A stretch of DNA of 64,000 nt. It comes from Lysobacterales bacterium. GTDB taxonomy: Bacteria; Pseudomonadota; Gammaproteobacteria; Xanthomonadales; SZUA-5. The position numbers and the translations under genes were made by a program. The DNA lies in NCBI GenBank assembly GCA_022844165.1, contig JALHMH010000007.1, forward strand, positions 1-64,000. The letters are read 5' to 3'. The notes below the pieces were generated by a model. That model had not been told where the DNA came from. It ran no database searches and was given only the letters and a program-made list of their open reading frames with translations. Of the stretch, positions 1 through 64,000 are shown piece after piece (within the stretch, counting starts at the first letter, position 1; every line of letters starts with the position of its first letter).

Positions 1-459
1 TTGTTCCTGAAGACTGCGCGCGCTGTCGCTGCCGACTATCCTGGGATCGCCTTCAACGAGATGATCGTCGACAACGCCTGCATGCAACTGGTGATGGATC
101 CGCAGCAGTTCGATGTGATCGTGACCACCAACTTATTCGGCGACATTCTCTCCGACTTGTGCGCCGGGTTGGTCGGCGGGCTCGGCCTTGCACCGGGCGC
201 AAACATCGGCACAGACGCAGCGATCTTCGAGGCAGTGCACGGTTCCGCGCCGGATATTGCCGGCAAGGGCGTTGCGAACCCGAGCGCGTTACTGTTGGCT
301 GCGGCCATGATGCTCGATCATCTGGCTTTGCCGGAACATGCCGAGCGTATCCGTGGCGCAATTCACGCGACGCTGGAGGCCAAGGATCGGCTGACGCGCG
401 ATCTGGGCGGCAGCGCGGGCACTCGGGATTTCACCGATGCAGTGATTTCTCGCCTTTGA
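1..459 (+). CDS. Isocitrate/isopropylmalate dehydrogenase family protein (probably NAD-dependent isocitrate dehydrogenase), 5'-truncated by the window edge
   Basis: Motifs IVDNACMQLV, NLFGDILSD and FEAVHGSAPDIAGKGVANP. Confidence 0.9.
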   Translation: MFLKTARAVAADYPGIAFNEMIVDNACMQLVMDPQQFDVIVTTNLFGDILSDLCAGLVGGLGLAPGANIGTDAAIFEAVHGSAPDIAGKGVANPSALLLAAAMMLDHLALPEHAERIRGAIHATLEAKDRLTRDLGGSAGTRDFTDAVISRL

Positions 460-498
460 TCGATTGCGCGCTGACGTTTGGCAGCGCGCCATCTCGGT

Positions 499-870
499 TC
501 AACGTCCTGCGGGCATGAACTCTTGAATCGCCTTGACCAACTGCCCTTCGTTCACGGGCTTGGTGATGTACCCCTTGGCGCCCTGGCGCAGACCCCAAAC
601 GCGATCGGTTTCCTGGTCTTTGGTGGTGACCAGAATGACCGGAATATGGCTGGTCGTTTTTTCTCGGGCGATGGTACGCGTGGCCTGAAACCCGTTTAGA
701 TTCGGCATCACCACATCCATCAGGATCAGGTCCGGGATATGTTGTTTGGCCATCGCCACCCCCTGGTTGCCATCCTCTGCGGTCACGACAGAGTGGCCCA
801 GGCTTTCAACAATGCGTTTGAGCACGAGCAGCTGCGATGGCGAATCGTCAACGATCAGAACCTTGGCCAT
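499..870 (-). CDS. pilH: PilH-like single-domain response regulator (CheY family, twitching motility)
   Basis: MAKVLIVDDSP...DLILMDVVMPNLNGFQATR...VTTKDQETDRVWGLRQGAKGYITKP; start trimmed to ATG at 870. Confidence 0.85.
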   Translation of the reverse strand: MAKVLIVDDSPSQLLVLKRIVESLGHSVVTAEDGNQGVAMAKQHIPDLILMDVVMPNLNGFQATRTIAREKTTSHIPVILVTTKDQETDRVWGLRQGAKGYITKPVNEGQLVKAIQEFMPAGR

Positions 871-1003
871 GAAGTCACACCTATTTGCTTGCCATCGAAC
901 TTCGATTCTAGCTTGAGCGTGAGGCATACAAGCAAGCGCCAATGCGTTTGCTTCGATGCCGGCCCAGTTGAGGCGAGAAACACGCCGCGCCAATCGCGAA
1001 TGA

Positions 1004-1990
1004 TTACGCGTTGATCCGAACCACGGTCCGGCCGCGGCCGCCCCCACCGACGAGGCGCTCGAACACGTTGGGCAAATCGTCCAACGTCGCCTCTTCGGTG
1101 ATGATGCGATCGAGGTGCCGCGGGCGCCACTCGCTGGCCAGACGCTGCCAAAGGTCGCTGCGAATCGGATAGGGTGTGCCGGAAGAATTGATACCGATCA
1201 GGCTGATGCCACGAATGATGAACGGCATGACGGTGGTATGCAGTTCGGTACCACCAGCCAGTCCGCAACTGGCAATGCAACCCCAAGGTTTGATCATGCG
1301 CGTCAGGCCAGAGAGCATTTCGCCACCGACGTTGTCGACAGCACCGGCCCAAGTGGCGGTTTCCATCGGCCGTTGACCGAAATACAACCCCTCGCGACTG
1401 ATGCACTGCTGCGCACCGATGCTGGTCAAGAACTCGAACTGATCGACCTTGCCGGTGATCGCATGCACTTCGAATCCGGCACGCGTAAAGATGTCGATCG
1501 CGAGCATGCCCACGCCACCGGTGGCGCCGGATACGACGATTGGGCCCATGTCGGGCTTCTGCCCGGCGGCCAGCATGCGCCACAACGACAGGGCCGCGGT
1601 GAATCCGGCCGTACCGATACCCATTGCTTCGCGCAGACTCAGATTCGGCGGCAAAGGTACAGCCCACTTGGAATCGACACGCATCACTTCGCTGTAGCCG
1701 CCATCGCGGTGTTCCGACAGCCCGGAGCCAGTTACGAGCACTGCATCGCCTTCGCGAAACCTGGGATCGCGGGAATCGATCACGTGACCGGCAAGATCGA
1801 TGCCGCCCACCAAAGGGGAGCGGCGAAGGATCTTGCCGGTACCGGTGCCGGCCAACGCGTCTTTGTAGTTGACGCTGGAGTACGCAACCCGCACCGTCAA
1901 CTCGCCGTCGTTGATATCTTCGAGCCGCAGCGTTTCGATGCCTGCGCGGTGCGGCTCGTGAATGCGAAATGCGCGAAAAGTGTCGGTCAT
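1004..1990 (-). CDS. acuI: AcuI/YhdH-family medium-chain oxidoreductase (acryloyl-CoA reductase-like)
   Basis: YSSVNYKDALA, GTAGFTA, GATGGVG and TTVMPFIIRG motifs. Confidence 0.85.
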   Translation of the reverse strand: MTDTFRAFRIHEPHRAGIETLRLEDINDGELTVRVAYSSVNYKDALAGTGTGKILRRSPLVGGIDLAGHVIDSRDPRFREGDAVLVTGSGLSEHRDGGYSEVMRVDSKWAVPLPPNLSLREAMGIGTAGFTAALSLWRMLAAGQKPDMGPIVVSGATGGVGMLAIDIFTRAGFEVHAITGKVDQFEFLTSIGAQQCISREGLYFGQRPMETATWAGAVDNVGGEMLSGLTRMIKPWGCIASCGLAGGTELHTTVMPFIIRGISLIGINSSGTPYPIRSDLWQRLASEWRPRHLDRIITEEATLDDLPNVFERLVGGGGRGRTVVRINA

Positions 1991-2108
1991 GGCGGCTCTT
2001 CAATCGGCGATGAAACAAGTCTAGCCCGAATGCTCATCACGGCCCTGCGGAGCGGATAAAAATACCGGGCACCGCGCTATTCTTGCGCCAACTGCAGGAG
2101 AGCTCGCC

Positions 2109-3056
2109 ATGATCGACGACCGCTACTTTCTTGAGCCCGCGGCCTGGAGCGTCGACGCGGCCGCCCTGCTCGCCGTTCGCAACGCGGTATTCAGCGGCGA
2201 GCAGTCCATCGAAAGAGTCGAGAGCGATGAACACGATCCAACAGCCGATCACGTGTTGGCACGCACACCATCCGGCGAGGCAATTGCCTGCGGGCGGCTC
2301 AAGCAAGACGGCGAAATCTCCCGCATCGCTGTGTTGCCGGCGTGGCGCGAACAAGGTGTGGGCGCGGCCCTGTTGAGGCATCTGATCGAGCGTGCACAGA
2401 GCTTCGGATTGCGGCAACTTTCTGCGTATGCGAACTTGGAGGCTGTGGCGTTTTACGCGCGTTTCGGCTTCGCGGCGAGCGGTGCACCATTTGTTGCGCA
2501 CGGCGTGATTCACCAGCGCATGGGGCTGGAACTACCCGAACACGTTCCGCACCCGGCGCTGATCAGGCCGCTCTTGGCCAGCGACAGCAAGCGTCTGACG
2601 TCTGTGCGCGCGAGCGACTTGCACGAGGCCTTTTTGCAATTGTTCGGCGGCGCCCGCCATGAGATTTTTTTGTACACCAGGGACTTCGATCCGCCGGTGC
2701 TGAGCCAGTCCGACATCGTCGATGCCGTTCGCCGTGTGGCGCTGTCGGGACGCATGGCCAGCGTCCGGATCTTGCTGCAGGACTCGACCCGAGCTGCGCG
2801 CGAAGGACATCGCCTGGCAGACCTCGCGCAGCGATTATCGAGCCTGATTCGCATCCGCACGCCGAGTCAGGACGACCTCAACTATGCGAGCGCTTTTGCC
2901 CTCAACGATCAAGGCGGTTATTTGTTTCGCCCGTTCGGCGATCGTTATGAAGCCGAAGGCGATTTGCACTACGCTCCGCGGCGCGATGAACTCAAGCGCT
3001 ACTTCGATGAAGTCTGGGAACGCGCCGAGCCCACGGCGGAACTGCGACGTTTGTAG
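2109..3056 (+). CDS. GNAT acetyltransferase fused to an uncharacterised C-terminal alpha/beta domain
   Basis: N-terminal RIAVLPAWREQGVG acetyl-CoA motif and FYARFGF; RBS GGAG upstream. Confidence 0.8.
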   Translation: MIDDRYFLEPAAWSVDAAALLAVRNAVFSGEQSIERVESDEHDPTADHVLARTPSGEAIACGRLKQDGEISRIAVLPAWREQGVGAALLRHLIERAQSFGLRQLSAYANLEAVAFYARFGFAASGAPFVAHGVIHQRMGLELPEHVPHPALIRPLLASDSKRLTSVRASDLHEAFLQLFGGARHEIFLYTRDFDPPVLSQSDIVDAVRRVALSGRMASVRILLQDSTRAAREGHRLADLAQRLSSLIRIRTPSQDDLNYASAFALNDQGGYLFRPFGDRYEAEGDLHYAPRRDELKRYFDEVWERAEPTAELRRL

Positions 3057-3058
3057 CG

Positions 3059-5104
3059 CTACAACAAACCCTGAGCGCGGATGCGTTTGATTTCATCGCG
3101 CAGCCTCGCGGCGGCTTCGAATTCCAGATTCTGCGCATGCTGGAACATCTGGTCCTCGAGTTTCTTCAGGCGCGCACCAAGTGTTTCCGGACTCATCGCC
3201 GCGTAGTCGATACGCGGCTCGGCCACAGCCGCAGCGCCGATGGTCTGCGCGCCGCGACGGGGTCGTTTGCTCTTTCCACTATCATCGTTCGCCGGCTCGT
3301 CGCGCGCGCCTTCCATGACGTCGGTGATGCGTTTGACGATGCTCTTGGGCGTGATGTTGTTAGCGAGGTTATGTTCGACCTGTCGCATACGGCGTCGATC
3401 CGTTTCTTCCAACGCTCGACGTATCGAGTCGGTGATCCTGTCGGCATACAAGATCGCCTTGCCGCGCAAGTTTCGCGCGGCGCGGCCGATGGTCTGGATC
3501 AGCGATCCGCCGCTACGCAAGAAACCCTCCTTGTCGGCGTCGAGTATCGCCACCAGCGACACTTCGGGCATGTCCAAACCTTCACGTAGCAGATTGATGC
3601 CGACCAGCACATCGAATTTCCCAAGGCGCAGATCGCGGATGATCTCGACGCGCTCGACGGTTTCGATGTCGGAGTGCAGATAGCGCACTTTGACGCCCTG
3701 CTCGGTCAAGTAATCGGTGAGGTTCTCGCTCATGCGTTTGGTGAGCGTGGTCACCAGCACCCGATCGCCCCAACTCACACGTTCCTTGATCTCCGACAAT
3801 AAATCGTCGACCTGACTCGCCACTGGACGCACCTCGGTGTCAGGATCGACGAGGCCCGTCGGACGCAGCAGTTGCTCCGTGACCCGCTGGTCGGTCTTTT
3901 TCAGCTCATAGGGTCCCGGCGTGGCCGAGACAAAAATCGCTCTGGGCGCGCGGTTTTCCCACTCCTCGAATCGCAACGGACGATTGTCCAGCGCGCTCGG
4001 CAAGCGAAAGCCATAATCCACCAGCGTTTCTTTACGCGAACGATCCCCTTTGTACATCGCACCCAATTGCGGCACGGTGACGTGGCTTTCATCGATGACC
4101 ATGAGTGCGTCGGGTGGCAGATAGTCGAACAAGGTCGGGGGCGCCTCGCCTTCGGCCCTGCCGGTCAGGTGCCGCGAATAGTTTTCGATGCCCTGGCAGT
4201 AGCCTATTTCCGCCATCATTTCCAAATCGAAGGTGGTGCGCTGTTTCAGACGTTGCGCCTCCAGTAGTTTGTTCTGCGCGTACAGAACTTCGAGCCGTTC
4301 GGCAAGTTCGGTCTTGATCGTGGCCATCGCTTCGAGCACGGTGCGGCGGCTGGTGACGTAGTGCGACTTTGGGTACACAGTAAAGCGAGGTACACGCTTT
4401 TCGATCTCGCCAGTCAGCGGATCGAAGATCGCCAGGTCTTCGATTTCGCCATCGAACAACTCGATGCGGAGCGCTTCGCGCTCGCTCTCCGCCGGGTGCA
4501 CATCGATCACTTCGCCGCGCACACGATAGGTACCGCGACGCAGCTCGTAGTCCCCGCGCGTGTACTGCAGTTCCGTGAGGCGCCGCAAAATCTCGCGATC
4601 GGGGATGCGATCGCCGCGCACCAGATGCAGCACCATATTGAAGTATTCGTTCGGATCTCCGAGGCCATAGATGGCCGACACCGTGGCGACGATCAGCACA
4701 TCGCGCCGCTCCAGGAGCGCCTTGGTCGCCGACAAGCGCATCTGTTCGATGTGCTCGTTGATGTTGGCGTCCTTTTCGATGTAGGTATCGCTCGATGGCA
4801 CATAGGCCTCGGGCTGGTAATAATCGTAGTAAGAAACGAAGTACTCGACCGCGTTGTGCGGGAAGAACTCTTTGAATTCGCCGTAGAGCTGCGCCGCGAG
4901 CGTCTTGTTCGGTGCCAGAATCAAAGTCGGCTTTTGTACCGTTTGCACGACGTTGGCAATGCTGAAGGTCTTGCCGCTGCCGGTCACGCCCAATAGAACT
5001 TGATGCGCGAGCCCGGCCTCGAAGCCTTGGACCAGTTCGGCGATGGCCTGCGGTTGATCGCCGGATGGGGCGAAGTCGGAGACCAGTTGGAATCGATCGG
5101 ACAT
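3059..5104 (-). CDS. uvrB: Excinuclease ABC subunit B
   Basis: [26 protein letters not shown] and [10 protein letters not shown] motifs plus C-terminal UVR coil; start could be 5104 or 5125. Confidence 0.97.
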
Positions 5105-5177
5105 GGCTGTTCGCTGGCTTTTCATGGCCCCGATGATGCGTCAGTTCGCTGCCACGTTCCGTCAAACTGCGGACTTT

Positions 5178-5195
5178 TGTCAGAAAATTCTGACA
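5178..5195. promoter_or_regulatory. Perfect inverted repeat TGTCAGAA-AA-TTCTGACA between divergent uvrB and fimT; probable transcription-factor site
   Basis: 8-bp perfect arms in an AT-richer intergenic region. Confidence 0.5.
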
Positions 5196-5275
5196 GCGAA
5201 ATGCGCGTTACGCTGATAGTGCGAAGTTCAGTGCTCGCTTAGCGTATTCCCACCATCCACTGAGGGGAAATCGTC

Positions 5276-5797
5276 ATGCGCCAATCGGGATTTACGTTGT
5301 GGGAGTTGCTTGTGTCTGTCGCCGTCCTGGTTGTTCTGGCCACCATCGCGCTGCCATCGTTGAGTGCTCTACAACAAAAGAACCAGTTGACGAGTGCCAA
5401 AAACGCCCTGATGGTTACACTCAATCTGGCTCGCAGCGAGGCCATTGTTGGCACCCGGCCCGTCATCGTCTGCCCATTGTCGTCGCCGACGACGTGCGAA
5501 CAGCGGACCGACTGGTCGCGCGGCTGGCTGGCCTACCGCGACGACAACCGAAATGGCCGGCTCGATCCGGTCGAACGCGTGCTGAGCGTATATGAACTCG
5601 ACAATGCGAGGTTGCGGGTTCGCACAAGCGACGGTCGCCGCAAACTCACCTATCGCTCGATGGGACGTTCGGAAGGCTCCAATGTACGATTCGTCTTTTG
5701 CGTTGAAGGCAGCAGCGAGTATTCCGGCCAGGTTGTGGTCGCAAACACGGGCCGCGCGCGGACCGTCGGTCGCGCGCCAGCGGGCGCGTGTGGCTGA
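5276..5797 (+). CDS. fimT: FimT/GspH-family minor pilin or pseudopilin
   Basis: Prepilin cleavage/methylation site G|FTLWE, hydrophobic helix and LARSEAI motif. Confidence 0.85.
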   Translation: MRQSGFTLWELLVSVAVLVVLATIALPSLSALQQKNQLTSAKNALMVTLNLARSEAIVGTRPVIVCPLSSPTTCEQRTDWSRGWLAYRDDNRNGRLDPVERVLSVYELDNARLRVRTSDGRRKLTYRSMGRSEGSNVRFVFCVEGSSEYSGQVVVANTGRARTVGRAPAGACG

Positions 5798-5813
5798 TCT
5801 GTAAAGACTGCGC

Positions 5814-5833
5814 CCGGCCGTTCGAATGGCCGG
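5814..5833. terminator. Hairpin between convergent fimT and kinase genes
   Basis: CCGGCCGT-TCGA-ATGGCCGG stem; no clear U-tract. Confidence 0.35.
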
Positions 5834-5837
5834 CACA

Positions 5838-8660
5838 CTATTCCGACGTCGCCACGGATGCCCGCTCGTTGAACAGCGCCCGCTGCTTGCGCAACCATGC
5901 ACCGTTGCTACCCAGGCGATCGAGTGCCTGATCCCAACTCGCTAATGCAGCGCGGCGCGCTTCGCCGCTGATCGCCAGGCTTGCAGCCGCCAGCGCCGAC
6001 ATCGCCTGCGTTTCCACGTCGGCCTCCGGCAAGGCATCGTGGATATCCCGTAACAGACGACGCGCTGCGTCCGCATCCGTGGGAGATCCGCGAAGCGCCA
6101 GCGCCGCGGCGAGTTGCGCGCTCATCGCCACCAGTATCGGATCACCCTCCGGCAACAAACTGCGGCCTTCGGCATCGGCATCCAACATCTGATCGATGGC
6201 CGCATCGAGGCGGCCGGCATTGCGCGCGTATGTGCCGAGCGCAAACCGCCCGAGCACGGCGCTCACCTGACCTGCCGCACCGAGTTTGGTGTAGCCATCG
6301 ATGGCACTTTGCTGCAATCGAACCGCCTCATCGAAACGACCCGCATCGGCGTGCACGCGGGCCAAAGAACTGAGGTGTTCCCAGGTCAATTCACTTTGCG
6401 CCCCTTGCGTTTTCAGCGCGAAATCGTGCGCTTTCTGCAACCACTCGGCGGCCGCGTCGGTTTGATTGCGCGCAACTGCCAGGTCGCCGAGCCGCGCGTA
6501 GGCATCGGCCAGGTCGTTGTGCTGCAGAGGCTCCAGCACAGCGAGCGATGTCTCCAGCGACGATTGCGCTGCGTCGAATTGACGCAGGCGTCGCTGCATG
6601 GCACCCACGCGCCCCAGCGCATCGGCGGTATGAAAATGCGTATCGCCCAGTTGCTTGCGGGTGATCGCGTGGACTCGCTGGTAAACTGCCAGCGCATCTT
6701 CGTATCGTCCCTCGCGGCGATAGATGTCGCCCAGGTTGGACAGCGGGAACAGCAACTGCGCGTGCTCTTCCCCGCGCGCTTTCTCGAGAATGGCCAACGA
6801 TCTCTCCAGCGAGGCGCGCGCGCCCGCGACGTCATCGGCCCGCAACTGAACGACAGCAAGATTGCTCAAACGCATCCCAAGATCAGGATCGTCGGGACCG
6901 CGACGTTTTTCAAACTTGGCAATCACCTGCTGCATCAAGGCCAGGGCTTCCTGGTATTGGGAGCGAGAAATCAGCACGCGCACCTGGCGGTTCTGCATAT
7001 CCGCGACGCGCAAGTGCTCCTCGGCGTGATGCGAGCGATAAATCGCCAACGCTTCGGCGATCAGCGGTTCGGCGGCATCGAATTTCCCTTGCTGGAAAAG
7101 TACCGAGATCTTGCTCGACAAAACGATGGCCAGCGCTTCGTCCATTGGGTTGCGCCGGCGGCGATAGTCGATGCTCTGCTCAAGCAGCGGCAGTGCTTCT
7201 GCAGCGCCACCCAGGTTTACCTGGACTTCGAGCAAGTCGCCGAGAACACTGTCCTGCAGATCCCGATCGGAGCCCAGTTCCTTTTGCGCACGTTCGATGC
7301 CGCTGGCGACCATTTGCAGAGGGGTGCGTGCTGCGGCGCCTTCGCGCGTTGTGCCTTCGGTTTCGGCGAACAGCGACGTCAGAAAGGTCTTCACCCGTTC
7401 GGCGCGCTGCGCTTGTGCCTGCGCGATTTGCGCTTGATCGCGGGCCACCTGCGCCTGCCATAGCGCTGCGCCCAGTCCGCCGATCAGCGATATCAGCGCC
7501 AGAAGGCTGGCAACCACACCGCCGCGATGGCGACGCACGAACTTGCCTATTCGGTAAGAAAGTGTGTCCGGGCGAGCGCGGATCGGGCGACCTTCGCGGT
7601 AGCGCTGCAAATCTTCGGCGAATGCCGCCGCCGAGGGATATCGACGCTCGGGTTCCAGCGCCAATGCTTTGAGCACGATGGTGTCGAGTTCGCCGTCGAT
7701 CCGTCCAGTGGTTGCTTTGCCAGCGACCTGGCTCGGGCGTTCCGTTGTATCGCTGCTGACGGCTCGAGCAACGTCGCCGGGTCGCTCGCGGCGACCGTGC
7801 GGCAGTTGCCCGGTGAGCAACTCGAACAACACCAGGCCCAGTGCATAAACATCCGTGGCGGTGCTGATCGGTTCGCCGCGAATTTGTTCCGGCGTCGCAT
7901 ACATCGGCGACATCACGCGCATGTCGGTCGCTGTCAGTTCGGTTGCGTCTCCGGGCTCAAGCAACTTGGCGATACCGAAATCCAACAGATGGGGCTTACC
8001 TGACTCATCGACGAGCACATTCGAAGGTTTGATATCGCGATGTACGATCAACTGTCGGTGCGCATAATCGACTGCGTCGGCAATGTCCTCGACCAGCTTC
8101 AATCGACTCGTCACACCGAGCGAATGCGTCTGCGCGTAAGTCACGATGTGCTCGCCACGGATCAACTCCATGGCCAGCCATGGCGTATCGCCATCGACGC
8201 CGGCATCGATCAACCGGGCGATCAACGGATGATTGAGGCGCGCCTGGATTTGCCGCTCGCGCGCAAATCGGGCGACGAAGTCCGGGCCAAGACCGCGGCG
8301 CAGCACTTTGATCGCGACTTCTTGTTCAAAGTCGCCCGAATCGCGTCGTGCGCGATACACCTCACCCATGCCGCCACGACCGAGCCGCTCGGACAACACG
8401 AACCCAGCGATTCGCTCGCCGCTCTGGTCGGGCATCGGCAAGGGCGCAAATGGCTCAGCGAGCGGATCGCCGAGCGCGTTTCCATCCAGCAGCCCTGTGC
8501 CCCCAACATCGGCGAGTAACATACGTTCAAGCTCATCGGCGATGTCTGGCTCCTCCCAGGCCAGACGCGCGACGGCCAGCGCACGCTGCTCGTCGGGCAT
8601 TTCCGACAGAACATCAAAGTGACGCAACAAACGCTGCCAACGCTCGCCAGCGTCAATCAT
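5838..8660 (-). CDS. Hanks-type Ser/Thr protein kinase with a transmembrane helix and extracytoplasmic TPR repeats
   Basis: LGRGGMGEVY, VAIK, HRDIKPSN, DFG and YATPEQ motifs; TM segment GGVVASLLALISLIGGLGAALW; repeated TPR-like helices; ATGA overlap with the ECF gene. Confidence 0.92.
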   Translation of the reverse strand: MIDAGERWQRLLRHFDVLSEMPDEQRALAVARLAWEEPDIADELERMLLADVGGTGLLDGNALGDPLAEPFAPLPMPDQSGERIAGFVLSERLGRGGMGEVYRARRDSGDFEQEVAIKVLRRGLGPDFVARFARERQIQARLNHPLIARLIDAGVDGDTPWLAMELIRGEHIVTYAQTHSLGVTSRLKLVEDIADAVDYAHRQLIVHRDIKPSNVLVDESGKPHLLDFGIAKLLEPGDATELTATDMRVMSPMYATPEQIRGEPISTATDVYALGLVLFELLTGQLPHGRRERPGDVARAVSSDTTERPSQVAGKATTGRIDGELDTIVLKALALEPERRYPSAAAFAEDLQRYREGRPIRARPDTLSYRIGKFVRRHRGGVVASLLALISLIGGLGAALWQAQVARDQAQIAQAQAQRAERVKTFLTSLFAETEGTTREGAAARTPLQMVASGIERAQKELGSDRDLQDSVLGDLLEVQVNLGGAAEALPLLEQSIDYRRRRNPMDEALAIVLSSKISVLFQQGKFDAAEPLIAEALAIYRSHHAEEHLRVADMQNRQVRVLISRSQYQEALALMQQVIAKFEKRRGPDDPDLGMRLSNLAVVQLRADDVAGARASLERSLAILEKARGEEHAQLLFPLSNLGDIYRREGRYEDALAVYQRVHAITRKQLGDTHFHTADALGRVGAMQRRLRQFDAAQSSLETSLAVLEPLQHNDLADAYARLGDLAVARNQTDAAAEWLQKAHDFALKTQGAQSELTWEHLSSLARVHADAGRFDEAVRLQQSAIDGYTKLGAAGQVSAVLGRFALGTYARNAGRLDAAIDQMLDADAEGRSLLPEGDPILVAMSAQLAAALALRGSPTDADAARRLLRDIHDALPEADVETQAMSALAAASLAISGEARRAALASWDQALDRLGSNGAWLRKQRALFNERASVATSE

Positions 8661-9229
8661 AGCCAGTGTGCCTCCCCGAGTGCTGCATGAAGCCACGCTC
8701 TGGCGCGGCGCCAATCGCGTTTGACCGTGGTTCTGGAAACAGCCGCCGCATCGGCAGCTTCGTCGAGCGTCAAGCCGCCAAAAAAACGCAGCTCGACCAG
8801 TTTGGCGAGGCGCGCGTCGAGGGTTTCAAGTTCGTTTAAAGCCTGATCGAGCGCCAACAGGCGATTGCCGTCGAGATCGGCTTGCGGTTCGTGATGCAAG
8901 CCGTCGATATCGGTCACGTCGGGATCGCTTCCGCGTTTTTGCGTTAACCGCTGGCGCGCCCGGTCGATCAGAATCTGCCGCATCGCGCGCGCAGAAACAG
9001 CATAGAAGTGATGGCGATCTTGTAAACCAAGCGACTCCGGTCGCGACAGCCGGAAATACGCTTCATGCACCAGCGACGTGGCGCCCATTGAAGCAGGCTG
9101 TTGGCGCAGTTGTTTTTGCGCGATCTGGTGAAGATCAGCATAAACGGCGGCGAACAGCTTATCCGCCGAATTGCGGTTGCCATCGCGCGCCGATCGGATC
9201 AGATCCGTCAGTTCCAAGCCGCACTCCAC
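8657..9229 (-). CDS. ECF sigma factor of the kinase-associated type (TIGR02999-like)
   Basis: ATSLVHEAYFRL, AMRQILID, LVELRFFGGLT and TVKRDWRRARAWL motifs. Confidence 0.9.
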   Translation of the reverse strand: MECGLELTDLIRSARDGNRNSADKLFAAVYADLHQIAQKQLRQQPASMGATSLVHEAYFRLSRPESLGLQDRHHFYAVSARAMRQILIDRARQRLTQKRGSDPDVTDIDGLHHEPQADLDGNRLLALDQALNELETLDARLAKLVELRFFGGLTLDEAADAAAVSRTTVKRDWRRARAWLHAALGEAHWL

Positions 9230-9355
9230 GTCAGGAGACTGGGCCCATTCTAACGAATACTGTCTGGATACTTGTTATCCGGATCGCGGAAGGGCGAGCA
9301 AGCTCCGAGGAACTTGCCCGCCGGGCATCAAAAGCACTTAACCCAAACCGTATGC

Positions 9356-9916
9356 TCAGAAGCGCACTTCACCCGTCACACCGATCATGTCGTAGTCGAA
9401 GTCCGCGCGGCCGTCGCTCACTTTATAGCGGTCATAGGAGAGGCTGACGCCGAATTGCTCGTTGAAGTCGTAACCGCCGCCAATACCGAGATAAAAGTCG
9501 TTGTTGCTTTCGTCGAGTAGAGACGAAGTCGTGCCTGTACGAATTCGTCCTTCGGCGTCCCAAAAAAACATACCAGCACGGGCACTCAAGAAAAAGCCGG
9601 CGGCTTCGTCGGTCAGCGGTAGCCGGCCGCTCACGCCGATGTACATGCCATCGGATTCGACTGAGTTGGTCAGGCCACCAATCGCGACGTCATCTTCCAG
9701 TTTTCCGAGGTCGACAAAGCCAATTTCGGCGCCGAAATTCTCCACGAAGCGCCAACCGGCGCCGATGCGGAAACCCGTGTCGTTGTCATCAATGCCCAGA
9801 TCGTCGACGCTGGCGCGGCCAACCGCGCCATCGACATACAGGCCTTGATGTGCCAGCGCCAAACCCGGCGCCGCCAGAAGGGCGGCCAATGCCAGCGAAA
9901 AGATGCTTTTGCGCAT
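9356..9916 (-). CDS. Small outer-membrane beta-barrel protein (OmpA-like transmembrane domain)
   Basis: Signal peptide, alternating beta-strand pattern (GAGWRF, GGGYDF) and terminal Phe. Confidence 0.85.
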   Translation of the reverse strand: MRKSIFSLALAALLAAPGLALAHQGLYVDGAVGRASVDDLGIDDNDTGFRIGAGWRFVENFGAEIGFVDLGKLEDDVAIGGLTNSVESDGMYIGVSGRLPLTDEAAGFFLSARAGMFFWDAEGRIRTGTTSSLLDESNNDFYLGIGGGYDFNEQFGVSLSYDRYKVSDGRADFDYDMIGVTGEVRF

Positions 9917-10073
9917 GAATATTCTCTCTATTTTGGGGGAACCTCGCGTCGCCGACGCGCAACGCTACGATGCGGCCGAAAAATGACAACGCCCCCTGCC
10001 GAAAGTACGTGGGTAGAATTTTCGTTAGCAATCGTTAATCGCGCTGAACAGCAGCTGCCGTTCCACAGCGAAT

Positions 10074-11156
10074 TCAGGCGGCGCGCGCGGACGGCGCCAA
10101 GGTCAGGCGATTGCGGCCACGCTGTTTGGAGCGATAGAGCGCTTTGTCGGCGGCGTCGATCACGGCATCGCTGGTACGCCGTTCGCGATCGCGCTGTGCC
10201 AGGCCGATGCTCACAGTCACGCTCACTTCGCCCTCTCTGGCGCCGCGCCGCACCGCTTGTGATTTGCCGCTGCGCGCACCCAGTTTAACGCGACGACTTT
10301 CGATCGCACCGCGGACGGCTTCGAGCGAAGCATCGGCGCTATCGATTCGCCCGCCTTGAAAGACAATCGCGAACTCTTCGCCGCCATAGCGATACGCGCG
10401 CCCGCCGCGGCAGCGCTGCAGTTCGCGCGCAACGATGCGCAACACGCGATCGCCCGTCTCGTGACCGTAGCGGTCATTGAACTTCTTGAAGTGATCCACG
10501 TCGACCATCGCCACGGCAATACGTCCGGAACTGCGGCTCAGTGCCTCATCAAGCGCGCGGCGATTGGGCAAACCGGTCAGCGCATCAATGAAAGCCATGC
10601 GGTAGGCGCCCACCAGCACGGAAGCTGCGAGAAAGAGCGCGGCAACGGCGAGCAACGCGTCAAAAAGGTCGGCACGAAATACACCCAGGATCAGCGGTGC
10701 GAGCGACAGCGCCAGAAAAAGATCCAATGGCAAACCTCGAATGAGCCAGCGGACCAACGGAATGGCGCATGCCAGCGACACGACCACTGCGGCGGCCGAA
10801 ACGTCACCCACGCTGAATTCGAACATGGCGATCGCGGCAAGCAAGCTCTCATTGCGCGCGGCAAGCAGACCCGCAGCAAGTGCCAGGATTGCGCTGCGCC
10901 ATGAGATCAGCGACGGCTCAGGTAACGCAGCGATCAGCAACAGCAACATCGCCATCGCCAGCGGCGCCTCGCTACCTGCCAACAACGCAGCGCCCAATGT
11001 CAGCGCGCAAAGCGCATATCGATTGCGGCGGAATCCCAATGCAATGCAACCTGCAACCAGCACCGCCCAATGCGCCTCGTTACCGAGCCACTCGATCCAG
11101 GGAACGACGGTCGCCAATCCGGTCACAAAAATCCATCCGAGCTGAGCCGCGCGCAT
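10074..11156 (-). CDS. Membrane-bound diguanylate cyclase
   Basis: Multi-TM N-terminus; DALTGLPNRR, DVDHFKKFNDRYGH and RYGGEEF motifs. Confidence 0.9.
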   Translation of the reverse strand: MRAAQLGWIFVTGLATVVPWIEWLGNEAHWAVLVAGCIALGFRRNRYALCALTLGAALLAGSEAPLAMAMLLLLIAALPEPSLISWRSAILALAAGLLAARNESLLAAIAMFEFSVGDVSAAAVVVSLACAIPLVRWLIRGLPLDLFLALSLAPLILGVFRADLFDALLAVAALFLAASVLVGAYRMAFIDALTGLPNRRALDEALSRSSGRIAVAMVDVDHFKKFNDRYGHETGDRVLRIVARELQRCRGGRAYRYGGEEFAIVFQGGRIDSADASLEAVRGAIESRRVKLGARSGKSQAVRRGAREGEVSVTVSIGLAQRDRERRTSDAVIDAADKALYRSKQRGRNRLTLAPSARAA

Positions 11157-11341
11157 TGTAACGGCACATCCGGGTCGGAAGCTGGCGTTTTGGCGTGAAC
11201 TCAGTCACGGCGATGACTGCCAGGCAATCGTCGCGCTGAGCGGCTGAAAGAGCGTCGCAGGCGATCACCACACATTGCGGCTTCCGGCACACCCTGTGAG
11301 CGGGTATGTTGCGCGCTTTACCGCTGACCGGGTTTCACGCC

Positions 11342-13333
11342 ATGAACCGAACCGAATGTGCTAACGCGATACGAGCGCTCGCGATGGACGCTGTGCAACA
11401 GGCAAACTCTGGACATCCGGGCATGCCGATGGGCATGGCGGATATCGCCGAGGTGCTCTGGAACGATTTTCTGCGCCACAATCCGGCGAATCCCGGATGG
11501 CCGAATCGCGATCGTTTTGTGCTGTCGAACGGCCATGGGTCAATGCTGCACTACGCGCTGTTGCACCTGGCGGGTTACGATTTGTCGATCGAGGAGCTCA
11601 AGCGCTTTCGGCAACTGCATTCGAAAACGCCGGGCCATCCGGAAGTGCATGAGACCCCGGGCATCGAAACCACAACGGGCCCCTTGGGACAGGGTTTGGC
11701 CAACGCCGTGGGCATGGCGCTGGCGGAGAAGATTTTAGCCAAACGCTTCAATCGTCCTGGTTTCGACATCGTCGACCATTACACCTATGTGTTTTTGGGC
11801 GACGGCTGTCTGATGGAGGGCATCTCGCACGAGGTCGCCTCGCTTGCCGCCACGCTCAAGCTCGGCAAGCTGATCGCCATCTACGACGACAACGGCATCT
11901 CGATCGATGGCAAAGTGCAGGGCTGGTTCACCGATAACACACCGGACCGTTTTCGCGCCTACGGCTGGGAGGTGATTCCGGACATTGATGGGCATTCGCC
12001 GGAAGCGATCAAGGCGGCGTTGGTCACCGCAGCCGCCGACCCGGATCGACCCACTTTGATTTGCTGCAAAACGGTGATTGGCTTTGGCTCGCCGAACAAA
12101 CAAGGTTCGGAGAGCTCGCATGGCGCTCCGCTCGGAAAGGACGAGATCGCACTGACTCGCGAACGATTGGGCTGGCCGCACGCGGCATTCGACGTGCCGC
12201 AGGCTGTTTACGCTGCCTTCGATGCACGCGGCAAGGGCGCAAAGTGGCAAAGCGAGTGGGACGCGCTGTTTTCGAACTATCGCAATCAGTTCGCCGCGGA
12301 CGCAGCCGAATTCGAGCGACGCCAACGCGGCGAACTGCCAGCCGATTTTGCGGCCGTCGCCGGCGCTTTGATTGCCGAGTTGGTCGGCGAATCGGCGCCG
12401 ATGGCCAGTCGCAAAGCCAGCCAGCGCGCACTGGAGCGCCTTGTACCAGCAATCCCGGAACTGATTGGCGGCTCGGCCGATCTGGCGCACTCGAACTACT
12501 CGATCGTCAAAGCCAGCCGTGACGTGAATACCGCCAGCGATGGCGGCAACTACGTGTACTTCGGCGTGCGCGAGTTCGGTATGAGTGCCATCGCCAATGG
12601 ACTGGCGTTGCATGGCGGCGTGATTCCATTCACCGCCACGTTCCTGGTGTTTTCCGACTACGCGCGCAACGCGGTGCGCATGAGCGCGCTGATGAACACC
12701 CGGGTGGTGCACGTGTACACCCACGACTCCATCGGCCTGGGTGAAGATGGCCCGACGCACCAGCCTATCGAACACTTGGCGAGCCTGCGGCTGATTCCGA
12801 ACAATCGGGTCTGGCGTCCGTGCGACGCGGCCGAAACGGCGGTTGCCTGGAAACTGGCGCTCGAGCGGGCCGATGGACCGACGTGTCTGGCACTCTCGCG
12901 CCAAAACCTGGCGCCGCAACCGCGTAACGCCGAACAGTTGGCCGCCGTCGCCCGAGGTGGATACGTCCTGCTTGAGACCACGCCGGGCAAAGTGGATGCG
13001 ATCATAATTGCGACCGGGTCTGAAGTCGATTTGGCGGTCATAGCAGCGCGTCAGGCCTCGCAGGCGGGCGTTGCTGTGCGGGTTGTCTCGATGCCGTGCT
13101 GCGAAACATTCGACGCGCAAAGCGCCGAATATCGCGAAAGCGTGTTGCCCAACGCCGTCCGCAAGCGCGTCGCGGTGGAAGCTGCGCGTAGCGACTACTG
13201 GCGCAAATACGTGGGGCTCGATGGCGCGGTCGTCGGCATCGACAGCTTCGGCGCCTCAGCGCCGGACAAGGCGCTGTATGCGCATTTTGGGTTGACGGCC
13301 GAGCGTGTGGCGGCCGAGTTAATCGGGCACTGA
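11342..13333 (+). CDS. tkt: Transketolase
   Basis: [24 protein letters not shown] and [16 protein letters not shown] motifs. Confidence 0.97.
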
Positions 13334-13339
13334 CGAGAT

Positions 13340-13366
13340 GGCCGGGCGCCATCGCGGCGCCCGGCC
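13340..13366 (+). terminator. GC-rich hairpin after tkt
   Basis: GGCCGGGCGCC-ATCGC-GGCGCCCGGCC, an 11-bp perfect stem without a U-tract. Confidence 0.5.
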
Positions 13367-13457
13367 CCATGGCGGCAATCGTAACCTTGTTGCGAAAAAG
13401 CGAACGGGTTAGCGCAACCGAGCGACCCAGGCGCACGCTTCGCGCTATGGTTTGGAC

Positions 13458-15236
13458 ATGCCGCTACGCCTCTTTCTGCTACTTTCGATTGCCGCCGTCA
13501 GCAGCGGTTGTGCGCTATTCGGCGCTGCGAAGGACGAGGAACAGGCGGTCGTCGAGGGCAAAGACCCGAATACGCGGCGCGTGCGCATCTTTATCACCGG
13601 CATCGATGGCGAACTGAAGACCAACGCCAGTTCTGCGTTGGAACTCAAAGGACTGATGCGCAAAGACGACGCCAGCGAGGGACTCATCCGTCGCGTGTAC
13701 GGGCGTGGCATGGCGCAAATGAGCAAGGCGTTGCAACCTTTTGGCTATTACCACGCCAATGTGACCGGTACGCTTACCCAGCAGGGTGCGTCGTTCTTCG
13801 CGCGTTATCAGATTGAACTGGGACCGCCGACGCTGGTGACCGAGGCGAACGTCCTGGTCGAAGGGCCGGGCGCTGAGGAAAAGAAGGTCAAGCGTGCGCG
13901 CCAGCTGTTCCAGCCCGGCGAACAACAAGTGCTCGACCATCGGCTCTACGAAGCGAGCAAGCTGCGCATCGCCGATGCGCTCGCCGAACGCGGCTATTTC
14001 GATGCCGAGATCGTCGAAAAGCGCATCGCCGTGCGACTCGCCGATCACAGCGCGAAGATCGCCTTGAAGTTCGCATCGGGCGATCGTTTCCAGTTTGGCC
14101 CAACACAGTTCGAAGGCGAACATATCGACGCCGATGTGCTGGCGGGTTATTTGCCCTATGAACAAGGCCAGGGTTACCGCCAGGATCGGCTGATGACGTT
14201 GCAGCAACGTTTGTTGCAGGCCGACTATTTCTCCGAGGTGGAGATCGAGACTGATCGCGAAAAGGCCCAAGGCTTACTGGTGCCCGTGACGATTCGCTTA
14301 AGCCCGTCCAAGCGCACCGTCTACACCGGCGGTGTCAGTTTCGGCACGGACAGCGGCATCGGTGTGCAGGGCGGTTTGAACCGCCGGTGGGTCAATCAAC
14401 GCGGGCACAAACTCAGCGCGCGTGCCGAGGTCAGCCAGCGACTCAATACACTCAACGCGGCGTACACGATTCCACTGCCCGGCAAGAATCGCCAAAGTTA
14501 CAACCTCGCGCTCAGCTACCGCGACGAAGAGACTGACACCTCTTTGCAGGAGGTCGTCCAGATGTATGCGTCGCGCCAGCGCGAATCGGACATCGGTACG
14601 CTGAGTTATGGCCTTGGCTTGATCAGCGGCGATTTTGAAGTGGGCGATGAGCCGGGCAGCAGCACCCTGGTCTTTCCCGAGGCGCGTTATCTGCATCGCG
14701 TTGTCGACGACCCGATCAATCCGCTGGAGGGTTATTCGATCAGCGCCGAAGTCCGCGCCGGGCCATCGCTGGGCGATGCGGCCTTTGCGCAAGTGCGCAG
14801 CGAGTTCCGCTATCTGATGCCGTTGCGCGAACGCGATCGACTGTTCTTGCGAGGCCAGATTGGCGCCTTATGGACCGATGACTTTTCGCAGCTGCCGCCC
14901 CAGTTGCGGTTCTTCGCGGGCGGCGATCGCAGCTTGCGTGGCTTTGGCTACCAAACGCTCGGCCCGAACAACCCCGCGGGCAACGTCCGCGGCGGCCGCT
15001 ACCTGGCCATTGCTTCGGGCGAATACGAACGCCACCTGTTCGATGAGTTCGGCATTGCGGGGTTTGTCGATGCCGGAAACGCATTCGACGGCAGCGAAGC
15101 CGAACTTGCTGCGGGCGTGGGCCTGGGTTTGCGCTGGCGCTCACCCATCGGTCTGGTGCGCCTGGATCTGGCGCACCCGGTCGCAGGCGATGGCGATGGC
15201 CTGCGCCTGCATCTGCTGATTGGACCAGAATTGTGA
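13458..15236 (+). CDS. tamA: Translocation and assembly module TamA (Omp85 family)
   Basis: POTRA-like segments, RFFAGGDRSLRGFGY, GLRWRSPIG and terminal IGPEL; directly upstream of tamB. Confidence 0.92.
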   Translation: MPLRLFLLLSIAAVSSGCALFGAAKDEEQAVVEGKDPNTRRVRIFITGIDGELKTNASSALELKGLMRKDDASEGLIRRVYGRGMAQMSKALQPFGYYHANVTGTLTQQGASFFARYQIELGPPTLVTEANVLVEGPGAEEKKVKRARQLFQPGEQQVLDHRLYEASKLRIADALAERGYFDAEIVEKRIAVRLADHSAKIALKFASGDRFQFGPTQFEGEHIDADVLAGYLPYEQGQGYRQDRLMTLQQRLLQADYFSEVEIETDREKAQGLLVPVTIRLSPSKRTVYTGGVSFGTDSGIGVQGGLNRRWVNQRGHKLSARAEVSQRLNTLNAAYTIPLPGKNRQSYNLALSYRDEETDTSLQEVVQMYASRQRESDIGTLSYGLGLISGDFEVGDEPGSSTLVFPEARYLHRVVDDPINPLEGYSISAEVRAGPSLGDAAFAQVRSEFRYLMPLRERDRLFLRGQIGALWTDDFSQLPPQLRFFAGGDRSLRGFGYQTLGPNNPAGNVRGGRYLAIASGEYERHLFDEFGIAGFVDAGNAFDGSEAELAAGVGLGLRWRSPIGLVRLDLAHPVAGDGDGLRLHLLIGPEL

Positions 15237-18200
15237 AGTGGCTGCTACGCATCTTGTTGTTGCTGGCGACGCTGGCCGTGGTCTTTGCAGCTGCGCTGTT
15301 CTGGATTCTGCGCACTGAAAGCGGATTACGATTTGCGCTGACGTTGACCGGTGCACAGACGTTCTCGTATCAATCGATCAGTGGGTCTCTGGCAGCTGGC
15401 GCAACCGTGCATGGACTTGACGCTTCCTGGCCGGACGTGACCATACACGCCGAGCGTATCGCCTTGCGACTTGCACCAGGCCGACTGCGCTATCGGGAGG
15501 TGATGGTCGAGACTTTGTCCACACGCGGGCTGACCATCGCCCCGCAAGCGAGCGACGCTCCGCCGTCGCGCACGCGTCCCGGCAAACTCGATTTGCCCTT
15601 TGCCATCGTGCTGCGCAATCTCGATCTGACAGAGACCGGCATCGACACTGGTGGCGAAGCGCCACTGGTATTTTCTCTCGCGGCGCGCGAGCTGAGTTTG
15701 CGCGATGGGCAACTGGCGATCGAGGGCATCGTACTGCGCGCCGGCGAGCTGCTCTTGAAACTGCGCGGCGCAAGCGACAGCGGCAAATCCTGGGCCAGTT
15801 CGCTCGATAGCGAAAGCGAATTGCCATTCAACGATCGCGCGCAGCGCGCGCAAGTCGGCGTGCAGGGCGACCTGGACGCACTGGACGTCACTGCGTCGAT
15901 CAACGACGGCGATGTTACGCTCAAAGCCAACGTCGCAGACGTGCTCGGCAGCGGCGCGACGGACGGACGCCTGCAAGCGCTCGGTATCGACCCGCGTGAG
16001 TTCGGACTTGACGCCGGCGTCGAGTCGCTCGATCTGGACCTGCAATTCGGCTGGCGCGATGGCCGCGCAAGCGTGTCTGGCAGCGCTGAGGTCAACCGGC
16101 AGAAACTGGAGGTAGCGCTGATCGATATCGGTGTACGCGATGGTCAGGTTCAATTCGGCGAAGTGCGCATGGGTTCTGACGCGCTCGGTCAAGTGATCTT
16201 GCGCGGAGCATGGCCACTCGACGCCAGCGCACCCAGCGGCGCGCTCGCGCTGGATCTGGAGAACGCCGCACTCGCCGACTGGCGCGCGCCAGTGGCGGAC
16301 GCACCGCGACTGACCAGCGCAGGCACGCTGAGCGGGCGCCTCGACGACTGGCAGCTGGCACTTGACGGGCGCTTGCTGCATGCGGCACAGACGTTAGCGC
16401 TGACAGCACAGATCAAGGGCGACGATACACGCATCGAACTGACGAAATTGCTGCTCCAGCAGAGCGCAATCGCCGCCATCGAAACACCCGCAGGACAACA
16501 GGATCGACAAGAAAACACGACTGCAACGACCGAAATCGAACAGGCCAACATCGAACAATCGACGGCACGCATCCAGCCTACGCTGGAATTTTCGGGCACG
16601 CTCGACCGCACGACACTGGCACTGCAGGCATCGGCGGCCGCCGTAAGTTGGCAACTCGATGCCTACCTGTCCGATTGGCCAGGGCAAATCAGCGGCACGA
16701 TCAACGGCAGCGTCGAACTCACCGATCCGCTGCGCTGGCGAGTCGATACCGATCGTTTGGAGGGCACGCTGCGTGGCGCAGCTGTCTCACTCAACGGGCA
16801 GTTAAGCGGCGTTGATGCACAACCTCAGTCGGGTTCGATCGCGGTGCTTTGGGGCGACGGGCGAACGCAGATGAATGCGCTGGGCGCTGGGCGCCTGCAA
16901 GCGACGATGCAAGACCTGGATTTGATGCTCGCGACACAATCGGTCCGCGGCTCGTTGAGCGGCAATGCGCAGATCGACCTGGCGGCAACAGACCCCGTCG
17001 ACGCGCTCACAGCAGATGTTCGTGCGAGCGAATTGGCGCAGGCAGAAAATTCGATTGGCCAGATCGCTCTGGTCAAAGCACCTGGCTGGAATGCAGACAT
17101 ACAGGCGCGCGACTTACGCCTTTTCGGTCTCTCGTTGCAATCGCTGGACGCACAGCTGACGGGCGCCGCGAGTGCTCATCAATTCAGCGCGCAGCTCGGC
17201 GCCAAAGACCTTGAACTGGATATTGGCGCTGCCGGGGGAGTGGATGGAAATGCCTGGCGCGGTGTGATCGATGCGCTGACGCTTAAAGTAGCGCGACTGC
17301 CTGCGTATTCGTTGCAGGCGCCGGCAGCCGTGGCAGTCCAAGCCGATCGGTTAGTCATCGCGCCGGTGTGCCTGGGCGCTGGAGCGGCGCGTGCTTGCGT
17401 TGGTGTCGAACGCGGCACCGACATGTCGCTCGACCTGGACTTAAGCGCGATGCCGTTGAGTTTGGCGCAATCGTTGCTGCCCGGCGATACCTTCGAAGTC
17501 GACGGACAATTGAGCGGCGGGGGTCGGCTGGGTATCGCAGCCGACCAATCGCTGAACGGGCAATTGGAGTTCGTCGTTGAAAACGGGACACTAAAAGGCG
17601 CGAGCGAATTCGAGGCACCCATTGCTTTCCAGGCGCGAGCCGCGCTCGATGCAGCAGCTCAGCGCGTCGATGCGCGCCTGAGCCTGGCCGATGACGGCTT
17701 CATCGAGGCCTTGGTCACGGACGTGATGCGCGAGACGGCGATGTTGACCGTCACACTCAAGATCAACGATCTGGCACTCGCCGAGACCGTCACGCCAGAA
17801 GTACAGAGTATTCGCGGCGCATTGTCAGGTTCGCTCAGCGTGCCGCTGGGCACACCACAGGCGCTCGCCGGACAATTGCGCGCCGACCGAATGGCGTTTG
17901 AATTGCCCAGCGTGGGTTTGAAAGTCAGCCAAGGCCGCATTGATGGCACGATTGGCGCCAACGCGTTGGCGCTTCAGGGCGATCTGGCAATCGCGCCCGG
18001 CACAGTAAAACTGAGCGGCCGCATCGCGCTCGACGGCAGCGCATCCGAGATCCAACTGATCGCGGACAACGCGGGCCTCGTCGATTTGCCCGCAGTGCGT
18101 CTGGCGGGCGATACCAACCTGATGATCAAACTCGATTCATCCGGGGCGGCGATTGAGGGCGGCGTCTTACTGCGCGCCGGTCGCATCCATCTGGACCGTT

Positions 18201-18967
18201 TTGCGCCCGCCGTGGCGCCGAGCGAAGACGTGGTGATTGTCGATGCACCACCGCCACCTGCGCCATTGCCAATTCGGGCCGAGGTCAGCGTCGCTTTTAT
18301 CCAGGAAGTCGATTTGCGCGGCTACGGGCTCATCGCGACCCTGGGCGGTGGATTGCGTATCTCACAGACGCCCGGCAAAAAGCCGCGCGGCACCGGCGAA
18401 ATGTTGGTCAAGGGCACCTACCAGGCTTATGGCCAACGACTCGCTATCGAGCGCGGTCGACTGCGCTTCTCCGGTGGCGCCGCCGACAATCCAGCACTCG
18501 ACATCCTGGCGGCAAAGTCGGTGCAACGTCAGCGCGTCGGCGTGGAAGTGCGCGGGCGCGCGCAGCGGCCTTTGATCCAGCTGTACTCTGATCCGCAGCT
18601 CGATCAGTCCGAAGCATTGTCGTATCTGGTGCTTGGTCGCCCGATCACGACCGCCAGCAGCGACGATTCGGCGCGTTTAGGAGAATACGCTGACGCACTC
18701 GAATCGGCCGGTGGCAGCCTGATCGCCGGCAGCATTGGACAACGCCTGGGGCTGGCAGCGGGCATCGAGAGCCTGGGATCGTCGATCGGGTCCGCACTGG
18801 TCGTGGGCAAGTATGTTTCGCCGCGATTCTTCATCGGCTACGGATCCAGCCTGCTCGATGCAATTCAGCTGGTCATTCTTCGCTACCGCGTGACCGAGAG
18901 CATCGAAGTCGAAGGCATCAGCGGCAATGAGCAGAAGGCGAGCGTGAGCTGGAGGACGGAGAGGTAA
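15233..18967 (+). CDS. tamB: Translocation and assembly module TamB
   Basis: N-terminal TM anchor, long beta-rich body and DUF490-like C-terminus (GTYQAYGQRL, NPALDI, LSYLVLG, VGKYVSPR); GTGA overlap with tamA. Confidence 0.9.
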   Translation: MKWLLRILLLLATLAVVFAAALFWILRTESGLRFALTLTGAQTFSYQSISGSLAAGATVHGLDASWPDVTIHAERIALRLAPGRLRYREVMVETLSTRGLTIAPQASDAPPSRTRPGKLDLPFAIVLRNLDLTETGIDTGGEAPLVFSLAARELSLRDGQLAIEGIVLRAGELLLKLRGASDSGKSWASSLDSESELPFNDRAQRAQVGVQGDLDALDVTASINDGDVTLKANVADVLGSGATDGRLQALGIDPREFGLDAGVESLDLDLQFGWRDGRASVSGSAEVNRQKLEVALIDIGVRDGQVQFGEVRMGSDALGQVILRGAWPLDASAPSGALALDLENAALADWRAPVADAPRLTSAGTLSGRLDDWQLALDGRLLHAAQTLALTAQIKGDDTRIELTKLLLQQSAIAAIETPAGQQDRQENTTATTEIEQANIEQSTARIQPTLEFSGTLDRTTLALQASAAAVSWQLDAYLSDWPGQISGTINGSVELTDPLRWRVDTDRLEGTLRGAAVSLNGQLSGVDAQPQSGSIAVLWGDGRTQMNALGAGRLQATMQDLDLMLATQSVRGSLSGNAQIDLAATDPVDALTADVRASELAQAENSIGQIALVKAPGWNADIQARDLRLFGLSLQSLDAQLTGAASAHQFSAQLGAKDLELDIGAAGGVDGNAWRGVIDALTLKVARLPAYSLQAPAAVAVQADRLVIAPVCLGAGAARACVGVERGTDMSLDLDLSAMPLSLAQSLLPGDTFEVDGQLSGGGRLGIAADQSLNGQLEFVVENGTLKGASEFEAPIAFQARAALDAAAQRVDARLSLADDGFIEALVTDVMRETAMLTVTLKINDLALAETVTPEVQSIRGALSGSLSVPLGTPQALAGQLRADRMAFELPSVGLKVSQGRIDGTIGANALALQGDLAIAPGTVKLSGRIALDGSASEIQLIADNAGLVDLPAVRLAGDTNLMIKLDSSGAAIEGGVLLRAGRIHLDRFAPAVAPSEDVVIVDAPPPPAPLPIRAEVSVAFIQEVDLRGYGLIATLGGGLRISQTPGKKPRGTGEMLVKGTYQAYGQRLAIERGRLRFSGGAADNPALDILAAKSVQRQRVGVEVRGRAQRPLIQLYSDPQLDQSEALSYLVLGRPITTASSDDSARLGEYADALESAGGSLIAGSIGQRLGLAAGIESLGSSIGSALVVGKYVSPRFFIGYGSSLLDAIQLVILRYRVTESIEVEGISGNEQKASVSWRTER

Positions 18968-19071
18968 GCGCGTTCGCCGGGCCCGCTGGCACCGGGCTTC
19001 CACTGGCAGCGAGATCACACCGTGCGCCCACCACCGTCGCATGAACGAACGGGCAGCTCACTGTCGATATC

Positions 19072-19755
19072 TCACAGAGTATCGACAAAGTCGGCAAGCG
19101 AAATCAGGCACGAAAAACTCTGTGGCGCTTGCCTTGGATACGTCCAACGTTGTGCATCCCGATTCAACCAGACCGCATGTAAGCCGGCATCCAATGCGCC
19201 GATGACATCTTGCTCGGCATGGTCGCCGACGTGCAATGTGTGCTCGGGCCTGCTGCCGGCCGCGAGGCAGGCCGCCAAGAAGATGCTCGGACTGGGTTTC
19301 GCGGCACCGTGCTGTCGCGCTGAAACCGATGCCACGAAGTGGTGACTAAGCCCAATCCGATCCAGACAGGCATTGCCGTTGGACAAAGCCACCAGCGGAA
19401 CCCGCGCGCTCAGCCGAGTCAGCGCGTTCAATGCATCCGGATAGAGCTCAACGCAGTTTCGCGCAGCGTAGAACGCTTCGAACGCATCTTGCACAGCGGC
19501 TTCGCCATAGCCGAATGGCAACAGCGCTGCACGCAGCGCTTTCAGGCGCAACGCCGTAAAGTCGTGGCTGAGTTCCGGATGCAAGGCGAACGTACGGTCG
19601 CGAAGCGCACGCATGGCATCGATCGGAAACGCCAGCGCAACATCGGGCGCATGTTCGGCAAACCACGCCTGAAGCGCGCAATCTGCTCGTTCCATCACCG
19701 GGGCGATTGGCCACAGCGTGTCATCGAGATCCAGTGTGATCGCCTCGATGCGCAT
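19072..19755 (-). CDS. HAD-family hydrolase (YigB-like)
   Basis: DLDDTLW, SNGN, KP and HVGD motifs. Confidence 0.88.
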   Translation of the reverse strand: MRIEAITLDLDDTLWPIAPVMERADCALQAWFAEHAPDVALAFPIDAMRALRDRTFALHPELSHDFTALRLKALRAALLPFGYGEAAVQDAFEAFYAARNCVELYPDALNALTRLSARVPLVALSNGNACLDRIGLSHHFVASVSARQHGAAKPSPSIFLAACLAAGSRPEHTLHVGDHAEQDVIGALDAGLHAVWLNRDAQRWTYPRQAPQSFSCLISLADFVDTL

Positions 19756-20519
19756 CAGAATGTGTATGCGATACCCACGGCGGCCAAGGGATCGAGGTCC
19801 TCGCCCACCACAACGAGTGGCGAATCCTCGGTTTCACCGATATAGCGATTCACGCCCAGAATCCCAACCAGCGACCAGCGCGGCATCAGATCGTAGATTA
19901 ACGCCAGGCGCAAGCCAACATCGCGAAAGCCGCTATCGGGACTGAAGTTTGTCAGCGGTGCGTTGTTAAAGCGCACAGTTTGGGTGCCGAAGAACTCGCG
20001 CTGATAGCGTTGGTTCGCCCAAGTCGCTTGTGCGCCAACGCGCCATCGCAATCGTGCGTCATTGTCGCTCTCGTAGGCCAGTTCCGGTGTAAACACCAGA
20101 CCCTTATGACCATTGACGCCACGCAGCACATCGAAGCCGATTTCGATGCCGCCGTCGAAGCGCTTCAGCGCATAAGCACCCAGTTCAAACGTCGTGTCGA
20201 TTTCGGGCAGGCCACTAAAGCCTGCATCGCGCGCATCGCCATCGTCGCGACCGGCACTGAGATTGAACGCGATACCGGTTTCCCAATCGCCCCCAGACCA
20301 GATATCGAATCGCGCGGCATCGGAGGTTTCCGGACGGACGTTTTCATCCTCGCCGTGGACTTCAATGAACGGCGATAGCCCAACGCTCCGTTCACCGGAC
20401 GACAAGAAGTCAGCTTTGTATTCAAGCATCGGGCCGATCGTGAACTGCACGGCATTGGCATGCCCGGCAGCGAGCATCAAAGCAAGCGAGAGCATGGTTC
20501 GCATCGGTCGGACCTCCAT
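19755..20519 (-). CDS. MipA/OmpV-family outer-membrane protein
   Basis: Signal peptide, GLPEIDTTFELG, ATWANQRYQREFFG, DSPLV and terminal YTF. Confidence 0.8.
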   Translation of the reverse strand: MEVRPMRTMLSLALMLAAGHANAVQFTIGPMLEYKADFLSSGERSVGLSPFIEVHGEDENVRPETSDAARFDIWSGGDWETGIAFNLSAGRDDGDARDAGFSGLPEIDTTFELGAYALKRFDGGIEIGFDVLRGVNGHKGLVFTPELAYESDNDARLRWRVGAQATWANQRYQREFFGTQTVRFNNAPLTNFSPDSGFRDVGLRLALIYDLMPRWSLVGILGVNRYIGETEDSPLVVVGEDLDPLAAVGIAYTF

Positions 20520-20854
20520 TGGAATAGGAGTGGATCATACGGGCCTGTTGCGCATGCTAAGCGTCGTCATCTCGTTATGCACAGGTCGTCGCCCAGGGTC
20601 GTCCCCATCGGCGTGTAAGCGCCGGTCCTCACCACCTGACTCAAGGGCTTCAACCGCTAAAGCTGCTTCGAAAAAACAGACTCATTTGCCAGATCCCGCT
20701 CTGTCAGGGACTCGAGCGAGGGCAGCGAACAGGTTGTCAGCTCGATCAACTTGAAGATCCCTTCGCCGTTGCAACGAAATCAGGCCATTTCTTCGCGACC
20801 CCATGAATTGTCCGGGCTAGAATCCGCGCCCTCACGTTATCGAAGGGCGCGCCG

Positions 20855-21550
20855 ATGGGTGCTCAATGGAAAACCAAAGGTAAGGAACAAAACGCGAACG
20901 CGAAGGGCCTGGTGTTCACCAAACTTGCGCGCGAAATTTCGGTTGCGGCGCGCAGCGGCGCCGACCCGACGATGAATTCGCGGCTACGACTGGCGATTGA
21001 TCAAGCACGGAAGATGTCGATGCCGCGCGATACCGTGGATCGCGCCATCAAGAAGGGGGCGGGCATGCTGGATGGCGGTGCTCAGTATGAAAAACTCACC
21101 TACGAGGGATTCGCACCACATCGCGTACCTGTGATCGTCGAGTGTTTGACTGACAACGCAAACCGCGCCGCCTCAGCCATTCGCGTGTTGTTCCGTAAGG
21201 GGCAACTCGGTAGCTCAGGGTCGGTCAGTTGGGACTTCGATCACCTGGGCATGATTGAGGCCGAAGCGGCTCAGCCGGGCGCCGATGCCGAAACGGCGGC
21301 CATTGAGGCCGGAGCGCAGGATGTACAAGCCGATGACGACGGCGTGCTCTTTCTGACCGAGCCGACCGATCTTGATGCCGTTCAGAAGGCGCTTCCCGCC
21401 TTTGGATTCACCGTGCTCAAGGCCTACATTGGCTATCGCGCGAAAAATCCGGTCAGCGTGAGCGGCGCTGAGCGCGAGGAGGTCGAGGCGTTTCTACAGG
21501 CGCTGGATGAAGATGACGAAGTACAAACGGTCTACGCCGGGCTGGCGTAG
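20855..21550 (+). CDS. yebC: YebC/PmpR-family protein
   Basis: [31 protein letters not shown] and VECLTDN motifs. Confidence 0.9.
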
Positions 21551-21578
21551 TCGAGGATTTGCGAGACGCGCAAACAAA

Positions 21579-21600
21579 TGGCCCGGCTATTGCCGGGCCA
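21579..21600. terminator. Probable bidirectional terminator hairpin
   Basis: TGGCCCGGC-TATT-GCCGGGCCA between convergent genes. Confidence 0.6.
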
Positions 21601-21625
21601 GTTGCGATACCGAAGCGCGTGACAA

Positions 21626-22609
21626 TCAGCTGTAACGACGCACAGCAACCAATCCGCCGATGCCGATCAAAAGACCGAGCAACGCCAGACCGAATCGGTC
21701 GACTGCCGGCACGTTGGCAGGCGGCAACACCTCGACGCCAACGGTGAAATCCAAGAGGTCGATGGGCAACGTGCCGAGAACCGTCAAAGCGCCCGTGGTC
21801 AGATTGAGCCGCGCAAACAACTCTGCGGCACCTTCGACCACCTCGTCGCTCCGGCTTGTTCCGGCGCCAGCGCCGTCCGCGAAACTCAGGTAAGCGCTGC
21901 CCCCTGAGCTGATATCGAAACCGATTCCGCCATCCAGCGTGATGAAGGACGGCGGCGTGAAAATCGTCGTCATTTGGCCGGAGTTGGGGCTCGTCGGCGA
22001 GCCGCCAATCGACCCGACACGAGACAACGCGTCGTTGTCGAAATCCCATACGTACATGGTCGTCGCCGTGCCGGGATCGTTGTCGTTAAAATCGTAGGCA
22101 ACACCCGCCGGGAACGGCGGATTCGATTGGACGTTTGGATCGCCTGCCACATAGGCCAATGCGGTGTCCTCGGCCACCAACGTGCCGTCGTTCGGATTCA
22201 GGCGCAGGTTTTGCGCACCCGACGCGACCACACGCAGGCGATCTGCCGCAGGATTGAAGTCCATGGAGACGCGAACGGGCCACGTGAACGAAACAGTGCC
22301 GCCGCTGCCAACCGGCGTCAACGCCCCGGTGGCCTCGTTCAACGTATACAGCTGAAAGCCGGTCGATGCGTTCGTACTGAGAACGTAGATTGTGTTGTTC
22401 GCAGGACGTCGGTCGATGGCGCGCACAGAGTGCCCAGCGAGAATGCCGGTCAACGGACCGACGGTGGTCACATTACCGGGGCTGTCGGTATCGAAGCGCA
22501 CGACATTGCTGCCTGCTGCCGCTCCGGTGATACCGATGACCGGTTCAGCCGAAGCGCCGATCGAAACCAGCAGCGCCGCTGCAATTGAACAGAGTCTAAG
22601 GGTACGCAT
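21626..22609 (-). CDS. Secreted DUF4394-like protein with an IPTL-CTERM-like C-terminal sorting tail
   Basis: Signal peptide; AIDRRPA, DFNPAADRLRVV, QNLRLNP and GFDI motifs typical of DUF4394; tail VPAVDRFGLALLGLLIGIGGLVAVRR. Confidence 0.8.
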   Translation of the reverse strand: MRTLRLCSIAAALLVSIGASAEPVIGITGAAAGSNVVRFDTDSPGNVTTVGPLTGILAGHSVRAIDRRPANNTIYVLSTNASTGFQLYTLNEATGALTPVGSGGTVSFTWPVRVSMDFNPAADRLRVVASGAQNLRLNPNDGTLVAEDTALAYVAGDPNVQSNPPFPAGVAYDFNDNDPGTATTMYVWDFDNDALSRVGSIGGSPTSPNSGQMTTIFTPPSFITLDGGIGFDISSGGSAYLSFADGAGAGTSRSDEVVEGAAELFARLNLTTGALTVLGTLPIDLLDFTVGVEVLPPANVPAVDRFGLALLGLLIGIGGLVAVRRYS

Positions 22610-22705
22610 GGCTTCTTCCTTTTCTGGTTTGAATTGAGCGTGCTGGACGAAGTGCAAAGTATAGAAGGGTTACGCTCCATTTGTGCAATCGGATGCGCGC
22701 AAGCC

Positions 22706-22735
22706 ACGGCATCGGGGCGCCGACCCCGATGCCGT
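22706..22735 (-). terminator. Hairpin downstream of ahcY
   Basis: ACGGCATCGGGG-CGCCGA-CCCCGATGCCGT, a 12-bp perfect stem. Confidence 0.55.
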
Positions 22736-22742
22736 ATGCCGA

Positions 22743-24173
22743 TCAATACCGGTAGTGCTCCGGCTTGAACGGGCCTTGCTGCGTAACGCCCATATAACTC
22801 GCTTGTTGTTCTGTCAGCTGCGTCAGCTTCACACCGATCTTCTCCAGGTGCAAACGAGCCACTTCTTCGTCGAGTTTCTTCGGCAGTTGGTACACTTCGG
22901 AGGCGTAACGATCTTTGTTGGTCCAAAGATCGATCTGGGCCAACACCTGGTTCGAAAATGAGTTCGACATCACGAACGAGGGGTGCCCGGTGGCGCACCC
23001 CAGGTTGACCAACCGGCCTTCCGCCAACATGTAAATTTCATGGCCGTCGGCAAAAGTGTATTTGTCGACTTGCGGCTTGATGTTGGTCCGCTTGACGCCC
23101 TCAGCTCTGTTCAGCCGGTCCACCTGAATCTCATTGTCGAAGTGGCCGATGTTGCAGACGATGGCCTGGTCCTTCATCGCCGCCATGTGCTCAACCGTGA
23201 TGACATCCTTGTTGCCGGTTGCCGTGACGTAGACATCGCCCCGACCCAGAGTGTCCTCGATGGTGGTGACTTCGAAGCCTTCCATAGCCGCCTGCAATGC
23301 GCAGATCGGATCGATCTCAGTCACCACCACGCGCGCGCCGAAACCGCGCAGGCTGCGTGCCGAACCCTTGCCCACATCCCCGAAGCCGCAAATCACGGCA
23401 AGTTTGCCGGCAATCATGCGATCGGTGGCGCGTTTGATTCCGTCGGCCAGCGACTCGCGGCAGCCATAGAGGTTGTCGAACTTGCTCTTGGTCACCGAGT
23501 CATTGACGTTGATCGCTGGCACGAGCAGCTTGCCGAGCGCCTTCATTTGATAAAGGCGCGCAACGCCAGTCGTGGTTTCCTCCGACACGCCGCGCCATTG
23601 TTTGACCACGTTGTGCCAGAAGCCTGGGCGCTCCTTCTGCGTGCGCTTAAGCAAGCGCTTGATGACCGCCTCTTCTTCGCTGTCGCTCGGCGTACTGATC
23701 CAGTCGCTGCCTTGCTCCATCTCGTAACCCTTGTGGATCAGCAGCGTGACGTCGCCACCATCATCGACCACAAGTTCAGGGCCTTGGCCGCCAGGATGCG
23801 TCACCGCGTCGAGAGTACAGTCCCAGTACTCTTCGAGTGTCTCACCCTTCCACGCAAACACCGGAACGCCGGTGACGGCAATCGCCGCTGCAGCATAGTC
23901 CTGGGTCGAGAAGATGTTGCACGAAGCCCAACGCACTGACGCGCCGAGATCGGCCAGTGTTTCGATCAGCACGGCAGTTTCGACCGTCATATGCAGCGAG
24001 CCCGTCAGGCGCACACCTTTGAGCGGTTTGGTGGCAGCATACTTTTTGCGAATCGCCATCAGGCCCGGCATCTCATGCTCGGCCATCTGGATTTCTTTTC
24101 GACCCCATTCGGCCAGCGACAAATCGCGAACCTTGAAGTCGTGTTTGGGCAGTTCTTTAACTACAGCGTTCAT
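22743..24173 (-). CDS. ahcY: Adenosylhomocysteinase
   Basis: [33 protein letters not shown] and GHPSFVMS motifs. Confidence 0.98.
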
Positions 24174-24192
24174 TGTGCGTCCTCAGATTTAG

Positions 24193-24273
24193 ACGGGCGC
24201 CCTTCGTATCGAAGGCATCTCCATCGAGCGTGATTCACGGCAATGCCCGTGACTTGCAGCGCCCCTCGATGGA
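24193..24273 (-). ncRNA. SAH riboswitch in the ahcY leader
   Basis: Minus strand reads TCCATCGAG-GGGCGCTGCAAG-TCACGG..CCGTGA-ATCACG-CTCGATGGA...AAGGGCGCCCG, giving P1, the GAGGGGCGCUGC core, P2 and a pseudoknot strand next to the RBS. Confidence 0.85.
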
Positions 24274-24466
24274 TGAGCTGCCACACGCATCCGCCACTCG
24301 AGTGGGGATTGTGCGTATGGAGAGAGCCGAGCTCAAACCCGGCGAGCTGCGGATGCTAGCAGAGCAATTGTTACGCGGTGATCAACAACGCCTGGAGGTT
24401 CAGCTCTTCGCCAAAGGCCTTAAGCCGCATTGTTCGTGCTCATCGTGAGAGGCACTTCCGGGCAAA

Positions 24467-25600
24467 TCAGAAGCGCCAATTCCAGAGCGCCTCGAACTCG
24501 AAATGTGTCGAGTCGGCGGGGTCTGTGTTGCGGTAGTACGGGGAACCCAGGACATACTCGGCCCCAGCGTAACTTGCCGAGAACCTCAACTCGCCCAGCC
24601 GCAGAGCCCGGCCAACGCCAATCGACCAGTTAACGTCGCTCTGAATACCGTCGATGGCCTGCTGCAAGAGCGGCGCTGTCGGGCTGGGCTGCAGGCTGGT
24701 GCTATATCGGACGGACCAGTCCCAGGCGGAAGCCTGACCACGCAATGCCGCGGAATAAACCGTCAGGTTTTGCCAAGCGAAAGTTGGGCTATTTCCATCA
24801 CCCAGAAGCGCCAGGAACCGATTCGGCAATGCAAAACTGCTGACGCTGTTGATGTCACTATAAAATACGTGCTCGGCACCAATCACGATGGACGCTGCTG
24901 GTACAAGTTGCGCGGAAAAACCCAAAGCGGCTGTGGCTGGAATGTCCAAGTCGCCTGGCTCGGAATACAACCCCTGGTAGGATTTGTACGCATCCATGTC
25001 GATCGGCGAGCGCAACCCCAAGGTCCAGCCAAACCGATCATCGATCGGACCGCCGACCGCCAGTGCAACACCCACGCCGCTGGATCGTTCGGTCAATGGG
25101 CTCAACGGCGGCAGTATGTTTTCACCGCCCGGCAATGGTGAGAGCGTCCCACTGGCAAAGCGCTGCTCGGCAAACACAGCATCAATGCCAAGCGCGACAC
25201 CCTGCTGACTTTCGACGAACAATCCGGAGGTCAGCAGTCGCCGCTCCAACGCAGAGTCGGAGACCAAGGTGCGGCGCTCCTCAGGAATGAAGGCCGCCAG
25301 AGCGGAGGTCGACGACAGCGACGAGACGCGTAAGAAACTTGCCCACTCTTTGCCAGACAGGATAGGCGCGATGAACCATGCGTTGGCGTCCATCATGAAC
25401 GGATGAACGGCCGGCGTGGTCAACGCGGAAACGTCCACCCAATCGAAATTCGGAATCAGCTTTTCAGTGGCCAGGGGAGCCCATCGGCCGGTCAGCACTT
25501 TCGAGCGTTCTTCGCTCGTCGCTGCGGCCAAAAAAGTCGGGACGGCCAGCAAAATTGCGGCCGTCCCGATAATGATTTGCAAACGTGCTCTCGCCTGCAT
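24467..25600 (-). CDS. Outer-membrane protein, distantly FadL/OmpP1/TodX-like
   Basis: Signal peptide; IDMDAYKSYQGLYSEPGDLDIP and FAWQNLTVY resemble the FadL family; terminal WRF; start trimmed to avoid overlapping thiD. Confidence 0.6.
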   Translation of the reverse strand: MQARARLQIIIGTAAILLAVPTFLAAATSEERSKVLTGRWAPLATEKLIPNFDWVDVSALTTPAVHPFMMDANAWFIAPILSGKEWASFLRVSSLSSTSALAAFIPEERRTLVSDSALERRLLTSGLFVESQQGVALGIDAVFAEQRFASGTLSPLPGGENILPPLSPLTERSSGVGVALAVGGPIDDRFGWTLGLRSPIDMDAYKSYQGLYSEPGDLDIPATAALGFSAQLVPAASIVIGAEHVFYSDINSVSSFALPNRFLALLGDGNSPTFAWQNLTVYSAALRGQASAWDWSVRYSTSLQPSPTAPLLQQAIDGIQSDVNWSIGVGRALRLGELRFSASYAGAEYVLGSPYYRNTDPADSTHFEFEALWNWRF

Positions 25601-25717
25601 GCCCCTAAAGCCCGCTAGAAGGGAAGGAGTGTTGCTTCTAGCCGACGCCAGAATCGCAAAAAAACAACAGTGCGTCAAGTACGCAACATCAATCAGTTTT
25701 CGTTGTATTTTTGCCAC

Positions 25718-26500
25718 ATGAAAGACCTTTGTTTCGCGTTGACGATAGCAGGTTCGGATTCCGGCGGTGGTGCTGGCATTCAAGCCGACTTGCGTGCGTT
25801 TCATAGCCAGGGAGTCTTCGGACTGGCCGTGATCACCGCCCTCACCGCCCAAAATACGCGCGAAGTGGCGGCAGTTCAGCTCACGCCACCGGCGATGATT
25901 CGCGCGCAATTCGACGCGGTCGTTGCCGATTTTCCCGTAGGCGCAATGAAGATCGGCATGCTGGGTAACGCAGCGACAACGCGAGAAGTGACGGCGCTGG
26001 TTTTGACAGTGAACGTGCCGCTGGTCGTCGACCCCGTGATGATCGCCAGTTCTGGTGCGCGTTTGTTGGATGTGGATGCCGAAGTGGCGCTACGCAAGTT
26101 GATTCGCAACGCCACAATCATCACGCCGAACCTGCCTGAGGCAGCGGCGCTGCTCGGCATCGATGAATCTTCGATCGAAATCGAAAGCGCCGCACGGGCC
26201 TTGCTTGCCATGGGAGCGGCAGCGGTGCTGCTCAAGGATGGTCACGGCAGCGGCTCGACAGTGCGCGACATTTATTGCGATGCGCACGGCATCATTGCCT
26301 TTGAAGCGCCGCGGGCCGCGTTTCGCGGACATGGAACAGGCTGCTCGCTGGCATCGTTGATTACTGCGCGCCTGGCATTGGGCGAATCAACGCGCACCGC
26401 CGTGGCAAATGCGATTGGTGTGTTTCGCACCGCTATTGCGGAGGGCTATCGCGTGGGGACTGAGCAAGTACTCGTGCCGAATCCCAAGCCGCGTCGATAA
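25718..26500 (+). CDS. thiD: Hydroxymethylpyrimidine/phosphomethylpyrimidine kinase
   Basis: LTIAGSDSGGGAGIQAD, LTAQNT, DPVM, TPNLPEA and HGTGC motifs. Confidence 0.93.
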   Translation: MKDLCFALTIAGSDSGGGAGIQADLRAFHSQGVFGLAVITALTAQNTREVAAVQLTPPAMIRAQFDAVVADFPVGAMKIGMLGNAATTREVTALVLTVNVPLVVDPVMIASSGARLLDVDAEVALRKLIRNATIITPNLPEAAALLGIDESSIEIESAARALLAMGAAAVLLKDGHGSGSTVRDIYCDAHGIIAFEAPRAAFRGHGTGCSLASLITARLALGESTRTAVANAIGVFRTAIAEGYRVGTEQVLVPNPKPRR

Positions 26501-26567
26501 CGGTGCGTGCCGGCTACACGTCGCCCGCGCTCGCTGCCCCGAGCCGCGCTCCCGCTCCGTCAGGGAT

Positions 26568-27569
26568 TTAGCCCAGGTGATACGCGGTTACGCGTTCGAC
26601 CTCGCTTTTTGATCCCAAAAAGACCGGCACACGCTGATGAAGTTCTCCGGGAATGACATCGAGCAGCCGTTCGCGCCCTGTGGTCGCCGCGCCGCCCGCT
26701 TGTTCGACGATAAACGCCATCGGATTAGCCTCGTACATGAGGCGCAACCGACCGGGTTTGCCCGGATCTTTAAGATCGCGCGGATAGATGAAAATCCCGC
26801 CTCGAGTAAGAATGCGGTGCACATCGGCGACCATGCTCGCCACCCACCGCATATTGAAATCCTTGCCGCGCGGGCCCTTGCTGCCGGCGAGCAATTCGCC
26901 GATGTAGCGTTGCATCGGGGCTTCCCAATGCCGTTGATTCGACATATTGATCGCGAATTCCTGTGTTTCTTCCGGGATGCGCAAGTTGCGGCCGGTCAGA
27001 ACGAATGAGCCGACCTCGCGATCGAGGGTGAAGCTGTAAACGCCAGCACCGATGGTCAACACCAGGATCGTGCTCGGCCCATACACAGCGTAACCGGCAG
27101 CCAGTTGCCGCGCGCCAGGTTGCAGGAAATCTCGCGACGTCGGTTCGGTCACGCCATCGGGACAGCGCAGTACTGAAAAAATCGTACCGACCGAAACATT
27201 GACATCGATATTGGAACTGCCGTCCAGCGGATCAAACAGCAACAAATACTCGCCCTTGGGGTAACGATGCGGAATCGCGTGCGGCAAGTCCATTTCTTCA
27301 GAAGCAATCGCGGCAAGGTGTCCGCCCCATTCGTTGGCTTCGAGCAAAATGTCGTTCGAAAGAACATCGAGCTTCTTCTGCACTTCGCCCTGGACGTTTT
27401 CGCTATTGGCCGAGCCCAGAACCCCGCCCAGCGCGCCTTTGCCGACGGCAATGGATATCGCTTTGCATGCCCGCGCAACCACTTCGATCAGCAGCCGCAA
27501 GTCCGCAGTGAGGTGCTGGTGTTCGCGCTGCTCTTCGATCAGAAAACGGGTCAGCGAGATGTGTTTCAT
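26568..27569 (-). CDS. fbp: Class 1 fructose-1,6-bisphosphatase
   Basis: [22 protein letters not shown] and [11 protein letters not shown] motifs. Confidence 0.97.
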
Positions 27570-27722
27570 GGTCCCGAAACGGTCTTGATGCGAGGCGCGC
27601 GAGACTACGCCGCGCGCCTCTTGATCGCCAGAGCCTGCTGATTCGCAAATCCCTAAACGCAGTGCCGAGCGAAGCCAACAATGCTCGGCGGTCCGAGGCG
27701 AAGCCTCGCCAGAACGTTGGCT

Positions 27723-28901
27723 TCAACCGGCTCGCAGCGCCGTTGTGACGGGTAACCGTGCCGCGCGAATCGCCGGCATCAGACCGCCGATAAATCCAAT
27801 GAATATCGCCAGCACCATGCCGAAGCCCACCAGTGCCGGGGTGACACGGAAGTTGAAGACGAGTTGCGTAAAGCCGCTGCCAAGGGTCGAAACGGTCATG
27901 CCGTTGAAAAACACATAGGCGAGCAGCGCACCGATCAGGCCACCGACCACCGCAAGGAGCATCGCCTCGACCATGACGCTGGCAACGACAGGAAACCCAG
28001 AAAATCCGATTGCGCGCAACGTGGCGATTTCGCGCGTGCGCGCCGAGACGCTTGCGTACATCGTGTTCAATGCCGCAAAGATCGCACCGAGCGCCATGAT
28101 CACCGCCACCGCCGTGCCCAGCGCCTTGACGCCGCCGCTGGTCTGCGCCGTCTGCGCCGTAAAGTAGTCCCGCTGATTGCGCACCTCCACGTTCAAGCGC
28201 GGATCTGCGGTCAAGGCCAGCTTGAACGCATCCAGTTGGTCGGGATCGGTCAATCCGACGAGCGCCACATTGAAGGAATTGGGTCGTCCCCAGGCGGTTT
28301 GCGCGGTCGCTGTGTCGGTAAAAATCTCACTTTCGTTGGCGTCGCCACTGACAAAGATACCCACGACCGTCCAATCGGCGCCACGCAAGCGAATGGTGTT
28401 ACCGACCGCCAGACCTTCAAACTGCTGGGATGCGCCCTTGCCAACCAGCAACTCCTGCAGGCCCGGCGTAAACTTCCTGCCTTCGACAATCTTCAGCTTC
28501 GGTCGCAGTTCGAGACCAAACTCGCCGATGCCACGGAGCGTGACGTTGGCGCCGAGTTTCTCGCCCTTTTTGGGCAATTCGGCAATGACAATCAGCTCGC
28601 CGGAAACCAGTGGTTTACCCGACGACGATTGGCGCACGCCAGGTGTTGTCGAGGCCAACTCCAGTGCCTGACGCGAGATTGTGCTGTTAAGTTCGGCTTG
28701 CGAACCGCCGCGCATGACCATCGCGTTGTTTTCCTCGCCCGAAGCGACCAGCGTCGAATCGATGCCGTTGGCCATCGCGAACAGCGCCGTAAACACACCG
28801 ACGACGCCAGCGATACCAATCACGATGACCAGCGAGGCGCCAAGTCGCTCGGGAATGCTGCGCAGATTCAGCAGTACGATTTCGAAGATTTGTTTGATCA
28901 T
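27723..28901 (-). CDS. ABC transporter permease (MacB/FtsX family)
   Basis: TM1, periplasmic domain and three further TMs; RTREIATLRAIGF. Confidence 0.9.
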   Translation of the reverse strand: MIKQIFEIVLLNLRSIPERLGASLVIVIGIAGVVGVFTALFAMANGIDSTLVASGEENNAMVMRGGSQAELNSTISRQALELASTTPGVRQSSSGKPLVSGELIVIAELPKKGEKLGANVTLRGIGEFGLELRPKLKIVEGRKFTPGLQELLVGKGASQQFEGLAVGNTIRLRGADWTVVGIFVSGDANESEIFTDTATAQTAWGRPNSFNVALVGLTDPDQLDAFKLALTADPRLNVEVRNQRDYFTAQTAQTSGGVKALGTAVAVIMALGAIFAALNTMYASVSARTREIATLRAIGFSGFPVVASVMVEAMLLAVVGGLIGALLAYVFFNGMTVSTLGSGFTQLVFNFRVTPALVGFGMVLAIFIGFIGGLMPAIRAARLPVTTALRAG

Positions 28902-28910
28902 CGTAAACTC

Positions 28911-30077
28911 CTATCGGCCCGCCAGTGCATCAACGATCTTGACCCGACCAGCCTTGAGCGCAGGCGGCAAACCAACCGCCAACGCCAATGCTGTCATCGC
29001 CAGAAAGGCCTGTAGCCAGACCGCTCCGCTGGCGCGGACGGTGCCAAAGAACTGAGGCGCCTGGGCCGCCAGCCCGGTGATCGCGAAACTCGCCAATAAC
29101 ATGCCGACCAGGGCCCCCAAAGCGCACAGAATGAGCGACTCGATCAGCACCAGCGCCGTGACCGTACCATTGTTGAAGCCGAGCGTTTTCAACACCGCCA
29201 GTTCTGGTATGCGCTCTCGAACGGCCTGCGCCATCGTGTTGCCGGTCAGAATCAGGATGGTGAAGAACACTGCGACAAGAATCAGCGAGACGATTAAGCC
29301 GATATCGCCTATTTGTGCGAAAAAGCCCTTGTTGAAGTCCTTCTCGCTTTGCGTCTTGGTCTCGTTCGGTGAGTTCAGGAATTTGGCGTCGATCGCCTGG
29401 GCAACAGCGTTCGCCTGATCAGGGTCATCAAGTACAACGTTGAAGACGCCAGCAAAGCCGCTTCCGAACTGTGCGGCTTCGGTAAAGTAGGCGTGATTGA
29501 TGTAAACAAGGTTGGTCTGCGCCTGCCATGATTCATCGATACCATCGAAGATTCCAACAATGTCGAACTCCCATGCCATCGAGCCGTCTTTCTTGGGGAA
29601 GATGTTCGATTTGATTGGGATCTTTTGTCCCACCTTCCAACCCTTGCCCTCTGCATTGGCGACGTTTCGGCCGACAATGGCGCCCGTTCGAGTGGTTTTG
29701 AATGCCTCCCATTCGGCGTCCGTCAGTTTCCACTCCGGATACGTGGTGCGCAGGCGCTCGGGATCATTGGCAAAGACAAAGAGCTGCTCGTTCTCGCCCC
29801 ACACGCCGCCAAACCACTGGTCGTGACTGACAGCCTTGACGCCAGGCATTGCCTCGATCTCTGGCAGTAACCGTATTGGCAACGAATCGGTAAATGACAC
29901 CCGCGATTGCACCACCAAACGCGACGCGCCGACGAAATCCGCGCCCGCAGTGAAAAAGACACTCAGCGCCTGTAACAATCCGAATAGCAAAAATGCACAA
30001 ATCAGCGACAACAACGTCAGCCACGCGCGCGTTTTTTTCCGCCAGAGGCTCGACCAGATCAAGTGGAAGTACTTCAT
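28911..30077 (-). CDS. ABC transporter permease (MacB/FtsX family)
   Basis: [14 protein letters not shown]; same topology as the neighbouring permease. Confidence 0.9.
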
Positions 30078-30089
30078 TGCTGTACTCCT

Positions 30090-30776
30090 TTATGCGGCTT
30101 GCGCCTGCAGCGTGCCTTTGTCCAGATGCACCGTGCGACTGGCATATTCGGCCGCCTTGGGATCGTGCGTCACCATGACGATCGTCTTGCCGTATTCGCG
30201 ATTCAAACGTTGCAGCAAGGTCAAAATTTCATCCGCGGTCTTGCGATCAAGATCGCCAGTGGGCTCATCGCAAACCAGAAGTTCCGGGTCGCTGACCAGC
30301 GCGCGTGCGATTGCCACTCGCTGTTCCTGACCGCCCGACAGCTCCTTGGGCTTGTGCCGAGCGCGATCCTTCAGCCCGACGATCTCCAGCGCAATGTTGG
30401 CACGCTTCAATCGTTCGCTGCCGCTCATATTGGTGAGCAGCAACGGCAGCTCAACATTGCGCTCGGCTGTGAGCACCGGCAACAAATTATAGAACTGGAA
30501 AACGAAGCCGACATTGCTGGCACGCCATTTCGCCAGCTGACCCGAGTTCATACCGTCAATGCGTTGGCCACCAATGCTGATCTCCCCGCCGGTGGGCTGA
30601 TCGAGGCCACCGATCAGGTTGAGCAGCGTCGTCTTGCCCGAACCCGAAGGGCCCATCAGCGCCACGAAATCACCCTTCGGAATGTCGAGGGACAGGTTGT
30701 GCAGTACTTCGACTTTCTGCTTGCCCCGGGTGTAGTTCTTGATCACATTCTTGACGCGAATCAGGACATCGCTCAT
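30090..30776 (-). CDS. ABC transporter ATP-binding protein (LolD/MacB type)
   Basis: [21 protein letters not shown] and VTHD motifs. Confidence 0.95.
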
Positions 30777-30898
30777 GGCTGTACCCTTCTACTTTCGATT
30801 GGCGGTGGCTCGGTTTGGCTGTTGCTTCCTCCCCCGATGTCCGGGGAAGGTTGAAACGTTCTGCGCAACGATCGTGGGCTTACTGACTTGGCCGCCGT

Positions 30899-32122
30899 TT
30901 ATCGGGCAGCCACGGCGTCTCCATCCGCCAGCGCTTCAGGAGGCGAGACGATCACGGTGTCGCCGGGCGCAAGCCCGGCGGTAATGTTGCGAAAGTCGGC
31001 GATTTTTGCGCCCGCGGTCACCGGGTTGCTGCGTGCCTTACCCGCATCGACGGTAAACACCATCGATTGCCCGGCGCGCTCAACCACAGCGGCATTCGGC
31101 ACCAGTACCCCATTCAGTTGCGGCCGTGGTGCGGCGTTTTCCGCCTGCGGCTCCAAAAAGCGCACACGAACCCCCATGTCGGGGACGATGCGCGCATCCT
31201 TCTCGTTCAAGGCAACGCGCACGCGGACCGTGGCTTTGGTGCGATCTGCGGCGGGAATGACGGCGATCACGCGCCCCCGAATGCGCCATTCCGGGTAAGC
31301 GTTCAAGGTCGCCTCGACGGGCATATCGCTTTGCACGCGGCCAATAAAAGACTCGTTGACATCCACCTCCACCTCCAACGAATCCATATCGACAATGGTA
31401 CCGATGCCAGTTCGCGTGAAACCGCCACCGGCTGAAATCGGCGAGATCATTTCGCCGGGCTGCGCCGCTTTGGCGACCACGATGCCGGCAAACGGTGCGC
31501 GAATTGTGGTGTCGTCGAGCGCCACCTGGCTCAGAGCCAGCGCTCGTTGCGACACATCGATACTGCGCCGCTGACTGGTCAGGCGCGCGATCAGCGCAGC
31601 CACTTGCGATTGCGCGCTGTCGAGCGCGGCTGCGCTGGCCAGTTTGCGCCTGACGAGTTCCTGCTGGCGGCCAAGTTCAGCGCGCGCAAGCCGCAGGTTG
31701 ACCTCCGTCTCCGTCAGCTGCGATCGAGAATTTTCCAACTGTGCCTGACCCAGCGCGTAGTCAGCCCGCTGTACGGTGTCGTCCAGCGTGGCCATGATCT
31801 GCCCGGCTTCGACCCGCATGCCTTCTTCGATCAGCACCTCGCGCACTTTGCCGGTGATCTTCGCAGATACCGTTGCCTGTCGGCGCGCCACCACATAGCC
31901 CGAGGCATCCAACACAGAACCCGACGACCCGGACTGGGCCGCAGACGACGCCAACGCGGTTTCGACGATCGTCGGGCCGGTGCCGCGACTAAACCACCAG
32001 CCTGCCGTACCGATTCCCACAACCACCGCGGCGGCCACTATCCACCGAACTGGACTCGCTTGTGTGGTTTGCCGTTCATCCCGCGCGATTTTGAGTTGCC
32101 CTAACAGATCGCCCTGACTCAT
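30899..32122 (-). CDS. Periplasmic adaptor (membrane fusion) protein
   Basis: TM anchor, lipoyl-like halves (VLIEEG, IRAPFAG) and coiled coil. Confidence 0.9.
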   Translation of the reverse strand: MSQGDLLGQLKIARDERQTTQASPVRWIVAAAVVVGIGTAGWWFSRGTGPTIVETALASSAAQSGSSGSVLDASGYVVARRQATVSAKITGKVREVLIEEGMRVEAGQIMATLDDTVQRADYALGQAQLENSRSQLTETEVNLRLARAELGRQQELVRRKLASAAALDSAQSQVAALIARLTSQRRSIDVSQRALALSQVALDDTTIRAPFAGIVVAKAAQPGEMISPISAGGGFTRTGIGTIVDMDSLEVEVDVNESFIGRVQSDMPVEATLNAYPEWRIRGRVIAVIPAADRTKATVRVRVALNEKDARIVPDMGVRVRFLEPQAENAAPRPQLNGVLVPNAAVVERAGQSMVFTVDAGKARSNPVTAGAKIADFRNITAGLAPGDTVIVSPPEALADGDAVAAR

Positions 32123-32510
32123 CGCTTCGTTAACCCTGACTTGGATGGTGCAATGCTCGCACGCAGCGCGTTGCGCTGCCGTGTAACAAGACTCGCTCAA
32201 CACTTTGTGCTCTTGTAGTGACTAACGTCATTCGAGCGCATGCGTTGTCGCCGGGCTCAGCCAGACTGTCGGGCGAAACGCCGATCAGCAACGGAACCCC
32301 GGCTGCACCCAAAACCGAGTGAAATGCCAAGGCCCGTGCGTAAAGTGAACGGTCGAAACGACGCCACTGGCGGCTCTCCGCGAGACGACTTGTCCGTCTC
32401 CACAATGAGCAGGCCCTGCTCATCTCGCTGAGCCGCTCGGGCGCATATTGACAAACTACCGCCCCATTGTGCTCTGTCGCGGCCGAACAGACTTCCGCTT
32501 GCCTTTTCGA

Positions 32511-32540
32511 TTGTCATCGACCCATTGAAGCCGCTACTAT
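32511..32540 (+). promoter_or_regulatory. Putative sigma70 promoter for tRNA-Ser/ffs
   Basis: TTGTCA-18 nt-TACTAT followed by a GC-rich discriminator. Confidence 0.45.
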
Positions 32541-32558
32541 TACCGGCTCGTTCGAATT

Positions 32559-32651
32559 GGAGAGATGTCCGAGCGGTTGAAGGAGCACGCCTGGAAAGTG
32601 TGTAAACGGCTAAACCCCGTTTCGAGGGTTCGAATCCCTCTCTCTCCGCCA
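32559..32651 (+). tRNA. tRNA-Ser (anticodon GGA)
   Basis: GGAGAGA/TCTCTCC acceptor stem plus GCCA; anticodon loop CT-GGA-AA; long variable arm; GGTTCGAATCC T-arm. Confidence 0.97.
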
Positions 32652-32688
32652 GTTCAATTGAGATTGCGCTTTGGCAATCAACGCTTAT

Positions 32689-32803
32689 GGCGGCCCTTGT
32701 CGGTCCCCTCGCGTCATAAGGTCGCTAACCCCGCCAGGCCCGGAAGGGAGCAACGGTCGCGATTGCAGTGAGCGCCGGGGTGTGGCTGGCAAGGGTTGCC
32801 ACC
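32689..32803 (+). ncRNA. ffs: Signal recognition particle 4.5S RNA
   Basis: Domain IV CAGGCCCGGAAGGGAGCAAC with GGAA tetraloop; terminal pairing GGCGGCCCTTGTC/GGCAAGGGTTGCC. Confidence 0.93.
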
Positions 32804-32914
32804 TGTTCGAGTCGTTTGCACGACAATCGTCCTGACGAAAATAACTCCGATAACTTCTGGGACACGACACCTACTTGCATAACCCCCGATTGTACTCAGA
32901 GGCGATTGGCGCGC

Positions 32915-33310
32915 TCAGCGCCAGGCGCGAACCGCAGTAATAGCCAACGCTATTGTGAAGATGAGCAACGCCGCGATGGGCGATGTCAAAGGCCTCGAAA
33001 GTGCAGGAAAGCACTTTCTCAACATCGTGCTATCGCCATCACTACGGACTCTGATCGACAAAGCCCGTGGCGGCTCGACGCAACTCCGTCGCGCCGAGGC
33101 TGCGATGTAATTCCTGCTCGGCGGTGCGAAGAGCTGAGTCGCGGAATTGACGTTGCTGTCGATCTCAAAGCGCTGCCCGTTCGCTTCCTGCTGAATCCAC
33201 CGCGCATCTTCCTTCAGATAGATGTGACCGGCACGGCCATACCTTTGTGCTTCGACACTGCTCGCACCGGCAAGAAGGATGACTGTGACGGCTAATGGGA
33301 TTGAGGACAA
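32915..33310 (-). CDS. Small hypothetical protein with a signal peptide and C-terminal TM (possibly a remnant)
   Basis: MSSIPLAVTVILLAGASSVEA leader; tail PLTSPIAALLIFTIALAITAVRAWR; no recognised domain. Confidence 0.3.
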   Translation of the reverse strand: MSSIPLAVTVILLAGASSVEAQRYGRAGHIYLKEDARWIQQEANGQRFEIDSNVNSATQLFAPPSRNYIAASARRSCVEPPRALSIRVRSDGDSTMLRKCFPALSRPLTSPIAALLIFTIALAITAVRAWR

Positions 33311-33411
33311 GAACGCAGTCGCCTGACTGGCATCCGATTGCGGTTACGCGGCCAACAGGGAAGATAGAGGAGTTTTCGCCGCCTTCTAACTTCCTCGAGG
33401 TGTAGCGCTTG

Positions 33412-34335
33412 TTAGCGCTGTGGTGCCGTTGGCTTTGCTGGTTTAACTGGTTTGGCCGGTTTGCCCGGCTTGGGCTGAACCGGTTCGGACGTCGCCGGCG
33501 GCGACGCGCTGGTCGCAACGGTAGGTGCGGTCGCTGCGGGGGGCAATGGGATGAAACCCATCTCGGCCATCGCTCCACGCACGATGTCGAGTCGCGCGGT
33601 GCCGAAATCGGCGACCGCCTTGGCGTCGATGTTCATGGCGTAGTACCACACTTTGCCGGGTCGTTCGACGAAGCCGATTAACCATCCCAGGTACTTGGTA
33701 CCAGTCGCGTCATGGGCGCAGGTGCCGGGCATGCCGTAAATGGTGTAGTCCGGCGTGCGTTCCTGGACCATGGCCTCTTTAACGAGCTTGGTTGCGTTGG
33801 GCGAAAAGCCCAGGCGGCCTTCGCGAAATCCGCGCACAAAGTCGACTTGTTCAAGACCGGTGATCCGCAATGAACTGGTGTTCCAGAATTTGTCGAGCCC
33901 GCCGCTGATATCGGCATTTCCGTACTTGATGCGCTTCAGGTGTTGCGCCAATTTGACGTTACCGATCCGTGTCGACAACTCGCCGGCATACCAGGGTACC
34001 GAATCTCTGAGCGCCGATTCGAAGGTGTGGTCGCGCCGCCATACTTCTGGCCAGGTCGACGCCGCCGGGTGTTTGTTTGGATCGAAAACGATTTTCGTCG
34101 TGTTGTCTTTGATCGCGCCTGTACCGAGCGCAATCGCCGTATGCGGCCACAAATAAGTCTCGCAGGGCGTCAGTCGCTCCGCCAGTCGCGGCGTATTGAC
34201 ACGAAACGACAGCTTGGTTTGTGCATCATAAATTTCCAAAGCGCCGTAACGACCCTTGAACTGGCCGGAGAGCATCGCCGCGTGTGCGGCAGAACTGGAA
34301 AACAGTGCGGCGAGAAACAAGGCAGTGCGAAACAT
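33412..34335 (-). CDS. Class D beta-lactamase/penicillin-binding-fold homologue, catalytically degenerate
   Basis: OXA-like scaffold (IALGTG, WRRDH, YGNADISGG, FW, EQVDF, GWLIGFVE, YAMNID), but STFK is ETYL and KTG is MPG. Confidence 0.85.
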   Translation of the reverse strand: MFRTALFLAALFSSSAAHAAMLSGQFKGRYGALEIYDAQTKLSFRVNTPRLAERLTPCETYLWPHTAIALGTGAIKDNTTKIVFDPNKHPAASTWPEVWRRDHTFESALRDSVPWYAGELSTRIGNVKLAQHLKRIKYGNADISGGLDKFWNTSSLRITGLEQVDFVRGFREGRLGFSPNATKLVKEAMVQERTPDYTIYGMPGTCAHDATGTKYLGWLIGFVERPGKVWYYAMNIDAKAVADFGTARLDIVRGAMAEMGFIPLPPAATAPTVATSASPPATSEPVQPKPGKPAKPVKPAKPTAPQR

Positions 34336-34503
34336 GGGATCAGTCGGGCCTGTCGATTCGGAGGGGCGCTGGCGAGTCGTTGAATGACGCGCAACGCATT
34401 CGCGGATTCTAACCCCGTGCAGTTTGAATCACCTACTGCGCGGGCAGATGGCGACGTTGAACCTAACCCACTATTCTCTGCGCGCCCAGGCATCAGCCCG
34501 ACC

Positions 34504-36474
34504 ATGCTCAATCCGCAACAACTCGCTGCCGTCGAATATCTTGCCGGACCCTTGCTCGTGCTTGCTGGCGCTGGCTCAGGAAAAACGCGGGTCATCACCG
34601 AAAAAATCGCGCGGTTGTTGAAGACCGGCTTGTACTTGCCGAACGAGATCGCCGCCATCACGTTCACCAACAAAGCGGCACGTGAAATGCAAGCGCGCAT
34701 TGGCAAAGCGGCAGGCGCACAAACGGTCGAAGGGCTCACGATCAGCACGTTTCACGCATTGGGTTTGCGGCTCCTGGAGCGCGAGTGCACGGCCGTCGGT
34801 TTGCGGCGCGGCTTCTCGATACTCGGCGAGGACGATGCGCGTACGCTGATCAAGGACCTGGCGCCGGCCGGCACCGGCAATGAGCAACTGGACGCCATGC
34901 GCGCACTGATTGGTCGCGCCAAGAATGCCGGGCTTGATGCCACGCAGGCGTTGGCGGCGGCGGGCTCGCCGCGGGAGCGCGCGGCGGCGGAGCTGTATGC
35001 GTTGTACCAGCAACGACTTCTGGCATTCAATGCGGTCGACTTCGACGATCTGATCGCATTGCCAGTGCGCCTGTTGTCCAATGACGATGAGCGCCGCCAA
35101 CGATGGCAGCAGCGCTGGCGTTACCTGCTGGTCGACGAATACCAGGACACCAACGATGCCCAGTATCGACTCTTGAAGCTGCTGGTGGGCGAGCGCGGCG
35201 CGTTCACGGCGGTCGGCGACGACGACCAGTCGATCTACGCCTGGCGGGGGGCGAACCCTGAGAACCTGGCGAACATCGGCAAAGATTTTCCGGCACTGAA
35301 GGTCGTCAAACTCGAACAGAACTACCGATGTGCGCAACGCATCCTGCGGCTCGCCAATCGACTGATTGCGAACAATCCGCATGTGCACGAGAAAAAACTG
35401 TGGAGCGCGCTGCCCGAAGGCGATCCGATTCGCATCGTCGCGCGATCCAGCGATAGCGATGAAGCCGAGTTCGTCGCGGCGGAAGTCAACCATCGGAAGC
35501 TGGTCGAGCGCGGTTCGCCGTCCGACTTCGCCGTGTTGTTCCGCGGGAATCATCAAGCGCGTGCTCTGGAACTGGCGTTGCGCGCGCTGAAAATCCCTTA
35601 CCACTTGTCGGGTGCGACGTCGTTCTTCGATCGCCAAGAGATCAAAGATGTGATGGCCTATCTGCGACTGCTGGCAAATCCCGACGATGACGCCGCATTT
35701 GTGCGCGCCGCGACGACGCCCAGACGCGACATCGGCACCACGTCGCTCGAAAAACTCGCCGCTGCCGCACGTCACGGCGCACATTCGTTGAGCGCCGCCG
35801 CGGCTAACAGCGCCGCGCTCGCAACGCTCGCACCACGCGCGGCGCGTGCCCTGGCCAGTTTTCACCAGCATTTGCTCGGATGGCGCAGCGCCGCCCAAAC
35901 GCTCAAGCCGCGCGCATTGATCGAGAAGATCATCGCCGAGACCCAGCTCAAACAACATTGGCGCCAGGAAGCGAAGGCACCCGATGCAGCGCTGCGGCGC
36001 GAAGCTCAGGTCGATGCCTTTCTCGAGTGGGTGGGCGAGCGCCGCGAAACTCAGCTCAGTGCATTACTGACGCAGCTCATGCTCGACAGTCAGGACAGCG
36101 ACCCGGGCAATCGTGTGCGCTTAATGACTCTGCACAGCGCCAAGGGCCTTGAGTTCCGGCACGTGTTCCTCGTCGGCTGTGAGGATGGATTGTTGCCGCA
36201 CGTTTCGTCGCTGGACGAGGGCCGCGAAGATGAAGAGCGGCGTTTGTTCTATGTCGGCATTACCCGCGCCAAAGAAACGCTGACGCTAAGCTGGTGCCGC
36301 TCGCGCAGCCGCTACGGACGCGAAGAAGCGTGCACACCGTCGCGATTCCTCAAGGAACTCCCTGAAGACGACGTGCGCCACTCAGGACAGAACCCCGGGA
36401 ACCAGAGCGCCGAAGACAAGCAACGCGCTGCGCGCCCGCATCTGGATGCCATCAAGGCATTGCTCGGCGCTTGA
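34504..36474 (+). CDS. rep: ATP-dependent DNA helicase Rep (UvrD/Rep family)
   Basis: AGAGSGKT, DEYQD, VGDDDQSIYAWRGA, LEQNYR and TLHSAKGLEF motifs; Rep-like C-terminus HLDAIKALL. Confidence 0.88.
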   Translation: MLNPQQLAAVEYLAGPLLVLAGAGSGKTRVITEKIARLLKTGLYLPNEIAAITFTNKAAREMQARIGKAAGAQTVEGLTISTFHALGLRLLERECTAVGLRRGFSILGEDDARTLIKDLAPAGTGNEQLDAMRALIGRAKNAGLDATQALAAAGSPRERAAAELYALYQQRLLAFNAVDFDDLIALPVRLLSNDDERRQRWQQRWRYLLVDEYQDTNDAQYRLLKLLVGERGAFTAVGDDDQSIYAWRGANPENLANIGKDFPALKVVKLEQNYRCAQRILRLANRLIANNPHVHEKKLWSALPEGDPIRIVARSSDSDEAEFVAAEVNHRKLVERGSPSDFAVLFRGNHQARALELALRALKIPYHLSGATSFFDRQEIKDVMAYLRLLANPDDDAAFVRAATTPRRDIGTTSLEKLAAAARHGAHSLSAAAANSAALATLAPRAARALASFHQHLLGWRSAAQTLKPRALIEKIIAETQLKQHWRQEAKAPDAALRREAQVDAFLEWVGERRETQLSALLTQLMLDSQDSDPGNRVRLMTLHSAKGLEFRHVFLVGCEDGLLPHVSSLDEGREDEERRLFYVGITRAKETLTLSWCRSRSRYGREEACTPSRFLKELPEDDVRHSGQNPGNQSAEDKQRAARPHLDAIKALLGA

Positions 36475-36664
36475 GGTTTTGCTGCGTAGGCGCAATGCGC
36501 TTCGATCGCTTCAGATTGGCCGTAAGAATTCCCGGATCGAAGAACTGCGCTGCCATGGCGAACACCACAGAAAGCGCAGAACTTCCAAACGTTATGCGGT
36601 CTTCAACCATGACGCAGGCGCTCCGCCGACTTGCAGTCAGTTCGCGGGGCTATCCCAAAGACCG

Positions 36665-37909
36665 CTAACCGCCCGTTGTGATTGCTGGCTCTGAGGTTGG
36701 AGCAGCGGCTTCCGTCGCAACCGGCGGTGCCGCGTTGGGATCCGGCAGGCCGAGCGGCAGAAACACGCGTGTCACCTCGACCATTTCCGGTTCCGCATCG
36801 GCTGCGTCTTCCGCTGTTGCCGCCTCTGCGACAGCTGCGTCGGCTGGCGCCGCATCGGCCGGCGGCGCGCCATCGGGCGCTGCCGACGCATCGGCAGGTG
36901 CGGCCTCCGTGGCGAGAACTGCGGGGCGATCCGGTAGGAACTCTTCGATCGGCTTGGCGCGTGGATCGAAAGCCATGCCGAAGATGGTCGCGTACGCCTG
37001 AAGTTTTTCAAAGGTGACATTGCTGCGGCGACGCTCGCCGACATGTTCGGCGACCAACATGCTGCCACCTGGCGTCTGCACCGCCTGAATATCGTCGCGC
37101 ATAGGGACATCGTTGCGATCGACAGGAACGGTGACATCGAATGCCAGACGATAACGTTCCTTGAGAGTGACCTGAACCTGCGCCGGGCCAGTAATGTTGA
37201 TGTTGCTGCGCGTCGCGAACGCTGATAGCGCTTTCATCGTGTCCGCCACGCCAGCGTTCAGATCGGGGAACTCGGTGGCGCTATACACCTCAACAAGACC
37301 GCTCAACTTCAAAGCCGGTTGCGACAAAATCTCTTGCTGTGCGATTTGAATATCGCTGTAGTCGCGAGCGTAGGCACTGGATTCAACCAGGGCCTTAAAG
37401 CGCATCAACCCGTACTGGAAATCCGCCCCAACCGAAGAGTCCAAATAGCGTCCCTTGATCCTTTCGATCGGATTGGCGCCTAGTTCCACGTCGTACGCCC
37501 AGGTCACCTTGACGCCAAGATCGGAGGGCTCGACTTGGTAAGAGATCGAGCCGGTGCGCCCACCGGTCACCACCTGCGTCATTTTGATCGAACTGGTGGG
37601 CGTGCTTTCGATGATCTCGAGATGACCGGCGCCAATATCCGGGTTGCCCGACCATTCCATTCGTGCGCCTTGGCCGCGATCCGGACCCGCGAACGTGAAA
37701 CTGGCCGCAGGGTCCTTCTTCGCCCAGGGCGACCACTCGTTGAAGCGCTTGAAGCTGTTCAACACATCGAAAATGTGGCTCGACGGCCGCTCGATGATGA
37801 TCGACCTTTCGACATGACCATGGCCGCCGCCCGGCAAAAACAAGCCGATCAACAGCAGAACGACGATGGTCAAGATGACCGCGAGCACAAACTCAATGAG
37901 TGAACGCAT
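36665..37909 (-). CDS. Membrane-anchored SRPBCC/START-domain protein with a GyrI-like C-terminal domain
   Basis: TM helix, HVERSIII, FNEWSPW, GARMEW and DFQYGLMRFK; Ala/Pro/Asp-rich insert near the C-terminus. Confidence 0.75.
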   Translation of the reverse strand: MRSLIEFVLAVILTIVVLLLIGLFLPGGGHGHVERSIIIERPSSHIFDVLNSFKRFNEWSPWAKKDPAASFTFAGPDRGQGARMEWSGNPDIGAGHLEIIESTPTSSIKMTQVVTGGRTGSISYQVEPSDLGVKVTWAYDVELGANPIERIKGRYLDSSVGADFQYGLMRFKALVESSAYARDYSDIQIAQQEILSQPALKLSGLVEVYSATEFPDLNAGVADTMKALSAFATRSNINITGPAQVQVTLKERYRLAFDVTVPVDRNDVPMRDDIQAVQTPGGSMLVAEHVGERRRSNVTFEKLQAYATIFGMAFDPRAKPIEEFLPDRPAVLATEAAPADASAAPDGAPPADAAPADAAVAEAATAEDAADAEPEMVEVTRVFLPLGLPDPNAAPPVATEAAAPTSEPAITTGG

Positions 37910-38006
37910 CCGACAACTCCCAAGTATTCAACGAGCGCTTCATGCGCCCGCAAGACGCGAAATGCTAATAGTTCTGAGGCTTCAGCGCCACGGCGTTAAT
38001 AAAAAC

Positions 38007-38393
38007 TCAAGCTTCTACCACGTTCCGGTACGCGACGGCATCCAACAAAGCTGAGAATTCGGCCGGATCGTTGGGCTGCAGTCGGAACAGCCAGCCGTTC
38101 TGGTAGGGCGACTGATTGACCGTCTCGGGCGCGTCGCTGAGCGCATCGTTAATGGCAATCACGGTACCGGACACCGGAGCGTACACGTCTGACGCTGCTT
38201 TCACCGACTCAACCACTGCGCATGCTTTCCCGGCGGTGACCGCGCTTGCCAGCGCCGGAGTCTCGACGAACACCAAATCGCCCAGCAGTTCCTGAGCATG
38301 GTCGGAGATTCCCACTGTCACAGTACCATCTGCCTCTTGTCGCGCCCATTCGTGCGATTTCAGATACCGAAGATCATCGGGAATAGCGCTCAT
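38007..38393 (-). CDS. gcvH: Glycine cleavage system H protein
   Basis: SHEW, GISDHAQ and the lipoyl-lysine motif VESVKAASD. Confidence 0.96.
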
Positions 38394-38483
38394 CGGGTTT
38401 CCAGTTAGTTGGGATACGGCAGGATAACAAGCCTGTCAGAAAACGCACGCCTTGGTTGATCTTCGGGCAAAGCTTGCGGGCTG

Positions 38484-39167
38484 TTACTTGTCTTTGGCTA
38501 CCTGATCACACCCGCGCAAGGCCGCAAACCGGCGCCGCGCGCTACGCGCCACACGCTTGTCGTTCGCTACGACGTCCAGGTCGTCATGGGTATCCAGGTC
38601 GTGCACGGATGCGAGCTCTATGAGTGGTGTTTCGGGTGCGACAGAGTCAACAAACAACTGTGCGGTATCGGACTGAGCGTAAGGAACAGCCGACCATGGA
38701 GCCTGGCTCAAATCGATGTTGGCTCCGAACAGCCCAAAGCCACCATCGCTGGCTCTGGCGATCACGCGCATCGGGCCGTTACCGAGCCCTGCGGCGGCCG
38801 CTTGCAGGTGTTCCTTAGCGATCGTAGGGACGTCAGCACCCAGCAGGATCACGCCCCGATAGCGTCGCCGCAGCGCCTGGTACACGTAGCGCATCCGCGC
38901 CCCGAGATCATCGCCGAATTGAGGGATGGTTGGCCAACCGCGCCACAGGCCGAGGGCGCTGGGCTCGGCGACCGCCCACCACGGATCGATGAGACCATCC
39001 CGCGAGGCTGCCTTCACAGCACGGCGCACGCAAATCAGCGAAAGATAAAAGCAACGCCTCGCCGCCAGCACACCGATGCTCTGCGCCAGCCGAGTCTTGA
39101 TGGGGCTGAAACCTGGCGTTTTGACGAACACGGCGACAGCGATCGAAGCCGCTTCGCGCTCCTCCAT
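38484..39167 (-). CDS. DUF2064 (CofC-like nucleotidyl/glycosyltransferase-fold) protein
   Basis: FVKTPG..KTRLA, QFGDDLGARM, GADVP, ASDGGF and DLDTHDDL motifs. Confidence 0.75.
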   Translation of the reverse strand: MEEREAASIAVAVFVKTPGFSPIKTRLAQSIGVLAARRCFYLSLICVRRAVKAASRDGLIDPWWAVAEPSALGLWRGWPTIPQFGDDLGARMRYVYQALRRRYRGVILLGADVPTIAKEHLQAAAAGLGNGPMRVIARASDGGFGLFGANIDLSQAPWSAVPYAQSDTAQLFVDSVAPETPLIELASVHDLDTHDDLDVVANDKRVARSARRRFAALRGCDQVAKDK

Positions 39168-39178
39168 CGACTGGCCGC

Positions 39179-39505
39179 TCAATGCCGCAAGCTGAGCCGA
39201 CCGACGAGAATGTCCTTGAACATCACCCAATCACCCATCAGGCTCCACCAAGGATGCTTGAAGGTTGCGGGCCGGTTCTTTTCGAACACAAAATGTCCCA
39301 CCCATGCAAACCCGTAGCCCATCAACGGAATCGCCGCCAGCCACCACGGATTGCCGCTGATGGCAGCCGCCGCCAGTAGCACCAGTACGCCGAAACTGCC
39401 GACGAAATGCAGGCGCCTGCAGTTCACGTCGCGATGTTCGGAGAGGTAGTACGGATAGAACTCGGCGAAGCTGGTAAAGCTGCGATAGGGAACGGCTTCG
39501 ATCAT
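39179..39505 (-). CDS. DUF962 (Mpo1-like) membrane protein
   Basis: FYPYYLSEH, RRLHFVG and GHFVFEKNRPATF motifs. Confidence 0.88.
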   Translation of the reverse strand: MIEAVPYRSFTSFAEFYPYYLSEHRDVNCRRLHFVGSFGVLVLLAAAAISGNPWWLAAIPLMGYGFAWVGHFVFEKNRPATFKHPWWSLMGDWVMFKDILVGRLSLRH

Positions 39506-39623
39506 GGCGACAGGTCCAATATCCTGGTGGGGCGATCGTCGCGCAGTGCAGCCGCTACGTCAACGTGCCGGCGCCTGCCGCGTTGTGGGTGATTGCCACC
39601 GCAGGCATATCGGAGATGATCAA

Positions 39624-40001
39624 ATGAACAAGATTCTCATTGTTACCCTCAGTGCCGTGCTGGCCCTGGGCAGTGTCGCCGCCGTCGCATCGGCAGAAGC
39701 CAGTTCCAAAAGCGAACGTATGCAACTGCGCCAGCAGGCCCGCATGTCGGCGCTCGGCGATCCGGCACGGGCGGCAATGGCGCAGTTGCGCTGGATCGAA
39801 CGAATCTACCTGCGCCAGAACCAACCGCAAGCCGCACAGACTCTATATCGCGATGTGCTCGAACGCACGCAGGATCCGGCGCTGCGCAATTTCGCCAATG
39901 TTCGATTGGCTCGACTTGCCGCATGGCAACCGCGAAACCTCGACGCCGCACTGGCCGAGCTCAAGCGCGGACTCGATGAGAACCTGGCGCAACTGCGCTA
40001 A
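39624..40001 (+). CDS. Secreted helical (TPR-like) hypothetical protein
   Basis: RBS GGAG, signal peptide and amphipathic helices. Confidence 0.65.
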   Translation: MNKILIVTLSAVLALGSVAAVASAEASSKSERMQLRQQARMSALGDPARAAMAQLRWIERIYLRQNQPQAAQTLYRDVLERTQDPALRNFANVRLARLAAWQPRNLDAALAELKRGLDENLAQLR

Positions 40002-40025
40002 CAACAGGACTGTTGTATCGAATCC

Positions 40026-40074
40026 GGCAAGGCGGTTCGCCGAGCGCCAACGATCCGCCTTGCCCAGCCGTTCT
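40026..40074 (+). terminator. Long hairpin between the secreted-protein gene and the MFS gene
   Basis: GGCAAGGCGG...CCGCCTTGCC, 10-bp arms. Confidence 0.4.
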
Positions 40075-40117
40075 GGCCCGCGCATGCTTCGATATCTGCG
40101 AACGCAAGGAACCGGCG

Positions 40118-41335
40118 ATGACGGAACGGCATTGGGTGGGCACGTATCACGGTGTCATCGCCATTTGCGCGATGCTGGTGTTGATGATCAGCAACGGGCT
40201 GATTCTCTCGGGACTAGGTCCGTTTCGCCCGGCGTTGATTGCCGAGTTCGGCTGGACCGCGGCGCAGATTTCCAGCGGCGAGTTGATCACCTTCCTGCTG
40301 CTCGGTGTGTTCGCGCCGTTCATCGGCATTCTGATCGATCGCTTCGGTACGCGCGTGCTGATGCAGATCGGACTGCTCGCGTTGGCGGCCGGATATTTTT
40401 TGTACGGCAGGCTCGACAGTCTGACGACGCTGTATGCGATTCACGTGTTGTTTGCGATTGTATTGGCGCTGGCAGGTTTGGTGCCTGTAGTGGCACTGGT
40501 TTCGCGCTGGTTTGACGCTGATCGTGGCACAGCGATCGGTCTGGCGTTGGTGGGATCGAGCCTGGCGTCATTCGTTTTTCCACCGCTCGCCGAGAAGTGG
40601 TTGATTCCCACCTATGGCTGGCGTGCCGCGTTCCAATACGAAGCGATTGCTGCCGTCATTGGTTTTGTCATCGTGGTCCTGCTGGTGCGCTCATCGCCCG
40701 CGGAAACGAGTATGAAGCCCTATGGCGCTCGCGCTGCGGCACCACTGCGCAGCGCCGATCTACCGGGCCTGACGGTCGGCGAAACCGTCCGGACACTCAC
40801 GTTCTGGGTGCTCGGCGCGTGCGCGTTCCTGACGTTTTTCGCGATGCTCGGTACGCTCTACCAGCTGCCGATTTATCTGGGCACCGTTGGCGTCAAGGAA
40901 ATTTCGCTGGGTTATATGGCGATGCTCGGCGCCGCGTTGATTGGCAAATTTTTGTTCGGGTTCCTGGCCGATCGTCTCGGGCCAAAACGCGTGTTCATTG
41001 CCAATCTCGCCGTGATGGCCATTGGCGCTGCGCTATTGGCGATGGCCACACCCGGCAGTGTTTTTGCCGCGCTGGCCGTCTTCGGTGTTGGCTGGGGCGG
41101 CTTGTATACGATGCTGCAACTGTTGACGGTGCAGAACTTCGGCCTCAGGTCGACCGGGAAAATTATGGGGCTCGTGGCGATTTTCGACTGCGTCGGCGGT
41201 GGCCTTGGAAGTTATGTCATGGCCAGCATTTTTGATGCAACACAAAGCTATCGACCGGCGTTCTGGATGTTGTCCGGCATGATTGTGGTTGCGCTGTTGG
41301 CAGCAACGCGCATCCGCCAGGAGTTCCGTGCGTGA
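40118..41335 (+). CDS. MFS transporter (OFA/monocarboxylate-like)
   Basis: About 12 hydrophobic segments; [10 protein letters not shown] and [11 protein letters not shown] loop motifs; [12 protein letters not shown]. Confidence 0.9.
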
Positions 41336-42000
41336 AGGCCGTGCTGTTGTTATCCGGAGGCCTGGACTCGGCCACCGTGCTGGCGATGGCGCGGGCGGAA
41401 GGGCGGGAGGTACATGCACTGAGCGTCGACTACGGACAACGTCATCGTGCCGAGCTGGATGCCTCACGACGCGTCGCCGCTGCCCTCGGTGCGGCGAGCC
41501 ACCGCATCATTCCCCTCGATCTGCGCACCATTGGCGGCTCGGCGTTGACCGACGATGCCATTGCCGTCCCCGAGACGCCCACCAGCGGCATCCCCGTCAC
41601 CTACGTACCGGCGCGAAATACGCTGATGTTGGCACTCGCGCTGGGCCATGCCGAAGTCGTTGGGGCCAGCGAGATTTACATCGGCGTCAACGCGGTCGAC
41701 TACTCCGGTTATCCCGATTGCCGACCCGAGTTCATCGCCGCTTTCGAGCGCCTCGCGCAACTGGCGACGCGTGTCGGCGTGGAAGGTCAGGCGATCGCAG
41801 TTCGTGCGCCGATTATCGAGATGAGCAAGGGTCAGATCATCCAGGCCGGTACCGCGCTTGGCGTCGACTATGGCTTGACAGTGAGCTGTTATCAGGCGAC
41901 CGCCGACGGATTGGCCTGCGGGCGCTGCGACTCTTGTCGGTTGCGACGCCAGGGCTTTGCCGATGCGGGTGTGCCCGACCCGACACGCTATCTGCGTTGA
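41332..42000 (+). CDS. queC: 7-cyano-7-deazaguanine synthase
   Basis: [22 protein letters not shown] and SCY...CGRCDSC motifs. Confidence 0.95.
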
Positions 42001-42075
42001 AGATCTTCCAGGCAGCCGATGCAATTCCAGAGAGCGCCAACGTCCTCATCGGCAGGTGCCCGGTGCCCAAGCCCC

Positions 42076-43164
42076 CTAACCGGTCGCGCCAACAGACCGA
42101 CGGCTTTCCGCCAGATAGGCCTCGCTCTGCATTTCGATGAGCCGCGAGGCGGTTCGTTCAAACTCGGCGCGTATCCGTTCGCCGCGATACAGGGCAACCG
42201 GTGAGGCGGCAGCGCTCAACAGTAGTTTGATGCGGCGGTCGTAGAACTCATCGATCAGATGCACAAACCGCTTCGCTTCGTTCTCCGACAGCACATCGAA
42301 AACCGGTACGTCGCTGAGCAAGACGGTCGAAAAGGTCTGAGCAATTTCGATGTAGTCGGCCGCCGAACGCGGACCGCGGCATAGTGCATCGAAAGTGAAC
42401 CAAATGACGTCGTCGGCGCGACGCTTGACCGGAACGTCACGGCCGTTGATGACGATCGCCGCTCGCGGATCGTTTGCGCAGGGCGCCAGACGCGCAAATG
42501 CGCGCTCGAGTGCCGCTTCGGCCGTCGCACCCAGCGGCGTGTGGTAAACGCTCGCCTGCGTGAGTGCGCGTAGCCTGTAGTCTTGAGCGCTAACCAACTC
42601 CAGGACTTCGCAATGCTGCTCAATGAGAGCAATGGCGGGGAGGAACTGCGCTCGCTGCAACCCGTTTCTATACAGTTGATTCGGCTGAGTATTGCTCGTG
42701 GTCACCAGCGTCACACCCTGGGCGAACAAGTGCTTGAGCAATCGCCCTAGAATCATCGCATCGCCGATGTCCGAGACGACGAACTCGTCCAGGCACCAGA
42801 CGCGGGCTTCGTCCGCCAGCTGTTGTGCGACGCGCTGCAGCGGATCCTCGACCTCAGACAAGCGTGCCAATTCGGCATGCACGCGACCCATAAAACGATG
42901 AAAGTGCAGGCGCCCGCCATCCACCGGCAGTTGATCGAAAAAAAGGTCCATGAGAAAGGTCTTGCCGCGACCCACGCCACCCCAAAGGTACAGGCCGCGT
43001 GCCGTCACCCGACCCTGGATCGCGCGTTGCAACCACGACCGCGATCGGCCCGCTTCGATCTCGTCGTAAATCCGCGTGAGCGCCGCCAGTGCCCGCCGCT
43101 GCGCGGGGTCGTCGCTGCTGTCACCAGCGGCGACGCGTGCATCGAATGCCTGCAGCGGCGTCAT
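42076..43164 (-). CDS. zapE: Cell division ATPase ZapE (AFG1 family)
   Basis: GLYLWGGVGRGKT, HFHRFM, LDEF, TSN and RTASRLIEMQS motifs. Confidence 0.92.
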   Translation of the reverse strand: MTPLQAFDARVAAGDSSDDPAQRRALAALTRIYDEIEAGRSRSWLQRAIQGRVTARGLYLWGGVGRGKTFLMDLFFDQLPVDGGRLHFHRFMGRVHAELARLSEVEDPLQRVAQQLADEARVWCLDEFVVSDIGDAMILGRLLKHLFAQGVTLVTTSNTQPNQLYRNGLQRAQFLPAIALIEQHCEVLELVSAQDYRLRALTQASVYHTPLGATAEAALERAFARLAPCANDPRAAIVINGRDVPVKRRADDVIWFTFDALCRGPRSAADYIEIAQTFSTVLLSDVPVFDVLSENEAKRFVHLIDEFYDRRIKLLLSAAASPVALYRGERIRAEFERTASRLIEMQSEAYLAESRRSVGATG

Positions 43165-43673
43165 GTTGGCATCGCGAGGCGTGCCATGACCAGCACATCG
43201 CACAGCTGTCCGTCGCGATAGGCGTACTGGCGTAAGCGACCCTCTTCGACAAAGCCGAACTTGCGATACAAAGCCAGCGCCGCGACGTTGTCTGGATAAA
43301 CCTCCAGTTCAAGCCGGGTGATTTGCATCCAGCGTTCGGCGCGCTCGATCATCGCGGCGAGCAGCGCCGAACCGATGCCGCGTCGTTGGAACTCAGCGTC
43401 AACGGCCATGCCGATTTCGCCCGCATGGCGCCGCCGCGCATGAGGGGTCGAATGGCCCAGATACGCGTGACCGACGACCCTGTCGCCGACGACGGCCAAG
43501 AGGTTTAGCGTATCCGCATCGCCGCGCGCCAGGCGCTCGCGCCACAACGACTCGCGCGGATACGGCAGTTGCAGCGTGCCCCCGAACACGGACGGATGGC
43601 GGTAAAGCGCAGCGACGTCGGCGGCGTCGTCAACTTCCGCTGCGCGGAGTACGATCTTGAGGCGGCGAGGCAC
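43161..43673 (-). CDS. GNAT N-acetyltransferase (YhhY/AaaT-like)
   Basis: GTLQLPYP, FQRRGIG, RLELEV..DN..A.ALYRKFGF; GTG start; ATGA overlap with zapE. Confidence 0.85.
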   Translation of the reverse strand: MPRRLKIVLRAAEVDDAADVAALYRHPSVFGGTLQLPYPRESLWRERLARGDADTLNLLAVVGDRVVGHAYLGHSTPHARRRHAGEIGMAVDAEFQRRGIGSALLAAMIERAERWMQITRLELEVYPDNVAALALYRKFGFVEEGRLRQYAYRDGQLCDVLVMARLAMPT

Positions 43674-43747
43674 GGCGTGGGAGCGATTCAATGGCGGGCG
43701 TTGGAGGCTAAAGCGCCGGGCAATGGAGCGCAATCGGAAGTGCAGCG

Positions 43748-45061
43748 CTAGCGCACAAACACCGCCATGCTCTCCACATGGCTGGTGTGCGGGAACATGT
43801 CCATGACACCGGCGGCCTCCAACTGGAAACCGCTGCTCTGCAAGATGGCGGCGTCGCGTGCGAGCGTCGCGGGATGGCAGGATACGTAGACGATGCGCGT
43901 GATTCGCGACCCCGGAAGGTAGGCGAGCGCTACGTCCGCACCGGCACGCGGCGGATCGAGCAGCAGCCGCGTGTACTGATCTTGTGCCCACCAGGCGCTC
44001 CGATGATCCAGGCTCAGGTCCGCCGCGGCATAACGAACGTTTTCCAGCCCGACGGCGCGTGCGTTGCGATCCGCGCGCTCCAGCAGACCGGCATCGCCTT
44101 CCACACCGACAACCTGGCCCGCACGTTGCGCCAGCGGCAATGTGAAGTTCCCCAGACCGCAGAACAACTCCAGCACCGTATCGTTTGAACTCACGTCAAG
44201 GCATTCGAGTGCCTGCGCGACCATTGCGCGATTGACGCTGTCATTCACTTGCACAAAATCGAGCGGCCGATAGTTGAGCCAAACGCCATCCGCCACGGAA
44301 TAACGCAACTCGGCTGGCTCAGCGCCGTCGAGCGTCACCAGTGTGTTGATGCCGCCCGGTTGCAACACGATGTCCACCAGGTGTGTCTCTCCGAACGCAC
44401 GCAATTGCGCACGATCGCCATCGCCCAGTGGCACAAGATGACGGAAAACCAGCGCAACGCGATCACCCGCGGCGACTTCGATCTGCGCAATCTCGCGCTT
44501 GGCGTCGAGCGCGGCAATGAGCGTTTTCAGCGCTTCGATCAAGCCGCCGACACGCGGATCGAGCGTTTCGCAGCGAGAAATATCAGCCACATAGCGACCA
44601 TTGTCTTCGCGAAACCCCACCAGCGCGGCACCTTTTTTGTCGACGTACTTGACCGACAGCCGCGCCTTGCGGCGATAACCGAGTGTCTCACGCTGCAATG
44701 CCGGCAAGATCCGCGAGGGAACGATCTTGCCGATGCGCTCAAGGCTATCCAGCAGGTGCTTTTGCTTCAGCGCAATTTGCGCCTCCACACTCAGGTGCTG
44801 GAGCGAGCAGCCAGAACAGGTCGCCACAAACGCGCACGGCGGCAACACCCGTGCCGCACTTGGATTGACGATGTCGAGCGCGACCGCGTCGTCGTATTGG
44901 CGGTGGGGCTTGATCACCTGCGCGCGCACACGCTCCCCCGTCAGCGCGCCTTTGATGAACACCGCCTTCTGGCCATGTCGCGCAACGCCACGACCATCGC
45001 TGGCAAGGTCAGTGACGTCGAGTTCTAGAATCGGAAAACGGGACATGGGCTCAGGCGTCAC
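43748..45061 (-). CDS. rlmD: 23S rRNA (uracil-1939-C5)-methyltransferase
   Basis: TRAM domain, Fe-S cysteines C..CSGC, FVQVN, ELFCGLGNF, LDPPR, YVSC and DMFPHTSHVE. Confidence 0.93.
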   Translation of the reverse strand: MTPEPMSRFPILELDVTDLASDGRGVARHGQKAVFIKGALTGERVRAQVIKPHRQYDDAVALDIVNPSAARVLPPCAFVATCSGCSLQHLSVEAQIALKQKHLLDSLERIGKIVPSRILPALQRETLGYRRKARLSVKYVDKKGAALVGFREDNGRYVADISRCETLDPRVGGLIEALKTLIAALDAKREIAQIEVAAGDRVALVFRHLVPLGDGDRAQLRAFGETHLVDIVLQPGGINTLVTLDGAEPAELRYSVADGVWLNYRPLDFVQVNDSVNRAMVAQALECLDVSSNDTVLELFCGLGNFTLPLAQRAGQVVGVEGDAGLLERADRNARAVGLENVRYAAADLSLDHRSAWWAQDQYTRLLLDPPRAGADVALAYLPGSRITRIVYVSCHPATLARDAAILQSSGFQLEAAGVMDMFPHTSHVESMAVFVR

Positions 45062-45216
45062 AAAGGGCTGCGGATAATGCCATTGCTGCCTGCGCTCAAG
45101 CCTGATTTACTGGCAGAAGCGAACATTCCGTGAGGACACGCGGACGTTCGTGGGGACAAGCTCGCATCGTGCCACTGGGCAGGACTGGGCGCCGGAATCA
45201 GGCGAAAGGGGGCTGG

Positions 45217-45795
45217 ATGAAGATTCTTCTGCTCGACGACGATCCGCTGACGGCAGCTTACCTCGGCGAAGTCGTAGCCCAATTCGCAACGCTGACGGTG
45301 GTCACGCGCCTGACAAACGCGCCGGACCCGATCACGTTCGATGTGCTGATGGTCGACAAACGGTTGCCGGATGGCGATGGCTGGTCCTGGCTCGCCGCAC
45401 AAGCTCTCCTGCCAAAGCGCGTCTTGCGGATCAGTGGCGACGAGGGCTCCGATCTGCGTAAGCCGATTGCACCTGAGGCACTTTTGGAGGCCTTGGGCAT
45501 CGTGGCAGACGTCGATGACCGTCAGGCGCGGCTTCAGCTCGGCCATAACGAAGCGGCGATCATCCAGTTGCGGGCGATGTTACGTGCGGAACTGGCGGCG
45601 GCGGGCGTTTGCCGCGCAGCAGATGTGACATCCCAGGACATTGATGTTGTGCACCGGATTGCTGCAGGCGCGCGGTTGGTTGGATTCCCACGGTTGGCGA
45701 TTTGCGCGACGGCGCTCGAGCGCGCGTGGCGCAATGGCATCCCCCACCTGGATGCTCTGTCTGACTTTCAGCGCGCCGCGGCCGCTATTGGATAA
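45217..45795 (+). CDS. Compact receiver-Hpt protein
   Basis: LLDDD, MVD.RLPDGDG and KP receiver motifs; Hpt-like VHRIAAGARLVGFPRL...ALE. Confidence 0.7.
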   Translation: MKILLLDDDPLTAAYLGEVVAQFATLTVVTRLTNAPDPITFDVLMVDKRLPDGDGWSWLAAQALLPKRVLRISGDEGSDLRKPIAPEALLEALGIVADVDDRQARLQLGHNEAAIIQLRAMLRAELAAAGVCRAADVTSQDIDVVHRIAAGARLVGFPRLAICATALERAWRNGIPHLDALSDFQRAAAAIG

Positions 45796-46312
45796 ACGAT
45801 GCGAGTCGTCGCACGCAGGCGCCATCGCAGAAAGGTCCCGGCGGCATGGTTTGCGTGCCGTAGCTGAAATTGAAGTAATAGCGCTGACCGATCGTCAAAG
45901 GACAATAGTCGACTGTACCGACGGTCTTCCAACCAAGCGCCGGTTGCACGCCGACGATGAAACATGCGGGTGCGATTTGCCCAGGATCGAGACATCCGGG
46001 CGAGGAACTAATGGCCATCGCAATCGCGCCATTTGCGCCACCGGGCACTTCCTGGGCAAACAGCACCCCGTAACCCAGCGGCGTTGCGGTGGCGGTAAAC
46101 TCGAGCGCGTAGGTGATGTCCACCGAGTCGTTGAACTCAATGACGCCGCCGGGATGACTCGGCCACTGCGAAATGTACAGGCTCGACCACGGCAACAAGG
46201 TGAATCGCGTGGTTGCTACCGCACAGCCTTCGAAGCCGTTGGCGAACACGGCGTCCGCTTGCGCAGGTGTCGCGCCGCACATCGCCAGCAGGACCCAGAA
46301 CCATCGCCGCAT
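45785..46312 (-). CDS. Secreted Cys-rich hypothetical protein
   Basis: Signal peptide MRRWFWVLLAMCGATPAQA followed by DAVFANGFE; six Cys in the mature part. Confidence 0.65.
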   Translation of the reverse strand: MRRWFWVLLAMCGATPAQADAVFANGFEGCAVATTRFTLLPWSSLYISQWPSHPGGVIEFNDSVDITYALEFTATATPLGYGVLFAQEVPGGANGAIAMAISSSPGCLDPGQIAPACFIVGVQPALGWKTVGTVDYCPLTIGQRYYFNFSYGTQTMPPGPFCDGACVRRLASFIQ

Positions 46313-46423
46313 CGTCGTCGCCCGTCGAGCCGTTGCGCCCATTGTACTTTTCCTGCGCGACCTTTACATAGGCTTGCGGCGGCGCCAAGAATGCCACCAT
46401 CGCCCGAGCCAGGAGCCACCAAG

Positions 46424-47089
46424 ATGCCCAAGATGCAACTCTCCGCGCTGACACCTCGCCAATACTGGGCGGAGATCAAGGCCAGACCTGGACGCGCTAA
46501 GTTCGGGTTTGGGCGCAAGGCGGCTTTGGTGAATGTCGATTACCAGCGCGCATACACGGATATCGAGACCTTCGCCACCGCCTATGAAACCGATCCTCGT
46601 CAAATCGAATACGTCAACACGCTGGCGGACCTGGCGCGCGCACGGTCGATGCCGGTGATCTGGAGCTACGTGGCGTACATGGATACGCCCGACGATGCCG
46701 GCGTGTGGGGTACGCGCACGAATACCTCGGATAGTTTGCAGAACATCAAGGTCGGCTCCGAACGCGCCGCGTTCGATGCCAGGGTGCGCATCGATCCGCG
46801 CGATGCGGTCATCAACAAACGAATGCCCAGTGTGTTCTTTCAGACGCATCTGGCAAGTTTGCTGGTCTGGCATCAGGTCGATACGGTGATCGTCACCGGC
46901 GGATCGACTTCAGGTTGCGTCCGCGCCACCGTTGTCGATAGTTTGGCGCACGGCTATCGCACCATCGTGCCCGAGGAATGCGTCGCCGATAAACACGAGA
47001 TCCCGCACTACGCCAACTTGTGCGACATGATGCTCAAGTACGCCGATGTCGAGCCTTTCGAGGTCGTGCGAGCGTGGCTGGCCGGTTAG
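46424..47089 (+). CDS. Isochorismatase-family cysteine amidase (NicF/N-carbamoylsarcosine amidase-like)
   Basis: Asp-Lys-Cys triad in VNVDYQ, VINKRMPS and STSGCVRAT; RBS AGGAG. Confidence 0.85.
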   Translation: MPKMQLSALTPRQYWAEIKARPGRAKFGFGRKAALVNVDYQRAYTDIETFATAYETDPRQIEYVNTLADLARARSMPVIWSYVAYMDTPDDAGVWGTRTNTSDSLQNIKVGSERAAFDARVRIDPRDAVINKRMPSVFFQTHLASLLVWHQVDTVIVTGGSTSGCVRATVVDSLAHGYRTIVPEECVADKHEIPHYANLCDMMLKYADVEPFEVVRAWLAG

Positions 47090-47258
47090 TTTGGCGGGTG
47101 GCCTAACCCAGACATTTCATGAGGTCGCGGGGAAGTGGCCAGGTTTCGTTGCGACGGCGCAGGTGTCTTCGAGTTTGTCGAAACGACAGACTGTTCGCTG
47201 CCATTTCCTGGCATCTTCACGAAATCTCCGGGCTAATCGGAGCCCGGCGCCAGGAGGA

Positions 47259-47290
47259 AAGAAAAAGCCCGCACGAGGCGGGCTTCTTCT
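47259..47290. terminator. Bidirectional intrinsic terminator
   Basis: AAGAAAAAGCCCGC-ACGAG-GCGGGCTTCTTCT. Confidence 0.8.
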
Positions 47291-47313
47291 GGTCCAAAAT
47301 GCAGCTTCGACGC

Positions 47314-48162
47314 TTAGCGACGAATGGCGAACCAAGCGGCACCGAGCAAGGTGAGCGCCAGTGCAAGCATGCCAAAGATATTCATCGAAGGTGCCGGCGC
47401 CGGAATCGTGAAGCTGCCTTCAACGATGAACGGCAGACCCTGCTGCGGACCGGTGCCTGGCGCGCCCACGGGATCGGTGGTCAAGCCCATGCGCAGCGGA
47501 TTCCACACACCGGTTTGCAGCTGCAGCGCATTGCCGGTTGGCGCTGGCGCCGTCAGGGCTGGCACCACGGGCGGGAAGAACGGACCGCCACCCGTGCCGC
47601 TGGTGGTGAAGTCGATAAAATACGTGCCGCCAGTCAACGTCACAGCAACCGGAATGCGCACAGCCTGGATGGCGCGATTCGTCGCCGTGAGCGTGGTCGG
47701 CGTGACACGGAAGGCGCCGGACAGCGTCGACGTCGCCGGGATGTTGGTGGTTTCGTTGCCGAAAATCACCGCACCAGCCGGCGGCGCGCCATTGCGGATC
47801 TGCATGGTTGCCCCGGTGATGGTCGGGGACGTAGCGCCGGTCTGGTAACCAAACACAATGATCGACTCGATGTTCCATACCTGATTGGCCGGCACGGTGA
47901 AGTCGTCGGCCAAACGGAAGGCGCCCGCACCGGTGAAGCCAAGCGTGTTGTAGAGAAATGGCGCGTTGTTATCCAGGATGCTGACATTGGTGCCATTGGT
48001 CAGCGGGCCCTGGTTGAACAGCACGAGCGTTGGGGTGGTAAATCCTTCGCCCACAACCGGTGTGTTAGAGACGGCTTCGGATGGATCGAAAGTATCTACC
48101 GACTGCGCGAAGGCGGCAGTTGACAATGACGTCGCAAGTGCGGCGATAAGAATTTTGTGCAC
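47314..48162 (-). CDS. Secreted protein with an IPTL-CTERM-like C-terminal sorting tail
   Basis: Signal peptide; RLADDFTVP beta-sandwich motif; tail APSMNIFGMLALALTLLGAAWFAIRR. Confidence 0.75.
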   Translation of the reverse strand: MHKILIAALATSLSTAAFAQSVDTFDPSEAVSNTPVVGEGFTTPTLVLFNQGPLTNGTNVSILDNNAPFLYNTLGFTGAGAFRLADDFTVPANQVWNIESIIVFGYQTGATSPTITGATMQIRNGAPPAGAVIFGNETTNIPATSTLSGAFRVTPTTLTATNRAIQAVRIPVAVTLTGGTYFIDFTTSGTGGGPFFPPVVPALTAPAPTGNALQLQTGVWNPLRMGLTTDPVGAPGTGPQQGLPFIVEGSFTIPAPAPSMNIFGMLALALTLLGAAWFAIRR

Positions 48163-48290
48163 GACGCAGGGTCCTGTTCTTGTGGGCGGGCACATCGATT
48201 CTAAGTCGCAGAGCGTTGGATGGCAACATTCGCCGAGGGAACACCGATCGTGCGAATATGATCGGCGTCGCTCAACCAGCGCGTTTTTCG

Positions 48291-49187
48291 ATGAAATCTT
48301 CGCTCGACTATTATGTGGATGCCCCGTACTTCCAACGGCCGCGCATTCAGTGGCCGGGCGGCAAACGCCTCGCGCTGTGGATTGCGCCTAATCTGGAGTT
48401 CTATGAGCTCGCGCCGCCGGCAAACCCGCAGCGCGCCGCCTGGCCGCGACCATATCCAGATATCGACGGCTACGGCACCCGCGACTATGGCAATCGCGTT
48501 GGCGCCGAGCGTCTGATGCGAGTGCTCGATCGTTACCCGACACGTGTGAGCGTGTCGCTATCGACCGCACTCTGCATTCACCACCCGGAAATCGTCCAGA
48601 TGGGGCTGGAGCGCCATTGGGAATACTTCAGCCATGGTATTTACAACACGCGCTACGCGTACGGCATGGACGAAGCGCAAGAGCGCGAGATGATCGCCGA
48701 GTCGATGGCGTTGATTGCCGAGCACACCGGCCAGCATTGCGACGGCTATCTGGCGCCGGCGCTGACGCATACCGAGTTCAGCCTCGACTTGTTTGCCGAA
48801 CTCGGCGGACTGTACACCTGCGACTTGTTCCACGATGACCAGCCGACGCCGATTCGTACGCGTTCCGGCGCACGCCTCGTTTCGGTGCCTTACTCCTTGG
48901 AGATGAACGACACCATCGTCTACGTCGTCAACAAGATCGAGCCGCGCCGCTATGGCGACATGCTCAAAACGCACTTCGACCGGCTTTACCAGGAAGGCGC
49001 CGGGAGTGGCACCGTGATGTGTATTCCGCTGCATCCTTACCAGGTGTCACACCCGCACCGCATTGCGGCGTTTCGCGACGCGCTGGACTACATCTGTGGG
49101 CATGACGGCGTGTGGCACGCCACGGCGCGCGAGATCGCCCGTCACTATCTCGAACACCACTACGATGTCGCACTGGTGGCCACATGA
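48291..49187 (+). CDS. Polysaccharide-deacetylase-family protein (PuuE allantoinase-like)
   Basis: WPGGKRLA, NLEF, RDYGNRVG, SHG, DDQP, VPYSLEMND and LHPY motifs. Confidence 0.85.
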   Translation: MKSSLDYYVDAPYFQRPRIQWPGGKRLALWIAPNLEFYELAPPANPQRAAWPRPYPDIDGYGTRDYGNRVGAERLMRVLDRYPTRVSVSLSTALCIHHPEIVQMGLERHWEYFSHGIYNTRYAYGMDEAQEREMIAESMALIAEHTGQHCDGYLAPALTHTEFSLDLFAELGGLYTCDLFHDDQPTPIRTRSGARLVSVPYSLEMNDTIVYVVNKIEPRRYGDMLKTHFDRLYQEGAGSGTVMCIPLHPYQVSHPHRIAAFRDALDYICGHDGVWHATAREIARHYLEHHYDVALVAT

Positions 49188-50104
49188 GCCTCGATCAGAA
49201 CTACCTGCAATATCCGCTGCGCCGTCGCGGCATGGACCACGACCGCTACCCTTTTTCGATGCTGCACGAGCGACCGCCGCTGCGTTGGCCGGGCGACAAA
49301 CCACTCGCGATCAGCATCGTCGTGGCCGTTGAGCATTTCCCGCTCAACCAGCAGGGCAGGCCATTCAAGGTGCCGGGCGGCATGACCACCGCCTATCCGG
49401 ACTTACGCCACTTCAGCCTGCGCGACTATGGCAATCGCGTCGGCATCTGGCGGATTTTGCGAGCGCTCGATGCCGCAGGAGTGCCGGCCAGTTTTGCGCT
49501 CAATGCGGCCGTCATCGAGCGCTTCCCGACCCTGGCGCGCTCTCTCGCCGCACGCGGAGATGAGCTGATCGCCCATGGTTTGCATATGGACGCATTGCAT
49601 CATCAAGGATTGGGTGAAGACACCGAACGCCACTGGATCGAGTCGGCACGCGATGCATTGACCGCGATCGGCCCTGCGCCCCGCGGTTGGCTCAGCCCCG
49701 CCAAACAGCAAAGTGCGCTGACGCCGGATTTGCTGCAGGAAGCAGGTTTTAGTTACATGCTCGATTGGATCAACGACGAATGGCCATATCGCTTTGCGAC
49801 GCGAAATGGCTCGATCACCGCTGTTCCGCTGTCGACTGAGCTGGAGGACCGATTTGTGATGTTGCACAACCTGCACAGCGAAAACAGCTGGGTCACTCAA
49901 GTGTCGGATGCCATCGATTGGCTGAGCTCAGAAGCCTCCACCGGCAGCCCCCGCCTGCTGACATTGCTGGTCCATGCCTGGGTGATCGGACAAGCGCACA
50001 GAATCGCGGCATTTGAGAAGCTTCTTGCAGCTATCGCAGCACTCAACGATACGATCGTCATTTCTCCGCACACGATTGCATCATCTTTCGTGGCTAACGC
50101 TTAG
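49184..50104 (+). CDS. Second PuuE-like polysaccharide-deacetylase-family protein
   Basis: WPGDKPLA, VEHF, RDYGNRVG, AHGLH, GWLSP and NDEWP motifs; ATGA overlap. Confidence 0.85.
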   Translation: MSLDQNYLQYPLRRRGMDHDRYPFSMLHERPPLRWPGDKPLAISIVVAVEHFPLNQQGRPFKVPGGMTTAYPDLRHFSLRDYGNRVGIWRILRALDAAGVPASFALNAAVIERFPTLARSLAARGDELIAHGLHMDALHHQGLGEDTERHWIESARDALTAIGPAPRGWLSPAKQQSALTPDLLQEAGFSYMLDWINDEWPYRFATRNGSITAVPLSTELEDRFVMLHNLHSENSWVTQVSDAIDWLSSEASTGSPRLLTLLVHAWVIGQAHRIAAFEKLLAAIAALNDTIVISPHTIASSFVANA

Positions 50105-50128
50105 GCATTGATTTCATGCGGCTCCGAG

Positions 50129-51223
50129 CTACCGCCCCCGCGCACTCAAATAGCCGCGGCCGCGCTCCATCAGCGATACGAAACCGACTTCGTCGCCAGC
50201 ATCCACGCAGCGGCGAATTTCCGTGACAGCGTTGAGCAATGCATCGAGAGCTTCGCGCCGATGATCGTTGAGGTGTTGAATTTCGAAGTACAAGCGTGGG
50301 TTTTCCTTCGCCACTGCGCTGGCGATGCGCAATTGATTGTCGAAGGTGGTGCTGGAGAGCTGTGCAAGTTTGGGCGCTGCTTCGCCAGAGTTCGCGAGCG
50401 CGGTGAAAAACGCAATGTTGAGCGCGTGCGACAAACCCAGAACGTAAGCAACCAGGTGGTCATGTTCGGTCAGCGGCATTTCTACCAGCTGCGCCATCGT
50501 GTCGGCAAAAAGCGCACGCGCCGCCGCAACCGGTTCGGCGCCGTTCACTGGCATCAGCAGAACGTGCCGATCCGACAGCAAAGCAGCGTCGGGCCCGAAC
50601 ATTGGATGCACCGAGCAGATCCGCAGCCCGGCCATCGCGCATGCCTTCAGTCCCGAAAGCAGGGGCGACTTGAGCGAACCCACATCAAAGACAAGACCAC
50701 TCGGTTTGCGCTCCGCAAGCTGGAGCAAAATCTCATTGCTGACGCGCAACGGCGCGGCGACAACGATCAAGTCGTGATCGAGCGGAGCACCGGTCCAGTC
50801 GGTGGCGTCGACGCCGTCCGGCGCGCCGCTGGGATCACTGACGCTGAGCGCAAAGCCTTGCGCATCTAAGAAACGCGATAACCAGCGACCCATGCGGCCG
50901 TTGCCGCCGATGATCAGAGCCCGGCGTCCACCGCCTTTGGCCGCCAGACGCACACGGTCCTGCTCCTGAGTGGTCAGCGACGACTCGATGAGCAGCTGCA
51001 TCACCTTCTCGGCCAGTGCCGGATCGAGACCGTGGCCAGCCGCACGCTCGCGCACATGGGAGATGACCTGACGCTCACGCTGATAGTCGCGCAACTGCTG
51101 GCCTTGCGCATGTTTCCAGCGCCCGATCTCTGCCACCAGCGCCTGGCGCTGGGCAATCGCAGCAATCAACTCGGCGTCGACACGGTCCAGCTCCGCGCGC
51201 AGTTCCGCCAGTGGCCTCGTCAT
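50129..51223 (-). CDS. tyrA: Bifunctional chorismate mutase/prephenate dehydrogenase
   Basis: N-terminal AroQ-type LRAELDRVD..RE; GGNGRMG, DVGSLK, HPMFGP and HD motifs. Confidence 0.85.
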   Translation of the reverse strand: MTRPLAELRAELDRVDAELIAAIAQRQALVAEIGRWKHAQGQQLRDYQRERQVISHVRERAAGHGLDPALAEKVMQLLIESSLTTQEQDRVRLAAKGGGRRALIIGGNGRMGRWLSRFLDAQGFALSVSDPSGAPDGVDATDWTGAPLDHDLIVVAAPLRVSNEILLQLAERKPSGLVFDVGSLKSPLLSGLKACAMAGLRICSVHPMFGPDAALLSDRHVLLMPVNGAEPVAAARALFADTMAQLVEMPLTEHDHLVAYVLGLSHALNIAFFTALANSGEAAPKLAQLSSTTFDNQLRIASAVAKENPRLYFEIQHLNDHRREALDALLNAVTEIRRCVDAGDEVGFVSLMERGRGYLSARGR

Positions 51224-51651
51224 CCGGCGATGTACTGCGTCAACTGTGCGATCTCCGCGTCTTGCGCTTTGATGATCGCGCGCACCAGATCGCCGATCGA
51301 CAACATGCCGACGACTTTGCCGCCGTCCAGCACCGGCAGATGGCGAATGCGCTTGTCGGTCATCAGCCGCATGCACTCGCGAGCGCGAGAATCCAGGCCA
51401 ACAGTGATCAGTGGCGCTGGCGTCATGATGTCGCCCACCGGTGTGTCCTTCGAAGAGCGGCCCTTCAGGACCACTTTGCGTGCGTAATCGCGCTCGCTCA
51501 AGATGCCGACCAGCGCCTCGCCGTCCATCACCAGCAAAGCACCGATGCTTTTCTCCGCCATCAAGGCCACAGCCTCGATCACCGGCTGCTGCGGCGCCAC
51601 GGCGAAAATTCCTTTGGGCTTATCGGCAAGCAATTGGCTGACGGGGACCAT
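51220..51651 (-). CDS. Tandem CBS-domain protein
   Basis: GILSERDYARK and RIRHLPV..GMLSIGDLV motifs. Confidence 0.9.
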   Translation of the reverse strand: MVPVSQLLADKPKGIFAVAPQQPVIEAVALMAEKSIGALLVMDGEALVGILSERDYARKVVLKGRSSKDTPVGDIMTPAPLITVGLDSRARECMRLMTDKRIRHLPVLDGGKVVGMLSIGDLVRAIIKAQDAEIAQLTQYIAG

Positions 51652-51721
51652 GGCACACCTCGAGGCTTGGCACGCTTCGATTATTGTCCTGTTCGATGCG
51701 CGCCGCCAAGCGCAAATACGC

Positions 51722-53740
51722 CTACCAGATCGCCACCCGCTCTTCTGGCCCCTGCACCATGCCATCGTCTGCTTTGCAGGAGAACGCTTTCTTGAATTCG
51801 GGCATGTTCGCCAATGGGCCGTTGACCCGGAACTTGCCTGGCGCATGCGGACCGGTATTCACCTGCATTTTCAGCGCCTCGTCGGTCCAGTTACGGCGCC
51901 AAACTTGCGCCCAACCAAAGAAGAAGCGCTGCGCTGGCGTCAGGCCATCGATCTCTTCGCCTTTTTTGCCTTCGAGTGCGCGATCCAGCGCCGCGTAAGC
52001 CACCGTCAGGCCGCCGAGGTCAGCAATGTTCTCGCCCAAACTGACACGGCCGTTCAATCGCATGTCGCCGATCGCCACAAACCGCCCAGCCTGATCGACG
52101 AGTTTTTGCGCCCGCGCATCGAATTCTTTGCGATCGGCATCGGTCCACCACATGCGTAACTGCCCTTGCGCATCGAAGCGGCTGCCCGAGTCATCGAAAC
52201 CGTGCAGCAGTTCGTGGCCAATCACCGCGCCGATCGAGCCATAGTTCAACGCATCATCGGCCTCGGCATCGAAAAATGGCGGTTGCAGGATGCCCGCAGG
52301 AAAGACGATTTCGTTCCACAGCGGGTTGTAATACGCGTTCACCTGCTGCGGTGGCATGCCCCATTCGGTCTTGTCGATAGGTTTGCCGATCTTGGCCAGC
52401 TCTTCTTGTTGCTCGAAGGCGCCGAGGCTGCGCACATTGGCGAAATAGGTATCGGCTTTGAGCGCGACGCCAGAGTAGTCCCGCCACTTGTCCGGATACC
52501 CAATCTTTGGCGTGAAGGTGGCCCATTTTTCGATGGCCTGCTTTTTCGTGTCCGCGCTCATCCACTCCAGTTGTTCGAGGCGATCCTTCAGCGCCAGCTT
52601 CAAATTCTCGATCATCGCCATCATTCGCGCCTTGGCTTCCGCCGGGAAATGTTTGGCAACGAACAACTGGCCCAGCGGCTCGCCAAGCAAGAAGTTCATC
52701 TGCTCGATGGTGCGGATATCGCGCGGCTTCTGTTCCTTCTGACCGCGCAGCGTTTGATCGTAGAAGCGAAAGTTCTCATCGACGAAAGCCTGCGTGAGAA
52801 ACGGAGCAGCGCTGCGCGAAAGCTGCCACGTCAGATAGGCACGCCATACCTCAATTGGCGTGTCTTTCAATGCCGCATCCATCACCGCAAAAAACTGCGG
52901 GTGAGAAAACGAGAATTCGTCGACCTCTGTCAGCGTCAGCGCATCGAAGTAGGCGCGCCAATCAACATTCGGAGTGGCTTGACTGGCTGCAACGATGGTC
53001 TGAATGTTGTAACTCTTGTTCGGGTCGCGCATCTCTTCGCGCGGCAAGTGCGACTGCGCAAACCGGCGCTCGAGTTCAGCGATCGCAGCAGCGCTCTCGC
53101 GCGCGGCATCGGTCTGATAGCCGCTCAGTTCGAGCATCTTCGCCACATGCTCCAGATACGCCTCGATCTGTTTCTTTGACGCATCGTCGTCGCGCAGATA
53201 AAAATCGCGATTGGGCAAACCCAGGCCGCCCTGCATTGCGTACGGGATAACCCGCGTATTGTCTTTGAGGTCCTGACGGACGCCCAGACCGAACAGCATT
53301 GGCGTGCCATTCGCATGGAAGCGCTGCACCAGCGCCATCACACCTGCCGCGTCTTCGATTTGGGCGATCTCCGCCAAATCGGCATCGATGGGCGTTGTGC
53401 CGAGTTTTTCGATAGTGGCCAGGTCCATGGCGGAAGCAAAAAACTGACCCACCTGATGTTCCGGCGAACCGGGCGTTACTGCACCATTGCCCGCTGCGGC
53501 TTTGGCGATCGCCAGAAGGCGCGCATTGTTGCGGTCTTCGAGCTCATTAAAGGTGCCCCAGCTCGAATAAGCGCCCGGCACGGGGTTGTTCTTGAGCCAC
53601 CGGCCGTTGGCATGCACGTAAAAGTCGCTGCAGGCACTGACCTCCTTGTCGGCATTGCCTAAGTCGATGCCGGCCTGATTGGTTTTTGCGGCCAAGGGCA
53701 GCGACAATGCGGAGACGATAGCCAGAGCGAGCAGGCGCAT
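51722..53740 (-). CDS. M13-family (neprilysin/PepO-like) zinc metallopeptidase
   Basis: Signal peptide; VNAYY, GHELLHGFD (HExxH) and GENIAD motifs. Confidence 0.95.
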   Translation of the reverse strand: MRLLALAIVSALSLPLAAKTNQAGIDLGNADKEVSACSDFYVHANGRWLKNNPVPGAYSSWGTFNELEDRNNARLLAIAKAAAGNGAVTPGSPEHQVGQFFASAMDLATIEKLGTTPIDADLAEIAQIEDAAGVMALVQRFHANGTPMLFGLGVRQDLKDNTRVIPYAMQGGLGLPNRDFYLRDDDASKKQIEAYLEHVAKMLELSGYQTDAARESAAAIAELERRFAQSHLPREEMRDPNKSYNIQTIVAASQATPNVDWRAYFDALTLTEVDEFSFSHPQFFAVMDAALKDTPIEVWRAYLTWQLSRSAAPFLTQAFVDENFRFYDQTLRGQKEQKPRDIRTIEQMNFLLGEPLGQLFVAKHFPAEAKARMMAMIENLKLALKDRLEQLEWMSADTKKQAIEKWATFTPKIGYPDKWRDYSGVALKADTYFANVRSLGAFEQQEELAKIGKPIDKTEWGMPPQQVNAYYNPLWNEIVFPAGILQPPFFDAEADDALNYGSIGAVIGHELLHGFDDSGSRFDAQGQLRMWWTDADRKEFDARAQKLVDQAGRFVAIGDMRLNGRVSLGENIADLGGLTVAYAALDRALEGKKGEEIDGLTPAQRFFFGWAQVWRRNWTDEALKMQVNTGPHAPGKFRVNGPLANMPEFKKAFSCKADDGMVQGPEERVAIW

Positions 53741-53858
53741 CAGCGATTCCAGCGAGTTAAAAGGGGGGCGCATTGTTGCCAACGTAGGCTAAATGTCCAG
53801 TGCTGGAAGTTAGGGTGGGTGGGTGGATCCTGGGTCTGAATGTGCTGAGAATGGCGAC

Positions 53859-54803
53859 ATGCGTCTTGCTCTGGCCCTCATCGCTGTTCTCGCATTGATC
53901 CTGTTGGCCGTATGGCGGGTCTCAACCGATCCGGTCAGCGAATCACCGCAGGCTGTCGATGCACTCGCGCCGCCGGTATTCGTGCCGCCACGTGTCCGCG
54001 ATACGCGCGCTATCGATGCGGCACTGCCGATTTCCCAAACGCCCCTGGCAGCGTCCGAGGACGCGTTGTTCGAAGCTGCCCGTGCCGGCAGCGGCGAGGC
54101 GGCCTGGCGGCTGGTACAAGCCCTCAGTGCGTGCGCGCAGTCGGAAATGGTGACCGCGACGCTGCTGGAGAACGGTCGGGTCGACGACAAGATGCGCGTA
54201 TTGATGGAGGAGTATCTGGTCCACGCCGATCGCTTCTGCGCCGGATCCGATGGCGACTTCGATACGCGACGGGTACAGGCGCTGAAACTCGGCGTTGTCA
54301 GCGGCGACGTGCGTGCGCTTTGGGCGTACATTCAGTCGCCACCCTTCACCACGCCGCTGGCCATTCGCGATGCCGAAGAGGTTCGTCGCTACCTGCATGA
54401 CGCGCCGACGATTGCCGCGCATCTGGTTGAACAAGGTTACATTGAAGCTGCCGCAGCGCTCGCCGGCGCCTACGACGGCCACAGCAAGCCCGCGCAGCGG
54501 ACCGGCGGCATTCCTCGTCTCGACAGCGAGGGTCTCGCCAAGCTGGGTGAGATGCGCGTGCCGCGATTGAGCCAGTCGCTTTTGGCTCAGGCGGTGCCGG
54601 ACGATCCCGTGCTCGCCTGGCGTTACGCGAATCTGTGTCAGACCAGCGCCATGTATCGGCCCTACTGCGCGCAGATCGAACGCGAAAACGAGCCATTTCT
54701 AACGGCAAAGGACCGCGAAAAAGCGCTGATGTGGGTCGAACAAATGCGCCCACGCATGACGCGAGAAGCGTTGTCATTCATGAACCCGGCTGCGTCGCTG
54801 TGA
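53859..54803 (+). CDS. Membrane-anchored hypothetical protein (Sel1-like helices), paralogue A
   Basis: N-terminal TM; helical repeats with conserved Cys; co-linear similarity to the next ORF. Confidence 0.7.
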   Translation: MRLALALIAVLALILLAVWRVSTDPVSESPQAVDALAPPVFVPPRVRDTRAIDAALPISQTPLAASEDALFEAARAGSGEAAWRLVQALSACAQSEMVTATLLENGRVDDKMRVLMEEYLVHADRFCAGSDGDFDTRRVQALKLGVVSGDVRALWAYIQSPPFTTPLAIRDAEEVRRYLHDAPTIAAHLVEQGYIEAAAALAGAYDGHSKPAQRTGGIPRLDSEGLAKLGEMRVPRLSQSLLAQAVPDDPVLAWRYANLCQTSAMYRPYCAQIERENEPFLTAKDREKALMWVEQMRPRMTREALSFMNPAASL

Positions 54804-55837
54804 CGCGCTGGCAGGCATGGAATTCGACGGCACTCATCGTGGCTGTGCTCGCGGTGGGCCTGGTTTGGTGGTCGGCGACGCCGCCCAAGGTCGACGTGGT
54901 CGTGGCCCGGTCGCCCGACGATACGATTGCTGCGCCCGAGGGCATATCGCGAATCTCAGCGGCACACGCGGAGCTGTCGGCTACGAGGATGGCTGACGCA
55001 GCGCAACGTCGCGATGCCAACCCGACCTTCCGGGCCGATAGTGCACGCTGGCGAGCGGCGTTTGACAACGGCGATCTGGCAGCTGGAATGGCCTGGTATC
55101 GCGCACTCACGCGATGCGACATGTACGTCGCGGCGTTGAAGGCCCTGGCTGAGAATGAGACGGACGCGCGGCTGTCGGGGCGCAGCCATGAACCCCGGTT
55201 ACGGTGGTCGCAAGAACCCGAAGCGCGGTATTGCGGCCGCGAAGCCATCGGCCCGGAGCAGCGCTTCGAGCTGCTGTTACGTCTGGCACAGGCCGGTGAC
55301 TTGCAATCACAGCTTGAGTTCGCACTGAATCCGCCGCTGCAGGCAGCCCGCGCGGTGGCCGAGATCGAACTCATCGAGCGCTACCGTCGACTTGCGCCGG
55401 GAATATTGCTCGCAGCCTTCGAGCAGGGCAGTCACATCGCATTGCACGCGCTACTGGAGGCGCATGTGCCACCGCGCGTGCCGGCGCTGCGAATGACCAG
55501 GAGTGGCTCGATGCACTCGCCCAAGCCTGCCGGCGAAGACCCCGTGGCCCACCTGGCGCGCTTCTACCATGTCCGCGTCATGCATCACCCGCCGCACCAC
55601 CAGATCATTCAGCCCGACGCCCGCAGCGCGTATCGCTACGCGCTGTTGTGCGAGGCGGTCTGCAACCCGCATTGGAAAGGCCAGGCACAGCGCGCGATCA
55701 CCGAATTGACGCCCACGCTGACGCCGGCCGAAAGGTTGGCTGCCAAACAGGACGCGAATCGCGCCCGGATGCGCTACTTCGCAACGCCCGATCGCTCGCT
55801 TCCGGTCAGGATCGGCCAATGGTGGGGAATGTACTGA
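54800..55837 (+). CDS. Membrane-anchored hypothetical protein (Sel1-like helices), paralogue B
   Basis: GTGA overlap with paralogue A; TM helix; shared motifs. Confidence 0.7.
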   Translation: MTRWQAWNSTALIVAVLAVGLVWWSATPPKVDVVVARSPDDTIAAPEGISRISAAHAELSATRMADAAQRRDANPTFRADSARWRAAFDNGDLAAGMAWYRALTRCDMYVAALKALAENETDARLSGRSHEPRLRWSQEPEARYCGREAIGPEQRFELLLRLAQAGDLQSQLEFALNPPLQAARAVAEIELIERYRRLAPGILLAAFEQGSHIALHALLEAHVPPRVPALRMTRSGSMHSPKPAGEDPVAHLARFYHVRVMHHPPHHQIIQPDARSAYRYALLCEAVCNPHWKGQAQRAITELTPTLTPAERLAAKQDANRARMRYFATPDRSLPVRIGQWWGMY

Positions 55838-55841
55838 GCCA

Positions 55842-56513
55842 TCACCACGGCAAACGTGTGCCATTGGCATGCCAGAACGTACCGGTCTGGGCATGTCCCA
55901 GGTTGTCGATCTGATTGAGCAACTGTGCGGCCGACTCGTCGGCGCTCACATCGCCGCTGCCGCCCGTCATGTCCGTCCGTACGAAACCAGGATGCAGCAG
56001 AAACACCGAGATGCCGCGGTTTTTTAGATCAAGAGCCAACGTTTTGCCCATCATATTCATCGCCGCTTTGCTCATCCGATAGCCGTAATAACCGCCAGAG
56101 CTGTTGTCTTCAACCGATCCCATCCGGCTGGTGATCAGCGCCAACTTGCTGCCTTCGCGCAGCGACGGCATCAGGGACTCGGCCAACACCAGTGGCGCCA
56201 GAGCATTGACCTCGAATTGCCGGCGGATGCCGTCCAACTTCGTCGCGACGTTGCCAAACATTTCGCGATCGAGCACGCCTGCGTTGAGGATGGCGCGATC
56301 GACGATTCGGCCAGCCACAGCCTCAGCAACCCGCGCCACACCGGCCGTCGACGTGAGTTCGATATCCGATATAACCTCAACACCCAGAGAACCCAAAGCT
56401 TCGCTCGGGGAACGGCATACCGCTACAACATCATCGCCGCGGGCTTTCGATAGCTTGCTCATCGAAAACCCAATGCCGCGCGCAGCGCCGGTGATCAAAG
56501 TAACGGACATCAT
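55842..56513 (-). CDS. Short-chain dehydrogenase (CsgA/C-factor-like)
   Basis: TGAARGIG, NAG, TSRMGS, YRMSKAA and HPGFVRTDM motifs. Confidence 0.9.
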   Translation of the reverse strand: MMSVTLITGAARGIGFSMSKLSKARGDDVVAVCRSPSEALGSLGVEVISDIELTSTAGVARVAEAVAGRIVDRAILNAGVLDREMFGNVATKLDGIRRQFEVNALAPLVLAESLMPSLREGSKLALITSRMGSVEDNSSGGYYGYRMSKAAMNMMGKTLALDLKNRGISVFLLHPGFVRTDMTGGSGDVSADESAAQLLNQIDNLGHAQTGTFWHANGTRLPW

Positions 56514-56660
56514 TTGCTCCTCGAATCGAGTTGAATGACCTGCAGCGAACCGATCGTCAATATTGACCCCATCCCATGATATTGACCAGCATCCAGCGCA
56601 CAAACTGTGCGTCACCGCCACACTGTGCTTTCCTACCGCAATGCCGAACCGAAGCGAATT

Positions 56661-57554
56661 ATGGATATTGAAGCCGTCAGAGCCTACTTGATGAACCTGC
56701 AGGACCGCATTTGTGCCGCCCTGGAGGCACACGAACCGAACGCGCGTTTCGCCGAAGACCGGTGGCAGCGCGACGAAGGCGGCGGTGGGCGCACGCGCGT
56801 GTTGAAACGCGGCGCAGTGTTCGAACAAGCCGGCATTGGGTTCTCCGATGTTCATGGCCACTCGCTCCCGGCCAGCGCCAGCGCCCATCGTCCCGAGATC
56901 GCCGGGCGCAGTTTTCGCGCGCTCGGTGTGTCCTTGGTTTTACACCCGAACAATCCGTACCTGCCGACAACACACATGAACGTGCGCGTGTTCTCTGCCG
57001 GTGACGTTTTCTGGTTCGGTGGTGGCTTCGATCTGACGCCGTTTTATCCGATCGACGAGGACATCGCGCACTGGCATCGCACCGCACATGAGCTTTCGGC
57101 ACCTTTTGGTGCGGATGTGTATGCGCGCTACAAGCGCTGGTGCGATGAGTACTTTTATCTCAAACATCGAGGCGAGACGCGCGGTGTGGGCGGTTTGTTT
57201 TTCGATGACTTGTCCATGCCCGACTTTACCGCAGCATTCGCCTATCAGCGCGCAGTCGGCGATGGGTTTCTCGATGCCTATCTGCCGATTGTAGAACGTC
57301 GTAAGAACACACCGTTTGGGTCTCGCGAACGCGAGTTCCAGCGCTATCGTCGCGGACGTTATGTGGAATTCAACCTGGTGTGGGATCGCGGCACGCTGTT
57401 CGGCCTGCAATCGGGCGGTCGCACCGAATCGATACTGATGTCGCTGCCACCTGAAGTGCGATTCGAGTACGGCTATGCGCCAGAGCCAGGCAGCGTGGAA
57501 GCGAAATTGAACGACTACCTGCGGCCACGCGATTGGCTTGCGGAATTGTCGTGA
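56661..57554 (+). CDS. hemF: Oxygen-dependent coproporphyrinogen III oxidase
   Basis: [31 protein letters not shown] and [10 protein letters not shown] motifs. Confidence 0.97.
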
Positions 57555-58198
57555 TCGAAGTGCTGGCGCTCACCGAGCGTTTTGTCGCGCTCAATAAGCC
57601 GGCCGGCATCACGGTGATTCCAGCGCGGGATGAAGCGCCGGGGCAGGCGCTCAGGCAGCGCGCGGAGATCGAGCTGGGGCGGCCGCTGTGGGTCGTGCAT
57701 CGCCTGGATCGAGATACCAGTGGCGTGCTGTTGTTTGCGCTCGATGCCGATGCGCATCGCCAATTGAATCTGGCCTTCGAGCGCGGCCGCGTGGAGAAAA
57801 CCTATCTTGCGTGGGTGGCCGGCGTGCCCGAACCACCGAAGGGTCGGATCGACGGTGCATTGCACGCTGCCCGGAAGGGCAAAATGCGTCCGGCGCTGCC
57901 GGGTGAGCCGGGCGCCAAAGCCGCCGCCACGCGATACGCGATTGACCGTCTTTCGATGCACCAGCAGCAGCCCATCAGCTGCCTGCGTTGTTGGCCGGAA
58001 ACCGGCCGACAGCATCAGATTCGCGTCCACCTGCGCAGCATTGGTCACCCGATCCTAGGCGACGCCGTCTATGGAAAGACCGTGCAATCCTGGGCCCCAC
58101 GATGTCTGCTGCACGCTCAGCGTATTGTCGTACCGGCCGTCGGCGCTTTAGCGCCGATGAACATCGAAGCACCATCGCCGCCGGACTTCGATTGCTGA
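57551..58198 (+). CDS. RluA-family pseudouridine synthase
   Basis: [24 protein letters not shown] and ILGDAVYG motifs. Confidence 0.92.
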
Positions 58199-58206
58199 CC
58201 TCGTTT

Positions 58207-61200
58207 TCAAGCGGCTGCGGCGTGCGCGCGCGGTTCTGGAACAGCGCCGCACTCTTCGATGGCGGGGGGTAGCAGCTTGTACATCACCGGCGTCACCAAC
58301 CGCGCCAATATCGTCGATGAAATCAGCCCGCCGATAATCACCCAGGCCATCGGCGAATACATGCCGACCTGTTGAATCGCCAGCGGCAGCAGGCCGCCGA
58401 TGGCTGTCGCGCTGGTCAGCAATATCGGCAAGAAGCGGATCTCTCCGGCCTGCTCAACGGCTTCGTCGATCGATAGACCTTGCGCGCGCAGCTGGTTGGT
58501 AAAATCGACCAGCAATATCGAGTTTTTGATCTCGATTCCAACCAGCGCGATGAACCCGATCATCGCCACAAACGACAAGCTGTAACCCGTGAGAAACAGC
58601 GCTACCAATCCACCCAGTACACCCAGCGGAATGACCGTGGCCACGATCAGCGTCGAGCGGAAGCTGCCGAATTCGAGTACCAGTACGGCGAGGATTCCGA
58701 AGAGCGCAACCAACATCGCAGCGCCCAGGCCCTGAAAACTCTCCTGTCGACTTTCAACTTCGCCTGCTGCCTGATAGCGATACCCGCGTGGCCAGTCCAT
58801 CTCGTCCAGCTTCGCCAGCACATCGCGCGTTACTTTATCGGTGTTGAATCCCGTTTGCGTGAACGCACTCAGGATCACAGTGCGCTCGCGATTGAAGCGC
58901 TGGATCTGCGGCGGCGAGCGATCGAACTCCAGTTTCGCCAACTGCGAACTGGGCAGAAGTTCACCCGAGAGCGACGGAATGCGCACCTGATCGAGTTGCT
59001 CCAACGTGGGGCGACCATCAATCGGCGTACGCACGACGATGTCATAGCTCTCGCCATCGCGATCGCGATATTGCCCTGCGGTGACGCCGCTGACCGCGAG
59101 GCGCACGGCACGATCGAACTCGGCGCTGGGTACGCCGAGCAGGCCCGCCTTTTCGGCGTCCAGCTGCAGTTTGAGGTCCGTTCGATCGAGTTTTAGCGGA
59201 TTGTCGACATCGCGAGTGCCGGGTGTTGCCTTGACGATCGTCTCCACCTCTCCGGCCAGACGCTTGAGCACATCGAGATCGCTACCAAGGACGCGAATCG
59301 CGATGGGCGCGTCGATCGGCGGGCCGTTCTCGAACTCTTTGATGACGATGCGTGCGTTCGGGTATTCGCCGAACTTTGCGCGCAGCCCATCAATGAAAGC
59401 CGGCGTCTCATCCGGGTCATAACGTTTCACCTGCGCATAAACTTCCGCGAGGTTGGACGCTTGTTCCTGCGGAATGATGTTGTAGTAGATCTTGGGATTA
59501 CCCTTGCCGAGGTTGCTGAACCACAGATCGATTTCTTCGCTCGCAGCCAGTTCTTCCTCGACGAAACGCAGCGCGCGGTCGGTCTCTTCGAGGCTCGAAC
59601 CGTTGGGCGCGGTGATGGTGATCATGAACTGCGGCGTATCCGCTTTCGGGAACAAGCTAAAGCCGACGACCGGTAACAAGCCCAAGGAGAGCACGAACAA
59701 ACCAAGCGCACCGACGACCGTCAGTTTCGGGTGAGCCAGGGACCAGTGCAGCAGCGGTCGATAAAAAGTGTGGATGCCGCGCATCACCGCTTGCAGCGCC
59801 GCGTTGCCCTCCTTTGGTTCGTGGCGCGACAGAATTCGCGATGCGAGAAACGGGATGATGGTCAACGCAACGAGCAGCGAGGCGAGCACGGTAAAGACGA
59901 CAGCCATCGGCAGAACGCGGATGAACTGCCCGGCCGTGCCCGGCAATGCCAGCAGCGGCAGGAACGCAAAGATCAGCGTTCCCGTGCAGCCCAGTATCGC
60001 AACCAGGATTTGCTGCGTGGCTTTGAGAGCAGCTTCCTCGCGGCTATAGCCATCGCGCAAAAAACGCGAAATGTTTTCCACAACCACGATCGAATCGTCG
60101 ACCAACAGCCCCAGCGCCACCACGAAGCCGGCGATCGACAGCTGATTGAGCGAGTAGCCGATCGCGTACAAACCAGCAAGGCCGATGGCCAGCGACAATG
60201 GAATCGAGATCATCACCAGGCTCGCGGCACGAAGGCCCAGCGGCAGCAGCGTGATCGACACGAGGCCAATGGCAATCACGAAATCCAGGCCGAGGCGATT
60301 GAGTCGATTTTCGACGTTCGTGCTTTGCCGAAAGCCGCGTTCGAGCCTGATCCGAGCTGGAAGATCCTTTTCGAATCGGTCGAGCGCGCGATCAATGCGC
60401 TCCTGCATATCAAAGATATTGACACCGTCTTTCTGGTTTGCCGTAACGAACACCGCGCGCTGCCCGGAGAATCGCCCCAGATAACGTTGTTCTGCGGTAT
60501 CCCACTTCACGCTGGCGATGTCCTGCACGCGTATCGTGCGTCCTTCCGAGGAATTGACCACCGTTGAGCGGACTTGATCGAGCGAGGCGTAGGCGCCGGA
60601 GGTTTTCAGTGCGAACGAACGCGCGCCGATATCGATGCTGCCGGCAGGAATGTTGGCGTTATCGCTCTGTACGGCTTGAATGACTTGCCCCGGCGTCAGA
60701 CCAAGCTCAGCGATGCGCTTAAGATCCAGCGCCACGCGCAGTTCGCGCTCGGGATAAGCCCAGCTCTCTGCGGTGCGAATGCCGGGAAGCGTCTTCAACA
60801 GATCTTTGAGTTCGCGTGCGAGCGTCTCCAGCTCTGCGTATGGCGCGTCGTCGCTGACCACCGCCATCTGTACGATATTGACGAGGCCTGGATTGATTTT
60901 CTTGATTTCGAGCGTGACGATTTCCGCTGGCAACTCTGGGCGCAGTGCGTTGACTTCGCGCAAGACCTCCTCGTATTTGCGATCCACATCAATGCCGGCA
61001 ATGAACTCAGGCACGATCACCACGACGCCGTCGGCACTCGTTGAGTTCATCAGCTTGATGTCGTCGAGCTCCGCGAGTCGATCTTCGATCGGTTTGGCGA
61101 CGAGTCGCTCCATCTCCACCGGATCGCCGCCGGGCAGGATGGCCGAAATGACAAACGCCGGAATCGGAAAGTACGGATCTTCGGAACGCGCAATCGAGTT

Positions 61201-61287
61201 GAAACTGTAAATGCCGATAGCCACCAGGCCGAAAAACGCGATCAGCGTGAAGGGGTAGCGCTTGATGGGAAATTCGAGGAGGCTCAT
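58207..61287 (-). CDS. RND efflux permease (AcrB family)
   Basis: GLLVDDSIVVVENI, KNSILLVDF and RFLPILLT motifs; 1026 aa. Confidence 0.95.
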   Translation of the reverse strand: MSLLEFPIKRYPFTLIAFFGLVAIGIYSFNSIARSEDPYFPIPAFVISAILPGGDPVEMERLVAKPIEDRLAELDDIKLMNSTSADGVVVIVPEFIAGIDVDRKYEEVLREVNALRPELPAEIVTLEIKKINPGLVNIVQMAVVSDDAPYAELETLARELKDLLKTLPGIRTAESWAYPERELRVALDLKRIAELGLTPGQVIQAVQSDNANIPAGSIDIGARSFALKTSGAYASLDQVRSTVVNSSEGRTIRVQDIASVKWDTAEQRYLGRFSGQRAVFVTANQKDGVNIFDMQERIDRALDRFEKDLPARIRLERGFRQSTNVENRLNRLGLDFVIAIGLVSITLLPLGLRAASLVMISIPLSLAIGLAGLYAIGYSLNQLSIAGFVVALGLLVDDSIVVVENISRFLRDGYSREEAALKATQQILVAILGCTGTLIFAFLPLLALPGTAGQFIRVLPMAVVFTVLASLLVALTIIPFLASRILSRHEPKEGNAALQAVMRGIHTFYRPLLHWSLAHPKLTVVGALGLFVLSLGLLPVVGFSLFPKADTPQFMITITAPNGSSLEETDRALRFVEEELAASEEIDLWFSNLGKGNPKIYYNIIPQEQASNLAEVYAQVKRYDPDETPAFIDGLRAKFGEYPNARIVIKEFENGPPIDAPIAIRVLGSDLDVLKRLAGEVETIVKATPGTRDVDNPLKLDRTDLKLQLDAEKAGLLGVPSAEFDRAVRLAVSGVTAGQYRDRDGESYDIVVRTPIDGRPTLEQLDQVRIPSLSGELLPSSQLAKLEFDRSPPQIQRFNRERTVILSAFTQTGFNTDKVTRDVLAKLDEMDWPRGYRYQAAGEVESRQESFQGLGAAMLVALFGILAVLVLEFGSFRSTLIVATVIPLGVLGGLVALFLTGYSLSFVAMIGFIALVGIEIKNSILLVDFTNQLRAQGLSIDEAVEQAGEIRFLPILLTSATAIGGLLPLAIQQVGMYSPMAWVIIGGLISSTILARLVTPVMYKLLPPAIEECGAVPEPRAHAAAA

Positions 61288-61326
61288 GGTGTTTTTTGGT
61301 TCGGGTTGCGGGCGGGTGGCAGACGG

Positions 61327-62358
61327 CTACTTCAAAATGCGGACTCGCTTCCCATCCTCCACATAGGCCGCGCCATCCGTGACCACACGGGTGCCCTCGT
61401 CGACACCACTGTTGAGCGCAATCAGGTCGCCGTCGATGAATGCGATCTCGATCGGCGTTCGTTTGACCACTTCGCCTTCGACCACGAAAACGCTGGCGCG
61501 GTCGCGATCGCCTTCGATAACCGATGCGATCGGGATGCGCACAAGACGACCCGCGCTGGCGCTGGCCGGCACCAGACTAACGCGACCAACAAGACCGCTT
61601 CGCAAGCTCTTGTGATGACTGGCAACCGCCAGCTCGACATCGAACAGGCCGCTCTTGGGATCTGCGGCGGCAGGCAATCGTGTGACTTTGGCCTCGACGT
61701 CCTCGCCAGGCAGCGCATCGAAGCGGAGGCGCGCAACGTCACCGAATGCCACTTGCACGACGTCGCGATCCGAAAGGCTGACGTTCATGACGAACCCGGC
61801 TTCAGCGCTGCCGACGATCAGAACCGGCGCGCCAGGCGCGACGGTCTCGCTGTTCTCCGCCAACTTGCGCAGCACGACGCCATTGCCGGGCGCAGAAATG
61901 ATGGCAGTGCTCTTGTTGAAACGTGTTGCCTTGAGGCTCTGGGCGGCCATTTCCCGCTGCGTGCGCAAATCTTGCAATGCTTCCAGCGGAATCACCTGTT
62001 CCTGAAATAGCCGCTCACCGCGCTCCAAATCGCGTTGTGCTTTCGCCAGCATCTGCTGTGTTTGTTCCACCTGGCTGCCAATTTCGGCGAGTTCCAGCTC
62101 GGCAAGCACCTGGCCCTTGCTCACCGGCTGCCCTTCGTCGACCAGAATTTTGGCGATCACACCGCCGATCTTGAATGCAAGCCGGGTTTCATCCTTGTAG
62201 CGAAGTACGCCGCTGGCGCGAATCGTGGGTGCCGCCGGACCGCTGGTGGCACTGGCGACGCGCACCGAAAGCACGCGCTCCGATTCGGTTTGCACGGCAT
62301 TGCCGTTGCTGCATCCGGCCAGAACGGCGGCCGCGAGCATCGTCAGTATGCGGATCAT
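61327..62358 (-). CDS. RND periplasmic adaptor lipoprotein
   Basis: Lipobox LAGC; VDEGQPVSKGQVLA and ISAPGNG motifs. Confidence 0.92.
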   Translation of the reverse strand: MIRILTMLAAAVLAGCSNGNAVQTESERVLSVRVASATSGPAAPTIRASGVLRYKDETRLAFKIGGVIAKILVDEGQPVSKGQVLAELELAEIGSQVEQTQQMLAKAQRDLERGERLFQEQVIPLEALQDLRTQREMAAQSLKATRFNKSTAIISAPGNGVVLRKLAENSETVAPGAPVLIVGSAEAGFVMNVSLSDRDVVQVAFGDVARLRFDALPGEDVEAKVTRLPAAADPKSGLFDVELAVASHHKSLRSGLVGRVSLVPASASAGRLVRIPIASVIEGDRDRASVFVVEGEVVKRTPIEIAFIDGDLIALNSGVDEGTRVVTDGAAYVEDGKRVRILK

Positions 62359-63779
62359 GGTTGCGCTCCTTGCGTGGGTATGGCCAGCGCGGCCGATAAC
62401 TCGGCCAACCGCACCAGCGCAGAAAATCGGGTCAGGTTATCGTTGAGTTCGGCGCTGGTGAGCGCTGTGCGTGCGTCGATGAATTCCACCTGGGCAATGG
62501 AGCCCGCGTCGCGCTTCTTGCTGGCGATGCGAAATCCCTCTTCGGCGGCAATTCGTCGCGCATTGGCCGTGTCCAGCGAGCGCAGTGCCGTGCGCAGCCG
62601 ATCGGCGGCCTGGCGCACATCCAGCGCGATCCGATTGGCGAGGTCCTGTCGCTCAGTTTCCGCCGCTTCCAATTGCGCAGCCGCCGCTGATACGGCCGCG
62701 TGGCGTGCTCCGAAGTCGAAGACCGTCCAGTTCAACACCACCGAGGCGATCGCATAGTTCTCGCCGCTGCCGAATCCATAGCTCTCACCCTGGATGCCCG
62801 CATCCATCGCGAACGCCAACGTTGGCTTATAGGCTGCACGCTGCACATCGAGCCGGGCTTGCGAAGCGCGCGTGGCTGCATCCAGTTGCCGTAGTTCGTC
62901 GCGCTGCGTAAGACCCTTGGCTTCGAAGCGCGCATTGTCTGTTGCATCCAGGGCGCTGGCGAGCGAGCCGAGCGTTCGGCGTGCCAGGGCACCGGGCTCG
63001 GGCGTGGCAACTCGCTCGATCGTGTGGTCCAGGTCGCGATTCAACAGGAAGTTCAGATAGCTCTGCGCCAGTTCGAGCTGATTGGTCGCATCGAACGTCT
63101 GCTGTTCGACCGCGAGCACCTCGGCTTTGGCCCGCAGGACCTGATCGAGCGTCACTTTACCGTTGTCGAACAGGACCTGGTTCACGCGCTGGTTTTCGAC
63201 CAGCAGCGTCGCGCTGGCTTCGACAATCTGAATTGCTTCGCAGGCGCTCAGAAAATCCAGATAGGCAACTTCGACATCGCGGTCGAGGCGCCTCGCAAGT
63301 GCATCCCGTCCAGCATCCGCGACCTCCACACCCGCGCGCGCAGTGCGAATCCCGGCGCCGATCGCGGGTGCGTAAATCGGTTGCGACAGACTGAGTCTGG
63401 TGTCCTGCTCACGCTCGCGCAAGAACGCAATCTCCTGGTTGGCGATGTCGCTGAAGCGCGCCGCCTGGCCCTGCGCACGCAGCAGCTCATTGAGCGTTCG
63501 GTATGCGGGATTGACCAGATCGCCAACGGGCAATGATTGAACGCGACCGCCTCGTGCGCGCGAGTAGCGTGCGCTGAGCGACACGATCGGACGAAACCCA
63601 GCCTGAGCCTGATCGAGTGCGGCGCTGGCTGCGGCGACGTCCAGTTGTGCCCCGCGCAGCGCCAGATTGCTCGCGCGAGCGTCTGCTTGTAGCGCTGCGA
63701 TCGTGCTCTCATAGTCGACCGCCTGGGCAGCGTTGGTCGCGAAAAAAAGGACCGCAATAAGTTTTCGGCAAGTTGTCAT
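62355..63779 (-). CDS. TolC-family outer-membrane efflux protein
   Basis: Two OEP repeats; upstream of the adaptor and RND genes with an ATGA overlap. Confidence 0.9.
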   Translation of the reverse strand: MTTCRKLIAVLFFATNAAQAVDYESTIAALQADARASNLALRGAQLDVAAASAALDQAQAGFRPIVSLSARYSRARGGRVQSLPVGDLVNPAYRTLNELLRAQGQAARFSDIANQEIAFLREREQDTRLSLSQPIYAPAIGAGIRTARAGVEVADAGRDALARRLDRDVEVAYLDFLSACEAIQIVEASATLLVENQRVNQVLFDNGKVTLDQVLRAKAEVLAVEQQTFDATNQLELAQSYLNFLLNRDLDHTIERVATPEPGALARRTLGSLASALDATDNARFEAKGLTQRDELRQLDAATRASQARLDVQRAAYKPTLAFAMDAGIQGESYGFGSGENYAIASVVLNWTVFDFGARHAAVSAAAAQLEAAETERQDLANRIALDVRQAADRLRTALRSLDTANARRIAAEEGFRIASKKRDAGSIAQVEFIDARTALTSAELNDNLTRFSALVRLAELSAALAIPTQGAQP

Positions 63780-63797
63780 GGTTTCGTTAAACGTGCA

Positions 63798-63840
63798 ATC
63801 GTTAGACAGTTGTCATTTCTTGGTCAAATAAAAGTGTCAA
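63798..63840 (-). promoter_or_regulatory. Putative sigma70 promoter of the tolC operon with a palindromic operator in the spacer
   Basis: Minus strand TTGACC-17 nt-TAACGAT; the spacer contains GACA-AC-TGTC; an extra TTGACA lies upstream. Confidence 0.5.
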
Positions 63841-64000
63841 TCGAGCACGGCGCCGGGCGCCATTCCGAGTCCGGCCAGCCGCAGGGCCTGTTCGACCAGT
63901 TGCTGCGAACTGATGCCGTCGGCGGCGAGCATGTTCGCTTTGGTCGCGGCGATTTGAATGATCCCGTGCATGAAACCCCACAGCGTCATTGCCGTCAGAT
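63837..64000 (-). CDS. TetR-family regulator, C-terminal fragment (truncated by the window edge)
   Basis: Manual translation ..LTAMTLWGFMHGIIQIAATK..LVEQALRL..*, a WHG-like TetR C-terminus upstream of the efflux operon. Confidence 0.65.
   Translation of the reverse strand, partial: LTAMTLWGFMHGIIQIAATKANMLAADGISSQQLVEQALRLAGLGMAPGAVLD

Follow-up and report, generated by a model that had tools for sequence, protein, structure and literature searches.

A conserved family of class D beta-lactamase homologues that has lost its catalytic residues and retained a cysteine pair

Active class D beta-lactamases are the nearest solved relatives of the protein analysed here (BAT-2, 6w5g/6w5o; BSU-2/YbxI, 6w5e/5e2f; BPU-1, 5ctm; OXA-48, 3hbr), and they share its fold at approximately 28-36% identity. 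The same fold is used for something other than hydrolytic resistance in BlaR1 and MecR1; BlaR1 relays its signal when its Ser is acylated, and it carries a fused membrane M56 protease (~585-600 aa). LytM-domain activators of amidases are regulators built on degenerate cell-wall enzyme folds, and they resemble the present case in concept only, as an envelope enzyme fold selected after catalytic loss, their fold being unrelated. Within class D, the available sections of Lupo et al. 2022 (PMC9045261) describe OXA-domain clusters with impaired motifs that were judged very unlikely to be beta-lactamases, among them cluster 12, which lacks the catalytic Ser, cluster 14, which carries SxxH, SxH/Q, and AS/TG, and several one- or two-member clusters. 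In another Ambler class, the active class A carbapenemases KPC, SME, NmcA, and GES have a Cys just before the SxxK Ser and a second Cys at the fourth position beyond the KTG Lys (Cys69/Ser70 and Lys234/Cys238), and the available part of PMC5405625 describes the resulting Cys69-Cys238 disulfide as needed for stability. Literature searches for class D beta-lactamase pseudoenzymes, or for periplasmic beta-lactamase pseudoenzymes, returned none.

The window, a stretch of 64,000 nucleotides from a Lysobacterales bacterium, contains at 33412..34335 on the minus strand (the strand of all features given below) a single unbroken ORF that encodes 307 aa plus a stop codon, in agreement with the uninterrupted frame reported by the first-pass annotation. 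That annotation had also recognised the OXA (class D) fold by eye, and this assignment was borne out. Pfam returned PF00905 (E=1.6e-17) as the sole domain in the 307 aa, phmmer against the PDB returned BAT-2 (6w5g, E=4.6e-39), and Foldseek matched the AlphaFold2 model (pLDDT 81.6) to BAT-2, BPU-1, and OXA-48 at TM 0.84-0.89 (normalised to target). NCBIfam scores fell short: bla_class_D_main reached 149.5 bits where the cut-off is 250, and blaR1_generic reached 143.3 bits (cut-off 400) over the sensor part; all 25 models listed, class D and BlaR1 models included, scored under their own cut-offs. ESM Atlas added no new lead, the clusters it matched bearing only the names beta-lactamase, class D beta-lactamase, or penicillin-binding transpeptidase domain protein. 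A search for fused or longer relatives found none, which is weak evidence.

The ORF begins with a putative Sec signal peptide (residues 1-19, MFRTALFLAALFSSSAAHA, 34279..34335), read by eye from an N-terminal hydrophobic segment followed by AxA-AML at the same position in homologues, with cleavage expected after AHA (M1-A19, AHA|A). The protein, which has a complete class D fold, would thus be Sec-exported and soluble in the periplasm. At the other end, a disordered Pro/Ala-rich tail (residues 263-307, 33415..33549) closes with K-P-x repeats, its last letters being KPGKPAKPVKPAKP; residues 275-290 have pLDDT < 50 in the AlphaFold2 model, and the underlying DNA has a weak 9-nt period (TRF). The Pro/Ala-rich stretch and K-P repeat tail noted at the first reading are both present. 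Relatives also have a tail, but without sequence conservation. A scan for promoters and terminators was uninformative, giving 0 promoter-like and 2 terminator-like sites where chance predicts 1.9, and the GC content at the gene, 0.57-0.60, is unremarkable.

Catalytic motifs were assigned by residue-by-residue alignment to BAT-2 and by an alignment of 194 proteins. The PQSTFK box of BAT-2 aligned to P57-C58-E59-T60-Y61-L62 (34150..34167), which places Glu59 at the nucleophilic Ser and Leu62 at the carbamylated Lys, and KTGT aligned to the first four residues of M202-P203-G204-T205-C206 (33718..33732), which places Met202 at the KTG Lys. Both replacements had been called in the first-pass annotation (PASTFK to PCETYL, with ETYL at codons 34150-34161, and KTG to MPG at 33724-33732), and both alignments also upheld its list of retained elements: the SxV box (S112-V113-P114, 33994..34002), YGN (Y138-G139-N140, 33916..33924), the omega-loop Trp (W151, 33883..33885), and the late Arg (R248, 33592..33594). 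Because the nucleophilic Ser, the carbamylatable Lys, and the KTG Lys are all gone, the protein is predicted to be neither a beta-lactamase nor an acyl sensor of the BlaR type; as judged from the aligned residues, it is a pseudoenzyme without acylation machinery. Like active class D enzymes, it is a single domain, predicted to be exported, and it has SxV, YGN, W99, the omega-loop Trp, and the late Arg; unlike them, it lacks the three catalytic residues, falls under the listed NCBIfam class D cut-offs, has a Pro-rich tail, and bears an N-terminal signature specific to its clade. In comparison with BlaR1 and MecR1, it has E59 and L62 in place of Ser and Lys, no membrane domain, and no M56 peptidase.

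The loss is not peculiar to this gene. Approximately 85 protein clusters share the same Lys loss, and the window protein belongs to a conserved family of catalytically dead class D homologues. The main clade comprises the window protein and 39 relatives at 56-76% identity, none with the SxxK Lys; position 62 in the clade (n=40) is Leu in 35, Met in 3, Phe in 1, and Gln in 1, with Lys in 0/40. Other catalytic residues are more often retained (Ser59 in 30/40, Ser112 in 38/40, and the KxG Lys, Lys202, in 37/40). The Ser-to-Glu and Lys-to-Met changes are limited to three sequences, and the other 37 members read PC[S/A]T[Y/F][L/M/Q] and K[Y/F]GSC. This grouping was further strengthened by a tree of 14 main-clade rows, 8 degenerate rows, and P0047 against 39 intact enzymes, in which the branch separating Lys-less from intact enzymes has a support of 100/100 and a length of 0.59. 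The split was reproduced by FastTree on 176 rows and by a quick IQ-TREE run, and support was 100/99 for the trio of the window protein and its two nearest relatives and 99/92 for the main clade. The window protein falls on the Lys-less side, and it lacks the SxxK Lys, has Cys at Ser-1 and Lys+4, and bears the signature.

Besides the main clade, P0047, ACG, and FCQFND sub-families were found. In the ACG and FCQFND types, YGN, the Arg, and mostly the Trp are gone, while signature, Cys pair, and fold persist. In P0213, of the FCQFND type, SxxK, SxV, YGN, Trp, KTG, and Arg are all lost, and its model (pLDDT 86.9) still matched OXA-48-family structures at TM 0.72-0.77 (normalised to query). The clade lost its Lys, and other catalytic residues then decayed at lineage-specific rates. 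The members found here come mainly from MAGs and metagenomes, and the few named records so far are uncultured Lysobacterales/Xanthomonadales. The Lupo survey (PMC9045261) covered RefSeq genomes and is compared here by its cluster descriptions only; its available sections do not assign those clusters a function, nor do they report a selection analysis, a Cys pair, or a signature.

The gene is intact and under purifying selection. By the NG86 method and the IQ-TREE codon model, global omega was 0.074 (IQ-TREE; 8 sequences, 239 codons), and the pair L004 and L005 gave dN 0.0018, dS 0.23, and omega 0.008; the window compared with its nearest orthologue (L001) gave dN 0.125, dS 1.76, and omega 0.07, with dS saturated in most pairs that include the window. 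All five ex-catalytic positions vary within the trio, compared with 32% of all positions (P=0.003), which indicates that they are drifting: E59 is Gln in the closest relative, and the two members besides the window protein have Ala or Gly at S112 and MAG or IAG in place of MPG. Across 49 Lys-less rows of the 176-row tree, changes numbered 6 at the nucleophile, 8 at the Lys position, 6 at the SxV Ser, and 7 at the KTG Lys, whereas both Cys had 0 changes in these rows, against 40 and 48 over all 176. Constraint is thus reversed in the clade, the Cys pair being frozen and the ex-catalytic residues changing. These results bear unevenly on the earlier reading, which had proposed testing for a dN/dS below 1 together with conserved E-x-x-L and MPG motifs: the former holds, and both motifs vary within the trio. 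Its counter-scenario, in which homologues keep STFK/KTG and the gene here is under relaxed selection, is at odds with an SxxK Lys in 0/39 relatives and the low omega. Its view of an intact, selected gene with a rewritten pocket stands as far as a pseudoenzyme is concerned, but the rewriting has the marks of drift and is not a conserved move toward new chemistry.

The protein has exactly two Cys, C58 and C206, located at Ser-1 and Lys+4, and the class A Cys69-Cys238 pair is spaced identically in sequence. Both were present in 51/51 Lys-less sequences and in 20/132 intact class D representatives, and newly added clade members with both regions covered also have both. The first-pass annotation had placed the only two Cys beside the altered motifs and suggested either a disulfide or a new nucleophile; the positions are as described, and the occurrence of the pair in intact enzymes favours the structural disulfide over the nucleophile. 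A C58-C206 bond is most likely, and it would staple the N-terminus of the ex-active-site helix to the ex-KTG strand. It would differ from the class A carbapenemase bond in lying beside dead motifs.

A second element held across the clade is the signature RYG..E..D...KLSFRVN.P.L at residues 29-51 (RYGALEIYDAQTKLSFRVNTPRL, 34183..34251), identified from alignments and the model, in which strands 31-37 and 42-46 form a beta1-beta2 hairpin followed by a short helix. The window protein matches the pattern R-[YW]-G-x2-E-x2-D-x4-LSFRVN at residues 29-47. The signature is kept in the main clade and in the P0047, ACG, and FCQFND types, it differs from intact enzymes, and the fully degenerate sub-family retains it together with only the fold and the Cys pair. 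The scaffold, the Cys pair beside the two dead motifs, and this N-terminal hairpin are what selection holds in the clade, and we consider the protein to be probably a disulfide-braced, non-catalytic binding or regulatory protein of the periplasm. Its working surface would include the signature hairpin rather than the ex-catalytic residues. Nevertheless, the signature residues may instead represent structural rewiring, as with Glu34, which replaces a Val found in 97/132 intact enzymes, and not an interaction surface.

An alternative reading places the function in the old cleft, which would bind non-covalently a ligand with a carboxylate group, for example a muropeptide, a D-Ala-D-Ala stem, or a beta-lactam, and would make the protein a sponge, sensor, or carrier. 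Precedent exists in BlaR1, which uses the class D fold as a sensor according to the available sections of PMC9045261. W99, Y138-G-N140, W151, G204, and R248 are unchanged in the trio and in the main clade (40/40), and V113 is likewise invariant in both, so that in this branch the function may still reside in the old pocket. R248 is even commoner in the main clade (40/40) than in intact representatives (104/132), and the high retention of Ser59, Ser112, and Lys202 in the main clade points the same way. However, the polar residues of the cleft drift in the trio to which the window protein belongs, and the ACG and FCQFND sub-families keep fold, Cys pair, and signature without YGN, Arg, and mostly Trp, so a function common to the whole clade cannot need the cleft. 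We regard a receptor of this kind as possible, though on the whole unlikely.

The genomic context suggests a further partner. In 5/8 family loci (L002, L004, L005, L006, and L008), the gene is followed on the same strand by a response regulator and an OmpR-family histidine kinase, the regulators being 87-99% and the kinases 68-86% identical across those loci. This pair is orthologous and persists despite differing upstream genes (AceK and T2SS-F in L002, a RimK block in L004 and L006); RimK follows the kinase in L008. Such an arrangement would fit a dead OXA domain that docks on, or signals to, the periplasmic domain of the neighbouring kinase, with the window copy acting in trans as a relocated paralogue or orthologue. 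Against this, gaps of ~200 to 1200 bp and extra ORFs in L004 and L005 indicate that the genes do not form a tight operon, and the synteny can be explained by shared ancestry because all loci are from related Lysobacterales. Moreover, neither the window nor L001 has the pair close to the gene, and NCBIfam gives it no specific name. An accessory role in two-component signalling thus appears quite unlikely. A complex prediction that paired residues 22-266 of the L002 pseudo-OXA with residues 42-146, the periplasmic part, of the neighbouring kinase scored 0.00 against a mark of 0.32, the fold of the partner being uncertain, and speaks neither for nor against such an interaction. The gene in the window is itself divergent from a Rep helicase and is followed downstream by a 131-aa ORF, a tRNA-Ser, and an HlyD/ABC/FtsX/FtsX operon; this neighbourhood gave no functional lead.

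A broader and frankly speculative proposal, which we hold as doubtful, would treat the Lys-less LSFRVN clade as a new periplasmic family of signalling or adaptor proteins. On the disulfide-braced OXA scaffold, the invariant edge hairpin KLSFRVN would be the contact site for a partner, which in most lineages would be the adjacent OmpR-type histidine kinase, met through its sensor domain. What is left of the cleft may still sense a cell-wall fragment or a beta-lactam, and the protein would be a soluble analogue of BlaR1 that signals independently of acylation.

New chemistry, with Glu59 or one Cys turned catalytic for another reaction, is suggested by an acidic residue at the nucleophile position and by two Cys flanking the old motifs. 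It is very improbable, as Glu59 gives way to Gln in the closest relative and to Ser, Ala, or Gly in other clade members, both Cys occur in 20/132 intact enzymes at a known structural-disulfide spacing, and no new invariant polar residue is found in the cleft. Decay of an ordinary OXA gene or a sequencing error, which the three missing catalytic residues might suggest, was rejected as having almost no likelihood, being contradicted by the intact 307-codon frame, the same Lys loss in 39 independent relatives, omega values of 0.074 (global) and 0.07 (comparison with the nearest orthologue), and the conservation in L001 of the Rep, SRPBCC, and DUF2064 flank, the only side that the two loci share.

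The clade has a wider relevance. It presents a natural decay series whose stages lack the Lys alone, the Lys with the KTG Thr, the Ser with the KTG Lys, and finally every motif, with the fold under strong purifying selection throughout, and it therefore offers a clean system for the reuse of a beta-lactamase scaffold. The Cys pair in 20/132 intact class D representatives points to a candidate active-site-adjacent disulfide in genuine enzymes as well, in parallel with the disulfide that marks the class A carbapenemases. No description of such a bond in class D was found, and in a PDB search with P0070 the four best alignments all had Gln at Ser-1 and lacked a Cys at Lys+4. Finally, source annotations name clade members "class D beta-lactamase" or "OXA-10," and resistome surveys of soil and water metagenomes would therefore count the ~85 dead clusters as resistance genes.

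The pseudo-OXA gene is an uninterrupted ORF (33412..34335, minus strand) coding for a 307-aa protein whose only Pfam match is PF00905 (E = 1.6e-17). A phmmer search of the PDB returned 136 distinct class D or BlaR-type sequences, led by BAT-2 (6w5g, E = 4.6e-39), and an AlphaFold2 model built from 40 relatives (pLDDT 81.6, pTM 0.74), with low confidence limited to the signal peptide, residues 131-160 and the tail, was matched by Foldseek to BAT-2, BPU-1, YbxI and OXA-48 at TM 0.84-0.89 (target-normalised). The intact class D-fold ORF proposed by the first-pass annotation is thus borne out, and its motif coordinates proved exact (ETYL, 34150-34161; MPG, 33724-33732). In the BAT-2 alignment, P-Q-S-T-F-K becomes P-C-E-T-Y-L and K-T-G-T becomes M-P-G-T, with SxV (as DSVPWY), YGN and the omega-loop FW kept, in agreement with the retained SxV, YGN and Trp of that annotation; the only two Cys, again as annotated, are residues 58 and 206. 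The top NCBIfam model, bla_class_D_main, scored 149.5 bits where its curated cut-off is 250, blaR1_generic scored 143.3 against 400, and all 25 models listed fell under their own cut-offs. The protein differs from an active class D enzyme at three defining residues and in its curated score, which supports the label of pseudoenzyme, and from BlaR1 in domain architecture and acylation residues. It has every defining feature of the Lys-less clade, a group of class D homologues without the SxxK Lys that is defined in this analysis.

Word-indexed searching across 5.8 billion proteins gave 46 matches; 40 of these, the window protein included, cluster closely at 56-76% identity and make up the main clade. 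When 1.84 billion representatives were searched exhaustively with HMMER, 2646 matches resulted, and the top 150 of them were analysed. A third search, run with a profile built from more distant Lys-less sequences, resolved four grades when combined with the alignment motifs, with the window protein and its relatives P0002 (from locus L001) and P0003 tabulated apart as a trio. The P0047 type (12 clusters and one fragment) carries PCST[FA]Y and keeps SVP, YGN, W, KTGSC and R, the Lys alone being gone; the main clade (37 clusters) carries PC[S/A]T[Y/F][L/M/Q] and K[Y/F]GSC; the trio (3 clusters) carries PC[E/Q]TY[L/F], [S/A/G]VP and [M/I][P/A]G[T/S]C. The box is degenerate in the ACG type (7 clusters), where SxxK, SxV, YGN and KTG are unrecognisable, and in the FCQFND/FCEFHH type (24 in the third search, plus P0045), which resembles the ACG type in its other motifs and has no Pfam match. 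P0213, of this last type, gave a confident model (pLDDT 86.9) that aligns with OXA-48-family structures at TM 0.72-0.77 (query-normalised) and 11-17% identity.

Within the main clade (n = 40), position 59, the former nucleophile, is S in 30, A in 7, E in 2 and Q in 1; position 62, the former carbamylated Lys, is L in 35, M in 3, F in 1 and Q in 1, and never K. At the former KTG, position 202 is K in 37, M in 2 and I in 1, and position 203 is Y in 36, A in 2, P in 1 and F in 1; positions 138-140 (YGN), 151 (Trp) and 248 (late Arg) are the same in 40/40. The SxxK Lys is therefore absent from all 40 members, and these counts limit changes of the Ser-to-Glu and Lys-to-Met type to the trio. Conservation of E-x-x-L and MPG among homologues, a check proposed in the first-pass annotation, was not found, since most of the main clade retains the Ser and the KTG Lys.

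For phylogeny, 176 of the 194 aligned proteins were kept in a domain-trimmed set (18 fragments or split matches dropped), in which FastTree grouped the trio (support 99), the 40 main-clade rows (97) and the 49 Lys-less rows (100). With IQ-TREE (LG+C20 PMSF, 62 selected rows), 39 intact enzymes were separated from 23 Lys-less sequences by a branch of length 0.59 (support 100/100), and the trio (100/99), main clade (99/92) and degenerate group (100/100) were recovered; a quick IQ-TREE run agrees with this careful tree. On the unrooted tree, the simplest interpretation is that the Lys was lost once. Outside the clade, five class D representatives lack Ser, Lys or both (positions 59/62/202: P0113 A/N/V, P0126 S/E/K, P0165 A/D/K, P0190 S/Q/L, P0192 A/T/K), so loss of catalytic residues recurs independently in the family.

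The catalytic residues and the Cys pair show a clean reversal of constraint in the Lys-less clade. On the 176-row tree, changes among the 49 Lys-less rows number 6 at the nucleophile (9 over all rows), 8 at the Lys position (14), 6 at the SxV Ser (8) and 7 at the KTG Lys (9), whereas the Cys at Ser-1 and at Lys+4 change 0 times each (40 and 48 over all rows). The pair is complete in 51/51 Lys-less sequences; of the 132 intact representatives, 20 carry both Cys, 30 the first only, 1 the second only and 81 neither, and it is absent from the four best PDB alignments. Intact (SxxK and KTG) enzymes with both Cys include P0048, P0069, P0070, P0072, P0075, P0076, P0078 and P0091. The SxxK helix and KTG strand are arranged alike in classes A and D, and the Ser-1/Lys+4 spacing is that of the class A carbapenemase Cys69-Cys238 disulfide; by this analogy, Cys58-Cys206 is likely to be a structural disulfide. 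Removing Cys69-Cys238 destabilises or inactivates NmcA and SME-1 (PMC5405625).

Comparison of 37 main-clade, 9 degenerate and 132 intact sequences placed the strongest clade-specific block at residues 29-51 (R29, Y30, G31, E34, D37, K41-L-S-F-R-V-N47, P49, L51). Its G, E, D and LSFRVN, together with the two Cys, are invariant also across the P0047 and degenerate types, while position 34 is Val in 97/132 intact enzymes and positions 41-46 vary among them. In the AlphaFold2 model the block forms strands 31-37 and 42-46, which, judged from class D structures already solved, would be a hairpin at the sheet's far edge from the cleft. A serious rival explanation is putative non-covalent ligand binding in the old cleft, whose non-catalytic residues W99, V113, YGN, W151, G204 and R248 are still invariant in the window's branch, but all that the fully degenerate sub-family retains is the fold, the Cys pair and the residues 29-51 block. 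From this we infer that whatever the clade members do in common relies on the block and not on the old cleft. The block itself may be structural. The best-supported mechanism, which we judge moderately probable, is that the gene would encode a periplasmic protein braced by a disulfide, with a non-catalytic role in binding or regulation.

The evidence does not support the idea that the active site was rewritten for new chemistry. Across the trio, 79/246 aligned positions vary (32%), and all five ex-catalytic positions (59, 62, 112, 202 and 203) are among them (hypergeometric P = 0.003), which places these among the protein's least constrained positions and indicates no conserved new catalytic set. 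The suggestion that a Cys had become a new nucleophile is argued against by the occurrence of the pair in intact enzymes. Selection was estimated from a codon alignment of the mature core (window and loci L001-L007; 8 sequences, 239 ungapped codons), which excludes L008 (partial) and L009 (intact OXA), and gave a global omega of 0.074 (GY+F3X4). Nei-Gojobori estimates were omega 0.07 for the window against L001 (dN 0.125; dS 1.76, saturated), 0.11-0.31 against L002-L007 (dS 1.1-2.4, saturated), 0.008 for L004 against L005 (dN 0.0018, dS 0.23), 0.19 for L003 against L004 and 0.085 for L002 against L007. Strong purifying selection acts on the gene, trio lineage included, with dN/dS below 1, the outcome for which the first-pass annotation proposed a test, and on this ground we reject both a pseudogene and a sequencing error as explanations.

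Dead class D homologues had been noticed in passing earlier. A survey of 24,916 OXA-domain proteins describes a few impaired-motif clusters, such as cluster 12 without Ser and cluster 14 with SxxH, as very unlikely beta-lactamases, and proposes no function for them (Lupo et al. 2022, PMC9045261); the Lys-less clade may overlap with some of these. Our literature search turned up no account of a class D pseudoenzyme family, the LSFRVN signature or a class D active-site-adjacent Cys pair. What is new is the size of the clade, its strong purifying selection, its graded decay and the reversal of constraints; each of these can be tested.

At five of eight family loci, an orthologous OmpR-type response regulator and HisKA kinase follow the gene on the same strand (L002 6543-8508, L004 10009-11971, L005 10060-12013, L006 9536-11757, L008 798-2757), although the upstream genes vary. 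Identity between loci is 87-99% for the regulator and 68-86% for the kinase, whose periplasmic segment (~100 residues) has no Pfam match; none of these proteins reached an NCBIfam equivalog cut-off. The gaps between the genes are ~200-1200 bp, all genomes are related Lysobacterales, and this proximity is a lead, not evidence.

In the window, a divergent Rep/UvrD helicase occupies 34384-36474, its mechanical start (34384-34503, plus strand) lying 48 bp from the pseudo-OXA start; its match to L001 spans 664/696 residues and the Pfam helicase domain starts at residue 42, and the true start is probably ~30-40 codons further in, judging from sequence. Directly downstream of pseudo-OXA, a predicted 131-aa ORF (32915-33310, minus) begins and ends with a hydrophobic segment; it matched nothing in Pfam or NCBIfam, lacks a counterpart in L001-L009, and is at most a candidate gene. 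A tRNA-Ser (anticodon GGA; 32559-32651, plus) separates this pair from an operon (27723-32203, minus) that encodes a MacAB-like tripartite exporter whose permease is a split pair: its products are an HlyD-type adaptor, an ABC ATPase and two permeases of the FtsX type, of which one has a MacB periplasmic core domain. The window shares its Rep, SRPBCC and DUF2064 side with L001 alone, and in the tRNA-to-Rep segment the two differ on the tRNA side. The SRPBCC (Polyketide_cyc2) protein (36665-37909, minus; 79% identity to that adjoining Rep in L001) has a long Pro/Ala/Asp-rich C-terminal tail and is the second exported-looking protein of the neighbourhood with a low-complexity Pro/Ala tail. Downstream of pseudo-OXA, L001 carries a BLUF blue-light sensor (8977-9459, plus) and then two POT-family peptide transporters, none of which occurs at the corresponding place in the window. 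The rest of the window holds ordinary chromosomal content and nothing beta-lactam-specific. The genes for SAH hydrolase and FBPase flank a 480-aa ORF (24467-25909, minus) for which Pfam gave no match at E<=0.001. At 5838-9229 (minus), a TPR-repeat Ser/Thr protein kinase gene lies directly downstream of, and slightly overlaps, an ECF sigma factor gene, and an OmpA-like barrel and a GGDEF protein adjoin this pair.
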